Of a DNA stretch of 64,000 bases, positions 1 to 64,000 are shown piece after piece. This DNA is from Mytilus trossulus. Lineage: Eukaryota. How positions within the stretch are numbered: the stretch's first letter is position 1; the number at the start of each line of letters is the position of its first letter. A model generated the notes under the pieces. That model searched no databases, had not been told where the DNA came from, and worked only from the letters and a program-made list of their open reading frames with translations. The DNA lies in NCBI RefSeq assembly GCF_036588685.1, contig NC_086379.1:36270001-36334000 (forward strand), given 5' to 3'. The position numbers were made by a program, and so were the translations under genes.

Positions 1-940
1 ACAAAACCGTTCTTATAAAGGATATAACGACGATAAATATATTTTTTAATCTATTATACAAAATTTCTCAAACCTATAAAAATCCAAGTACACGTACGAG
101 TTGCTTAAACTTTTTATATCTTTGTTTAATTTTACATCGCTTATCTGGTCATAGAAAGTTAGCGCAATAGTTAATTAGAAGGCGTCTTGGCTAAAATTCA
201 CACGTAACGAAGCTACATCTTATTGAGACCATGTCCTGCAAATTGTTTATTTTATACTTTTGATAGTTTGGACAAATGTTTTACATTGTAATAAATAAAA
301 TATAAGAATTTGAGTCATATCGGTGAACATGAATTTGGCAGCTAAAGTCACTAAGAAACCTCAAATTAAAAAAAAATAATGCATATGTTTTTTTATAACT
401 CAATGGATAGTTTTCATTATAAAACTTATAAAATTGAGAATGGAAATGGGGAATGTGTCAAAGAGACAACAACCCGACCACAGAAAAAACAACAGCAGAA
501 GGTCACTAACAGGTCTTCAATGTAGCGATTCTCGCACCCGGAGGCGTCCTTCAGCTGGCCCCTAAACAAATATATACTAGTTCAATGATAATTACCGCCA
601 TACTAATTTCCAAATTGTACACAAGAAACTAAAATTAAAAAATACAAGACTAACAAAGGCCAGAGGCTCATGACTTGGGACAGGCGCAAAAATGGGGCGG
701 GGTTAAACATGTTTATGATATCTCAACCCTCCCACTATACCTCTAGCCAACGTAGAAAAGTTAATGCATAACAATACGCACATTTTAAATTCAGTTCAAG
801 AGAAGTCCGAGTCTGATGTCAGAAGATGTAACCAAAGAAAATAAACAAAATGACAATAATACATAACAACAGACTACAAGCAGTTAACTGACATGACAGC
901 TCCAGACTTTAATTAAACTGATTGAAAGATATGATTTCAT

Positions 941-1005
941 CATATGAATATCAGGCACAACCCTTCCCGTTAGGGGTTTAGTATCATATCATCATAACAT
1001 ATATG
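941..1005 (-). promoter_or_regulatory. SECIS-like (type II) hairpin in the retroelement 3' UTR
   Basis: Minus strand CAUAU..AUGA-U-GAUAUGAUACU-AAA-C-CCC uaac GGG-AAGGG-UUGUGCC-UGAU..AUAUG. This gives the AUGA/GA core, an 11-nt helix II, unpaired AAA and an apical mini-stem, about 60 nt after the RT stop. Confidence 0.7.
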
Positions 1006-1064
1006 AGAAGAACATAACCCGTGTCATGCCAACAACTGGTTCTTGAATAAATGTGTTTATATAA

Positions 1065-2259
1065 TTAGTTCCGATGCAAAGACCCTATAAGTGAATCAAT
1101 ATTAACGCCAAAATAAGCAATCTTTAATGACCTGACAACAGTATCGTAACTATATCCCTTCTTGATAAGTCTATTTAAAGGTTTTGTTAGTTTCTGAGGT
1201 GAATGCTGACATGTTTGTGCTTTATAAAGAATATTTCCATTAAAAAAAAGGATGTGAAATACCTGAACGTATAAGAATAGATATAGGAAGATGTGGTGTG
1301 AGTGCCAATGAGACAACTCTCCATCCAAATAACAATTTAAAAATTAAACCATTATAGGTTAAAGTACGGCCTTCAACACGGAGCCTTGGCTCACACCGAA
1401 CAACAAGCTATAAAGGGCCCCAAAATTACTAGTGTAAAACCATTCAAACGGGAAAAAGTCTGCATGTTCAGCTATATTTACGAATGATATCCTTATACCG
1501 ATGATAAAATTTAGTAAAGGTTTGACTAGTTTGTGATATCGAAAACCCTGGTGTAATAATTTTTCAGTAATACATAAATTTATCTCGTTAAAATCTAAAA
1601 CATTGTTACATACACGAACGAATCGTACAAGTTGAGATATATAAACACCGTAAGATGGTGACAATGGAACGTCACCATCTAAAAATGGATAATTAACGAT
1701 AGGAAATGAAAAATCATCTCTTTTATCATAAATTTTAGTATTAAGCTTTCCGTTATTGATATAAATATCAAGATCGAGGAAAGGGCAGTGTTCGTTGTTT
1801 GTGTTAGCTTTATTTAAAGTAAGTTCGACAGGATAAATTTCTTTAGTATGCATACTGAAGTCGTCATTATTGAGAGCCAAAATATCATCCAAATATCTAA
1901 AAGTATTATTAAATTTGTTTATGAGATGTTGTTTCGATGGGTCATTGCTGTATTTTGTCATAAATTGTAACTCATTGCAATACAAAAACAGGTCCGCAAT
2001 AAGTGGTGCACAGTTAGTCCCCATTGGAATTCCGATAACCTGACGATATACGGAATCTCCAAAGCGAACAAAAATGTTATCTAGTAAAAATTCAAGGGCA
2101 TATATAGTTTCAAAGCATGTCCAATTGACATAGTTTTTTGTTTTGTTTATTCCTACCAAAAAAATGACCTAAAAGAGTTTGAACATATATATTCACATTC
2201 TGACTTTTTTACATGCCCATTTAATTAGGTGGGTGATTTTTTTCTTAATGAGAATGTGA
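1065..2259 (-). pseudogene. Penelope-like reverse transcriptase remnant
   Basis: ORF pieces 1359-2159 and 1065-1328 are joined by frameshifts and interrupted by a repeat inserted at about 1278-1455. Confidence 0.85.
1278..1455 (-). mobile_element. Short dispersed repeat (family B variant) inserted into the RT ORF
   Basis: AAGATGTGG..GCCAATGAGACAACTCTCCA..GTACGGCCTTCAAC splits the RT C-terminal coding region. Confidence 0.7.
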
Positions 2260-3245
2260 ATATGTACATATGCTTTTTTCCAGAGACATGCATATACTAT
2301 AATGCATGTATTATAATTATGTCTCTGTTTTTTCTTTAACTTGTTCATTTTTAGAAGAAGTTTACTTTATTTTGATTGCTAACTTCCAGGAAGCAATTCC
2401 CCCGACATATTTTCTATATGCAAAGTGACCTCAATGTGACCCATCTCGTTAAAATCCGGTGATCGCAATACGCATGGATGTCTTTAAAATAAACTAATAT
2501 CTGATTGTACATGTTTAACACGTGCTCAATATATCCATGCCTTTTTGTTGTTTGTTGATAAAAAAAAAAAACCAGTAGAAAAACAGACCAAAACACAAAA
2601 AATGACTATAACCACTGAACCAAAAAAATGCGGTCAAGGTCAGGTGACACCTGCCAGTTGCACATATACTTTACAATCTTCCATAAACAAAAATAACTGG
2701 ACATATTTCTTATGGTATCTGAGATATGGACTTGACCACCCGTTGAAAACTTAGCCTTGTTCACTGATCCATGGAATGAGGTCGAAGTCGAGGTCAAGTA
2801 AACAATATCTGACGAGCATGAGGACCTTGCAAGGTACGCACATACCAAACAGAGTTATCTTACTGCTCATGATAATAGAGAAATTAACATTACAAAATAT
2901 CTTAACTTTTTCTCAAGTAGACTTGTTACCTAACCATGAGAATGAGGTCACGGATACAGCATAGTCAGCTATAAAAGGTCCCGAAATTACAAATGAAAAA
3001 CAATTCAAATGAGGAAACTAACGGCCTGATTTATGTAAAAAAAAAGGGGCAGCCTCCGCGGATCACTATCCCTTTGTCGAGCTTTCTCTAACTAAAGTCG
3101 AAGGCTCGAAAATAACCAGTGGTAAATGAGAGTGATTTTTTTTTTAAATAACAAAAGCATTTACCAAAAAGAAACTCCATTTGAACATGTGCATTACTCA
3201 ATGATTTTAATTTTCAATTTCCAATTGTTCCGTGCTTGATAAAGC

Positions 3246-3278
<33 letters not shown>
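3246..3278. repeat. (TAT)n microsatellite
   Basis: About 11 trinucleotide units. Confidence 0.9.
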
Positions 3279-5280
3279 CGTCAGTTTGCCCAAAAAAATA
3301 CGTTAGTTTTCTCATTTGGATTGTTTCACGTTTGTTATTTCGGGACCTTTTATAGCTGACTATGCTGTATGGACTTTTCTCATTGTTGAAGGCCGTATTG
3401 GGACCCATTGTTGTTACTTTCTGTGTCATTTTATTCTCTTGTGGAGAGTTGTCTCGTTGGCAATCATATGACACCTTCTTTTCTATATTATTGTTAAAAT
3501 ATGACTTTTAAAGATATATGTGATCCTTTTGGTCATGATGTTACAGGACGCATAAAATTGTCAAAGACTAAGAGGTGATTTTAGACAGATAGACGGCCAA
3601 AATACCATATAAACCATTATTGGCGTCTAAAATTAGCTGACATTAGTGTTAAAAATCATCAATATCGGTCTTTTTTATTGTTACAAATCTTGGTGCTAAA
3701 GATGAAAGCTGATGAAAAAAAAACTTATATGTCAGAGAGTCTGAATATAGGATTGACAGAACAGAAACAGAACTGAAAAAAAAGAAATAAAGAATAGCTT
3801 TTAAAAAGGCAAAAAAGGACAGAAAAGCCTAGGAGAATATTGGGGATTTATAAAGATATAAAAGATATAAAAGAATAGAAAGTAATGGGCAAAAATTATT
3901 GAGATAGAGAAAATGGCAAAAAACACAATTAAAGTATACAAAGAGACCCTCATGTCTGAAAATACTGAAATACTTAAAATTGATATCACGTTCGATACCT
4001 TTGTAACTTCTGTAGAAGAAAAGGTTTTAAATAAACATGTTTCAAATTTAAAACAACGTCTGCAAAAAAAAAACCTCTTTGGAATTCCGAGTTGAGTAAG
4101 CTATTTTTCTTTAAGGGTAAATTTGTCTCTGTTGATATATGATTTTTCTACTCTGCATACTTCACTTCTATATAATCCTATCAAATGATTATATTTCAAT
4201 TTTATAATAAAAGTATTATTGAATTTTGGTAAAAAAACCAACTGGTGTACCTTTATCCGTTGTAGTCGTTACAATTTCCTTTTCATTAAAAAAAAAAAAA
4301 AACCCAGTTTTATAAATGCACTAGACTTGAAATGAAATTAGTTTAGCCACTAGTGTTTTAATTCATAATATTCATTTTGGGGATACAAGGGTATACATAT
4401 TTTTTTTCTTGCATGTGTGTAACCAGTGTAACCAATGTAACCATTAGGTTAATGAAGGTTACAAATGAACCAGGATTCGGAATTTCCAAATTTGATGATT
4501 TATGATAGTTTGTATGAGTGTAACCAATGTAACCAGTATGTCAATGGGGTTTACAAAACAAGGTAACTGAATTATGGTGCAACGTGGCATTTTGTGCTTT
4601 ATATGAGAAATATACGTGAACAATATAGGAAAAGGGGACGGCGATGCCGGAGTAATATCACAAAAATACTGAACTCCGAGGACTGAAATTACTAATAATC
4701 CTAACTGAAATGTACATGGAAAAAAACGTTTTTCGTTCGTCATTCGTGATGCCTTGTGCTGTAACACGAATTTTCGTGTAAGTTTGAAATTCGGGTTTTC
4801 GCAATTTTTCTTCTAATCTTAATTAGTACGTTTCATGAAGTTGGTTTATCAGTCTGTAGTAGTGGTCTTTTGATTAACCTTCCGATCAACGGCTACAACG
4901 TTCTGTAACGAGCTTTTTCATTGGCTTCTTCAGTTGCAACAATTTATTTCATTCATTGATTTTAGGTCACTATATCGTCCTAAATTTACTTCACATGTTT
5001 TATTTTTGACAATGACTATCATGTTATACTGATGTTTGATTATTATGATGAAATAAAGGTGTAATTTTGCGAAGAAAATGGAAAAATTCCTTATAAACTT
5101 CGCCCAATACGATTTTGCCTTGCATCATGTTTTGAACAAAATAAACCCAAACGCAAACCCCTGAAAAAATAACATACTGGAAAGAGTTTATTATTTCCAT
5201 TGCATATATTATTGTGAATATAAGTCTTCTATCATATCATATAAACTAGACAATAGAATTTGCCGTGAAGCGAAGACCGA

Positions 5281-5345
5281 ATGGCGCCCAAGTTTGTTAG
5301 TAAATTGTAAGTCACGTGACCAGCGTTTACGAATATGGCGGCTTA
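5281..5345 (+). promoter_or_regulatory. BPTF core promoter motifs
   Basis: Palindromic E-box/CLEAR GTCACGTGAC at 5311-5320 and YY1-type AATATGGCGGC at 5332-5342, 120-150 bp upstream of the ATG. Confidence 0.55.
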
Positions 5346-5464
5346 CGAAAATTTTCAACATGGGTTCCAAACACTTCTTATCCCCCCATTATGATGGTGT
5401 AGTTACTGTAAATTGCGATTGTAGGGTGTATTTTATGGTGTCATAACTTCTAAATTGGTGGAAA

Positions 5465-8400
5465 ATGTCGACAAGGGGCAGGCGAGCAAGAGGCCGACCT
5501 CCAAAAACCCCTTTGTCGTCGAATAGACCAAGAACAAGCATAAATTTCTTGCGCAAACCGAAGGCCCTTCAAAACAAAGATGAATCTAATAACAGTTCAA
5601 GATGTAGTACGCCAATTAGCATTCCAGGGACTCCAACGAGAAAGAATAACAGATTTGGTACTAGAGAATCGACTGGTAGGGGTAGGACCTTTATTTCACG
5701 TGTTGCTTATGATGATGAAGTGGACGAGGCATCCAGATCAAGTATGGTTTCTGAGGATGGTGTTATTGATGACTTTGAAACAAAATCTGATCTTTCAGAT
5801 GATTCTTTTGAAGATTCTGATTCAGACTTTAGTGATAATAGCCTCAGTACAGTTGCAAGCTCTGTTGGAAGGAGGCATTTTTTTATTCGCCGTCCAGTAT
5901 CCCCAGATATTGATGATGAGTCTGAAATTCCACCCCTCATCCTTCCGTCAAGTTCAAATGATTTAACAATTCCTAATGATTATTTGATGCAATGTCTTAG
6001 CATATATGAAGTTTTACGACATTATAGAACTATTTTAAGGTTATCACCATTTTCATTTGAAGATTTCTGTGCAGCTTTACTTAGTGAAGAACTATGTATT
6101 CTACTAACAGAAATTCACATAACCTTGTTGAGATCCTTGATTAGAGAAGAAGACGGCAATAACACAACATTTGGTCCCCAAGATACAAAAGACAGTGTTA
6201 ATATTGCATTATTCCATATTGACACATTTACATGGTCTGAACTCATACGTTCCTTTCTGGAAAGTGACCGACATTCTGCAGATTCAGATTATGAAGAAGC
6301 AATTAAATCCTTAGAAATTCCAGATTATCCATTTGTTCAGCTACCAGAGCGTATGAAAGTACTAAAAATTTTAACCGACTTATTTCTGGGTTCCAATAGT
6401 GTCCGTGAAGAAATCCTAAATGAGGGCAATATACAGTATGATGACCACTGCAGAGCATGTCATAAGTAAGTTTGTAATATTTATGCAGAGAATAACAGTA
6501 GTAGTTTATATAATGCATTGTATCTAGAGGCTGTCACAGAATAGAAGTTCCTTCATAATAAACAGATATATAAATATAAGTTCCTAAAGGAAAAAATATT
6601 CTGGAATATTATTTCCAAAGGAATAAACATGATAAATATTACAGTTTTATATGTTCCTAATGGAATAAATGGTACATAATATTTGTTCCAGCAGGACTAG
6701 ATATTATGACTCTGTTTAATAACAAGGCCATGATAAATAATAGGGTTGTTTGCTCAAACACTATCTACCCAGACAAAAGCTGCCTACTCAAATTCTTTTA
6801 TTGTCCAGGACTCCTGATTTGAAGAAGTTTTTTTTTAGGCATTCATGAAGACTAATAAACATGATAAACATCTGATACTTCAATTTCTTTTTTTGAAAAA
6901 AAAAAGAAAATGCCTACCTACCTACCCACTGTCTCAACCTTTGGGAAGGGTTTGGGCAAACCAAAATATTTTTTAAGTGTGGCCGAAAGTTTCCATTGGA
7001 ACTTCTGTTAGGCGGAAAAATATACGTTGACAGGTGTAGATGAGTTGAAAAAACAAAGATACATGTATATATAAAATGAGAGGAAGAATTTTACATTGGA
7101 AAATAATTTTTTAGATAGAAGAGGGACGAAAGATACCAAAGGGACAGTCAAACTCATAAATCTAAAATAAACTGACAACGCCATGGCTAAAAATGAATAA
7201 TTTTCCATACATGCAATAGAATTACTTTTCCCATACTTTAAATGCTGGGAATGAAAGAGGCAAAAATATGTTGCCGTTTGAAAATATCACCTTCTGTAAT
7301 TTTCTATAAAAACGCAAATTGTTATGAATATGACTTGTATGACAGCTTTTTAAATAAATATTGGACAAAAATTTTAGAAAATACAAACAGTTTGTACAGA
7401 AAAAAATATTTCCTGTATATTACCTTTGTTTACAGTTATAAATATATAAATATTGTGAAAAAGTAAAATGCAGCTTTTGTCATGTATGTAAATTTAGGCC
7501 ACTTAAAAAATGTGTTTGGGTTTTCACTACAAAAACAGGATACTAAAAATGTAGGTAAGATTTACTTTTTTGAGCTAGAGCTATATACATGATACATATA
7601 TGCATAATGTAAATGTATGTCATGTATCACTATGTCAAGTATGTGTGTGATGTTTTTTTTTTAGTTTATTATGTCATGTACCCGGTATGTACATTGTATT
7701 TTGGAAAGTTTTGATTTTGTCAACTTTTCTTCAAGAAATAGTAAAAACATCTCAATGGTTGACAAAACAGGGTAGTTAGCTAGGAAATTCCTTAACACAA
7801 CTATATTTCATTTTGTATTATTTCTTAACTAGTTAATTTATTTATATTTTTAGATTAGGAGATTTATTGTGCTGTGAAACTTGTTCTGCGGTGTACCATT
7901 TGACATGTGTTGAGCCTGCCTTAGAGGAGGTTCCTGATGAAGATTGGGTGTGCTCTATTTGTAAGGCACATAAGGTAAGGCTGGAGGATATTGACTATTG
8001 TGGTCTGGGTAATCACATGCTCAACAACAACAATTTTAATTTGTCAATCAAGATGCTTTAGGAGCAGTACAATTACAGTTTAAGTTAAAGTGAACAAATA
8101 ATTGTGGTGATTTTCTTTCATGAACTATTTGAAATTACAATACATGACAAAATTAAAATTATATATGTATAGGAGAAGGGAGACAACAAACACATGAACA
8201 TGTACTAATGTAATATGTTAGAAATGAGATTTAAGTTTTTAAGTGTGTTTATAAATCTGTTTTTTTGTTGACATCAAACCTTTCTAGTATCTTACTTTAA
8301 AATACATGTGTGTTATATTAGTTTTGTCTTTAAGATTTTTTTGTATATCATGTATAATAATACATTTTTGTAATATGCAAGTTTATTAAACATGTTGAAA

Positions 8401-11400
8401 TTTATGTTCAGGGATCCTAGACTTCCTTCAAACCCTCAGTGAGTGGCAGTGGCCTATATATTGTTCTTTCATTTGAAATTTTAAAATGCAATGTTTATGA
8501 GTTCATCTTAATGTAACAAATTATATTAAAACACTATGCATATTTTTTTGTAATATGCATAATGTGGAACAAGATTTTCTTAAATTCTATGATTTGTAAT
8601 TTTTTTAAAGATACAAGGAGTAACAGATTGTATCTCTGAAGCTGAGAAAAGTGGGATACTCTGTCGACAAGAACCCATTGGATATGATCGTCATCGAAGA
8701 AAATACTGGTTTTTGATAAGGAGAATCATTGTGTAAGTTAGATTTTTTTTTGTTTTAAATACAAACATGAATTAAAATGCATTACCTCATGAGCTCTTGT
8801 ATGTGTGTTTTATATTTTTTAATGCAATATCTCCTAAACTTTTAATTATTGATGCGATTTGCTACATGTAATCTTGGTAGGAATAAAAGAAAGTATAGGT
8901 TAACAATCAATATGACAACAACCCAACTGCACAAAAGCACTGAAAAGAAATGTTGAGGTTTTAACACAGGGTTTTCAATATAAGACAGGTATTCAAACAA
9001 AATAGCAAGCCTATAACTGTACACCTGTACAGAGATGTGAGTAGTTTTAACATGGAATCAAATTTAAAGATCTCCCATCAATACCAATTCCCTAGATGGC
9101 AATCAATGGTTTTAACTTGAACAAGAATTTTTTTTTTTTCAACAAACATGACAAACCGTTAACATTTTTATGATTAACAATAACTCAGGCCTTAGGATAC
9201 AATCTTTTACCTTGGAAGGGTTTACTTAGACATGTAATAACTTGAGGTTTTTCGTTAATTGTGATGGATTATATTATTTTTTTCAGTGAGGGGGACAATG
9301 ATGTTTGGTACTTCAGTACAAAATACCAGATAGATGAACTGTTAGAGGTTTTAGACAAAAACAAGTATGAGAGAGACCTTGTTATGTTTATTAATGAGAT
9401 GAGGGACGAGATGGTCAGACAGATGATGATTACAGAGGAGTTGACCAATGCCAGTAAAGGAACTAGGAAGTCTGCTATTGATATGGAAATAGGTATCTAT
9501 CTTGTGAATAAGTCAATAGTAATATATATGGGCAGGAATTCACTAATGTTACTCCAGTGTGACATTATAAGAATTTTTTTTTTTTACATTATAAGCATCC
9601 AAATTTTTTACAAAGTATTGCTGCATATGACGTCTTTCTTTTTGTAAGAAAAAGGATCTAGAAATTCTGCTATTGATATGGAAATAGGTATAATGTGTAC
9701 ATGGTGTATAATGTCATGAATGTCAACAGTTTAATATATATATTTTCATGAATTTATCTCATTGCATCTCAGTTGATTAATAGCACTATCAACATTCCAT
9801 AAAAGAATTTAAATGATCCGTGTTATTCAGAAATTTTTAGCATGCAGATAAACAAATCGAAAGCAAACAAACTGCACTTTTATTGCTGCTTTTCATCTTC
9901 AGTTGGCAGGTATTGGCTATGTTCATGCAAACCTTTGTAAGGTAAAGAACTGCATTGATAAATTGTTCTTAGGAAGGGAATGGTTAACTACACAAATTAA
10001 ATTGAGAATGGAAATGGGGAACGTGTCAAAGAGACAAAAACCCGACCGTAGAAAAAAACCACAGCAGAAGGTCACCAACAGGTTTTCAATGTAGCGAGAA
10101 ATTCCCGCACCCGGAGGCGTCCTTCAGCTGGCCCCTAAACAAATATATACTAGTTCAGTGATAATGAACGCAATACTAATTTCCAAATTGTACACAAGAA
10201 ACTAAAATTAAAATAATACAAGACTAACAAAGGCCAGAGGCTCCTGACTTGGGACAGGCGCAAAAAATGCGGAGGGGTTAAACATGTTTGTGAGATCTCA
10301 ACCCTCCCCACAAAACCTAATAATAGAAATGGAATCAAATTCACTACAAAATAAGAGAATCCACCTATTAATAAACATAAAATGGGTAAGTTTTATTTTA
10401 GGTCCCATAATTTAAAGTCTACAGAAAGTCTATGTTAACATTGATAATTTTCAATTTTAGCTAACTTAACAAAAGTGCAATCAGAAAGAGTTATTCAGAA
10501 AGAACAAGAGGAAAAGGACAGAAAGGCAAAAGAAGAAGAAGATAAAAGGAAAGCTGAAGAAGAAAGAAAGAAAACTGAGGAGCAAATAGAAAAAGGAAAG
10601 CAAAATCAAGAGGAAAAAGTGGTACATTATGTTTCTACATTTATAGCCTCTTTATAGTTTAATAGTGGATCAGGGTCAAATTATACCTAGCATTTAGATG
10701 AAAAACAATTTTCAGGATCAGGATCAAATTATGCCTTGGTGAAAAATATTTTCAGATATTATTTGGTCTGATAAATTTATTCATTGACATAGTGCAATAC
10801 AAACACCTTTCTATTATCCAAAACTATGACTTAACTTAGACAAATGAAAAGACAAATAAAGCTTATATAAAAAAAATCAACTTCACATTCAAACCAAATG
10901 AAGTGTAAATTAAAGCATAGTTTTAGTCTCTCGTATGAAAAACATGGTGAATCAAGGAAAAAGTTTCCCAGCTTGTTTGTTATGAGGGCAATTACAAAAT
11001 TAATTGTATAGAGGTTTGGAAGGGACTTAAATTAAAAGTTGATGGGTGATTGTTAATGTTATTTCAAGAAAACATTTAAAGGAAACATTTGATTAAAATT
11101 TATGTATGGTGGGGTCAAACAGTTATTCATTGGTATAAGGTTTCAGACATCTTTCTGTAATCCAAAGCTATGAATTAACTAAGATATATTTTGCCTTTGC
11201 TTGTATTGTTTGCTTACAATCACATTGACAATTTCCCCTTCTATTAACCGGGGAGATCCAGGCATTCTATAAAGGGGGGTTCCAACTATATGTCCCCTTT
11301 CAAATGTATTGATCTTTAAAAAAAAAAAGGGGGTGTTCCTACCCCTGAACCCTCCCCCTGGATCGGCAACTGATTATTACAAAGAAATTAAGATTTGATT

Positions 11401-14400
11401 GTTATCCTTATATGTATTGTAATGAAGAAAATATTACATTGACAGAATTTTTGTAAATTTGATGTTTGTCTCAATTTTGTTGATTATTTTCTAGGAAAGT
11501 ATGGAAGTTGCTGAAGAAATTTCTGTTACTACCACAACAACTTCTGCTTCTAATTCTTTTACATCGGAAGCCGAGATTGATAGTCAGACTAAAGTGTCAA
11601 TAGAAAAAACTGAAGTGTCACAAACTACTACCACAACCAGTGTCAAAACAGTCACTTCTTCTAACACTGTCATATCAACAAGTTCTAGTGATACTAAATC
11701 AGACTCAGCAACATCATCAAATGGCGCAAAAATCATAAAAATTACTCCTGAAATGTCTGTGGAAATCTTCAAAAACGCAACTGCTAATTCATCAGGGAAA
11801 GTAAGTGATTCTGCAGAAAAATCTGAACCAACAGGGGATAAAAAAGAGGAAAATAAAACAATTATGAATGTACAATCTCTTATACCTAATGTAAAATCTA
11901 CGATTCTAAAAGTTCAGGATGATTCTAGCACGCCACAGAAACAGACTATAAAACCAACAATATTCAAAGTTCAAGATGATTCTAGTTCTGCTCAGAAACA
12001 GACAAGGACAGTGCTAATTGTAAATAGGGACGGTAACAAAGTGACGTTAGCCGTCAGTAAACAGCCAATCACTGCTGGCGATCAGAATACTCCTACTACA
12101 GCCATGTCTCTATCTCAGTCTATAAGTAATGCTCTCACATCTGTAACATCATCAGGTAATATACACTGTATATGCTGTATTATATAAACATAATTATTTG
12201 AATTGGAATAATGTAAACAAACTTTTTTTTGCAGATCATACATTTTTTACTTTTTTTGTTGGTAAAAATATAAAAAAAGATGTGCTATGAGTTCCAACAA
12301 GACAACCCTCCACAAGAGACCAAATGACACAAAAATCACATTAAAAGGTCACTTTATGTCCTTTTTAACTGACTTAACTGCAGTTTAATTTTCTAGTTTT
12401 TTACATGAATTTTAATAAAAGAACATTTAGATTTTACAAATTCACAAAAATTCTCTAATCTTGAAAAAAAATTGCTTATAAATTAAGCTGGTTTACACAG
12501 GTAGAGGTCTGTTTTTTTTATCCTTTCTGTTTATTCAATACATTTGGCTTCCAAATTGAAACCACAGGAAGTTTATGATATAAAGAATTAAATGCACTTA
12601 TAAATTAATCTCTGAAACTGAAACATGAAGTTATTGTTTCTTCGTAAATATAAGTAATACATTTTTGTTTTAATCTCATTTTCAGAAGGTAGAAAAATTA
12701 TCACCAGGTCAAAGACTGGATCATTAACACCTAAAACATTTACAGATTCTGTTACATCAACTACAACTTCTAAATCTATCAGTAAATCAGGCTCTGATGA
12801 TCTGTTGGTCATCAATAAAGACGGCGACATAACCAGGATAACACATAGTAAAAGTTCAGTATGGTCATTGCAATCTCATCAGTACTTCAAATTAGGTAAG
12901 ATTATGTATGGTAGTTCAAATTAGTTATGATTTCTGTTACTGCAGAATTTAGGCCTAAAATAAAATATTGTTTGTTTCCCCAATCCCGACCGACCCTGCA
13001 AAAACAGTGCTACTCATAAAATTTTATTGTCAAAACTAAGTCAAATATTATTTTATTCATTTCCAATTTCCGAGCTTGCCAGATTGTATGATATTGTTCA
13101 AGCTTTTTGGAAAAATAAAATTATTTCTCTACTTACCTACCCACACTGTGGCTTGGCAGGGTCGGTTTGGGGAAACAAACAATATATTTATTTAGGCCTT
13201 AAGAATGAGTGTTATTATTTATCTAAAATTCTTTTGATCAGAAAAAAAGTCCATAAAATATATTTACTGTTTGCAAGATTTTGGGTATTCCTTGAGCCTA
13301 TTTCGGAAAAGCTACAAGGTAGAAGTATAAAAAGGAAACAGAAAGAAATGAGGAAATGTAACATTTGTGTAAAGTAAGGGAGAACACAACCTCCATGGTT
13401 TTAATACATTAATTGTTCTTATATGATTTTCAGAAGTATTTCAATGTTTGTGTTACATCTAACCATAATCTCTATATAGTTATTGTATAGCTATTATTTA
13501 CATGTATAAGTATTTTTCCATTTCAGGCATGGAATGTAGTTTCAAGAACTATTCAAACCAATATTCAACCAGTACCCTTGCACTGAACAAACATCAACAT
13601 AATGAAGAAAGAGACAAAAAACGATTTCTATCTCACAAGTTTAGTCTAACACCTTTAAGTGAATTCAAATGGGGTGGATCTTGCAACGGTAGAAAAACTG
13701 TAGTACTACAGACATTAGTGACGACAATTACAAACTTAGAATCTAATCTTCCATCTGCTTTATTACATCCTAACTGGCCACTTCATCGGCAGAGTTGGGC
13801 TAACGCTGTACAATTATGTCGAACTCCTAGTGATTTTGGTCTTGCACTTTCCATATTGGAAAGTTGTATGAAGCCAGTTGTATTCAATCCAGTATGGACA
13901 GAAGCCTTAGGTAAGTGTTGTTTCTTTAAAAATAAGAAAAATACTATGGGAACCACTATTCTTAAATTGCGGATCTGTTTTTGATGATATTTGATTATTC
14001 AAAATTATGCATACAAATGTAATGGACATTTGTCCTTTAATTGAACAATAAACTTGTGGTTCATCTTTACCTACAAAATCCACAAATGAATTCTGTAGTC
14101 TTGCAAGTTGCATTTAAAACAATGATAGTATGAAAATTTAAGCAGGCAATAGTTATTACATGTATAAATACACTGGAAAGTAAAAAAAATTTTATAATTG
14201 TAAGACTTCTATTTTAGTGTGCCTGCAAGAATGGGTAGCTATCTCATCGACTTCTTTTTTTCTCATGTAGAATTAGAGACTCGACATTGCTCAACATGCT
14301 CTATTAATTCTGAGTTTTTATCATATTTTGTGTATTTTCTATTGTCACTAGAGAAGAGATTGGCTTTGTAATTGCATCTGTATAACTATTTTTACATGTT

Positions 14401-17400
14401 TTAGGACATTCAAAACTGATGAAAATTACTGCTACTGATAGGGAAGAGCTGAAGAAAAAAGAAAAGGAAATCAGGAAACGAAAAGAGGAGGAGGAAGATG
14501 CTAGACCCTTAGTTTGGATTAAATATACTTTAGGTTTAAAGCATCAGGTAAAACGAGTGAATGTTTACATAGTAAAGTACATTATTTATAAGATGTTCTC
14601 TATAGATATCATATAAGAAGATATGGTATGAGTGCCAATGAGACATCTCTCCATCCAAGTCACAATTTTTACCCAGAATTCTTAAAAATGATTTTATTAT
14701 CCCTCAAATATAAACAATCACTCTCTTTTCATTTAGATATAAATTGTCTCCATCGTCAAACAGATTTAGAATGTACTTTGAAATAATAACAAGTTTCTAA
14801 ATCTTACTTTACGCATGGAGAACGAAGTTTGAATATCCCATATTGTATGTGGATTATAATGCTTCCTTCAGTTGCAGCTTTTAGTTGAATATAAATAAAT
14901 GCAATATGTATGTTGTGCATCAATTGCAAGCTATTCATTATACATACTGGTATGAAACATGAATTATATATATATAATAACATTCATTTATGTTTTTGGT
15001 TCACTATTCACGTCTTCATGATGGTAGATTTCTTTAGACTTTTTTGAATTTACAATAAATAACCTATTGAATTATACCATTTTGAATAGGTTTGGAAGCA
15101 GAAAGGTGAAGAATATAGAGTAACAGGGGGGCAGGGATGGTGTTGGAGAAGTAAAACTAGATCTTACAAGTATGTACCACAGGAGACTGTCGGACTTAGA
15201 TCTGTGGCAAAGAAACTGCAAGCTAGAAAACGCAAGAGTGAAAAAGATGGGGAAAGTGTTTCAAACCCTGATGATCAATCAGTATCAGTCAAAACTGAAG
15301 TTAAAAAAGAGGAAGTTGAGGTAAAAACTGAAGTGAAGGAAGAAAATATGGAAGTTGATAAAGAACAGACGGAGATTGTGGTGAAAAGTGAAAGTCCGAA
15401 AGTAGAAAGTCCTGGTAGTCAGGAAATTAAAACAGAAATAAAAACAGAGCCACCTTCTGTTGTGGAATCTCAAGATGGTGAAATATCTGGTGTCGAAAAC
15501 TCAGGGAATGATAGTGGTGAAATGTGCAATACTGATGAACAAAAAGTAGAAACGATGAAATGTGACACAGGTGAAGGTAATCAAGTGAAAGAAGAAATAG
15601 ATGTAGACATAAAAAGTAGTCCGATAAAAAACGAAAAAGATATTGACATTGAAAGCAATAGTCCAGTTAAGAAATTAGATGTTGAAAATGGCAGCCCAGT
15701 TAAAAAATCTGAATTGGATGTTATACTTGTAGCTCCAAAAAAGCATAGGAGTGAGTTTAACATGGTTAAAAAAATGGAGATTGAAACCGTAGAGGAGAAT
15801 GACGAGAAAAAGGTTATTAGTGTCGGTAATAAGAATCATACCGTAACAATCAATGTGGCAGCAAGTAAATTACGACCACCTATTTTACATATAGACACTC
15901 TAGATGTTAGCAAAGCTCTAAATGAACGATCTTTTTACGACAAAATAACAAAACCTTATGCAAAACTTGACATGCTGCTTGCTAAGAGAACCAAACAGGA
16001 TGAAATTGAAACAAAACAAAGGCAAGCATTACAGCAACAGATTAATTGGAAATTGAAAAGTGAGTTGAGTCCTGGTGCAAAGGAGGATGAAAATGAGGCT
16101 GAAAACAAGGAAAAAACCGATACTGACGAGTCGGACCATGACATATCATTACATCATGATGAATCTTCACCATATACATGTTATTCCTATTTATGTCGTG
16201 GACAAGGGAAAAGTATGTGTTACTCTCCTCTCTGTATTCATAATAGGTCTCTTGAGGAAGAGTTAACAACAGGTTTGGAAGACAGTACCCACAAAATGGA
16301 AGAAGATGAAGATGTGGATGTTGAGGGAGATAAAGATGAAAAAAAGGACGAAGACAGGGGAAAGGATGGAAATAAAAATGAGGACAAAATGGATGTTGAT
16401 GTCATATCTACAGAGGATGGTAAGACCGAGGTTAAAATGGAAGTGGAAGTTGGAGAAGAAAAGACCAATTTGAATTCTTCAAATGGGGAAAAGAAGGACG
16501 TCCCGTCTGAATCTAAAACTGTAAAGCCAATTGTTGATTCAAAAAAGGAAGATGTGAAACAAAAAACTGGTGTGAATAGTAGTATTCCACCACTCTTGCA
16601 AAATAAAAAGAATCAGGGGTTCTTTACGGGTGCACAGCTAGCACTTAAACAAGCAATAGAAAAAATGAGTATAGATGAACTCAGAACTAAAATGCCTCCA
16701 GTGAGGAGCACAAAACATGAAATAAAGTTAATAAAATATTCTAGATTTGGACAAAAGGTGAATAAAAAGAAAGCCAATTTACCTCAATGTCATAAATATC
16801 TAACTCCCAGTGGCAAAAAGACTATGTTTGCTTTAGAGAAGCATGATCTCAGAAAGTTAGCCAGAAAAGCTGGCAAAACAGAGACAAAAGCATTCAACTA
16901 CAATTGCAAAATGAACAATGTGAACTGGATTTATCCATGTCCTCGACCAGTTTTTAAAACTGCTTGGAAATACCGGACACAAACGGTAAAAACATTTGGA
17001 TCTGTTGCATTACAGTTACGTATTATGTATGTGTGTCTGCGATGGGATGATATCTCCATAAAACCTCCAGTAGGAGGTACTAACACTGTGTCGACTGAGA
17101 GTGAAATTACAACTACTGAACTTCTCAAGCGTAGAGATGTAGGGCCTCATATGCTCAGATCTGAATTTCTAGTCAGGAAAATTGTAGTGCCTTTAGGAAT
17201 TACCTCTCAACCAAAAGGTGAGTAAATGTTTTTTTTAGGAATTGATAAGAGTATGTTACCACAGCTTACAAGCATGACAAGTGGAAAATCGATTGTTCGA
17301 CAAATTATGCCATGTAGAAAAATCATCTAGTTTGCAGATACTGCTGCATCAGCAAAAAATAGGCAGATGGCTTGTACTTGATGAACATTGTTGATAAAAG

Positions 17401-20400
17401 TGTGAAATAAAATGGCTTTTTAATTTGAATGCCTTTTAGAATATTTGAAGTGTCTAGCTTTGACAAAGAAAGTGCATGTTTATGAGACTTGTGGACAGAC
17501 AGAAAAAAAATTACATGGCCTTTTAGACATGATACATTTTCATAACTGTTTCAAATGCACTATTTTGATAATAGAATTGTGTGTAGAAATATTAAATTCA
17601 AGTTTATCTTATATCATGTTTATTAAAAAATAAATTCAAAAATCAACTTTATTCAATTGAGTGTTACAAATTCAAAGCACTGTTGTAAACTTGTAATTGA
17701 AAATAGATTGTTATTTGAGTTTGATTTTGAATGTATTTCAGTTGCCATTGATTTAAACTGTAGGATTCATATGCATATAACATAAAGTGAAAATTTTTAA
17801 AATTACTTATTTACAGAAAAATACACACCTCAGAGAAGTGGGTTGAGAGAAAGAAAGAGGGCTGAATCTCCAAAACATACTGAACCTAGTGTTACTGAAG
17901 TCTGGACACCAGAAGAGGAACTGGAAATCTGGGAAATCAAACAGTTTGGTGAAAAGTAAGAACAATGCCATACTAAAACCAATTATTACGTCTTTTCTAT
18001 AGCATGCAAAACAAAACTTTGATCCACTTGCTTGCTATGTTTGCTTCAATGTTTGCAAACAATAGGCAGGTGGAGCTTCAGTCTTTTTAATTAGACAATC
18101 AAAAATTATATACAATGCATAAATTAACCTTGAAATGAAGTTAATGTTAATTATTCAATCAAATTCCTACCTATTGTTTACAAACATCCAAAAACATAGC
18201 AAGCAAGTTGATCAAAGGTTTGCTTTGCACATGCTACAGACTATTTTGTGTGTGTTCTTATTAGCTATGTTTGTGAGTAAAAGATAAAAGTTCTTTCAAT
18301 TCCCTCCTCTTTTCTTTAATAGTCCCTGCATATCTAACATTGTCTAAGCGAGACATGAAAATATGAAGAAACAAGAAGATTTTATGAATATAAAATAAAA
18401 GAGTATGATTGCCAATGAGACAACTCCACCAGAGACAAAATGGTGTTGAAAATAAAATCTACAGGTTACTATATAGCCTTCAACCATGAGCAAAACCTAT
18501 TAGTAAAAGACAGCTATTAACAAATGATTAAAGGCCCAAAATGTCAAATGTATAACAATTTAAACGAGAATATTTACGGCCTGATTTACAACATGAACAA
18601 ACAAAACAATGATTGAAAACAGATTTTGCATGTTCCACAGATTTCATAGAATTTCTTTTATTGAATATTTCAAATAAATCTTATTTCATTCTTGCATATA
18701 TAGCCTAACATCCCTTTAAGAACAAAAATTAATATACCACAAGTTATTCATACAAACAATGACTGTATTGATACCTTGATTTCATAGAATTTAAATAATA
18801 CCTAATTTTCCAGACTTGCCAAACAAAGAGCTGCCCTAACAGAGAAAGTAAATATAGAACAAGCAAACCAGACAGCAGTCAATGCGGCACAGCTCAAAGC
18901 CACGTTAGAAGTTCAACTCAAAGCACAGCGGCTAGCATTACAGCAGAAACGACTGTTAGAAGCTCAGGGTAAAACAGCCGACTCTGTTTCCACTACACAA
19001 TCCATCATCACAGCTACATTGTCCAGTTCTGGGGGAGGTACCATCATCAAAACCATTGGTACTACCACAGGATCTCTCATTGGTACTGGTCCAACTAGTA
19101 TCCTGAAGAATGTTCAAGTCCAACCAAAGTCACTTCTGTCACCATCAGGTAAGGTTGTTTATACTAGGAAGCTGGAAACAAAATTATTATTAATTTAAGG
19201 TGGTACCCAACACTTACACTAAAATTAATTTGGCTCGTTTAATTTTTATAAAGTTTTAACAAAGTATTTACCTTGACCCTTTAACAAAAATATAAAAAAT
19301 TTGAAAATTTTGAACCAACCATTTTATCAGAAAAATTAATACACTGGTTATATAGCAGTTTGACAAACACCAATTTTGATCACTGAGAAGCTTATTATTC
19401 CCTATACAACACAACGTAATTAAAACGTTTAGCTGACTTTACAGAGTTATCTCCCTGTAGTGTAAGGTACCACCTTAAGATTTGTTTTGTTCCAACAATT
19501 CTATAAACTAAAATAGTAGAGAAAGTATTACTTCTCTGTATAGGTTAAAATCTTGTTGGTTATATCTATCAACAAACTTGATTAAATGAGAATCCCAAAG
19601 AAAATGTCTGCTTTTATGTGGTATATTGTAAAAGATAAAAATGGTAGTTCTTTGTCCTTCAAATGGAATAAATTATTATTTTTGTTTATTTGTTTTGTAA
19701 AAAACATATTTACCTTGTTCATTTGATTTTCAATCTATTGTTTTTCTTCTGTATAACAGTGACATCAGCAATATCCTCAACCACTCCTAACCAGCTGGTT
19801 AAGGTTCAGTTACCAAAAACCACCATACAAATACAACCAACTACTAGGCTGGCATTAGCTCCTAAACCAGGGATGGTGGCCACCACAAACACAACCAGTA
19901 CCATGCCCACTAGGATAGTCATACCAGGGAATACAGCAACTGCTGCTACTTCTGCGCCAAAGTGTGAGTTACAGTACATCGGTTTATTTTCAACTATGAT
20001 TTTGTTTGCCATTGGCTCGTATATATGGAAAGTAAAATCTTAGAAGTGTTCATTATTGACAATTCATAACCTTGAACTATGTATTTTAAATGAATATTTT
20101 GAACAGGGTAAATTTTGCAGTAAATTGTTGACCACCAAAATTATAGATATACTGTAGTTGCAACACTACACCTTGTTCCATGGATGATTTGGTTATTACT
20201 CATGGAAGCATTGAATTCTTTTGTAATTTCTTTGGTATTTACAAATGTTGATTAATTTACCTTTGTACTAATCTATGCACATATTGCATAAGGATTCAAT
20301 ACAGTTAAATACATTTGCAACATTCATTGGTTGAATTATTTTTTTTTCAATTATTAAAGATTGTTCTTCTGATAACAATGGATAACTTTTAAAGAATGTT

Positions 20401-23400
20401 TGCCTACCAAAAAAAAGCAGATTCAACTTCTATGTTGAGTGACATATAGATTCCTACACTGCAACAAATGTATTACGATATTTCTCCACTCAAGACAGTT
20501 AAATTTTATTATTTAAAGCGCGAGGCTTGCCGAGCACTTTAAATAACTAAAATTTAACTGTTGAGAGTGGAGAAATATCGTAATACACGAGTTATAGTGT
20601 CGGAATCTGTTTCCCTAATGATTTTTATCCTTCTTTTTCAAAGATTTTCAGAAACTTGTGTTCTTTATACGCGACGTCATCAGGCATTACTGCCTATTTT
20701 CATGGCGTCACAATAGGAAAATTTAGAAGAAAACAAAACAACTAGACGTCATAATCAAATTTCGACTAATCATTTGCCAAGAACAGATTTTTCACTAGTG
20801 AGGAGAAATATTTTTCTCACACCAGTCAGGAAATGTGAAAATAGCACAAAAATTATGAAATAGTTTTCTCTTCTATATTTATAGATTATTGTTGATTATC
20901 TCAACGAGATTGATTTTCTCGCTTGAGCTGGTACAGCGAAAGTGAGAAAAGCAATCGAGTTGAGATGACCAATGATAATCTATTTATCGCTATTTTACCT
21001 ATGACGACGTTGTCAATTTCAATGTCAATTTCCTTAGCAACGCCACATGGCTTCCTTAGTTTCTAGCGATAATTTTTCCATCTCAAGCGAGAAGCATGAT
21101 ATGAAAATTATCACAAAAAAAAGATCAAAGGAAAAATGCACAAAATAGCGATAAAACTTTTTATTATTGATCATGTTGATTTAATTCCTTGATGATAACA
21201 TATATTTCATATTCTCATCATAGATTGAAGTTATCTCCCTGCAGATATTATTTTAAACATTGTGTTTCTATTTACAGTAGCTGTCAATACAGTCAGACCA
21301 GCTAATGCAAACCCAAGCAACCCTGGAGGCCAGGTCCAAAATCTCCAAATAATACAAGGACCATCTGGACAATTACAAGTCAGAGGTCTATTACCAGGTA
21401 ATGAATTATCTTTTGTTAATCTCTTCTTCAAGCATTTATGTTTATACCCTTCCTAGGGGAATTATGTTTTTCAGTTTGTTTGTTCAGTCATTCATTCATC
21501 CGTCTGTTCCCTATGATATGATCTTTCCAATTTTAATACCAAATTAGAGATTTTCCTCCATTTTCACAGTCCACTGAACATAGAAAATGATAGTGTGGAT
21601 AGGGCATCCATGTACTGGGGACACATTCTTTTGTCATCATATACACTAATGTACCAAAAATCAGGTCAAGATCTAATCAATCTTCTTTTCAATATGATTT
21701 TAAAGTTGATGACCACTAAAGTAATAATACATGTATTTATGATTATTACAGGGCAGCAAATCATCAGGTTACCAGATGGAAGATTGCAATTGCTCACAAT
21801 GCCAAACCAGCAAGCCACACAGGCCACCACTCAAGCATCAGTTGTGCCACAGGTAGCTGTACAGAAACAAACTTCTATACTAGTCAATTCTCAATCATCA
21901 ACATCCATACCTACAGCAGTAGGATCAACTCCACAGCTTGTCATCACATCAAACCAACAAACCCTTACATCACCTTCTAGAGTCCTCATACCTAGCCAAC
22001 TACAGTCTAATGTCTCAGGGGCAGGTGGTGTTGTTTTAGCTAAACCCATGACAGTAGCTGGAACACAGCTCAGACAACCTGGTCAAGTTACAATAGTATC
22101 TCAGGCAGCAACCCCCGGTCAGATTGGTCTGACTGGTTCCCCAATGAAAACTATAACAGTAGCTAGACCAGCCACAGCTTCAGCTAGCATAGCAAAGATT
22201 GGTGGTCAACCAGTTATCATTTCTCAGTCTGGTGGAAGTTCTGCTCTTTCTGTAGCTAGCGCTTCGTCTCTGACAAATGCAGCCTCATCAGCCATTAGAC
22301 AGGTGATCATGACAACACCACAGAACACACCTGTTAAGGTATCACCAGCACCAGGAACTGTTATAAATGCCAATACAGCAGCAGCATTACTTCAGGTAAA
22401 ACATAGCAACAAAATAGTTGTATTTACCAGAAATCTTTTTTTTGTCATGAAAAAATTCATATGCAACAATGTAGAGTATATCTGTATAATTAAAATAAAA
22501 TGAGCTTTTGGGTAATGTCAATTAGGCAGCAATCAAATTAAACAAACAAACCAAATGACATCTTAAATTCAATGTCTTCAGCATAGAAAATAACTGCACG
22601 AATACATGTGTTCACCTAATTACTACATTGATATCTTTTGATATCCACAATCGTGATGGAGATCAATGTAAAAGAAAAAAATATGTAAACACATGGACAC
22701 ACATATACACAGCATTGATATCTTTGAATACTCCTAATATTGAAGCAAATTGTTTTAAAGAAATTTAGTGCACAAATGAATGTGTTCACCTACACACTAC
22801 ATTAATGTCTGAATAATCATGATTTTGAATCATTATGGTTATAGAAAATTAACTGCACAAATGCATGTGTTCATTTGTACACAGCTTTGATATCTTTGAA
22901 CTTTGAACTTATAGGCTAGACAGCTCCAGATTAGGCAGCAACAAGTCCTACAGCAGGTTCAACCACAACAGGTAGTACAGACCGCCCAACAGAATGTGAC
23001 ATCACTGTTGGCACAACAACCTAGACCAGCATTACCTGTGTCGGCTGCTGGTAATACTAAATATGCTGTCACTCCACAAGTTGTCCAACAAGGTATGGTT
23101 CTATTTACAGATAAGGCCAGGATTTTTTAATTTGTTGGTTTACGGATCCGCCGACCCGATTTTGCCGATATCCAAAATAAAAATAAAATTGACTTTTCAT
23201 GCTTTTTTATTCCCGCCGACCCTAACAAATGCATTATCCTTGAAAAAAATTAAAATATCCTTTTTTTATGAAAGGAAATGCATAAATCACTTACAGAAGT
23301 GATGACACTTTCTGTTGTGAAAAAATGAAACTTTCAGTTTACGTTTCTAAAAATAGACAAATCAATTATTAATGACCTTGAAATGTTGTTTGCGCAAATA

Positions 23401-26400
23401 ATTTTGCGGAACGAAACCCGTGTTTAAAACCAGTTACACAATAAGTTCGTTTCCTTTATTTGTCACCAGTCCGTAAGATGCCTGTTCTCATAGAAATAGA
23501 CCTTTCCTAATGTGGACAGGTGGAAGTTCAAGACATCGAGTTAAAGTACTGAATTTTAACAAATCATTTGAAATTTTCTTGTTTTCATAGATAATAAAAA
23601 AATATGGTCCATTTGGATATAAAACGGGAATGCATGACAACTATTATTTAACCCGATATTCTCGTTTTTCCAGTGGACGAGTCTATTACGTTTTTGACAC
23701 GTGTGTTGAAACTTATTTTGGTACAACGTTTTTACATTTTTGTCTTTATCAGTTTTCGTGCTAATTATCATTGACCAATTTTTAATCAAGAGCTACCGAC
23801 ACGAATCTCTTTTTCTTGTCTTTGAAATGACGATTTAATTTCGTCTTTGTTCTTGCACCCCTTTTTACGGGAAATTATTAGACAATGTCATGCGATGTTT
23901 ATTACAGCTGAGAAATACTATTTCTTTGAACTAAAATTTAAGAATGATGACAAAATATTATGACAAACATATTATTAGAAAGGTGAAATATATATTTTTA
24001 TTTTGCATATCAGTTTTATGTCTTGAAAAATCTTTTTTTTTTCTTTTTTTTTCCGACCGACCGATCCGACTTTTTCATGGCGAAAATCCGTAAACCAACA
24101 AATTAAAAAACCGTGGCCTAAGTTATGTGATATATATATATAAAATATAAACATGTTTTAATGACTCACTGTCATGACTGTCAAATTGAACTAGAATATA
24201 ATTAAATTGTCCATGAAAATTGCATAATCACAAGTTCATTTAATAATTTTAACCATGATTTATTCCATCTAGTTATTTTGAATCATTTAATTTAACAGTT
24301 TGTTCTTAAAATCAGACAAAATATTTATGTTTACAAAAATACAGATGCAGAAAAGATGAGAATTTGTAAAATACAACCACTCACACAAACATTAGGCCGT
24401 TTTTATTTAATAAGTTGGTTTACGGACATCAGCCCAAAAAACTTAGGGTAGGAGGAGGGAAAAAAAATAAATTTAAACTAGATCTTTCCAGTTTTTTTTT
24501 TAATTGGTTTACGGATATCTGCAGGGCTCACACTTCTTCAGAATTATAGGGAGAAGTGACTTCTCTTTTTGAAACTGATAGGGAGAAGTGGTGAGATTTG
24601 AAAGAGAAGTGCTCATTTGTATGGTGCCCTACAATGTTTGGATTTTACTATAGTATAAAGGGTCATATGCAAATAATGTTCTTTTTATATTGTTCAATTC
24701 ATATCTGAGTATACAATTAAAGTAACATTTCAAATTAAAAGTTTACTTAGGTTCTTGTGTGAAACTTCCAACTAAATATTTAATATCTAGCACTAAATTG
24801 TTTTTTTTTTTTTTTTTTTTCATTTTGAAAAATGTAAAGAAATTATAATATATCAATTACAATTTAATTCAAAACTATCTTAAGTATGAAATTCAGTGTT
24901 TCTCATAAAAAAATATATAAGTTATTAACCTGGTCCATAATATATTGATATTAGCTAGTGTGATAGTCTCAGAGTTAAGCAACTTTAATCAAGTTTGAAA
25001 CAAATTCAATCCATAAAAAAATATAGGGAATTATAGACACCAATCAATTAGATGTAACTAAAAGTCTCTTAATGCATGTGACATACATAATTTTTCCCTT
25101 TGTGGTCAATATTCGTCTGTCAGCTGTTTCGTCTGTGCGTCCATAATAATTATTGTAAAAGTACGGATTTCGGTCTTAGCTGGTCCGTTTCAAATCCATA
25201 GTTTACAAATCGGTAAATGGCGGACGAATGCAAGAAAATTTACAAAAATAAACGATGTTTGACAAGTTATTTGGAAAGGAATATGACGTTTTTAATGCAA
25301 TAAATGGATTAAACATTTACTAAGAGGCAACTTTTATCACGTTTAAATGAAGTAACAAACTTATTTTGCCGTCGAAATTTAGGTTGATGTACGTTTTCGA
25401 GTGACAAGCACCGGAACTTGCAAAAATGTTCGAGGTGATGAGTTGTATTTTTTATCAAATAAACTGCTACACACTGCAAATACAATGCTTCAGCCTCTTT
25501 TCTTAAGATAATGAACCGTTTATGTCTTAATTTCTTAAATTATCAATAAAAAAATGATGTTTCATCAACTTGTTAAAAATTGAAAATGTCCGATGACGGA
25601 TGCGACTGGTATCGTCAAGAACAGGGCGACTTGTTTTCGCTTTTGGGTGTCAGGGAAAGCTAACCAGTCACGTTTCCAGTGCACTGGTTTACGATTTTTT
25701 AATGCAGTAATAGGAACCAGAATACGAAACGTAAACACAAAAATTCCGTTTAAAATTTTCTTAGTAAATCGATGAATATGAGGTCGGCGGAAATAATTTT
25801 TAAGGACAAATATGCGTTTATTTTTATTTGAATTAGCGAAAATTCGGGTCGGCGGATCCGTAAACCAACTTATTTAATAAAAACGGCCTTACAGCCAGAT
25901 TTTACAAGCTTTTCAGCAATTTAAATACATTGTGTACACTTGTAAAATCAACTTCATAGCTTGTATTTAGTTGACCAAATAAACTATAAATTAAAGTTAC
26001 AGGCTTTTTTTTATTTTTTAATAAAAACATGCAATAGCCATTGTTTGAGATTGAAAATTTGTACATGAAAATACTTTTCAGTTGTGAGACAAGCTCTTAT
26101 GCAGAACCAGACTCCTGAAATTCAAGCTAAACTACTTGCTATGCAACGTTCAATGGTAACAAAGCCACCCACTCCAACAATCACAACTATATCACAGCCA
26201 ATGGACGATGATATGGATGAGGATTCAATGTCTTCATTTGATAGTTCTGTTGAGGAATACAAACCCAAGTTTGGGAAACAACTAGAAGTTTCTAAAGACT
26301 CCAGAGAAGATCAAATGAGGTAAACATTTGTTACTATTGTTTTGATGAATTGTTTAAACATGCATAAATAGAGTAAATTATATTTATTAAAGTGAACAGG

Positions 26401-29400
26401 AGTTTTCCTGTCAAATTGAAAATTCTGCTTCTTTTATGTCATATACACAAGTTAACATTTCATGGCCAATTTCATTAATGTTTGTAATGGCTATTCCAGA
26501 AAAAAATGTAGGGGGACGGGTTTGGAAGGCACATTGTGTTTTGATAATACATGGGTGATGGGTATCAGAGCACTATCATTCTCAATTAAAATTGTCTGGG
26601 TTGTGGGTGCTGACAAAAACTGCCTTCCAACCCCCCCCCCCCCCTTCCATACATTTTTTTCTGGAATATCCCTTATCATAAACCATGAAACTTGTAGGAG
26701 GAAAAGTACCTCAAATAGATCAAAATCAAACTGAAGATATTTTGAAAATTCAGTTGTTTTCTAGAACTGTGGATTAATCATTATTCATGGATTTCGTTGG
26801 TATAGAATTTCTGTATCCAAGAAAAAAAACACTTTTTCCTTAATCAAAATTGCCATCCCCAGAAATTACTGAACTCCATTATTCATTGTATTGTCTTATC
26901 GACCCATTATCCTTTTTAGCTCACCTGGCCCGAAGGGCCAAGTGAGCTTTTCCCATCACTTTGCGTCCGTCGTCGTCCGTCGTCGTTAACTTTTACAAAA
27001 ATCTTCTCCTGTGAAACTACTGGACCAAATTTAACCAAACTTGGCCACAATCATCATTTGGGTATCTAGTTTAAAAATTGTGTCCGGTGACCGGCCCAAT
27101 CAACCAAGATGGCCGCCATGGCTAAAAATAGAACATAGGGGTAAAATGCAGTTTTTGGCTTATAACTCAAAAACTAAAGCATTTAGAGCAAATCTGACGG
27201 TATTAAATTGTTCATCAGGTAAAGATCTATCTGCCCTGAAATTTTCAGATGAATTGGACAACCCATTGTTGGGTTGCTGCCCCTGAATTAGTAATTTTGA
27301 GGAAATTTTGCTGTTTTTGGTTATTATCTTGAATATTATTATAGATAGAGATAAACTATAAACAGCAATAATGTTCAGCAAAGTAAGATTTACAAATAAG
27401 TCAACATGACCGAAATGGTCAGTTGACCCATTTAGGAGTTATTGCCCTTTATAGTCAATTTTTTACCATTTCGTAAATCTTAGTTATGTTTTACAAAAAT
27501 CTTCTCCTCTGAAACTGCTGGGCCAAATTTAACCAAACTTGGCCAAAATCATCATTGGGGTATCTTGTTTGAAAATTGTGTCCGGTGACCCGCCCAACCA
27601 ACCAAGATGGCCGCCATGGCTAAAAATAGAACATAGGGGAAAAATGCAGTTTTTGGCTTATAACTCAAAAACCAAAGCATTTAGAGCAAATCTGACTCGG
27701 TATTAAATGGTTCATCAGGTAAAGATCTATCTGCCCTGAAATTTTCAGATGAATTGGACAACCCATTGTTGGGTTGCTGCCCCTGAATTAGTAATTTTGA
27801 GGAAATTTTGCTGTTTTTGGTTATTATCTTGAATATTATTATAGATAGAGATAAACTGTAAACAGCAATAATGTTCAGCAAAGTAAGATTTACAAATAAG
27901 TCAACATGACCGAAATGGTCAGTTGACCAGTTTAGGAGTTATTGCCCTTTATAGTCAATTTTTAACCATTTTTCGTAAATCTAAGTAATGTTTTACAAAA
28001 ATCTTCTCCTCTGAAATACTGGGCCAAGTTAATTATAGGTAGAGATAATTGTAAGCAGCCAGAATGTTCAGTAAATTAAGATGTACAAACACATCACCAT
28101 CACCAAAACACAATTTTGTCATGAATCAATCTGCGTCCTTTGTTTAATATTCACATAGACCAAGGTGAGCGACACAGGCTCTTTAGAGCCTCTAGTTCCC
28201 CAAGTTATACATTTTTATATTTTTGATGTTTACAGGAAGATGGTGTGTAATCAGGCAATAAGATCCATTGTTGATAAAATAGAAAGGAAGGAAAAAGATG
28301 CTATGCGTAAAGTGAAGAAACAAGAATTGGAGGATGAAAAACAGAAAAAGATGTTAGCCGCTAAATTACAGCAAGCTTTGTTTAAACATAAGGAGATTGT
28401 GAAGAAAGACATCCTTAAAAAGAGAGCTCTAATGGAGAAAAATCTGCAGGTAGATATTCAGGTAAGCATTTCTTTTCAGGCCTCATCTTCATTTTATGCC
28501 TTTCCTGTAATAGTAAGAGAATTAATTTTTTTTCAGTTGATGTGTCTGTCTGTTTTAGGTCTGTCATTTTGTATTAGGTTGAAGAATGGGTATGAGGTAC
28601 ATATGTATGGTCATATCAACTTGAAACTTAGTACTCATGTTAATTATAATGTGGAGTGTTCAAAATATATGCAAAGTAAGAGTGATGATCCAGATTTTGT
28701 ACCTTCACTGAACATGAATTGCTATTCTGTGAGATAGAGGTGGAGTTCTATGGACCCATATTTTTGTTTTAGATAGCTAGACTAGAAACCAATGATGATA
28801 TATTGATTATATTTCACAGAATAATTATACAGCACTAATCAGTTACACCTCGCCTGCATCAATCCTCTAGGATAATGAAAACATCTATGCAACATTCAAT
28901 TATACTTTAGATAATAATTCTACTATGGCAATAATGAGTTTGACCATTTACAATGTATATGTAAAACTGTAAATTCAGAAATTATAGCATGCATTTAACA
29001 TAGCGATTTTGTCAATTTAGGCTTAAATGCGATTTTAATTTTTACGATTTTGAGAAAATTTCAGTTAAATTCAAATAAAATATTTCAAAATGCGAGTTTA
29101 ATTTTTTGCGTTTACAACTCTGTCGCAATTTTCGCAATAATAAAACCCTCGCATTAATTTCTGAATTTACAGTAACGAAATGTGGTATGATTTTCCAATG
29201 AAACAACTAGCCACTAGAGATCAAATGATGTAGGTATTTACAATTATAGGTCACTGTTCAGTCTTCATTAATAAACAAAACCCATACCCCAAAGCTCAAG
29301 GTCTCTTAGATCAATTATGCATTGAGGTTGATTTAGTAGCTTTTCCAATACTTTTTATAATATTCATTTTGAGGTAATATACAGGATTTACATACTATTA

Positions 29401-32400
29401 AAACAGTATTCTTAATATTATAGCTTGAAGTTGCTGCCGAATTGAAGAAGAGGCCAGTACAACAGCAGATTCCAATTAAACAACTGAAAGTGTCCCATGG
29501 TATACCTCAGCAGCAGACAATCCAGTCTCCTCCTACCCAAGATGTACCCCCATTACAGCCTCCTCCATCTAAACGTAAGAAACAGAAGATTATATCTACA
29601 GGAGGAGGTAGAGCATTGAATCCCAAAGAGAAGTTATACTGTGTGTGTAGAACACCATATGATGACACTAAGTAAGTCTCAGTAATTAAATTAATGTAAA
29701 TTCACAATTATTTTAGATATTTTTATTTTTGTGAAAATTGGGATGAGATTGGTTATTCAAAAATAAAAATTTTGACAGCATTACTGTTTGTAGCATCTCC
29801 TGAAAAGGTAAAAGTTGAATTTCAATTCATTTATATTGATTGTAAAACATTGACAAAAATGAATGCATGCAATAATTTCTGAATTTACAGTACCTCTTTA
29901 TATTTGTATAAAAATATATATCCTTGACCTGAACCCCAAGTTTATAGTCTGTTTTGAGAACAGCTAATTTTCAGCGTTTACATATGACATAATCATTGAA
30001 CTTACTATGGAAACTTCAATATTATAATTATTTCAGTTAGGCTACAAATTCTGAAGATCTTATAATTTCATTGTGAATTTGTTGCAGGTTTTATATTGGA
30101 TGTGATCTGTGTTCAAACTGGTTCCATGGTGGTTGTGTAGGTATATCTGAAGGAAAGGCCAAGTCAGTGGACTCGTATACCTGTCCTGATTGTAAACGTC
30201 AACAAGAAACTACAACAGAAGAACTGTATTGCTTATGTAAAACACCATATGACGAATCACAGTAAGTTTTTATTACAAAATTTTCATCAATGAAAAATTC
30301 AGATGTTTCAGAAACTATCAATACTGGATTTATTAAAGATTGCATTGGAAATAATCTTCTTGATTGGCTAACATAGTAATTACTAAATGGTATAAATTTT
30401 TAGTGCTAAATATTGAAACGGAAGATAAATCCAATTAAAAATATGTCCTAAATTTGTTCATATGCTGAAATTATTCTAAATGGAAGCAATCAATATCCCT
30501 CAGTGCTCAAAAGTGCTACGAATTATAATATAAGTAAATTGATTTCAAAATTATATTGAAACTGGAAAGAAAGGATATGGTCTATAATTCAAGATACTAA
30601 ATCCCAACATTTTATTGTTACAATATCGTTCATAAGACATACAATGTATTAAGGTGGTACCTAACACCTAAACTAAAATTATTTTGGCTCGTTTAATTTT
30701 TTAAAATTTTTACAAAGTATTTACTTTGAACTTTTGACAAAAATATAAAAATTTCAAAAAAATTGAACCAACCATTTAATCAGAAAAATTACACTGGTTA
30801 TATAGCAGTTTGACAAAAACTTATTTTGATCATTGAGAAGCTTAATATTCCCTAAACAGCACGACATCATTAAAAGGTTCTGCTGATTTTACAGAGTTAT
30901 CTCCCTGTAGTGTTAGGTACCACCTTAAAAGAACACAAATTACACACAAATGTAATTGTTTTACAGATTCTACATTGGATGTGATAGATGTCAAGACTGG
31001 TTCCATGGTAAATGTGTTGGAATATCAGAGAAAGAAGCTGGCAGTCTGGATGTTTACCTATGTCCTAAATGTAAACAACAGGACAAAGAAGATCCAATAT
31101 CCAGTAAAGTACTCACAGATACTGATTATGAGCAGCTCAAGAGATTAGTCAAAAGTTTACAGGTATGACAGGCATTTTTTTATTATGAGCAGCTCAAGAG
31201 ATTAGTCAAAAGTTTACAGGTATGACAGGCATTTTATTATGAGCAGCTCAAGAGATTAGTCAAAAGTTTACAGGTATGCCAGGCATTTTATTATGAACAG
31301 CTCAAGAGATAAGTCAAAAGTTTACAGGTATGCCAGGCATTTTATTACAGAAAAAGAGAGGATAGCCATTTAATGACAAGTATACAAAAGGGAGATAATT
31401 TTATAGATTGAGAGAAATCACAAAAGAGGTTTTCAATTTGTTTGAAAGAGGCAGATTATGAAGTCTTTTAGATATTTTGTAATGCACCTTAGAAGCAAGG
31501 AATAATATCGCAATGGCTATATATACTGCATATCTGTTTCCTGTTAAAAGTGCATATGCATAATTGAAAACATTGTTATTTATAAGGTTAATTTATATAA
31601 TTCTGTAAAATTTATTTTTCAGTCACACAAGATGGCCTGGCCTTTCTTAGAACCTGTTGATCCCAATGAAGTACCTGATTACTATACAGTGATTAAAGAT
31701 CCTATGGGTAAGTTGTCTTATTATACTTGACAAAGCAGAGGGGTAAGCTTTGGTCGGACTACACAAAAGTATGCAACCACAATTTAAAACATAAAAAAAT
31801 ACCCACATGTAAAGTTGATCATATCTAAACTCAAGATTTCAGGAAAATAAAGCTGTCTTATCTTGATGTTTTCATTACATATAAGTTACCCTGACATAAA
31901 TGAACACAAAACTTGAATGTTCCCATGTTACATTAATAAATGAACTAGGAATTTACAATCATGTCATTAAAGAGACCAACTATTGCAGACAATCCAAAAA
32001 TTATAGAGTCACCAAATAATTGACAAGGGAACATTTTTTGACAATTTTATTATCCAAAGCGGCGACCATAATCTTCCTACTGTTACCGACACGCAAGGAA
32101 GTAGTAACCTCCAACAATGGCCAGGTTGGTAGAGAAGCCTTGCGAAGTGGTAGGAACCATGGGAAGTTTGTCCACTTAGATACCAATCCTAAAGAACAAT
32201 TTCATGTATCATATAATAGTAAAACGAACTCAAGTTACATTGTAAATAAACTATAATTTTCTATATTTTTCTTATCTATTTATAACTCTGTATTGCTTCT
32301 TTCACTTTTCATTGTTTCTCACACCATGACGACGTCAAATTCAATGCACCACTTTGAGTACTTCAGGGATTAATTTCTGTATAAAAATTGTCAAGATGAA

Positions 32401-32773
32401 GCCTGCCTTGCAGGCGAAACATGTAGACCATAGCAAATAAAATTGCAGACCATTTGAAGTGTTGTAGTCAATTTGAATTATTATTTTTGTATTATGTTAC
32501 ACTTTATAGGAATATGTGTAATACACTACACATGTATTAATTTTATATGATGTTTATATTTTATTTTATTCAGATTTAACAACAGTTGAAAGAAGAATAC
32601 AGAACAGGCATTATGTGAAGTTGATAGAATTCATTAAGGACATTACCAAGATATTTGACAATTGTCGTTTATACAATACACCTGATACGCCATTTTATCA
32701 ATGTGCTGAGGTGTTAGACACTTTCTTTGGACAAAGAATTAAAGCCTTAAAGGGGCGGTTAGGTAGTAAATAG
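5465..32773 (+). CDS. BPTF: BPTF / NURF301 nucleosome-remodelling factor subunit (23 coding exons, about 2707 aa)
   Basis: Exons 5465-6465, 7854-7974, 8611-8732, 9287-9492, 10461-10621, 11495-12155, 12686-12895, 13527-13910, 14405-14547, 15090-17217, 17817-17955, 18814-19148, 19760-19963, 21278-21397, 21752-22395, 22915-23092, 26082-26319, 28236-28461, 29424-29671, 30088-30261, 30967-31162, 31623-31707, 32574-32773. All introns are GT-AG and phases are consistent (8124 nt). Domains in order: AT-hook RGRP, DDT ([22 protein letters not shown]), PHD ([19 protein letters not shown]), WSD-like ([13 protein letters not shown]), Q/T-rich region, two C-terminal PHDs ([16 protein letters not shown]), bromodomain ([23 protein letters not shown]). 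Confidence 0.97.
9997..10310 (-). mobile_element. 3'-end fragment of the same Penelope-like family (family A)
   Basis: Near-identical to 431-735. Further copies at about 37110-37420 and 40620-40770 (opposite orientation). Confidence 0.8.
12952..13198. mobile_element. PIF/Harbinger-type MITE
   Basis: TIR GGCCTAAAATAAAATATTGTTTGTTTCCCCAA; TTA TSD. Confidence 0.8.
18000..18236. mobile_element. Fold-back MITE
   Basis: TAGCATG..TTTGATC.ACTTGCTTGCTATGTTT..AAACAATAGG pairs with its inverse at 18166-18236. Confidence 0.6.
19199..19474. mobile_element. TTAA-site MITE (Kolobok-type GG..CC ends)
   Basis: TTAA|GGTGGTACC ... GGTACCACC|TTAA; same family as 30653-30924. Confidence 0.8.
23115..24118. mobile_element. 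PIF/Harbinger-type non-autonomous element
   Basis: TIR GGCCA..TTTTTTAATTTGTTGGTTTACGGAT; TAA TSD. Confidence 0.8.
24395..25888. mobile_element. PIF/Harbinger-type non-autonomous element, possibly with a nested CAGGG-ended fragment from about 24522
   Basis: TIR GGCCGTTTTTATT.AATAAGTTGGTTTACGGA; TTA TSD. Confidence 0.8.
26914..28197 (+). mobile_element. Helentron-associated non-autonomous element (HINE/DINE-like) with about 500-bp internal tandem repeats
   Basis: T-run plus subTIR AGCTCACCT, (CGT/CCGT) microsatellite, repeat starts at 26991, 27489 and 27991, subTIR AGGTGAGC and 3' hairpin AGGCTC-ttta-GAGCCT. Confidence 0.8.
30653..30924. mobile_element. TTAA-site MITE (Kolobok-type), second copy
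   Basis: TTAA|GGTGGTACCTAACAC ... GTGTTAGGTACCACC|TTAA. Confidence 0.8.
31125..31347 (+). repeat. Four tandem copies of the BPTF exon-21 end plus its splice donor
   Basis: TTATGAGCAGCTCAAGAGATTAGTCAAAAGTTTACAG|GTATG, with donors at 31163, 31220, 31274 and 31328. Confidence 0.9.
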
Positions 32774-34573
32774 TGTGTTCTCTTCATATATGTTAATAGG
32801 CCGTATCATTATTAAGCAATCAAGTGCTGTCGTATTGAGATTATATGGCAGTTATTACTAGAATGAGCTACTCTTGTTATACATATCAGATTTCTGGACA
32901 GCAAACTTTCAAGTGATTTTTCTCTTCTTTTTGTTTTTTTGGGGGCTCTTTTTTCAACAAAAACATTTACATTTGCATAAACACTGAGATATGTTACCTT
33001 TGATTGATTTATTCTGGTTCATGTTAAAACCACAAAGTTAAGAAACATATAAGTATATACAGAAAAGTACAAATATATTTCTGAAACTATGACTTGAAAT
33101 GTTTTCAGTGAAAATTGTTGCTTTTATATTTATTCAAGCTGTGAATCACAATTTGACATGGTATTGGGGTGTAAACAAAATACGACAGAATTTTCATACT
33201 TTTGTAAAATGTAGTGGTTATTGTACTACTTTCAAAAATGCAATAAAATTTATAGGTCATAGACCTAGTTTTCAAATTACAGGTTGTGAAAAACTGACAC
33301 TTTTGTACAGATTATATAGAGAAGAAGTAATTTTAAGAGAATAGAGAGAAAACTCAAAAAATTCTTTTGAGAGTCAATAAAAAATATTGAGATTCTTCAT
33401 AAAAATAATTTGTAGACATAGAGGATACTGGTACCTGTTTACCTAGAGGCTAATGTAATGTTCTTGTTGACTGTGTAACATAAAAAAATGTTTGTAAATT
33501 CTCTAAAAATGACAGGTGCTTTATTTCTCTAAACTAAAGAGTAATCAATTATTATTTCGTTGCTTACTTTAAATTCAGTATACACTAATTTAGGTTTTGA
33601 CGTCGGCTTCATTTTAGGTTTGCTTGTTTTCATATAAACTTTACAAATATAAGTATTGGATATATTATACTTCTGAAAAGACTTACTTTCATTGGAAATG
33701 CTTTGAGTTGAAATAAGTTATATTTTAGTAAAATATATTTGTGAGCAAAGTGGAGAAAAATCCCACAGTAAGGAAGGGAAATATGTAAATGAAAATGGTC
33801 AAAGCAGCAGCAGGGTTTAAAGGGCAGCTACAGTAGGGAACTATTGAGTGCATTGTATTAGATTGTGTAGTTGAGATTTCTTTGATGTTTGACAGCCTTC
33901 TTTTTGACCTGATATGGGATGGCTGAGTCCATATTTAAAACATGAAATTACTGGCTAAGACATGGGCTGGTAAAATTCTAACTAAACAATTCAGACCTTG
34001 TTAAGCTGTTGAACCAAATCAATGATAATAGTTTTATCTGCTTTACAATAGATCTATTCAGTTTTTGAAAAAGAAACTTCCCAACCTAAGTGAAGGTCTG
34101 AAATTTCAGATTTTTAAATGGCCTGCTCTTAGATTTCCAACTGCGCTAGTAAGTTCAAAATAGGCTGTCGAACACCAGAACAATCACAGACTAGAGACTT
34201 GTGTTAGTATCATGTTGTAACTATAGCCATTAATTTGTACAAATAACATTAACTTTTCATTGCATGAATCAAATGTATCATGAGGGGCCATCTTTTGTTT
34301 CTTCCATGTTGTAAGTCTATCTACTTATCATACAACTATGACTATTATTTTAGTATATCTTTGTTCATTGTACATATAACATACATAATGGTGATGCATA
34401 AACAATATACATGTACATGTTGTAAAGTTTTTGTTGATGTATAAATAGCTGTTGGTGGGCTCTATAACATTTAAAACCTTTAAAATTTGTTTGTGGAATA
34501 TGACATAGATATTTATATTGTAGTTAGATTGTAGTTTTTATTAAATTGACCTTATGTCCATCCTGTGTCGCTA

Positions 34574-34688
34574 TAGCTGCGGAACCGTAGCTCTTATGTC
34601 TTTATGCCATTTTTTGACTAATTGCATATATGGTCTACAAATAGTCAAAAAATAGCATAAGGACCTAAGAGCTACGGTTCCGCAGCTA
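34574..34688. mobile_element. 115-bp hairpin MITE with near-perfect 9-bp TSD in the probable BPTF 3' UTR
   Basis: GTGTCGCTA|TAGCTGCGGAACCGTAGCTCTTA ... TAAGAGCTACGGTTCCGCAGCTA|GTGTTGCTA. Confidence 0.8.
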
Positions 34689-35744
34689 GTGTTGCTACTG
34701 ATGTTTCATAAAAATGCTAGCTAATGATTAAAAAGGCATTTGAAATAAAACTTAAAGATTGAAAACATCACAGGCAAAATGTAAATTTTTGAAATCTTCT
34801 TTAAAAAATTTCGAATATGAAATAATTTTTTCATCTGTAAATTACATGAATTGCTTTTGGTTAATTCCAGTCATGAAGTTTAGTGCTTAATTGTTGTTTC
34901 ATTATTTTCTTCAGTTCCTATCATTTTGATCACATCAATTTTTTTTATGAACTGCAATCTTTTTATTCATTTTTTATTCCATACATGATTTCATCATTGA
35001 TTCAAATTAATAAATAAATACATTATTTGTAAATTGTCATTGAATCATATTTTAATATAATAATTTATTGTCATCATATCTTAGCATTTGATACATAGTA
35101 TTTATTATATGTAAACAAAATTAATTTTAAATGTCTTAGAAGATCTGAGGTTTAGAAATTTCTGTATAAATGTGTTTATTCATTGAATAAACTTAGAAGA
35201 CATGGAACATTTAGTTTTCATTTGTCCACAAAAATATAGTTAACTTTGTTCTCATGATAGTGTATAGGGAATATAACCATGTACAATGTTTGTGGAATCT
35301 TGCATGATTCTTTGTTCACTCATTCTGGTTTCATTTAGTTTTCATATGAAATACCTTTAATTTGTCAATATAACATTTGTGTAAATTTTTCAGATATTTA
35401 ACTGAAAGAAATAATAGAAGTAAAAATGCCATAATAAACCCTGGTTTGTTTGAATCACGGTCAACACTAATTGGTATTTTAGCCAATTTTGTTGTGTCAA
35501 GAAATAATCTTGTGTCATTTTGTGTCTACTATGCAGATTCTTTTTTGTCCATAAAATATCAACATATCTGGTTTGTTAAATTTCATGAATTGAGAATCCT
35601 GTGAATAGTGGTCTGCCTCGATAATCTTGTGGTAGCTTGCTTGCCAATAGTGGGGGTCATTGGTTTGATGCCCCCAACGTGTCAAAACTTGAAAATTGAT
35701 ATTTGCTGCTTCTTTACTGTTACATATTTGTTTTCTTCGTTCAT

Positions 35745-35945
35745 TTTTTTACATAAGGCTGTTAGTTTTCTCGTTTGAATTGTTTTACATTGTCTCATCT
35801 GGGCATTTTATAGCTGATTATGTGGTATGGGCTTTGCTCATTGTTGAAGGCCGTACGGTGACCTATAGTTGTTAATGTTTGTGTCATTTTGGTCTTTTGT
35901 GGATAGTTGTCACATTGGCAATCATACCACATCTTCTTTTTTATA
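35745..35945 (+). mobile_element. Family B dispersed repeat nested in a SINE
   Basis: TTGAAGGCCGTACGGTGACCTATAG..GTTGTCACATTGGCAATCATACCACATCTTC. Other copies at about 2955-3035, 3300-3485, 12275, 14615, 18400-18590, 29177, 37915-38065, 42860-43050, 49735-49920 and 62160-62440. Confidence 0.75.
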
Positions 35946-37499
35946 TTAGCATGTGGCATATATGTGCAAGAGCAAAGACTGGTCTGGTTTGAGTTGGGGT
36001 AAGGCATGTCAGTCTTATATAAAATATGATGTTATAAATTTATAATAGCTTCTTTAAGGCACCAATCTTTGATCTGCCAAATGAGAATATACCATATTTT
36101 TTACCTGAGCCAGCATATACAAATTTAAGGTTGCATAATCTAGACTGTCTGGAGAGAACCTTGAACTAAAATTGACCAGGATTGTGAATTTCCCTACTAA
36201 GTTGAACTTAGCAGGGACATTCACAATCCTGGTCAATTAAGACTGGAATAGAAACGCATCTGCCAAGAGTCTAAATTGATTACATCAAAATTGAAATCTA
36301 GATACAGAACTTATTCAAGCTGTCGCTATAAATAATAAGTCATATGGGGAATGCAACTTTGATACAGGGCTTCCAAAAATTATTTGAGCCAGCTGAACAG
36401 TCTGATTTAGCAACCCACCAGTACAAACTATCCTAAAAAGTAATGTGCTATAGAAAATATAATGTCTATACAATTATGCCTGAACCTTTAACAGCTGTTA
36501 AAGATGGGATTTTGCTCATTGTTTAAGGCTGTACAGTGACCTGAATTTGTTTTCATTCTTATCCTTTGGTCTCTGATGGATAGCTGTCTCATGGGCAATC
36601 CTACCACATTTTCTTCCCTGGCTATCCATTGCCTTTTACTGGAGTATTGGGGAATGTAGTTTATTATTTGCTGCAAAGCATGTGACTCATCTCAAGGTGT
36701 TTACAGTTAAGTAATTGGATCTCATGTTTAACTTCAATCGCTTTTCAATACCAAACAAAAAGCATGCATGTGCAATTAATTTGTTGCAGAGATAACTAAA
36801 ATATCAAATTGAAGAATCATGACCCAACAAGTTACTACCAGAGGGGCAAAGATACCAGAGTGACATTCAAACTCTTAGATAAAAAATAAACTGACAAAGT
36901 AGGCAGCTTTACTAGAAAACTGTGTAGGGATCCACATAGTTGAGATTTTTATCTGAAAGTTCCTATTTCTCGAAAACTATGAAAAAAGATGGCAGATTTA
37001 CTTCTGATGGTATCATTCGGACCAACATTCATTACTAAATATCAAATTTTTGGATCCCACCACAAATAGGTTTCCAATTATATGAATCATCTCCCTTGTC
37101 TCAGGATAATAAAATTGATAATTGAAATGAGGAATGTGTCAAAGAGACAACAGCAGAAGGTCACCAATAGGTCTTCAATGCAGCGAGAAATTCCCACGAA
37201 CAGAGGCGTCCTTCAGCTGGGCCCTAAATAAATATATATACTTAGTTCAGTGATGATGAACGCCATAATAAACTCCAAATTATACACAAGAAACTAAAAT
37301 TAATAATAAAACAAGACTAACAAAGGCCAGAAGCTCCTGCCTTGGGACAGGCGCACAAATGTGGCGGTGTTATACATGTGATCTCAACCCTCCCCTATAC
37401 CTCTAGCCAATGTAGAAAATAGCATATTTGTCTCAACTCTGACATGGAATCAATCATTGTATGTGTCAATGGAAAGTCAGCCAAAACTAGTTTGTAATT

Positions 37500-37620
37500 T
37501 TACTTTGATAAGCTCACAGCATTCAGGAGTAAGAGCAAAGACTGGCTAGCTTGGAGTAAGGTTAATGAGTTAATTATAGGTGACATGTCATCCTGCAGTC
37601 TGACCTTATGAACTAGCAAG
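37500..37620 (+). mobile_element. SINE central domain (Meta-SINE-like) fragment
   Basis: AGCATTCAGGAGTAAGAGCAAAGACTGG..GACATGTC. A related split copy lies at about 35610-35715 plus 35949-36000. Confidence 0.55.
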
Positions 37621-37663
37621 TTTGAAAATATGACGCATAGTAATGGATATATTTGTAAATGGA

Positions 37664-37863
37664 TACTGTGGATTCATTAATATTCGTTGGATACTAAAAT
37701 TGGGTACAAGTGAACCACTAATTTAAATATTCAACAAATTACAAATTTTCAAAAGGCCAAAATGCAGACTTTGCCGAAACCACGAAATTAAATACCCATG
37801 AACATGCAAGCTTTCCTCATTCCACGAAAATTGATACCCACGAAAATAAATGAATCCACAGTA
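37664..37863. mobile_element. TA-flanked MITE (Tc1/mariner-type)
   Basis: TACTGTGGATTCATT ... AATGAATCCACAGTA. A similar element at 28966-29173 has ACTGTAAATTCAGAAATTA ends. Confidence 0.6.
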
Positions 37864-38168
37864 TTAAGCATACAAGGCAAAACATTTCATGTTTCAATCA
37901 GAACTGGCTATATATTTACATTGTCTTATCGGGGCCTTTTATAGCTGACTATGCAGTATGGGCATTGCTCATTGCTGAAGGCTGTACGGTGACCTATAGT
38001 TAATGTCTGTGTCATTTTAGTCTTTTGTGGATAGTTGTCTCATTGGCAATCATACCACATCTTTTTTTTTTATGGATTTGCTAATTTTTCAAACCCCTTA
38101 CTCTTGGTGCTCTGGGTTGTTTGGAGGCACATACCCCTTGATGACAAAAAAAACCAAAACAATTATAA

Positions 38169-41100
38169 TTATGATTGTTTAATTTTAGTATTAAAAACTT
38201 TAAAAACTATCAATAAACAGCTACCAAATGTAACTGTTAATGTTCCTATGACAACTAATACTGTATGCTTTGTATTTCCTACTGGTACCTCCACTCTTAT
38301 ATCATTTACATCCTGGAAAAAATTTATAATTTAATGTATCAATTCATAGCTCTATAGATATACAGAAAATAGCAGAGATTACAATTTTGAACTTCAAGCA
38401 TTAATGCTTGAACTAAAACTAATATATAAAACAAAATAACCCTAAGTGTTGTTGATTCTATTTTGCATTTTATATGTTACCGAAGAGCATGATTCTTATG
38501 AGAAAATCACATTGTCTCCACAAGGACTAGAACCCAGGCCCTCTGTGTTACAAGGCATCGCTCTAACCTCCTGAGCTTAATTAGTACCGCTGACAGCTGA
38601 CTAAGCATCTACTAAGAAATGAAAGTAATCTTGTCACAAATGCAAAAAAAAAAAAAATCTTGTCACAAATGCATGAATCAATCAGGTGCTAAACACCAAG
38701 TAGCTATGAATATTGATTGCTGAGAAAAATGTTATGAACATTTCTTAAACAGGTATGTTTTTGAAACAGAAAGAAATAAGTTTTTGACAAACTGTATATG
38801 AAAGAAACTGAACACTGTATGGCAAACTAGATAAGGTTTTGTGTCATATATGCAGAAGCTATTACTCGTAGTTCCTCAGAATAATACAACAGAAATGTGT
38901 TACATACAGAGCCTTAATGGACAGACTGACCGAGGTAAAACAGTTTGACCGCCTCCTTTGGAGCCAGGGTATGATAAAAGTTAAATGTGAGACCTGCTGT
39001 CTATCTAATTATCTGTTGTCCCATGAAAAGAAGATTTTTTTCTATAAAAGGGAATTCAGAGTATAAAATGAAACAGCAAGCAAATGACACAAAATCCAAG
39101 AGGTAACCATATGACAGGTGCTTTTACAATAACCCATGCTCTTCTCGGTCTCCATCTCTAAATAATTAGTATATAAATATTTAACATAGACTTCCAAAAT
39201 TCTGCCATAAAAAAAACCAAATGACAAAAGCTATATTTACATTTTACAAACAAGGCTCATGACCTGCGACTGACACATACATAATTTTCTTCATCTATAC
39301 TTTATACGCTATAGGTGGTAGATTCCTCATATTCAGTAGATTTTAAAATTGTATTTGCATAATGAATCTTTGTAAATATATCTCAGTTTGAAACTGTAAC
39401 AAAATTGTGATGTCTGATATATCAAAAGATATTGGATGTGACAATACTACCCATAACTATAAAGCAAAATAAATAAAAGTTTTAAATGCAATGTTTAGGC
39501 AAAGCAAGACCCTTATAGCAACCCCTTGAAAAGAAAGCGTCTTTTGGACGAGAAAAAAATGTTTGGTCAGTTATCCTGCATGTGGTCATAAACATACAAA
39601 GGTAGAACTATTTGAAGGTTTATTTTTATTTGCTTTTGATCATCATTTTTACTGTAAGAAATTAAAGAACCTTAGTGAGCACGCTCACATACCCCACGTC
39701 CCCACATTGTCATTGGAGAAATTAAATAAGTTTAAGAAAAAATATTGTATAAGAAAAATTAATTTCCTGCCAATATGCACATCTAAATAGTATGTCCTTA
39801 TTATCTACAAAATTTCATGAAATTCTGTTGTGTGGTTTCAGAGGAGTTGAGATTACTAACTGTTGCAGAAGTACATTGAAGTAAATAAGTTCAAAGAGGC
39901 GCAACTCCTAGAAACAAAATTGAATCGCAATTTCCCATCGATATGCACAATTACATAGTATGTCCTTATTATCTGAAAAGGTTTTGTGAAATTCTGTTGT
40001 GTGGTTTGAGAGGAGTTGCGATGACAAGAAACAGGACTGACGGACGGACGGTACGACTGACAGACGGATGGACGGGTCAAAAACATTTTACCCTCCGCAA
40101 CTCGTTGTGTGGGGTATAATTACTCAAAAGTATTCCCAAAATAAAATTCCAGTAACACGACTACTTAGCTGTAAATCACTTACTGATTTATATTTAATGA
40201 GGTTCCATTCACAAAGAGTGTCTTCTTTAGGTGAGCATGGTATTTGTTCTTTCCTCAAGATTTTTCCAATATAATCTGAAATTAACAGGTGATCTTATTA
40301 TAAAATTTAACAAATTCCTTACTGTATAAATGTTTCTAAAAGCCATCTTTAATACTTATATTAAAAACTTACTTGCTTTTCACTATTTTTATGAGACAAA
40401 CATGAACTTACCCATTAGGACAGATAGCAATTGCAAGTATGCTAAAGCCTACAGGGCTTATGTTGACAAGAATTGGCCGGTTTTATTCATTGGGATTTAA
40501 CTTCTTTTTAAAGTGGTGCTAGTTGGTAAGCCTAAAATCATTGGGAGCAAGTTACATTTTATAAGTGGAATGGTTGGTAGGCAAATTACACAGGAATTGT
40601 TTTTTAGTATACATATTTTTTAAGGGGGTCACTGAAGGACGTCTCCGGGTGCGGGAGTTTCCTGCTACATTGAAGACCTATTAATGGCCTTCAGCTGTTG
40701 CCTTCTCTATGGTCAGGTTAGTGTCACATTGTCACATTGACACATTCCCGCTTTCCTTTCTCAATTTTAAATTACACAGGATTACACAACTTTTTCATTG
40801 GTAGGGTGTGCTTGCAGGCCTATATTCAGTGTGATATAAACCCTTATTATATGTGGGTTGAGTTGGTAGAAAAGTTGGGGCAAGTTGGTTTAGGGGTGAA
40901 GGCAATGGGGCAATTTGTCGTGGATATTTTCAGAAAGTTTTGTACATATTAAATAAACTCATCATAGATACCAGGACTAAATTTTAAATTTAAATACGCC
41001 AGACGCACGTTTCGTCTACAAAAGACTCATCAGTGACGCTCGAATCCAAAAAAGTTAAAAAGGTCAAATAAAGCACGAAGTTGAAGAGCATTGAGGACCA

Positions 41101-43313
41101 AAATTCCTAAAAGTTTTGCCAAATACAGCTAAGGTAAATTAAATTAATGTTACCTCAATGTATTTATAATAAACTTACCCGCATTCTTGCATTGTATCAG
41201 CACTCCAGGATTCATAATACTAAAATTTCTATAATCTGTAGCAGGTAAATGGTATCTTAGATGTATTGGAAATGTCACATTACTTATAACACTATCAGGT
41301 TTGACATGTAAATCAGTATAGATAAGTACACTGAAGATACTAAAGGTATTCTCCTGGAATTCTGGTTTCTCTATATCTAATGTTGGTGATACATACTGAA
41401 AATACAGTGAAAATTCTATTTGTTAGTGGCAAATTCATGTATTTTGATTTAAAAAATGGATGTTGAACAGAATAATTATTATAAAATGCTGTAGCTTTTC
41501 ATATGTTATATATTTTTCATGATTTTTTCCATGGATTTGGCACCAATTTCATGATCTGATGATTGGAAAACACTATGACAGCTGCCAATAATTTATTTTG
41601 ATTTGCTATTTCCAATTTCTAACTTTTTAACCAAAATAAGTTTTCCCAGTGTTTTTCAAATTTTTAAATCTAAAAAATCTAAAAATCTAAAAATCTAAAA
41701 ATAACTTAACATAATACTTTAAAAATAAGTGAACAAATTTGAAACCTACAACATTTTCAAAATTCAATTATCTATATTTAAACTTCTTTGTCTAGTAATA
41801 TTGTAAATATGTTAAGTTAAACTGACTGAAAAATAATTTGTAATTTTACTAACCTCAAAACCCAGATGTTTACTGACAGATTTCATCTGGAATGTGTCAA
41901 CATAAGTACTGCTAGGAAGGAATTCTTTAAACAGACAACGACACTGCATACCCTCTCTTCGGGTAAATAAAGACAAGGGAATTTCAACTATGGTATGAAG
42001 GTCTCTGAAAGAGTCATAACAAATAGAGAAAATGTAATTATGAAAATATTTCAAATGTTCTTAAGGATGTTGGCTGCTCAGTTTCAAAATAAATAACTTT
42101 TCATAAAAATAGTATTTATTGATAGGGTATAAATTGAGGAATCAAAAAAGCCAAAAAAATATAGGGGTCAATGTGCATGTTTTCGAGATATTAGCCATTG
42201 TAATTTTGGCGGGAAAATGTTCTCTCTTGATTTTTCATAGCTTTATCATTGACCAGTTAAAGTTCTCAAATACTATTTAAAAATAAATAAAATTTCATAA
42301 GACTTTTACAAATGACTTATAATTATACATGTAATAGATTTATAAAAAGAAAAATGGGGGTTCATGGGGAACTTTTTTTTAGGCATTCAAATGGATAAAA
42401 CCAGAGGATTTCGAAAATCTTGACAAAAATTCCAAAACATGACAAGCAGACATCCTTAAATGCATTAATTTGTTCATTTTCTAAATGCGACCATGATGTA
42501 GACTTTTATTTTCCACCTGCTAATATGCTTTAACTTCCATGATTGCTTCTAACTTCTTGATAGTTTTGCATGCAATAAAAAGACAAGATGTCTGCTACTT
42601 TGCCTGCTTGAAACTGCTACTTTAAAATACATGTATTTGAAAGGCCATTTGCAAGAATTGTTAGATGAGACTATGATCCTTAGAACATACCATTATATCA
42701 TTCACCACAAATATTTTCTTTTTGAATTGAAATAATACCCTATTAAAAGGCATAATTTGTATGTGCCTTTACAAAGTCAGGAACCTGTAATTCTTTATTT
42801 GTCTTTGTTTACACATGTCTGTTTTTGTTTTGTTTTACAATTTGCTTTTAAGCATTAATGAGGTTGTGGTTTTTTCTCTTTTGAATTGTTTCATATATTG
42901 TCATGCCAGCCCTTTTATAGTTTACTATATATGGTATAGGTTTTTCTCATTGTTGAAGGTTGTACAGTGACATAAAGGTGTACACATCCTCCTCTTTTGG
43001 TCTCTAGTCGATAATTGTCTCATTAGCAATCACTCAAACCGCATCTTATTTTTATAAGAAGTTAGCATTATAATGTATCACTGCATTAAAAAGTCTCTAC
43101 TATACACTGAGTCTAGACGGGATAATATTCTGTAAATATTGGAGAAGGTGAAAATGAATCATCTAACTTTACTTTGCTTAAATTTGCATTATATTCATAC
43201 CTGTGGAGTCCATCTTTTAATAACTTCCTCTGTAAAGTTGGTAGTTGTAATGAAAGACTTGTTTCAAAGAAAACCAGTAAAACTATTAATAAGTTCTCTA
43301 CAGTTGTCAACAT
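38169..43313 (-). CDS. PIGX: PIG-X, GPI mannosyltransferase I stabilising subunit (5 coding exons, 238 aa)
   Basis: Minus-strand exons 43313-43201, 42004-41854, 41395-41179, 40275-40184, 38312-38169 (717 nt, phases consistent). Signal peptide, then RKLLKDGLHRDL, E.LPSSTYVD.FQ, LDIEKPEF, FPIHLRYH, PC...LCEW, VPVG, a TM helix and a C-terminal KIKQS (KxKxx ER-retrieval motif). These are the PIG-X/PBN1 family hallmarks. Confidence 0.9.
38514..38578 (-). mobile_element. tRNA-derived SINE head
   Basis: Minus strand AGCTCAGGAGGTTAGAGC (A-box-like) and GGTTCTAGTCC (B-box-like). No intact cloverleaf. Confidence 0.55.
39500..40119 (-). mobile_element. Helentron-associated element (opposite orientation) with about 180-bp internal repeats
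   Basis: GGAC/GACG microsatellite and terminal CCGCAAC..GTTGTGTGGGGTATAA palindrome. Related decayed pieces at about 38640-38975 and 2580-2960. Confidence 0.6.
40996..41039 (-). ncRNA. Hammerhead ribozyme (type I, minimal) in PIGX intron, sense to PIGX
   Basis: Minus strand reads GCGTCA-CTGATGA-GTCT tttgt AGAC-GAAA-CGTGCG-TC/TGGCGT, with a GUC cleavage triplet. It sits in an approximately 185-bp retrozyme/PLE-like fragment (40951-41137) that resembles the 347-bp unit upstream of the core. Confidence 0.85.
42065..42455. mobile_element. TTAA-site MITE (Kolobok-type)
   Basis: TTAA|GGATGT ... ACATCC|TTAA. Confidence 0.65.
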
Positions 43314-44058
43314 CTTTCTTCAATTTTATTCTGCAGCTATGTTCATTGTTCTGAAAAACACAAATACCATTATAATTAACTAATTTAACCACATATTTTT
43401 ATAGGTAAGTCTTTTAACCACCTCACACCGCAGAACACCACCAAAAATATTAAAATACCATCTAACACATCTAAATATATTGTTTTCATCTTTATTTATA
43501 TATTTGACATACCTTCAGAATGGGAATGAATATGTTTATAGATAAATATTCACAAATTTATAAAAAATGATAACAAGAAAATCAAAGAAAACAGTCTTGT
43601 AGGGCTGTTGTCAGGACAGAACACTTTCAAGTCTGATATTTTTTTAAATATAATTATTGTGATAATTTCACATTAAATAAAATGATTTGACCTAATAATT
43701 TCTAATAATTGAAAAGAAAAGACCATAAGACAATATACAGACAATGAAAATAAAAAATAAAATATTGCTGGATCCGGAAACATTTTTCAGTTTTATTTTG
43801 ATTCTCAACTTCACATTTGTATGTGAAAAACATGAGAATAGGATTTAATTTAATGTAATTTATTGTATTATTATGTAGCATTATACCGTTTTTCTTAAGG
43901 ATTAGTGGTCTTTTGAGGTGTAAGGTGGTGACCGTGTTCGACAGTGTTCGTTGGTGAAAAGACCAAACCTATTTTTTACAATTTCCATAGGTGGCAAAGG
44001 TTTATTTTACACAATTTAGTTAAAGAAGTATTTGCCAGTTTATTTAACCTTCCTTAAT

Positions 44059-44703
44059 CAGGTTGGGAACAAACCCCCTGGATGGTGATTATACCTGTAT
44101 AGAGGGATAAACCTTCTTTAGAGGGATAAAATTATCCCTCTGTAGAGGGGTATTTGTGTTTGCACTGGATTTAAAGCAAATAAGGGCAGAATGGCATTTT
44201 CTAATTATATTGGCTATAATCTCTAGCAGTATGTGCATCAACATATGCACTTTACTAAAAATTGGGATAACCTGTTTTCTGCTAAAGTGACAAAACTTGA
44301 AATCTATTGTATACCTATCTGAACACCTGATCAACATCAAAAGGAATAGTTGACCTTTAAAAATCATGTTAAATCTAACAATAGAAATTCTGTTCAGTGA
44401 GGCATAAGTGAGTAGAATTTACCTGATCATCACAGCTTTCAATCATGGTGGACAATAGATTTTATATTTAGTCAGATAAGCAGCAAACTGGGCATGTGCA
44501 TATTAAACTAAGCACATCAATTGGTGCATCAACTGTTGCAGGTTACTGCCATAATAAGTAGAGAATGCCATTCTGCCCTGTTTTGATTTAAATCCAGTCT
44601 AAACAAAAATACCCCTCTATAGAGGGATAATTTTATCCCTCTATAGAAGGTTTATCCCTCTATACAGGTATAATCACCATTGAGAGGGTTTGTTCCCAAC
44701 CTG
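44059..44703. mobile_element. Fold-back MITE with long (over 130 bp) inverted arms
   Basis: TTAAT|CAGGTTGGGAACAAACCC ... GGGTTTGTTCCCAACCTG|TTAAT. An extra right-end copy lies at about 44840-44863. Confidence 0.75.
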
Positions 44704-45024
44704 TTAATATGTGCCTATTGTACTAAGAATTGGTTTTTACATCAACATTTTTTTATCATTTGAAATTTATCTGTCATAGGGGGGGGGGGGTCTAATAAAA
44801 GGGATTATAGATAGTCGTTACATTTGGGGTCTACCCCTCATTTGAGAGGTTGTTCCTAACCTGTATAACAGTCCCATTTTTCGTATATCCTACTAACAAT
44901 AATCTTTCATTCCCTGACTGAACCACGTTGTATGTTGTAAACTGTGTTTAAGAATGATCGTAAAAGTCCGCTGGTTATTTCTAAGACTAATAATAAGTCA
45001 TATCTAAGCTATTAATCTTCTGTG

Positions 45025-45200
45025 TTATAATGGGCGGGCACTTGCACCAAATCGAAAGTGAAAGTAGCGCTCCGCAGAAACTGCAATTTTAACCAATGAG
45101 AAAAAATCTTACATCGTGATCTAGGCGTTGTGCTGTCAACTTCACAAAACAGAAAAGTGTACAAACTGAAATTATGTGTATGTAAACGGATTAATAAAAG
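45025..45200. promoter_or_regulatory. Probable bidirectional PIGX/CHMP6 promoter
   Basis: GC box GGGCGGG at 45032 and CCAAT at 45093. A minus-strand donor (GTAAG at 45112-45108) could end a non-coding PIGX exon 1 spliced to the acceptor at 43351. Confidence 0.45.
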
Positions 45201-48200
45201 ATGGGAGGACTCTTTTCTTCAAAGGGAAAAGAGAAAAAGGCAGAATCAAGAGTTACAGAACAAGACAAAGCAGTATTGGTAAATCAACTCACACAAAATA
45301 AAAAAAATATAAAGAAGATATGACCTGATGACTGCCAAATATTTTCAATCATTGTCAGTATATTGGTCCAATCAGTATTAACAGAGGGTCGTAATTGGGG
45401 TACCTCATGACGGTAACGGTAAAAATTCTTGCCAAATTACATTATTGGTAAATTTTGGTGTATGACGATAAAACAAACACTTTGTTTTAGATGATAAAAG
45501 CAATGACTGATTTTGACGAATCACATTAATTTTTTTCTCCAAAAATGACGGTAATGATAATTATTAGAGACCTATGACGAATCACAATAAGGATATTTTG
45601 ACGAATCACAGTAAAATTTTAAACAATTAAGACACAGGCACTTATGTTTCTAGCAATATGGGGTTTATTATCCATACACGTACGTAAAATCTTTCGTGCG
45701 GGTATGGATAGTAAACCCCATATTGACAGAAACAAGTAACAAGTGCCTAAATTTCAATATGGGGTTTACTATCCATACCTGTACAAAAAATCTTTTGTAT
45801 GGGTATGGTTAGTAAACCCCATATTGACAGAAACAAGTGCCTGTGAATTTATACAAACTAAAGCAATACAATTGGATACTTTTAGTACATTTAGTAAAAT
45901 AAAATTATACACAGAAGTACATGTAATAGTTTATTTTCATTTTTTTCCAGCAATTAAAGCAACAAAGGGACAAACTAAAGCAATACCAAAAGAAGATCAA
46001 TGTACAGATAGAAAAAGACAGAAATGTGGCTAAACAACTGCTGCATGATGGGAGAAAAGAGTAAGTACGAAATGTGGCTAAACAACTGCTTCATGATTGG
46101 AGAAAAGAGTAAGTACAAGTATCATATTTTTAATAAAATCATTGTACAGGTATTTTAATGTGCTTATCTATACAGCTTCTTTTGCATATTACTATCAGTC
46201 AGGGATACTACTTATACAAGTTATTTTTATTTGTTTAAAGAAGTAAAAAAAAATATATATACATATAAGTAAATAAATAATGTTTGAAAAACCGGGTCCT
46301 ACTAAAATGCGCCCGGGAGCGCCCGGGTGGAGAAAAAGCGCCCGGGGAAAAGAAATAGCGCCCGGGGAAGAAAAAACAGCGCCCGGGGAAAAGAAAAAGC
46401 GCCCGGGGAAAAATAAATAGTTATTGTAATGGTATAAGACAACTTTGTGGCAATAAAATAAGTTATGTAAATTGATTTTTTTTAATTTTAGACAAGTATT
46501 TTGCAAATAAAGATAATAGACATTTGTTATAAAGCACAGACACATCTAAGAATGTTTCAATTTAAACAATAATATATGAATACTATTTGGAAAGACAGAT
46601 AATAATGGATCACAGTTAATGCTGAAGTTTTATAAAATGCAAGACATCAAAAGACATGTTTTTCAAAAACGATTTGAAAATGAAAACTAAAAAAAAAACC
46701 TTAAAATTCACATAAACAAAAATCAGCAAATGAAGCAGTACTATACATGTACCGTATAGGTAAAACAATGGTTTAAAAAGCAGGAGTTTAATTTTAAAAC
46801 TAAGCATTAGAACACTGATAAGCATAGCCATTTAAAGAGATTCAGTTTTAAAATAAAGAAATAATTAATCTATATCAACATCTGCATATAAAACTTTTAC
46901 TATTTTGAAAAAGCACTTAAAGTACAAAAAGTAAATATTAAAACACTGATAAGCAAAGCCATTAAAACAGTTTCAGGTTAAAAAAAAAGATATAATAAAT
47001 CTTTATCAGCGTATGCATATAAAACATTTACTATTGTTAAAAAGCACTAAAAGTACAGCACTATGCGTCTTACCACCTATTCATGCAAACTGTAAATTAC
47101 ATTACTGTACAAAACAAATATAAAACAATGCACATTAAAAGTTATGTTGAAAATTTCAAGGTAGTGGTCTTGTTGCTTCGAATACGCTTCTTTTGGTTTG
47201 GCTTCCTTGCGGTGGTTGGAGTTTTGGGAATCTTTAATTTTCCATCGGATGATTCCACAAAATTGTCTCTTGGTTTGCTTAAATTCATTAACTTTCTGAA
47301 AATGGCGTCCTTTTCTTTTGCACATTTCGACGACCATACCACATCTGTTACTTGAAGTTTTCTAGCCCAAGGAGCCAACGCATAGTTCCCCTGGCCATGT
47401 AATGCTCGGCGTATATCTCGATACTGTAATTGAACAATTTTGTGTAGTTTGCCTATAAGGTCCGGGAGCTTTACGGCTTTCCAATTTGTAGAAAGTTTTA
47501 AAATATTGTTCATGGATTCGCATGAATTGTTCTTCCAGTTAATTGGGGCAATGTCTTTTTGTGCCGGTTCCCAAACATAGTTCTTGAGAGATGATGTACT
47601 ACAGCTAAAGTAACGTTGAAACGCGGGAACACTGTACTCGTACTTCGCTTCCAACTCCATTACCTTTAGGTCAAACTCAACATCATCAGGAGAAGAGAGG
47701 AGACCATCTACACCAAACACATCGTGGAGCACAGTGTTGTAGTTTGGGTCTTTTTCGCCAATGACTTCCCGCAAATGTCTCTTAAAATTTTCCTCAATGT
47801 GACGTGTGCAAAGAATTTGCTGGGAATCTGGAAAGCACTTCTGTATAGCTTTCGTCAAAGCCTTTTCCTCGTCCGAGCCAAATACAAGGCTTTTGCCACT
47901 AATCTGTGCTCCAGGAATATCGTCCAAAAAGCACTGGAGGTGGCTAAAAAATCGATGGTAAGTGTGGAAGCAACCGTCCCAGTGGAGGTAGCATGGCCCA
48001 AGCATGATTGGTGCTGGAGTGTTAGAAACCTTTCTTATTAAGTTCTGGTTGTGAAAAACTGTAACAGTAACATATGCAGCCCCCAAATTAAAAGTGCGGT
48101 CAACCCCAATGATATGTTTAGATTCGGACGAGCAGAATTTCTTGAGATCGAGAAGTTGTTCATCAGTATACACTACTACTGAAGGGGGTTTGCCGGAGAG

Positions 48201-51200
48201 TTGAACAATTTCTTTAATAAACGGATGACCATGTTGCATACTCATTAATGTTTGTATGTCGTCGGCATTATTAGATGCCTTCTGTTGATGTGGACGATCC
48301 CTTTTCTTCTCGTTGTACTTAAAATTTTGTATCTGTTTCAAGTCTCTTGGGGCTTCCATAGAGTCATCTAACGCTAGATCGGTATAAATTTCCCTGCAAT
48401 TCTGTGTTTTTACCATTCCCTTGATGTCATCAACAATTTGTGCATTTGTTCGGATGTAATCGCCATGTCCATTTTTATTATTTCCATGCAGACTTTTTGT
48501 TGTTGGGAAAATACCAATGTATTCCACGAACGCTACCCCATTGCCGCTTGCTGGGCTCTCGGGACTAGTAACAACCCATGATATTCTCCTTTGATATTCC
48601 GGCAAGCGCTGTAGTTTTGTGTATGCTCGCTTCAACACTAACACTTCTGTTGGATTTGGTTGTGGTTCTAGCGGAACTCTTGCACCCTTTGCTGTTTTTA
48701 CGAAAAGGCCGTTTTGGAGATCAATATACTGCAAACGCCCATTTTGGTACACAAATCTGTGGGTCTTCAAAGAAACACGACCCCAGGCACCACAATCATC
48801 TACATATTGTCTACTTTTCCCTTGTTTTTCCCTCTGTTCGTTATTTGTATTGTCAACCATATATCCAATGTTGTTTTTAATTCCACGTGGAATATGCATC
48901 TCCTTGTTTTTAGCATCATTTGATAAGACAAGCACGAGTTCGTCAGTGCTTAAAAATTTGCCATTGTTTCCCCTTCCATTCGGAACTTTAATGCTTGATT
49001 GTTCAGTATTGTCTAAATCGGATATTTCAGAAAACTCATCGCTCGTGTTTTCTGCCATATAATCATCATGCATATATGTACCTGCTCTTATAGGCGACGA
49101 TGTTTTCATAGTGATTGAGTGTTCCATGATCTCAGTGTTATCAAGATCTATAGTAGTTTGGTAAGTTTGGTACATAGAAGGTTTTCTTATCAAAGGCACA
49201 AAGTGATTCGCCGACCATGTGATAGTGTGATCAGGGGGTGAACAACTTGTCCACATAACAGTAAAGGTTCTATCTGTTTCATTTGATGGTAAGCATGTGG
49301 TATTCAGAGTAATGAACGCAAGATCACCAGTGCCGTTAACTGGAGGATACACAACCCTTATATTGTTTCCAGTGATATTGCTCAATGCGTGAATTGTCCA
49401 TTGTGAAGAATAACCGCCGGGTTTTGAACAGTCAATACATGACTTATTGTAACTTGGGGAGACTAGGAGAATGTTTGTATAATTATCAATCTTAGAATAC
49501 GCTTCACTGTTTAATGACATTTCAATGCAAGTACGGACACGGAGTTCGGTCACAAGACTGTTGTCACCCACGAGGGCCATAGAAGCAGAACTGAACAGAC
49601 AACTCCCATCTGTTAAAGACGCCAATGGGACACCTGAAACCAAAATAATATAGTTTAATAGATCGTTCCAATGTTGTGCTGTCCCAGGTCAGGGGAGGGT
49701 TTGGATCATTTACTTTTTACATAAATTAGCCCATATTTTTCTTGTTTGAATTGTTTTACATTTTTATTTTGGGGACCTTTTATACAGCTGACTATGCTTA
49801 AGTTTGCTCATTATTGAAACCCGTATGGTGACCTATAGTTATAGTTGTGAATTTCTGTGTCATTTGGTCTCTTGTGAAAAGTGGGTTCATTGGCAATCAC
49901 ACAAAATCTTCTTTATATTTTGGACATATAGTGTAAAGAAATTCCACTTATTTACGTATATACATACCCAGTATAATTCAAAGCCTCGAGATAGACTAAA
50001 AGTTTAGAATGCATGTGACTTCACTATTGTCCAGTTATTTTGCTGTCTTTTATTATATGACAAACGAGACAGTGAATTCAAATGCTTCATATGAACCAGA
50101 TATAACTTTTTTTTTTGTATTATATATTTTAAAGCTTAATGTTATTATAAATATATATTTCCGGTATTTTCTTTATGCCATCAAAAATCTCTCACCATTC
50201 TCGTTCATCTTGTATTGTTTCAACAGCAGTTTGGAAGTAGAATGTTCCGAGTGTACCGCCAACTTCTCTTCGTTGTTCTCATCTTGAGTCATTGTGGGAA
50301 GCAATCCCTTTTCTCTTTTACAGCAAAATCGTAGGTAATTTAATCCCTGTTCACCAGCCTAAAAGTAATCAATTACATAGTCATATAACAAAAGACTCTG
50401 CAGGTTCATATATAGATTCTTATATATGAGATACACACAAATGGTTTTGAATATTAACGATTGTGGTTAATTGGATTACCGTAATCAGCGTGTCGTGTGT
50501 ACAGTTAACGATTGTTAATTAGTCTTATCTTCTTTCATTACAATTGGATTACCGTAATCAGCGCGTCGTGTTTACAGTTTACGATTGTTAATTAGTCTTA
50601 GCTTATTATATTTATAAATATACATTTCATTTATTACTTTAAACATACATATAATTTTTAAAAATGAAAACGGGGGAGAATAATGAAAATTAAAATTCCA
50701 TAAGCGTACATTTTGACTGAACAAGAAGTTTTATTATTTTCTCTCTTATTATTTATATAATATATTACAAATCTCACCTCTGTCAATCTTAATAATGCTG
50801 AGGTGTATGTGTATTCGTCTGATTGTTCATGGGAAAAACACCCTTTGCACGAATAATTCACATTTTCTTCTGTCAGGAACATTTCATAGTCTGCCAATTC
50901 CAACTCTTCACATCGTAGATGGTACCACGTATCACAATTGTCACAGCAGATGCTAGCAATTTTACAGTTTTTACGGCATATCCCACAGTTCCGGAATATC
51001 ATATTAGCTTTAGCTTTTGCAGTAGGTTTAACTTTTCTTTTCTTAGTGGCAGGCATATTGAAACCCTTCCTCAATCTTCAACCGTCAATTCAAGTATGTT
51101 TTGTAAAATACAAAACTTTGAAAAGTGTTCACCATGCAGTTGCGAATATTAGACCTCAGGCAACGCTTATTTTTAAATAACGAAGTATACGTTTTGATCG

Positions 51201-54200
51201 AAGACAATATAGTTCATGATTTTTCTATAAACTCTTGTTTATATTTACTAACTATAAGTAAACTATATAAAATTTTGAAATCTTAAATGTAAAAATGCAA
51301 CAACACCATCTACACACTTTAGATTTAGCATCGTGCATTTTCCCATTTATATTAAGGACATAACAAGCAAAATTTCCTTTTTTATTCAAGAAAACATTAA
51401 TGTTGTAAAATTTTATTTATTTTATTCTCCCCGGGCGCTATTTTTTCTTTCCCGGGCGCTTTTTCTTTTCTCCGGGCGCTTTTTCTTTTCCCGGGCGCTC
51501 CCGGGCGCTTTTTAGTAGGACCGGAAAAACCTTCCCTTAATTTTCTCAAAAATTTACTTGTATAACATGTATAAGTAAATTTTTCTTACAATCCCACAAA
51601 AGTCCTCAAGTTTTGAGATGTTAATTTATGCTGTTAATAATTTTTCCCAGGTTTGCTCAATTTTTTTTATGAGAACTCAATGTTTCATCTCATTTATTCA
51701 ACAAAGAAACTGATTGTGCAAAGATCTTAAGTATTTTTGCAAGGCATTCAAAAATTGCTCCTTGGGGGGGGGGTTGTAAATGAGCAGTGTTCTGAAGATA
51801 ACAAACAAATGGTACATTGTATTTTCATTGTCCATGAAATTACACTTAAATGATAAGTAAAGACATCTGCAAAGGGCAGTTATCTATAATTTAAAATTCT
51901 ATTAGAGCAAAGAAATCATAAGAATTCAATAAAAGAAAATAAGATGACTTGGTTACTTCTACAAGTAAAAAAATCTGAATTTCTAAGGGACATAACTCAG
52001 CCAATATTTTTTGTTTACCTATACATGTAGATACAAGTTAATAAAATTCACTTGTATAAGTATCCAACAACAAATTTACTTATATAAGTATATTAATATT
52101 ACTTCTTCCAGTAATTAAACATAACTTGTACAAGTAGTACCCATGACTGACTATTCTGTTCAAAAAATCTGTAGTACTGGAAATCTACTATTTTGTTACT
52201 TAAGAATTGTTGTAATATTTAGGTACCTGTATTTTACAGTACTTGATTTGTACTAGAAATTTAAGTACTACAGATTTTTGGAGTTTGTCGTTTTCAAATC
52301 TCATAAAGTTATGATGTTTAAACATGGAATACTGTGATCATTGTTGGTATTGTTTTTGTACCAATATTTTAAGTACAAATCAAGTACTGGAATATACAAG
52401 TACCTAAAAATTACAATAATTCTAAAGTAAAGAAATAGTACTAAATATTAAAAGTAAATTTCCAGTACTACAGATTTTAAGTACAGAAAAAGTACCTATG
52501 CTAAAGTAGCTTTGTTACTATAGGAGATTTTGACTTATGAAAATACCATTTGGACAAGTCTTTTACAACTTACAATTACATCATTTTCTCTCATCTTTTT
52601 AGCCCATTCAGGGGCGGATCCAGAACCTTGATGTCTGGGGGGGGCACCATGAAACCAAAATTTTAGATTTTTTAGAGATGTATATACGGTATATGCGTGT
52701 GAGTGTTTTGTTTTTAGGTTGTTATTTTTTTTAGAAGGATCAGATCAGATCATCGTTTCTATATCTTTATATTTCTAGATCTTTTATTGTTTTTATTTAT
52801 TTCACTTTATACTTTCTTTCTGTCAATAGATCTTTATCATATTTGTCCTCAACATGCATCAAAGATTTGCCACTGGACGTCAAACAACATACAATCAATC
52901 AATATTTTCTACCATCACTTCTATATTTGTTTGACCTTGCTTCCAGACTTACTTTTTTGGTAAAATATTCTAATTTCTGTAAAACATCTTCATATCCTTA
53001 CAAATGGTGACCTTTTTTTAGCCTCGTACATGTACATGGCAATTGAAACAAGAAAAATAAACAAATATAACTAAATGCTCCACCATTAAAAAAAATGATT
53101 AAGTCCCAGATTCAGTTACAAAAGAAAATGTCAACTCATCATGTTTTCCTAGGCCGGTGGAAAAGGGGGGGGGGGGGGGGCAATTGTCGATTTCCCATGT
53201 AAAATAAGAGGGAGGGAAATAGGACATTCCATTTATAAATCAAACGTGTATGGTATTTTAAAATAATAAATGATTTGATTTATTGCTGAATAAATTCACA
53301 AAAAGACGGTTTTGAAGAGAGAAAAAACATAAATTCTAAATAAAATGGTATTGTGAGTACTGTATTTTGAACTGAAGAGAAACTAAGTACTATTAAAATA
53401 TAGATGTATACCAACATTAAACATATAATTTGTAGTGCAAAGCTCTCATTCCTTTCACGGATTTGGCTATACTTTTTGGACCTTTTGGATTATTGCTCCT
53501 CATCTTTTATATAAGCTTTGGGTTTTTAATATTTTGGCCACGAGCATCACTGAAGAGACATGTATTGTCGAAATGCGCATCTGGTGCAAGAAAATTGGTA
53601 CCGTTTATTTATTACTACCACTGGGTCGATGCCTCTGCTGGTGGACTATTAGTCCCCGAGGGTATCACCAGCCCAGTAGCCAGTACTTCGGTACTGGCAT
53701 GAAAATACGGATTTTTGTGTTATTAAAATTTGCTGTTACAAATATTAGAAATTATTATAAATTAAGGAATGTATCTCCCTCGTGCAAAGCTCTCATTCCT
53801 TTCACGGATTTGGCTATACTTTTTGGACCTTTTGGATTATTGCTCCTCATCTTTTATATAAGCTTTGGGTTTTTAATATTTTGGCCACGAGCATCACTGA
53901 AGAGACATGTATTGTCGAAATGCGCATCTGGTGCAAGAAAATTGGTACCGTTTATTTATTACTACCACTGGGTCGATGCCTCTGCTGGTGGACTATTAGT
54001 CCCTGAGGGTATCACCAGCCCAGTAGCCAGTACTTCGGTACTGGCATGAAAATACGGATTTTTGTGTTATTAAAATTTGCTATTACAAATATTAGAAATT
54101 ATTATAAATTAAGGAATGTATCTCCCTCGTGCAAAGCTCTCATTCCTTTCACGGATTTGGCTATACTTTTTGGACCTTTTAGATTATTGCTCCTCATCTT

Positions 54201-57200
54201 TTATATAAGCTTTGGGTTTTTAATATTTTGGCCACGAGCATCACTGAAGAGACATGTATTGTCGAAATGCGCATCTGGTGCAAGAAAATTGGTACCGTTT
54301 ATTTATTGTACCTATTCTTTAAAGGTACACAGATCAGGAGTTTCACCTGGTAATCGATCTTAATCTTTATTGTATAATTATAAACCAATAAAAATTCGTA
54401 CTATTCCAATCAACATGTATATGTATTTTCCATAATTTAAGCTTCCAAAGAGACATTAAAAACACACAAAAGTGTCAATATTTACACACCCATCAATAAG
54501 TTGTCATAAATCACGCATGTGGACGCTGGCATTAATTAACGACCAGTTTAAGAAGTCAAATCAAGCTGTGATTCATTTCCGCTCTAGATAAGAAGATTCA
54601 ATAGCAATAAAATTATGTTAGAAATTATTTTTTTTGTGACCTGAAATGGGGGGGCACGTCCCCTCTGTGCCCCCCGGTAAATTCGCCACTGCCATTGAAA
54701 AGTAGTGAAAATAAGAAAGTGGAGTTTGACAAAAATATGAGAAACAATTGATAAATACAATATTATTAATTTTCAATCAATTGATTCGATTTTTTCCTTT
54801 AAACTAAAACTGAAATATTTATGAATATGAATATTTCAATAACTATGTTGCAAAAGTAGAAACATTTACAGTTAAACAGTCAATAATTCAGTCTGAAAAA
54901 TACTTGTAGATTTGTGTCAATTTTTTTAACTTTAAACATTACTTGATTATCTATTTTCTTATCTGAATGAAGGCAGATGCTACTTTTAAAAATAACTGCT
55001 TTTAAATGTTTTTACTAGTATATGCATCATATTTAATGTTACATTTTATTGACTTAATGTTTTCAGATATTTGCATACTAATCTTTATTATCTTTCTTTT
55101 CACAGTAAAGCTAAGTTAATGTTGAGAAAGAAAAAGTTCCAGGAGTCATTACTGGAGAAGACTGATGGACAGTTAGATAACATAGACAGAATGGTATTAC
55201 TAATATTTATCTCAGAAATAACAAATGTATTTTATTTCAACATATTCAAGAGGCTGAGCTGCTATTTCTAATCATGTAATGCCAGAAAGGGGGTCTCATT
55301 GGGGGTTCCGATCCCGGATCACGCTTACTGTTTTGTCAGATTCCTGTATCCTGCTTACACTATGTACGTAAGCAATTCTCATTTTTTGTCATTTCCCGGG
55401 TCCCTCAAGACCTAATTTCCTTTTTTCACGCCACATTAATTTGACTTTCACGTGTCACGCTTACAAAAAATGGGCAAACTTGCGTCACGCTTAGACCCCA
55501 ATGAGACCCACCAGAAACAAATTTCAGATAACATGAAGTGCCATGAAATATATAAAAAACAACAAATGTGGTATGATTTTTAATGAGAGATTAATTATCC
55601 ATCAGAGTTCAAATGATATGGATGCAAGCTAGTCACTCTGAAGGACTTTTTTTTACTAAATTGTCAACTATCAAATAATTATATCTGTGGTAAATATGAT
55701 CTTGAATACTTTACACATTTTAAAAATGCAAAATTTTATTCCATATATTATGTCTTGATTTTGCTTACTATTCTTAATTAGTTTAAAAGCAGGTAAGAAT
55801 TGACAAATTCATGTATGTGTTGCATTTTACAGGTGACTGATTTAGAATTTGCTCAAGTTGAAAGCCAGGTTGTTCAAGGACTTAAAGTAGGCAATGAATC
55901 CCTGAAAAAATTACATCAGGTATGTATTAAATATACACTAGTACAAGTTTGTATGATGAATAATTCATAAGAACTTATAAATATAAAAATGGAAACTTAA
56001 GTTTGCAGTTTTAGTCTAGTATAATTCATTTGTAAGAAGAATACTTAACAACATAAATCCTATGTGACATATTGCTTCAAACCAACACACCAATGAGTAA
56101 AATCATGGATACTCAAACTGTATGAAAAAAAAAGTTTGCCAAAACCGGATATTGTAAGTGCTCTTGCAGTACAATAACATTATGTAATTTTGTTTAAGGA
56201 ATGACTGTAATATTTTTTCTGTCTATGAAGAAATAACATAATAATTTGGTGCACACTAAATAACGCACGTAGCGGGTTATTTAACAGTGTGCACCACATT
56301 TTTTATGTTATTTCGAATAGACAGAAAAATATTACAGTCATTTCTTAAAGTTTAATTCTAAATTCCATTTTCAACCATAGAAAACTATGAAAAAACGTTG
56401 ATGATGTTATGGTCACATGACTAAACTATGTCTATGGGCTCATAACAAAATAATGTCAGCCAATCAGAAGATGTGTTACAACCAAAATTAAATTACTTAC
56501 ACATGTATGGGACTAACAAATATATTTTTATTCAATGTCGAAAAAAAAAAAAAAAAATGGAGAAAAAATATCTTTTCTTGAAAAATAAAAGTTTATGATA
56601 CTATTAACATCATCATATTTTCTTGTAAATTTCTAGCCAATATTTGGTTGCACAGCTTAAATGCTATTGTTTGTCATTTGGGCTGAAATTAGGTATGCTG
56701 TATCTTAACATTTGACACTCATTACAGTGTTATACCTTTAACATTTATCATGTATATGTAACCATAAATATACTATGTCATCACAAATATACCATGTCAT
56801 CACAAAAATACAATGTCATCACAAATAAAATGTAATCCCAAAAATACTATGTCATTGTAAATATTTTACCAGGTAATCACAGAAATACATTGTCATTGCA
56901 AATATTTGTCCATGTCATCACAAAAATACTATGTCATTGTAAATATTTTACCATGTAATCACAGAAATACTATGTCATTGCAAATATATCATGTCATCAT
57001 AAAAATACTATGTCATTGTAAATATTTTACCATGTAATCACAGAAATACTATCAATAATGATTTTTTTTAGCTGCTGTCACTAGAAGATGTTGAAAAGAT
57101 AATGGATGAAACCAGAGAAGGAATAGAATACCAACAGGTGAGTTCTGTTTATAGTATAGATGGGATAATAATATAAGGTTTTGGGGATTCATATGTATTT

Positions 57201-58844
57201 TAAGGTTGTACACGAAAGAAGAAAAATTGCTAGCACATTTATATGTCAATTTTAAGACAGTTTAAAGATTTTTTTTGTAGTTTTAAACATTAATCTAAAT
57301 AATTTTATTCCAATTCTAGTTGCAACAATAGGAAAAAAAAATTCCCAAATTTCAGTTTATTTCTTTCAATTTAGTTGTTGTATTTTCCATTATTTTTTAA
57401 ATAGAAGGAAAAGTAAATGTTTTTTGATAGCAGTGTATTTTCTAATCGTTTCAGGAAATAGATGATCTATTATCAGGAGGACTTTCAGCTCAAGATGAAG
57501 ATGATGTGTTAGCAGAACTTGACGCTATTGTACAGGTAACATTTGGAATTCATATTAAAGACGCCCAAAAAACAATTTGATTATTGATTAACAAATATTT
57601 GGTCAAACTTACATCATGAAATGCCTTGAGTCAACAGTAAATAATCATAGCCAAAATGTCATCTCCTTTTAAAACAAAGTTCATATGAGAAAAGATGTGC
57701 AAATAATGAAGGGTTGAGATTTGCTAATTTATTTTGTTTTAAAGAATATTGTCATATTAAAGCAGAAAAACAACTAATACCATACAAAATTATGATGAAA
57801 CAGCCGATAATTAATAAATGCATTCTAACCATCTGTGAATGAATTTCTTGAGTTGTAAATCAACTTTTTCACACTGATTTCAAGAATATGTCTCCTTTTT
57901 TTCAGGCTGAAGTAACAGATGAACTACCTGATGTACCAGACGATGAACTTCCTGAAGAGAAAAGGAAAGGTAAAAAAATGAATATAGTTGTAGCCAAGGA
58001 TCCAGAAATATTTTCACCTAATTTCGGTCATTTTCATATAACTTAAAAGTTGGTGCCCCTTACTCGTAGCATCAAAGAACTTGTTTCACTGTTGCATCAC
58101 ATTTACTTCATTATTTATCCTACCATTTGACTAAAATCGACCAAGAACAATTAAGGGAAGGCAACAGTTTAGAAATAAAATGATTTTAAAGACTCAAAAC
58201 AAAAATATGTTCAAAATGGTGATTTCGAAACTCGATCTCAACGAAATGACCAAAATTTTTTCTGTTGAAAAATAAAATTTGACCTAAATCCCAAGAACAC
58301 GTTTAGGACAAAAATACTTTCAGTTTAGGACAAGACTGGCAAATATGACTGTTTCCTGACCATTGGTTGTAGTCAATTTTTTCATGTTGATATGTTACAT
58401 GAAAATCTTTTCAATCCTTCTCCTGGTCAAGTGAGTGGCAATTCACTGTCAGAAAAAAAAAATTGTTGAAAATTTTGCTTTGTAAATGGCAAAAACCCTG
58501 CTGTTTGAATAGATTTTTGTTTTAGTCCCAGTAGAATTTAGTATACATGGGAGATAATTTGTTGCGTTTTACATTACTTGCCTGTCAATGCGGTTTGGTC
58601 ATGGTATCAGTAAAAAAACGAATACCCTATAGGAAAATAATAAGAAAGGAGATGTGGTGTAAATGCCAGTGTGACAACTATCCACTTGAGACAAAAGAAC
58701 ATTTAATAATATAGAATGTATAATATACAATAAATAAAATAAAATTGAGAATGGAAGTAAAGAAAGACTGTTTTAATATACTACTCATATTTTGTAGACA
58801 AAGCCAGGAAAGAGAAAAGACAAGCAGAAGCCCTTGCATCATGA
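45201..58844 (+). CDS. CHMP6: Charged multivesicular body protein 6 (ESCRT-III, Vps20; 8 exons, 206 aa)
   Basis: Exons 45201-45278, 45951-46060, 55106-55193, 55833-55919, 57072-57137, 57455-57535, 57906-57969, 58798-58844 (621 nt). Myristoylation-type N-terminus MGGLFS, SRVTEQDKAVLQLKQQRDKLKQYQKK, LEFAQVE..V.QGLKVGNE, MDETREGIEYQQEIDDLL, and MIM2-like LPDVP. Confidence 0.96.
45633..45845. repeat. Tandem double hairpin (duplicated palindromic MITE) in CHMP6 intron 1
   Basis: Two copies of CAATATGGGGTTTA.TATCCATAC ... GTATGG.TAGTAAACCCCATATTG, bounded by CACAGGCACTT / AAGTGCCTGTG. Confidence 0.7.
46294..51523 (-). mobile_element. Intact, putatively autonomous Mutator-like (MULE/MuDR) DNA transposon in CHMP6 intron 2
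   Basis: TIRs GGTCCTACTAAAA (46295) and TTTTAGTAGGACC (ends 51522), extended by arrays of GCGCCCGGG (6 left, 5 inverted right). The 8-bp direct repeat GAAAAACC flanks it at 46286-46293 and 51524-51531. It contains an uninterrupted spliced transposase gene. Confidence 0.93.
47142..51056 (-). CDS. PHD finger + vertnin-like OTU protease + MULE DDE transposase fusion (3 exons, 977 aa)
   Basis: Exons 51056-50778, 50358-50196, 49633-47142 (2934 nt, GT-AG, phases 0 and 1). PHD CGIC..ICCDNCDTWYHLRC..CKGC. OTU-like DGSCLFSSAS ... NHFVPL. MULE catalytic motifs GVDRTFN, FGSDEE, CTRH (CxxH) and NSCESMN. Basic NLS-like tail KPNQKKRIRS. Confidence 0.9.
53544..53587 (+). ncRNA. Hammerhead ribozyme (type I, minimal), copy 1
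   Basis: GCATCA-CTGAAGA-GACA tgtat TGTC-GAAA-TGCGCA-TC/TGGTGC. Palindromic stem III ATGCGCAT; predicted cleavage after AUC at 53581. Confidence 0.9.
53891..53934 (+). ncRNA. Hammerhead ribozyme, copy 2
   Basis: Identical to copy 1, offset +347; predicted cleavage after 53928. Confidence 0.9.
54238..54281 (+). ncRNA. Hammerhead ribozyme, copy 3
   Basis: Identical to copy 1, offset +694; predicted cleavage after 54275. Confidence 0.9.
55289..55511. mobile_element. MITE with GGGTCTCATTGGGG TIRs
   Basis: Flanked by the direct repeat CAGAAA / CCAGAAA. Confidence 0.65.
56197..56495. mobile_element. Hairpin-plus-tail element (tentatively Crypton-like, non-autonomous)
   Basis: About 70-bp arms around ACGCACGTAGCG, followed by a tail with GTCACATGAC and CCAATCA. 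Same architecture at 20448-20860 and 20880-21155. Confidence 0.45.
56762..57053. repeat. Degenerate 20-23-bp tandem repeat abutting the CHMP6 exon 5 acceptor
   Basis: Repeated AAATACTATGTCATCAC / GTCATTGTAAAT units. Confidence 0.75.
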
Positions 58845-59346
58845 CACATGGACAATGATAGTGTATTTTCTTTTAAACTATTACCTATATAAACAAAAAC
58901 TATAGAATGAAACGAAAGATGACTTGTAGTCGCACTGAAAATTAAAATTACAGCACTAAAGGATATTTTTCCAAGTGCTCTTGAAAATGCATAATCAAAG
59001 ACTTATTTAACCATTTTCATTTGATAATTTGGTGTAAAGGTTTGTCTTTATAACCTGAAACATAAAGTTTCATAAAAAAACTTGTTTTCGCTTTATGGTA
59101 TTTATTACATGTAGAAAACAATATGTTAAGAGTTTTGTCTTTTTATTTATCAGAAAAACCTATATATGAATTGATTTATTTGTTTGTAAATTATGTGAGT
59201 TGCATGTTATATATAAACTTCAAATAATATATTTAACTTAAGAATTTTTATAAAAAAGAAATTAAATAAACTGAATTATTTACTATTGTAAAGTTAGGCG
59301 GATTATCTCCCTTTATATTTTTAAAATAACAGATTTTTCCCTTTAA

Positions 59347-59909
59347 GGGGGCTCGCGGGTCTAAATCATTTTTTTTATTTAATATAAGATTTCGCTATTT
59401 TTTTCTATAAATGAACTTTATCTTATACCTAATAGAAAAATGAAATAAAAAAGAGGGGTCACCGATCATTTACGCTCACAATCTGCCTTCGAAAGAAACA
59501 TACATTTTTGTAAATGTCCTTTTTTTCTGTTGAACTAATAGGAGAAAAAGAGGTATTATCGAAATAAAAAAAGAACCTAATTACAGAAATCGCTTAAATT
59601 TTACAATTATTTAGTTTATGTATAGCTTATTTGAAAACAACAATAAAAAATATAGGTCACCGATGAGTAAAAAAAGATATTTCAATTTTAATGCCAAAAA
59701 ATAGCATTTTTGCACCAAAGGGAGATAATTTCGAGCTTTTTCAATGATACTTACATTTAAAAAGTCAGGTGGGGCCAACACGAATTGATTTTTTGGAATG
59801 ATTTTTGTGCCATATGATAAAGTAACAACTACTTAAGGTAATTTATAGAATTTGTAATGAAAATTAAATGTTTAATTTTTTTCTAAAAATCTTATACCCG
59901 CGAGCCTCC
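59347..59909. mobile_element. TTAA-site MITE (Kolobok-type) downstream of CHMP6
   Basis: TTAA|GGGGGCTCGCGGGT ... ACCCGCGAGCCTCC|TTAA. Confidence 0.8.
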
Positions 59910-60606
59910 TTAAATCCTTTAAAATATTTCTTATCAAGATAGGATATTCCATAATGAAGCAAGAATAGCATGAAACAATCAATAAATGGTTCCATATGTT
60001 TGAAATAAACATTTTGTTATTAAAAAGACTGTCATGCAAGAGGAATTGCTATTAATCATTTTCCATATGCGTTATATTCAAGGAAATAACATAATATAAG
60101 AATATAAGTTCAAAGATAATGAGTCTGTATAAGAGGCTGAATAATTTGAAAAAGCTATAAAAATGGGAGATAATTCTAAAAAAAAAAGATTCTACTTTAT
60201 GATACTATTATTACAATAAGTTCATTTTATCTATGTTATTAACATACATTATAACTAACACCATATGTTTTCTTGTCTTCATCATAATGTACTGTTATGA
60301 ATGTAGATATTGTTACAGTTTACATGAATGAGTAAGTTTCTTATATTTTCTAATACATGTTGGCATTTTAGTGGTAATCTTACATATATACATCTTATTA
60401 AAATGTATTTTTTAATTGTATACTTTTTTATTATGAAAACTTCACATAACTTCCAAGACAAAATATGTTGGAATTGTCAGATTCTGTTTGTTTGATTGTT
60501 GTCCGCAATCTCTAATTTAGTGGGCTTTTATGTTGTGTATATTTTCTTTGAGTAATTTTTTTAAAATAGATATATTTTGGCATAGTTTTGAAATCCGATG
60601 CATCAC

Positions 60607-61704
60607 CTTATTGGTCATATCACTCTATTAACTTATTGGCCATATCACTCTATTTACTTATTCGTCATATCACTCTATTAACTTATTGGTCATATCACTC
60701 TATTAACTTATTGGTCATATCACTCTATTAACTTATTGGTCATATCACTCTATTAACTTATTGGTCATATCACTCTATTAACTTATTGGTCATATCACTC
60801 TATTAACTTATTGGTCATATCACTCTATTAACTTATTGGTCATATCACTCTATTAACTTATGGGTCATATCACTCTATTAACTTATGGGTCATATCACTC
60901 TATTAACTTATGGGTCATATCACTCTATTAACTTATTGGCCATATCACTCTATTAACTTATGGGTCATATCACTCTATTAACTTATGGGTCATATCACTC
61001 TATTAACTTATGGGTCATATCACTCTATTAACTTATGGGTCATATCACTCTATTAACTTATGGGTCATATCACTCTATTAACTTATGGGTCATATCACTC
61101 TATTAACTTATTGGCCATATCACTCTATTAACTTATTGGCCATATCACTCTATTAACTTATTGGTCGTATCACTCTATTAACTTATTGGTCATATCACTC
61201 TATTAACTTATTGGTCATATCACTCTATTAACTAATTGGCCATATCACTCTATTAACTTATTGGTCATATCACTCTATTAACTTATTGGCCATATCACTC
61301 TATTAACTTATTGGCCATATCACTCTATTAACTTATTGGTCATATCACTCTATTAACTTATTGGTCATATCACTCTATTAACTTATTGGTCATATCACTC
61401 TATTAACTTATTGGTCATATCACTCTATTAACTTATTGGTCATATCACTCTATTAACTAATTGGCCATATCACTCTATTAACTTATTGGCCATATCACTC
61501 TATTAACTTATTGGTCATATCACTCTATTAACTTATTGGTCATATCACTCTATTAACTTATTGGTCATATCACTCTATTAACTTATTGGTCATATCACTC
61601 TATTAACTTATTGGTCATATCACTCTATTAACTTATTGGTCATATCACTCTATTAACTTATTGGTCATATCACTCTATTAACTAATTGGCCATATCACTC
61701 TATT
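60607..61704. repeat. 25-bp minisatellite, about 44 copies
   Basis: Unit TTGGTCATATCACTCTATTAACTTA with variants TGGGTC, TTGGCC and CTAA. No spacers. Confidence 0.95.
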
Positions 61705-62949
61705 CTTTGTTGAAAATCTCACACAACATCAAAGCAGTTTGGTACTTATAGAAAGGTGATCGGACAATTATCCATCATATTTTGTAACTATGAAAATCTG
61801 ATCTTACTAGTTTGCTATTTGATATATGAAAGCATATCGGTGTTAAATCAATGTAAACTGTTTCATTCTTTAACAAATCACAAGCTGAACTAGGGAATGT
61901 CTTTCACTTGCAGTAAGGTGACAATTTTTATTTGGTCCATGCTGAAAGCCTCACTGTGACTTAGAGTTGAAGGACAGCTATAAAAGCTCTGTGCCTTTCC
62001 TTTTGTGTGAATTTTTTATGTGCATGTACTGATTTTGTGACATGGTTGGGTACCCCATACACTTTGTTTACAAACTTGTTCTCAGTGTCTTTGCAATAAA
62101 GTGCAGTCAACAAAACTTGTCATCACCATCTATAAAGAAGAACCAGACTTCCTTAAAAATGAGAAGATGTAGTATAATTGCCTATGAGACAACTCTCTAC
62201 AAGAAACCAAATGACACAAAAATTTACAGCTATAGGTCAAAATACGGCCTTCAGCAATGAGCAAAGAGCAAAGCTCATACCACATAATCAGCTATAAAAG
62301 ACCCTGATATGAAAAATGTACAACAATTCAAATTAGAAAAATAATGATCTAGTTTATGTACAATATGATAAACAAAAAAACAAATATGTCGCACAGCAAC
62401 AAATGACAATCACTAAATTACAAGCTGACTTGGGACAGACACATGCAAAAGATATGGCATACTTAACCTTAATTTAAAGGCCCACTAATATGTGACAGTG
62501 TGGTAACAGTACAACATTAGAATAATGCACTTTTTATTATTCGTAATATATGTGTATAAGAAAGGCAAATGACAGTGACATAATAAAATTATATTTCTGT
62601 GTGATTCTAACATAATTTTACTTTGAATGCTTGTAAAAACAATATATCGACATCAAAAGAAGCCCATTTCCTGTCCTTATTTATCATGTTTATGTGATTT
62701 GACATGTTTAGTCCCTCATTAACTAAACAACAAAAAATGAGTGAAATAAATAAGAAAAATATAGTTAAGTAAACACTCCAATTTGTGTTAATTTTAATTA
62801 ATGTATGTGTGAATAAATTTTAATTATTCTTGTCACTGTCTTTGGACTTAATTGCATTCTGTACATCTTTATAATCCTTTCATATTAAATGTAGAAAAGG
62901 TGCATTTACTTATATCTACAGCATCTCTAATCACATATCACTTTTTTCA

Positions 62950-63759
62950 GTGATATTAAACTTAATTATATCCCTTTCAATAACAAAAAAGTTATTGAAC
63001 GATCAGGAAATTCATTATGATATAAAGATCAAGCTGGTCAGGTCAATTAAGTTTTCTTACATTTAAAAAAATAACTAACATTTTTTTTCATAAACTTTTA
63101 TTATGAATATTATAATTTCCCTTGGTAAGGCCCTATAATTAAGTCAATTCTTTCAATAACAAAAAAGCAATTAACATTTTCTACATTGGTCAGGACATTA
63201 GTCACTGCAGAGTCGACGTTGGTCAGGTCAAGTTTTCTAACACTTAAAATTAGTTTTTTTAATATTTTTTCTTATATCTCTGTATTCAATGTTAGAATCT
63301 TCCTTGACATCAAATTTGAAGTCGAACCTTCAAAGAACTAAAAAGTTATTAGCATTTTACATCGGTCAGGACATTAGTCACGGGAGTACGTAGTTGGTCA
63401 GGTCAAGTTTTCTAACTCTTGAAAATATTTTTTTTCTTATTTTTTCTTATATTTTTGTATCAAATGTATTAATCTTCCTTGGTATCAAATTTGAAGTCTA
63501 GCCTGTCAATAATAAAACATTTTTTAGCCGTTTCATATCGGTCAGGACATTAGTAGTTTCAAAGTCAAGTTGGTCAGGTCAAGTTTTCTAACTCTTAAAA
63601 ATATTTTTTTATTTTTTTTAAATTTTATTTATTAAATATAAGTTCTCATCTTGCTTGATTCCAAATTTCAAGTAAATCCTTCAGATAATAAAAAAGTATT
63701 AAGCATTTACATTTCTGTCAGGACATTGTCAGGTCATTGTCAGGACATTAGTGTAACCC
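62950..63759. repeat. About 180-bp tandem repeat (4-5 diverged units), possibly a transposon subterminal array ending GTAACCC|TTAA
   Basis: TGGTCAGGTCAA recurs at about 63036, 63220, 63395 and 63572. TCAGGACATTAGT recurs with the same period. Confidence 0.7.
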
Positions 63760-63847
63760 TTAAATTTGGTGTCCTAGCTTTATCAATATTTCGGTACATC
63801 TTTGGATTTTTCCCAGTCTTCAACCTTAAAACCTGAAGGACGGAAAT

Positions 63848-63983
63848 ATGGCTGACAATAATACCTCTGATGAAAATAAAACAGAAACTGAAGAAAAACC
63901 ACCAGAATCACCGCCAAATACGAATGCAAATACTGCTCAGACACCTCTCAATGAAAGCCCTACACATTCGTCCAAATCAAAAA
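63848..63983 (+). CDS. Possible first coding exon of an unidentified gene (runs off window)
   Basis: CGGAAATATGGCT start context; MADNNTSDENKTETEEKPPESPPNTNANTAQTPLNESPTHSSKSK, then a GTAAAA donor. No recognisable domain. Confidence 0.4.
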
Positions 63984-64000
63984 GTAAAAAAAATAATTAA

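Follow-up and report, generated by a model that had tools for sequence, protein, structure and literature searches.

An apparently autonomous Mutator-superfamily transposon of the mussel genome with a predicted gene joining a PHD finger, an OTU protease and a DDE transposase

Within the window analysed here (the whole stretch of 64,000 nucleotides of Mytilus trossulus DNA), positions 46294-51523 on the minus strand are a DNA transposon of the Mutator superfamily, 5,230 bp long with the termini GGGTCCTAC...GTAGGACCG. The locus is very likely a MULE, a cut-and-paste transposon of the Mutator superfamily, that is autonomous and was recently mobile in the mussel genome; its one three-exon gene would encode a 977-aa PHD-OTU-DDE protein. 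The order read along this protein is PHD finger, linker, OTU protease, GCM/NAC-like beta domain (a tentative fold assignment), HTH (likewise tentative) and a DDE core of the IS256/Mutator type, after which a basic tail would close the chain. The features of the element are as follows, in the order of their coordinates.

46286-46293, no strand: left copy of the 8-bp target-site duplication, GAAAAACC, read directly
46294-46397, no strand: terminal inverted repeat on the gene's 3' side, holding an array of approximately 20-bp GCGCCCGGGG-A-rich sub-repeats
46806-47057, no strand: subterminal tandem repeat of 131 bp, 1.9 copies, in the stretch that separates the stop codon from the inverted repeat
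47142-49633, minus: exon 3, with OTU, beta domain, HTH and DDE core (open frame; acceptor TTTCAG/G; homologs)
47373-48230, minus: DDE (RNase H-like) core with an all-alpha insertion (motifs, structural match)
47517-47519, minus: E853
47799-47810, minus: C756-x2-H759
47871-47873, minus: D735
48099-48101, minus: D659
48237-48455, minus: helical segment, HTH-like, that links the beta domain to the catalytic core (model helices 179-247)
48498-48905, minus: beta-rich middle domain, IPxGxK...DDCGxW...PQP...EYxGxF...HGNxK...YxRT (invariant columns; model strands E37-E154)
49185-49633, minus: OTU protease domain, residues ~148-297 (Pfam, AlphaFold, Foldseek)
49203-49205, minus: His291 of the OTU (codon checked, as for Cys159)
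49599-49601, minus: Cys159 of the OTU
49608-49610, minus: Asp156 of the OTU
49634-50195, minus: intron 2, GT...AG (splice-site reading)
50196-50358, minus: exon 2, 163 nt, the PHD-to-OTU linker (frame; N-terminal family profile)
50359-50777, minus: intron 1, GT...AG, with a 73-bp tandem duplication inside (50469-50604)
50778-51056, minus: exon 1, with its ATG at 51056-51054 (Pfam PHD; N-terminal family profile)
50838-50987, minus: PHD finger, C4HC3, in exon 1 (Pfam PHD)
51420-51523, no strand: terminal inverted repeat on the gene's 5' side, with 20-bp sub-repeats as in the opposite arm
51524-51531, no strand: right copy of the target-site duplication, GAAAAACC, a perfect match to the left copy

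The features that mark membership of the Mutator/IS256 group were found together in this element, namely a DDE triad with CxxH, ISCth4 as the closest structure to the model, inverted repeats and an 8-bp duplication. The initial annotation had called the transposase intact, and D659, D735, E853 and the CxxH are indeed present, with their codons checked, and conserved; the triad is spaced by 75 and 117, its residues lie where expected in the model (pLDDT 87), on strands and a helix, and the family keeps the motifs GVDRTF, GSDEEK, LCTRH and NSCESMN. The best structural match was ISCth4 of the IS256 family (Foldseek E 2.3e-7; VIA Z 12.2 over 226 residues, rmsd 5.0), which outranked Hermes, the P element and RAG1. 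Profile scores for the mussel sequence were 25.8 bits for Pfam MULE, slightly under the cut-off of 27.6, 13.5 bits for Transposase_mut and 20.7 bits for NCBIfam IS256, far under its 150-bit cut-off; relatives pass, P0004 for Transposase_mut (23.5 against 21) and P0031, P0050 and P0064 for MULE (31.1, 43 and 30.2). In the model, the beta-rich middle domain is probably a DNA-binding domain, and because its VIA matches are weak (SSR4, Z 8.0; the DNA-bound GCM domain, Z 6.3; WOPR, Z 6.2; NAC, Z 6.0), a GCM/NAC-like fold is proposed tentatively. The helical segment that follows is likewise tentatively assigned as an HTH, its VIA matches including the DNA-binding HTH of SETMAR (Z 6.7) and the small-terminase HTH (Z 6.2). 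We propose that the DDE core and the DNA-binding region would recognize the sub-repeat-rich inverted repeats, excise the element and integrate it, giving rise to 8-bp duplications.

The OTU domain is apparently an active protease with intact Cys and His, as judged from its sequence and predicted structure. It scores 26.1 bits against Pfam OTU (PF02338; cut-off 23.3), and in its AlphaFold model (pLDDT 93) the Cys opens helix 12-22 and the His opens strand 144-149. The top Foldseek matches were OTU deubiquitinases only (OTUD1, OTUD3, OTUD5, VCPIP1, A20 and viral OTUs), and in the profile alignment DGnCLF and nHFVP fall on the catalytic motifs of OTUD1, VCPIP1 and OTUD7B. The Cys159 codon (TGT) and the His291 codon (CAC) lie exactly where the initial annotation had placed them, and the OTU fold that it had proposed is borne out by the model, with both residues aligned to catalytic ones and conserved across the subfamily (Cys in 62 of 67 members, His in 60 of 67). 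An Asp or Asn two residues past the catalytic His is absent, which leaves the remaining triad position hard to assign. Biochemical activity is established for VTD, a different class of transposon-borne deubiquitinase found in Helitrons, and transposon OTUs were reported as unassayed as of 2022 (PMC9741609). Most likely, the mussel OTU would be a protease of the deubiquitinase type, or one directed at ubiquitin-like modifiers, that acts in cis for the element; for example, it could prevent ubiquitin-dependent removal of the transposase or of cofactors of transposition, a role that has been proposed for Helitron-borne DUBs.

The PHD finger scores 25.6 bits against Pfam PHD (cut-off 24), with the zinc-ligand pattern C-x2-C-x9-C-x2-C-x4-H-x2-C-x20-C-x2-C. 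Its sequence matches in the PDB are all PHD fingers, the nearest being PHF12, Pygopus 2, KDM7 and MLL1 PHD3, and the Trp of the WYH motif is retained. The finger would most likely anchor the protein on the tails of histone H3. Most relatives have a Tyr two residues ahead of the first PHD Cys; the mussel protein has Arg there, and because of this replacement its reading of histone marks may be different or weak.

An alternative role for the OTU, quite improbable in our estimation, is that of a self-processing protease instead of a deubiquitinase: it would cleave the 977-aa precursor, perhaps at the acidic, variable linker that follows the OTU, and so separate the transposase from a PHD-OTU fragment, in the manner of viral OTU and papain-like proteases acting on polyproteins. 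The linker between the OTU and the beta domain is long and poorly conserved in all relatives, viral DUBs frequently serve as polyprotein proteases as well (PMC9741609), and the third triad residue is atypical, all of which would suit such a role; however, the closest structural matches are cellular deubiquitinases, and the same OTU subfamily rides unrelated transposon types (Helitron and tyrosine recombinase elements) with different neighbouring sequence, which a trans-acting activity fits better.

The reading of the locus as a single spliced gene of 977 aa, predicted from splice signals, frame and homology, holds. Three GT-AG exons on the minus strand (51056-50778, 50358-50196 and 49633-47142) add up to 279 + 163 + 2492 = 2934 nt, or 977 codons plus a stop, the TAA at 47142-47144 that ends exon 3. 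The four splice sites are canonical (GAG/GTGAGA, TTTTAG/G, ATG/GTGAGA and TTTCAG/G), and a split codon, G/GT, encodes Gly. At 30-40% GC, an open frame of 833 codons far exceeds what chance would give, and exon 3 found homologs in the protein search with E down to 0. In addition, a profile built from the N-termini of relatives matches exons 1 and 2 colinearly. For exon 1 the match (E 1.8e-19) stops exactly at the donor; for exon 2 it spans positions 82-127 and again stops at the donor, with an E-value of 1.3e-3 that comes from a small search space, six-frame pieces of 49400-51400, and gives modest support. The initial annotation had listed a PHD ORF (50658-51074, minus) and an 833-aa ORF (47142-49643, minus) and had joined them in frame through the 163-nt exon; both ORFs lie at these positions, the junction agrees with the splice sites, the frame and the colinear profile matches, and the proposed order of PHD, linker, OTU and MULE DDE in one gene recurs in the relatives P0002, P0003, P0005 and P0007. 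It is very improbable that we are dealing with separate units, that is, a PHD mini-gene or captured fragment beside an OTU-transposase gene with its start within exon 3. The ORF track does show the two frames as separate, and the predicted proteins of some relatives (P0004 and P0009) are without a PHD; nevertheless, the exon 3 frame has no ATG upstream of the OTU, its acceptor phase matches exon 2, skipping exon 2 leads to a stop six codons on, the family profile follows both upstream exons as far as their donors, and the four relatives carry the whole arrangement in a single polypeptide, where approximately 80 aa separate the PHD from the OTU, as in the mussel protein.

The ends and the copies of the element bear on its mobility. 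The ends at 46294 and 51523 coincide with the ends of genomic copies, the inverted-repeat arms of 103 nt are 90% complementary, and the sub-repeat array at 46318-46417 is a tandem repeat with a period of 20 in 4-5 copies; the 131-bp subterminal repeat was recovered too as self-matches among element copies. Duplications of 8 bp are present in three of the four copies examined, those of other copies being ATAATTCG on C10 and AAAATTAT on C9. The element apparently lies antisense within a Snf7-family gene, on weak evidence. The assembly holds this one full-length copy, a second copy that is 99% identical with a 2-kb internal deletion and shares the element ends, and at least 35 short derivatives whose ends are common with the full-length element. 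Because of the 99%-identical deleted copy and the dozens of short derivatives, recent activity of the element is indicated. Differences among paralogous copies are mostly synonymous (pN/pS 0.05-0.36, with one 317-nt segment at 0.77). That the locus is instead a domesticated host gene, or a dead, immobile relic with a vertnin-like non-catalytic OTU, is extremely improbable, for although the full-length copy is the sole one in the assembly and relatives with a dead OTU and without a DDE exist (P0115 and P0139), the inverted repeats are intact and the target-site duplication perfect, the deleted copy and many derivatives have the same ends, the Cys, His, DDE triad and CxxH are all intact, and the antisense position in the Snf7-family gene, weakly evidenced as it is, also speaks against it.

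As a mobile transposon with a fused PHD-OTU-DDE gene, the element can be compared with several known systems. With MULEs/MuDR and IS256 (ISCth4) it shares the DDE core, the CxxH after the second Asp, long inverted repeats, the 8-bp duplication and, probably, an N-terminal beta-type DNA-binding domain; unlike MULEs/MuDR, it adds an N-terminal PHD finger and an OTU protease, and two MULE surveys have no protease in their domain tables and leave OTU unmentioned (PMC6446971, PMC13359780). Plant, hydra and lancelet MULEs with a Ulp1 (C48) protease have been described (PMC2836005). They are alike in that a Mutator transposon carries a cysteine protease for ubiquitin-like modifiers as an accessory domain, whereas the mussel protease is an OTU, fused N-terminally together with a PHD. 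An OTU domain is also borne by Ginger1 and by animal Helitrons/Helentrons; Ginger1-9_HM pairs its protease (Ulp1) with a PHD, and the OTU of the Helitron protein P0192 is of the same subfamily as that of the mussel element. However, Ginger1 has a Gypsy-type integrase with a C-terminal OTU or Ulp1, and Helitrons have Rep/helicase, in contrast to the Mutator/IS256-type DDE and N-terminal OTU found here. Membership of Ginger1 (YPYY, H2C2 and GPY/F integrase) was rejected because the transposase is of the IS256/Mutator type and the OTU is N-terminal. Rehavkus (MuDR), compared by its published description, is similar in that its Mutator-related transposase contains a PHD, its inverted repeats are long and tandem repeats lie just inside one end, as does the 131-bp repeat on the 3' side of the mussel gene. 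It is described with a 9-bp duplication, a PHD finger, a minisatellite before one inverted repeat and no protease (PMC6446971), whereas the mussel element has an 8-bp duplication and an OTU.

Vertnin (VRTN), a vertebrate transcription regulator, is an inactive OTU homolog that has lost its catalytic Cys (PMC10318531). Both the likeness to vertnin and its missing Cys had been pointed out in the initial annotation, and both agree with the published vertnin alignment, in which the motifs named there are present and the Cys is replaced by Leu. From the sequences compared, the vertnin likeness of the mussel OTU appears real at the motif level (GEGSLLFEAASMLLWGD..LELRARTVVEM in vertnin versus DGSCLFSSASMALVGD..ELRVRTCIEM here; WHLYALASVL.RNIYSIYP versus WTIHALSNITGNNIRVVYP; LHIMWAG versus FTVMWTS), and two close OTU relatives bear matching labels, P0043 'vertnin-like' (NCBI) and P0080 'Vertnin' (UniRef). 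Beyond the OTU-like domain, vertnin runs on into an HTH region resembling that of the IS3/IS911 transposase (PMC3024977), instead of a Mutator DDE, and it is a single-copy host gene. The mussel protein was rejected as a vertnin ortholog because Cys159 and His291 are kept, a Mutator transposase lies downstream and the element is mobile and multi-copy. It is plausible that a transposon lineage was the source of vertnin-like domains.

Judging by the protein sequences, the architecture is not unique to the mussel but belongs to a PHD-OTU-MULE lineage that recurs in other animals, is widespread in marine invertebrates and is already in databases as uncharacterised proteins. Among the 34 relatives, OTU was found in 21, MULE in 19 and PHD in 9. 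P0007 of the four relatives with the complete order is an XP protein of Styela clava (987 aa), and three relatives with the PHD-OTU-MULE order are apparently unspliced ORFs. This fusion of a chromatin-reader finger and a vertnin-like OTU protease with a transposase marks a lineage so far unstudied. The initial annotation had proposed that the PHD may read H3K4 state and that the OTU may remove ubiquitin, from H2A or as a degradation tag, as a candidate anti-silencing or targeting system. One reading, which we hold to be unlikely, is that the PHD docks on a particular H3 tail state while the OTU strips repressive or degradative ubiquitin from histone or transposase, serving targeting or anti-silencing, and that the module is also the ancestor of the inactive OTU of vertnin. 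If true, the element would own a targeting or anti-silencing activity, and the OTU of vertebrate vertnin would come from a transposon-borne module.

The 5,230-bp stretch at 46294-51523 encodes, on its minus strand, a predicted 977-aa protein that combines a PHD finger, an OTU-type protease and a Mutator-type transposase; this domain order, proposed in the initial annotation, is supported by the gene model, by database relatives and by predicted folds. The two minus-strand ORFs from which it had been assembled are both present, one at 50658-51074 and the other, of 833 aa, at 47142-49643. The first contains a PHD finger (Pfam, 25.6 bits; cut-off 24); in the second, an OTU domain passes its cut-off (26.1 against 23.3 bits) and a MULE domain scores slightly under its own (25.8 against 27.6 bits). 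Three predicted exons join them:

51056-50778, minus strand: exon 1, 279 nt, donor GAG/GTGAGA
50358-50196, minus strand: exon 2, 163 nt, acceptor TTTTAG/G, donor ATG/GTGAGA
from 49633, minus strand: exon 3, acceptor TTTCAG/G

The exon phases are compatible (0, 1, 2), the split codon G/GT encodes Gly, and the joined exons total 2,934 nt, that is, 977 codons plus TAA, such that the 163-nt exon would link the PHD ORF to the 833-aa ORF in frame, as had been predicted. Exon 2 is required because splicing exon 1 straight to exon 3 brings a stop six codons on. In addition, an N-terminal HMM built from seven relatives was run against 49400-51400, cut into pieces in all six frames; the top match was exon 1, with an E value of 1.8e-19 and an end exactly at the donor, and the next-best match was exon 2, colinear (profile positions 82-127, E 1.3e-3) and likewise ending at the donor. 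This homology lends independent support to the three-exon model and to the splicing that it predicts.

Searches were made by separate exons, and both searches and folds cover parts of the predicted 977-aa protein. The protein of exon 3 has close matches in the databases (E between 0 and 1e-36), among them P0007, an NCBI protein of 987 aa from the tunicate Styela clava, and P0002, P0003 and P0005, which are gene calls from short ENA/Logan contigs (1,043-1,184 aa) and were taken as unspliced ORFs. All four carry the PHD finger, a linker of ~80 aa, the OTU, a conserved middle domain and the MULE domain on a single chain, with the same PHD-to-OTU spacing as in the three-exon model. The reading of two unrelated ORFs, as the ORF track alone would have it, is thus rejected, given the single-chain relatives, the fitting phase of exon 2 and the stop that follows when it is skipped. 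Among 34 aligned relatives, the OTU was matched in 21, the MULE domain in 19 and the PHD finger in 9, and the named hosts include Styela, Ciona, Pomacea, Antedon, Anneissia, Pinctada, Saccostrea, Mya, Tubulanus and Palaemon. Because the architecture recurs in relatives, it represents an animal Mutator lineage and not a local accident, and the data show that the PHD-OTU-Mutator arrangement is conserved and widespread among molluscs, echinoderms and tunicates. Relatives P0005, P0007, P0080, P0183 and P0195 have the Pfam label PF27108.1 in their precomputed annotation; the last, of 172 aa (PHD, linker and OTU start), bears this label alone, and PF27108.1 may describe the PHD-to-OTU linker region.

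The initial annotation had described the OTU as catalytically intact, and the codons of its Cys (TGT, 49599-49601) and His (CAC, 49203-49205) are where it placed them. When the 172-aa OTU part was searched exhaustively with HMMER, 1,008 cluster representatives passed E <= 1e-3, the best 150 of which were listed, and 307 passed E <= 1e-10. Of 67 aligned OTU sequences, 62 keep the Cys of D-G-x-C-L-F and 60 keep the His of N-H-F-V-P; the subfamily profile aligns the former motif with OTUD1 PDGNCLY, VCPIP1 GDGHCLV and OTUD7B GDGNCLL, and the latter with VCPIP1 NHYIP and OTUD7B AHFSAL. The fold itself was borne out by an AlphaFold model of the OTU part (pLDDT 93), in which the Cys opens helix 12-22 and the His opens strand 144-149, and whose top-ranking PDB structures by Foldseek are without exception OTU deubiquitinases (OTUD1, OTUD3, OTUD5/DUBA, VCPIP1, Cezanne, A20 and nairovirus OTUs; E 1e-6 to 1e-3, TM 0.5-0.6). 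By sequence reading, no Asp or Asn lies two residues C-terminal to the His, which leaves the third triad residue without an evident candidate. An ESM Atlas search with the OTU gave generic OTU clusters only.

The same OTU subfamily also occurs on a Helitron Rep/helicase protein (P0192), on a tyrosine-recombinase (Phage_integrase) protein (P0137) and on a FLYWCH-MULE (P0050), which is the behaviour of a module passed between transposon classes. A Mya arenaria protein of this subfamily, P0153, bears the UniRef name endonuclease/exonuclease/phosphatase domain-containing. In the mussel genome, sister families carry OTUs 40-47% identical to that of the element within open frames of 841-898 aa, with loci that include C2:78198104-78198559, C7:10180596-10181033 and C9:54683737-54684207, and these may be further autonomous OTU-bearing elements. 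The Mytilus edulis protein P0019 (CAG2190305.1, 'NIDO domain-containing') has a 93-aa stretch 94% identical to the OTU of the element and is probably a gene model that absorbed a fragment of this transposon family.

The C-terminal part of the protein identifies the transposase. The last 611 residues were modelled with pLDDT 87, and the structure closest to this model is ISCth4, a transposase of the IS256 family, the bacterial relative of eukaryotic Mutator (Foldseek E 2.3e-7; VIA Z 12.2 over 226 residues), which outranks Hermes, P element, RAG1 and retroviral integrases. The motifs GVDRTF, GSDEEK, LCTRH and NSCESMN supply D659, D735, C756-x2-H759 and E853 and are conserved across the family. 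Upstream of this DDE core lies a beta-rich domain in which the motifs IPxGxK, DDCGxW, PQP, EYxGxF, HGNxK and YxRT are invariant, followed by an HTH-like segment; their structural matches by VIA (SSR4, Z 8.0; DNA-bound GCM domain, Z 6.3; WOPR, Z 6.2; NAC, Z 6.0; and, for the HTH-like segment, SETMAR HTH, Z 6.7) are in a range where a common arrangement may be all that is shared. A WRKY-GCM1-type DNA-binding domain has been reported for MULE transposases (PMC1702500), and the modelled middle domain is a probable DNA-binding domain.

The limits of the element were read directly from its termini, GGGTCCTAC...GTAGGACCG, and these together with a perfect 8-bp duplication, GAAAAACC, on both sides set its extent. 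The repeats at its ends are:

46295-46397 and 51420-51522: terminal inverted repeats, arms of ~103 nt, 90% complementary

In each arm, a ~20-bp, GCGCCCGGGG-A-rich unit is present in 4-5 copies. In the 1.3-Gb assembly, the element is the single full-length copy. A copy on the assembly sequence C10 is 98.5-99% identical, lacks element positions 2150-4127 (the OTU and exon 2) and has an 8-bp duplication of its own, ATAATTCG. Older copies with deletions, 85-96% identical, are spread across the chromosomes along with at least 35 short derivatives in which both ends are retained (76-85% identical); one of these, on C9, has the duplication AAAATTAT. The reading as a host gene is rejected in view of the inverted repeats, the 8-bp duplication, the near-identical deleted copy and the many derivatives. 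Between copies, pN/pS was 0.23 against the C10 copy, 0.05 against a copy on C6 and 0.22-0.36 in most other comparisons, with 0.77 in one 317-nt segment; differences are mainly synonymous and therefore arose largely in lineages selected for a working protein.

Several further repeats were observed in and around the element. Intron 1 holds a 73-bp tandem duplication (93% match, 50469-50604), and a 131-bp x1.9 tandem repeat, whose copy number differs between genomic copies, lies at 46806-47057 between the stop codon and the gene-3' inverted repeat. Hairpin-like inverted repeats also flank the element (44059-44703, 45645-45835 and 52186-52440; arms of 257 nt at 80%, or 82-83 nt at 84%) and may be MITE-type insertions. 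A weak Snf7-family exon match on the plus strand (45948-46091; 26.3 bits, E 0.004, one in-frame TAA) lies ~200 bp outside the left end, and the sequence is consistent with insertion of the element antisense within an intron of a CHMP6-like gene.

Transposons carry Ulp1, OTU or VTD proteases. OTU domains have been reported in Ginger1 transposases, where they are C-terminal, and in animal Helitrons; Ulp1 proteases have been reported in plant, hydra and lancelet Mutator elements, and together with PHD in one family of Ginger1 (PMC2836005). A Ginger1 assignment is rejected here, as the transposase is of the IS256/Mutator type and the OTU is N-terminal. Rehavkus, now placed within MuDR, makes 9-bp duplications and has a PHD finger and a minisatellite beside one of its inverted repeats (PMC6446971; PMC4455052). 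Two MULE surveys give domain tables without any protease and do not mention OTU, and in the literature searched on Mutator/MuDR with OTU we did not find an OTU-bearing Mutator described; a Repbase or Dfam consensus may exist.

The resemblance to vertnin, noted in the initial annotation, holds at the motif level in a comparison made by eye against the alignment in the supplement of PMC3024977:

vertnin GEGSLLFEAASMLLWGD..LELRARTVVEM; element DGSCLFSSASMALVGD..ELRVRTCIEM
vertnin NVWHLYALASVL.RNIYSIYP; element WTIHALSNITGNNIRVVYP
vertnin LHIMWAG; element FTVMWTS

The loss of the catalytic Cys in vertnin, given in the initial annotation, also agrees with this alignment, which has Leu there. Vertnin is one of two inactive human OTU homologs without a catalytic site (PMC10318531) and bears a motif resembling the HTH domain of the IS3/IS911 transposase (PMC3024977). 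Two OTU relatives are vertnin-named by independent pipelines, P0043 ('vertnin-like' in NCBI; E 2.8e-27) and P0080 ('Vertnin' in UniRef; a PHD-OTU fragment from pearl oyster, E 6.3e-24), and because of these names and the agreeing motifs we consider the resemblance real at the level of motifs. Vertebrate vertnin was not among the matches of word-indexed searches by the OTU region or by a 91-sequence profile. A vertnin ortholog is rejected, since the catalytic residues are intact, a Mutator DDE lies downstream and the locus is mobile. It is a hypothesis that a transposon-borne OTU could have been the source of vertnin. Two proteins of ~640 aa, P0115 and P0139, have a vertnin-like OTU (47% identical between them), the beta middle domain and acidic tails but no DDE; their catalytic Cys is replaced by Ser and Ala, respectively, and the His is also gone in P0115. 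Both have the look of derivatives of the transposon protein that were domesticated or became non-catalytic, parallel to vertnin.

Helitron VTD deubiquitinases cleave K48 and K63 chains, and transposon OTUs had never been assayed as of 2022 (PMC9741609). We propose that this Mutator transposase would bring its own OTU deubiquitinase-type protease together with a histone-tail anchor, and that the protease would most likely protect or activate the transposition machinery. As the initial annotation suggested, the protein may read H3K4, may deubiquitinate H2Aub or itself, and may act in anti-silencing or targeting. An intact, young, single-gene element with defined ends provides a clean experimental entry point, and with its ends defined, the roles of PHD and OTU are open to point mutants in a transposition assay. 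Its OTU subfamily would also connect vertnin, a developmental regulator of vertebrates with an orphan, catalytically dead OTU, to transposons, and a transposon origin of vertnin becomes testable by phylogeny.

What the first reader, a model, noticed from the sequence alone, without database searches (positions are those of the whole stretch)
53435..54307. Hammerhead retrozyme array in sense orientation inside CHMP6 intron 2, able to release 347-nt RNA monomers or circles
Seen: three identical minimal hammerheads 347 nt apart (cleavage after 53581, 53928, 54275). Each has a palindromic stem III (AUGCGCAU) and lies on the CHMP6 pre-mRNA strand. Established: minimal type I hammerheads of metazoan non-LTR retrozymes cleave as dimers through this palindrome and produce small circular RNAs, thought to be mobilised by Penelope-like RTs. 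Inference: host transcription could both generate two monomer circles and cut the CHMP6 intron co-transcriptionally. A Penelope-like RT remnant is in the same window.
Basis: partly seen in the sequence, partly recalled or inferred. Interest (0 to 1): 0.7.

Follow-up and report, generated by a model that had tools for sequence, protein, structure and literature searches.

The report
Intronic mussel retrozyme carrying Naiad hairpin
This is a young, 2.5-copy insertion of a very abundant repeat that carries self-cutting RNA motifs, likely the already described mussel "retrozyme"; it sits on the transcribed strand of a CHMP6 intron, where it likely does little to the gene, and it shares a predicted RNA hairpin with the start of one Naiad jumping gene, which likely supplies the enzyme that copied it here.

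Summary
Observation confirmed: three identical type I hammerheads 347 nt apart (cuts after 53581, 53928, 54275), sense to CHMP6, in its 9-kb intron 2. They belong to a 2.5-unit copy of a family with 4,346 identical-pattern cores in this genome, matching the published mussel non-LTR retrozyme in anatomy. The copy landed in a MITE-like repeat (14 of 14 paralogues empty) with a short target duplication. Two first-reader points fail: the published mussel ribozyme cuts as a single motif (about 0.1/min; dimer need was shown for axolotl), and the RT remnant in the window is a chance neighbour (36,769 candidates) from a Naiad family sharing no motif with the repeat. An effect on CHMP6 is untested and likely small. 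The better lead: arrays share one 3' end 32-35 nt past the cut site, just before a 62-nt hairpin that is 87% identical to the start of a second, intact Naiad family whose copies end in the same register. That likely names the helper RT. This scan had already noted that link on other DNA of this genome; I verified it here. I did not find it in print.

The parts
53435..54307 (+). Retrozyme insertion, 2.5 units of 347 bp, 5'-truncated at unit position 201, 3' end at +32 after the last cut site
53544..53587 (+). Type I hammerhead 1, predicted cut after 53581
53891..53934 (+). Type I hammerhead 2, predicted cut after 53928
54238..54281 (+). Type I hammerhead 3, predicted cut after 54275
53582..53928 (+). 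Predicted monomer 1 (347 nt, 39% GC)
53929..54275 (+). Predicted monomer 2; carries three changes, two of them (54082, 54181) seen in none of 65 other loci, usable as locus markers
53618..53679 (+). 62-nt predicted hairpin shared with the 5' start of a Naiad family (copy 1)
53965..54026 (+). Second copy of the shared hairpin
54276..54307 (+). 32-nt 3' tail ending 4 nt before where the hairpin would begin: inferred start of reverse transcription
53430..53434 (+). Left copy of the target duplication (3 bp unambiguous, 5 bp if two T shared with the element end are counted); right copy 54306-54310
52609..54692 (.). Host MITE-like dispersed repeat (about 1.2 kb when empty) interrupted by the array
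45201..58844 (+). CHMP6/Vps20 gene, 8 coding exons; intron 2 = 46061-55105 holds the array 798 nt before the 3' splice site
1068..2168 (-). Broken RT of a Naiad element (family 1); not part of the system, chance neighbour

Best explanation
The array is a recent insertion of an abundant hammerhead-bearing repeat, likely the described mussel non-LTR retrozyme, likely pasted in by a Naiad reverse transcriptase, and it is likely a near-neutral passenger in CHMP6 intron 2. Steps: (1) shown: the family is dispersed in thousands of copies; this copy interrupts a MITE-like repeat and is flanked by a short target duplication. (2) Published for the mussel family, not tested here: multimeric transcripts self-cleave slowly (about 0.1/min), monomers are ligated, most likely by RtcB, and circles accumulate. 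(3) Shown: arrays end 32-35 nt past a cut site and start anywhere; the end lies 2-4 nt before a 62-nt hairpin that also opens an intact Naiad family whose own copies end 1-6 nt before it. (4) Inferred: the Naiad protein binds the hairpin, nicks AT-rich DNA and starts target-primed copying just upstream of it; since the cDNA here crossed three cut junctions, the template was a circle or an uncleaved multimer. (5) Inferred: CHMP6 transcription passes through the array and some transcripts or excised introns release 347-nt monomers, a small addition to the family pool; cutting is slow relative to the 0.8-1.5 kb left to the 3' splice site, so most CHMP6 pre-mRNA would still splice.
For: 4,346 core matches, control 0; 232 full-length matches at 95-100% among 40 of 1,164 candidate regions scored. 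Empty site in 14 of 14 paralogues of the host repeat. Fixed 3' end: 52 of 54 stretches end in the tail; 35 of 36 terminal copies with an internal reference unit end at +32 to +35; 5' ends scatter over the unit; DNA contigs of four runs show many loose ends with mixed flanks at 53605-53610. All three units share a minority base (6 of 180 units, 3 of 51 loci), as expected for passes round one template. Naiad match: 69 nt, 87% identical, E 1.6e-19, directly before a 1,000-aa frame with GIY-YIG-like, CxC, DKA and RT motifs; same predicted fold, z -3.3 and -3.5; 3 of 23 pairs with changes on both sides over 8 sequences; 107 exact copies of the Naiad form; 9 of 10 terminal Naiad copies end 1-6 nt before it and 6 of 6 tandem junctions run into it. 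Internal RT initiation with a required downstream RNA region was shown for a lizard PLE (PMC11167929). With k 0.1/min and 1-3.8 kb/min, 9-30% of transcripts are cut before the 3' splice site is made. 42-44% of Xenopus retrozyme copies overlap introns (bioRxiv 10.64898/2026.07.22.740005).
Against: No cleavage, circle or RT binding was measured here. The published sequence could not be seen, so identity with the tested clone is inferred from size, copy number and anatomy; three related families exist in this genome and the clone may be another one. Equilibrium folding gives stem I a probability of 0.02 or less in three linear contexts, and the isolated motif folds no better than shuffles (z 0.55). 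Only two Naiad families were examined and no other PLE clade. The 8-sequence alignment is small and related. If intron 2 persists 5-10 min, 78-95% of transcripts could be cut at least once (upper bound), so neutrality leans on exon tethering reported in mammalian cells. The same preprint reports a significant depletion of retrozymes from introns. No run showed whether the array-bearing allele is expressed.
Confidence: 0.72

Rival explanations
1. One reading: tandem hammerheads cut fast as dimers through the stem III palindrome, sever intron 2 co-transcriptionally and measurably lower CHMP6 output from this allele.
For: Sense orientation and three perfect cores; the palindrome duplex is stable (-10.5 kcal/mol) while the monomer stem III costs about 3 kcal/mol; fast intronic ribozymes abort splicing and the CPEB3 ribozyme tunes its host (passages, PMC10919898); retrozymes are depleted from Xenopus introns (preprint).
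Against: Published mussel rate is slow; hammerhead-cut introns still spliced (passages, PMC2995048); the array is only 0.8-1.5 kb from the 3' splice site; stem I is predicted to be mostly mispaired in context; the copy is young and one of thousands, so intact cores need no selection.
Confidence: 0.12
2. The insertion was made by another PLE (for example Naiad family 1 or a Poseidon, Neptune or Hydra element), and the shared hairpin is a captured piece or an internal promoter rather than an RT-binding signal.
For: Naiad family 1 is very abundant and its copies also end in an AATTTTA(TT)-like stretch; Xenopus retrozymes derive from hammerhead-bearing pLTRs (preprint); only two families were examined.
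Against: Family 1 shows no significant similarity to the repeat; the match to family 2 is limited to the hairpin, keeps pairing through changes on both sides and lies at the shared end point.
Confidence: 0.12
3. The array grew by DNA-level tandem duplication after a short insertion, or was copied from an uncleaved linear multimer, so no circle was involved at this locus.
For: Uncleaved RNA is the dominant substrate for the lizard PLE (PMC11167929); shared variants among units fit local duplication too. This is compatible with most of the best explanation and differs only in the template.
Against: Empty paralogues and a target duplication exclude origin from the flank; short arrays with non-integer unit number and one fixed end are the rule; circles dominate the RNA pool in mussel tissue (PMC7229834).
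Confidence: 0.2

Closest known systems
Non-LTR retrozymes of Mytilus galloprovincialis (Cervera and de la Pena 2020, PMC7229834; review PMC7761336)
   Same: Type I hammerhead in about 350-bp low-GC tandem repeats, thousands of copies, related families, no LTR; circle fold predicted to block the ribozyme.
   Different: The papers give no insertion-end analysis that I saw and state that no motif points to the helper; here a fixed 3' end and a hairpin shared with a Naiad are found. Sequence identity with their clones could not be checked.
Naiad Penelope-like elements (Craig et al. 2021, PMC8557442)
   Same: 5' truncation, partial tandems, AT-rich targets; family 2 shares the hairpin and the end register with the repeat.
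   Different: Autonomous, 3.4 kb, encode EN and RT, lack a hammerhead (none found in the family 2 unit).
Poseidon of Anolis (Frangieh et al. 2024, PMC11167929)
   Same: Internal initiation of reverse transcription downstream of a hammerhead, with RNA needed 3' of the start site.
   Different: Autonomous, canonical C-terminal EN clade, protein-assisted minimal hammerhead.
Xenopus retrozymes as pLTR derivatives (bioRxiv 10.64898/2026.07.22.740005)
   Same: Retrozyme-PLE sequence sharing; introns are a common location.
   Different: Vertebrates only; partners are hammerhead-bearing PLE termini, while here the partner lacks a hammerhead and shares only a 62-69-nt segment.
Co-opted intronic ribozymes (CPEB3, PMC10919898; amniote intronic hammerheads, recalled)
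   Same: Self-cleaving motif on the sense strand of an intron.
   Different: Those are single, old and conserved; this is a young copy of a multi-thousand-copy mobile element.

Membership tests
Metazoan non-LTR retrozyme | Type I hammerhead with full core in every unit | tested here: met
   Rfam gave no hit at gathering score
Metazoan non-LTR retrozyme | Tandem units of 150-450 bp, GC under 50% | tested here: met
   347 bp, 39% GC
Metazoan non-LTR retrozyme | Dispersed, mobile, many copies | tested here: met
   empty paralogous sites and target duplication
Metazoan non-LTR retrozyme | No coding capacity, LTR, PBS or PPT | tested here: inconclusive
   No LTR structure at array ends; a 206-codon stop-free frame crosses the array and was not scanned; PBS not searched
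Metazoan non-LTR retrozyme | Self-cleavage of the transcript | not testable with these tools
   published for a mussel clone only
Metazoan non-LTR retrozyme | Accumulation as circular RNA | not testable with these tools
   only assembled contigs were served; family sequence is present in 3 of 3 RNA runs but circles and source locus cannot be told
Mytilus galloprovincialis retrozyme (published clones) | Sequence identity to the published clones | not testable with these tools
   supplement unreadable; no sequence text in PMC4918200 supplements
Minimal PLE/Terminon hammerhead | Lacks helix III and lies in the pLTR of an RT-coding element | tested here: not met
   2-bp helix III with tetraloop; no RT frame beside the array
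Non-autonomous partner of a Naiad | Shares a terminal recognition sequence with the autonomous element | tested here: met
Non-autonomous partner of a Naiad | Same insertion end register as the autonomous element | tested here: met
Non-autonomous partner of a Naiad | Mobilised in trans by that element's protein | not testable with these tools
   needs biochemistry or a cell assay
Co-opted intronic ribozyme | Single, old, conserved at the orthologous site | tested here: not met
   99-100% identical to dispersed copies and inserted inside a younger repeat; presence in other individuals could not be settled

The most novel reading that the evidence does not exclude
The mussel retrozyme is a two-module parasite: a hammerhead that makes the circle plus a hairpin taken from, or shared with, the start of a hammerhead-less Naiad, which recruits the Naiad RT and fixes the start of rolling target-primed copying a few bases upstream; sense intronic copies such as this one use host transcription as a promoter-free source of circles.
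Probability: 0.6. Interest if true: 0.62.

Novelty: new member of a known kind. Interest (0 to 1): 0.4.

Why it matters
The locus itself is ordinary: one of thousands of copies of a described family, in a kind of place where such copies are common. The part that matters is the shared hairpin. The 2020 review says animal retrozymes show no motif that reveals their helper, and the 2026 preprint did not examine invertebrates. A defined 62-nt RNA, an intact 1,000-codon Naiad frame and a predicted start site make the helper question testable in one in vitro assay, and would define a cis signal for Naiad reverse transcriptases. Two private bases in monomer 2 also allow a clean test of whether an intron-borne copy feeds the circle pool.

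Tried and rejected
Rfam scan of the window: no hit at gathering score. Window RT remnant as the partner: rejected. Widely spaced hammerhead pairs as pLTRs of an autonomous element: those examined were separate truncated copies or a chimera of two retrozyme families. A variant hairpin seen proved to be a third retrozyme family, not a Naiad. Presence or absence of the insertion in other animals: not settled, because both flanks are repeats and only contigs were served; one RNA contig runs from the right flank into other sequence but may be a paralogue. Contig depth (repeat 520-1,190 summed, CHMP6 mRNA 11 and 55) was not used as expression evidence. Pfam does not recognise the Naiad proteins; they were classed by the motifs given in PMC8557442. 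Genome-wide sense/antisense bias in introns was not tested (no annotation). A look-up of earlier findings by the hairpin sequence gave nothing. Not-in-print claim rests on searches; the unreadable supplement of PMC7229834 and unread supplements of PMC8557442 may bear on it.
Full report
1. Observation. Tandem Repeats Finder gives 53435-54307, period 347, 2.5 copies, 99% matches. Three identical type I hammerheads have C17 at 53581, 53928 and 54275: 6-bp stem I, CUGAAGA, 4-bp stem II, GAAA, and a 2-bp stem III closed by GCGC, which makes the palindrome AUGCGCAU. Rfam has no match at gathering score. An 8-exon + strand model from 45201 to 58844 translates without stops to 206 aa; three exons hit Snf7 below the curated cut-off and exon 2 matches Vps20 at E 9.8e-6. 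RNA contigs of two of three RNA runs, from other alleles or species, join exons 3 to 8 at or within a few bases of the modelled sites, most with GT-AG ends.

2. What it is. The monomer has 232 matches at 95-100% among the 40 of 1,164 candidate regions scored, and the core pattern has 4,346 exact matches against 0 for the control. Two further related families of 354-356 bp were seen. Size, GC (39%), copy number and family structure fit the mussel non-LTR retrozyme of PMC7229834 (read: parts 1-4 of 6; supplement not readable), which reports about 5,000 motifs in 350-390-bp repeats, cleavage of a cloned repeat at about 0.1/min, abundant circles on northerns and RtcB ligation. That the genome is a Mytilus mussel is my inference (run labels say mollusc; earlier scan notes say mussel). 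PMC7761336 (passages) says invertebrate motifs cut as monomers, amphibian ones need dimers, and reserves 'minimal' for PLE and Terminon motifs.

3. It is an insertion. Both flanks belong to one dispersed repeat with terminal inverted repeats (52609-54692). In 14 of 14 paralogues examined the left flank runs straight into the right one, overlapping by 3 bases in 13 of them: a 3-bp target duplication, 5 bp if two T shared with the element end are counted. The units differ at three sites, and all three carry a base found in 6 of 180 other units and 3 of 51 loci. The copy is young and came from one template lineage.

4. Insertion ends. Of 65 loci I dropped 12 (duplicates, half arrays, one diverged copy) and added the window: 54 stretches. 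In 52 the last hammerhead is followed by the tail and then foreign DNA; two arrays end elsewhere. Of 36 terminal copies with an internal unit for reference, 35 end at +32 to +35 (the other has a 1-nt deletion that stops the scorer); 17 single copies were scored against the window monomer and stop early at subfamily differences (two rows from internal units were set aside). 5' ends scatter over the unit. DNA contigs of four runs show the same pile of loose ends with mixed flanks. One fixed 3' end with variable 5' ends is the mark of target-primed reverse transcription. A cleaved linear monomer would yield only 33 nt from that start, so this cDNA, which crossed three cut junctions, was copied from a circle or an uncleaved multimer (inference).

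5. The helper. The RT remnant at 1068-2168 is 91-94% identical to a Naiad family with N-terminal endonuclease, CxC and DKA motifs (criteria from PMC8557442, section 6 and passages). It has 36,769 candidates, one per 35 kb, so finding one in 64 kb is expected, and the family shows no significant similarity to the repeat. Earlier notes of this scan claimed a hairpin shared with Naiads; I tested that. A second Naiad family, found through an RT fragment in my loci, has intact 1,000-codon frames preceded by a 69-nt segment 87% identical to 53611-53679 (E 1.6e-19), with no other similarity to the repeat and no hammerhead core. Both versions fold into the same three-stem hairpin (z -3.3, -3.5); over 8 sequences 3 of 23 pairs change on both sides. 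The Naiad form has 107 exact copies. Nine of 10 terminal Naiad copies end 1-6 nt before the hairpin position (the tenth has a substitution), 6 of 6 tandem junctions run into it, and retrozyme arrays end 2-4 nt before it. PMC11167929 (parts 1-2 of 4) showed that a lizard PLE initiates inside its RNA and needs sequence 3' of the start, which is the geometry seen here. Binding and trans-mobilisation are inferred. Only two Naiad families and no other PLE clade were examined. Searches did not show this link in print; the preprint 10.64898/2026.07.22.740005 (parts 1-3 of 5) ties Xenopus retrozymes to pLTRs and did not examine invertebrates.

6. Effect on CHMP6. Untested. The cut sites lie 1,524, 1,177 and 830 nt before the 3' splice site. 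With the published rate and an assumed 1-3.8 kb/min, 9-30% of transcripts are cut before that site is made; if the intron lasts 5-10 min, 78-95% are cut once and 25-55% release a monomer. These are upper bounds: the rate is in vitro at 37 C and possibly for a sister family, and stem I has a predicted probability of 0.02 or less in three linear contexts. Passages in PMC2995048 and PMC10919898 report that hammerhead-cut introns still splice while fast ribozymes abort splicing. The preprint finds 42-44% of Xenopus copies in introns, with a significant depletion. Several sense intronic copies in this genome were noted by earlier agents (unchecked). Whether other animals carry this insertion could not be settled. 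Monomer 2 has two bases seen in none of 65 loci, and 54062-54201 had no other perfect match among 40 of 1,437 candidates scored, so locus-specific circles can be looked for.

7. Verdict. Real, correctly located, and a new copy of a known kind; the CHMP6 angle is likely ordinary. The score reflects the verified Naiad hairpin link, which is a property of the family, not of this locus, and which this scan had noted before on other DNA.

Noticed in passing
window 46021-46116: 48-bp tandem duplication of the end of CHMP6 exon 2 including its splice donor; use of the second donor would put a stop codon in frame.
   Followed up: partly
window about 46290-51530: Mutator-like element in the same intron: 848-aa frame on the minus strand with MULE and OTU-like hits, a PHD frame upstream, and inverted ends with 20-bp subterminal repeats.
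   Followed up: partly
L129-L131 (Naiad family 1; remnant at window 1068-2168): In-frame TGA at the same place in 5 of 5 copies checked, plus three more at cysteine-like positions of the endonuclease: looks like the selenoprotein Naiads that PMC8557442 describes for clams and spiders; SECIS not searched.
   Followed up: partly
L133:2900-5100: Chimeric 769-bp repeat in which hammerheads of two retrozyme families alternate, possibly template switching or a mixed dimer circle.
   Followed up: no
L043, L053, L076, L082: Several arrays begin at or within a few bases of the cut site, as if the RT ran off a cleaved 5' end; not counted against chance.
   Followed up: no
L035: Retrozyme copy with an inverted 5' part, a structure typical of Penelope-like insertions.
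   Followed up: no
G000:C5:60421612-60422420 and C11:50396566-50396822: The Naiad form of the hairpin occurs in a 78-bp tandem array.
   Followed up: no
window 5447-32770: Multi-exon gene whose frames look like BPTF/NURF301 (DDT, PHD, bromodomain; name recalled, not searched).
   Followed up: no
window 60607-61704: 25-bp minisatellite, 44 copies, 97% matches, downstream of CHMP6.
   Followed up: no
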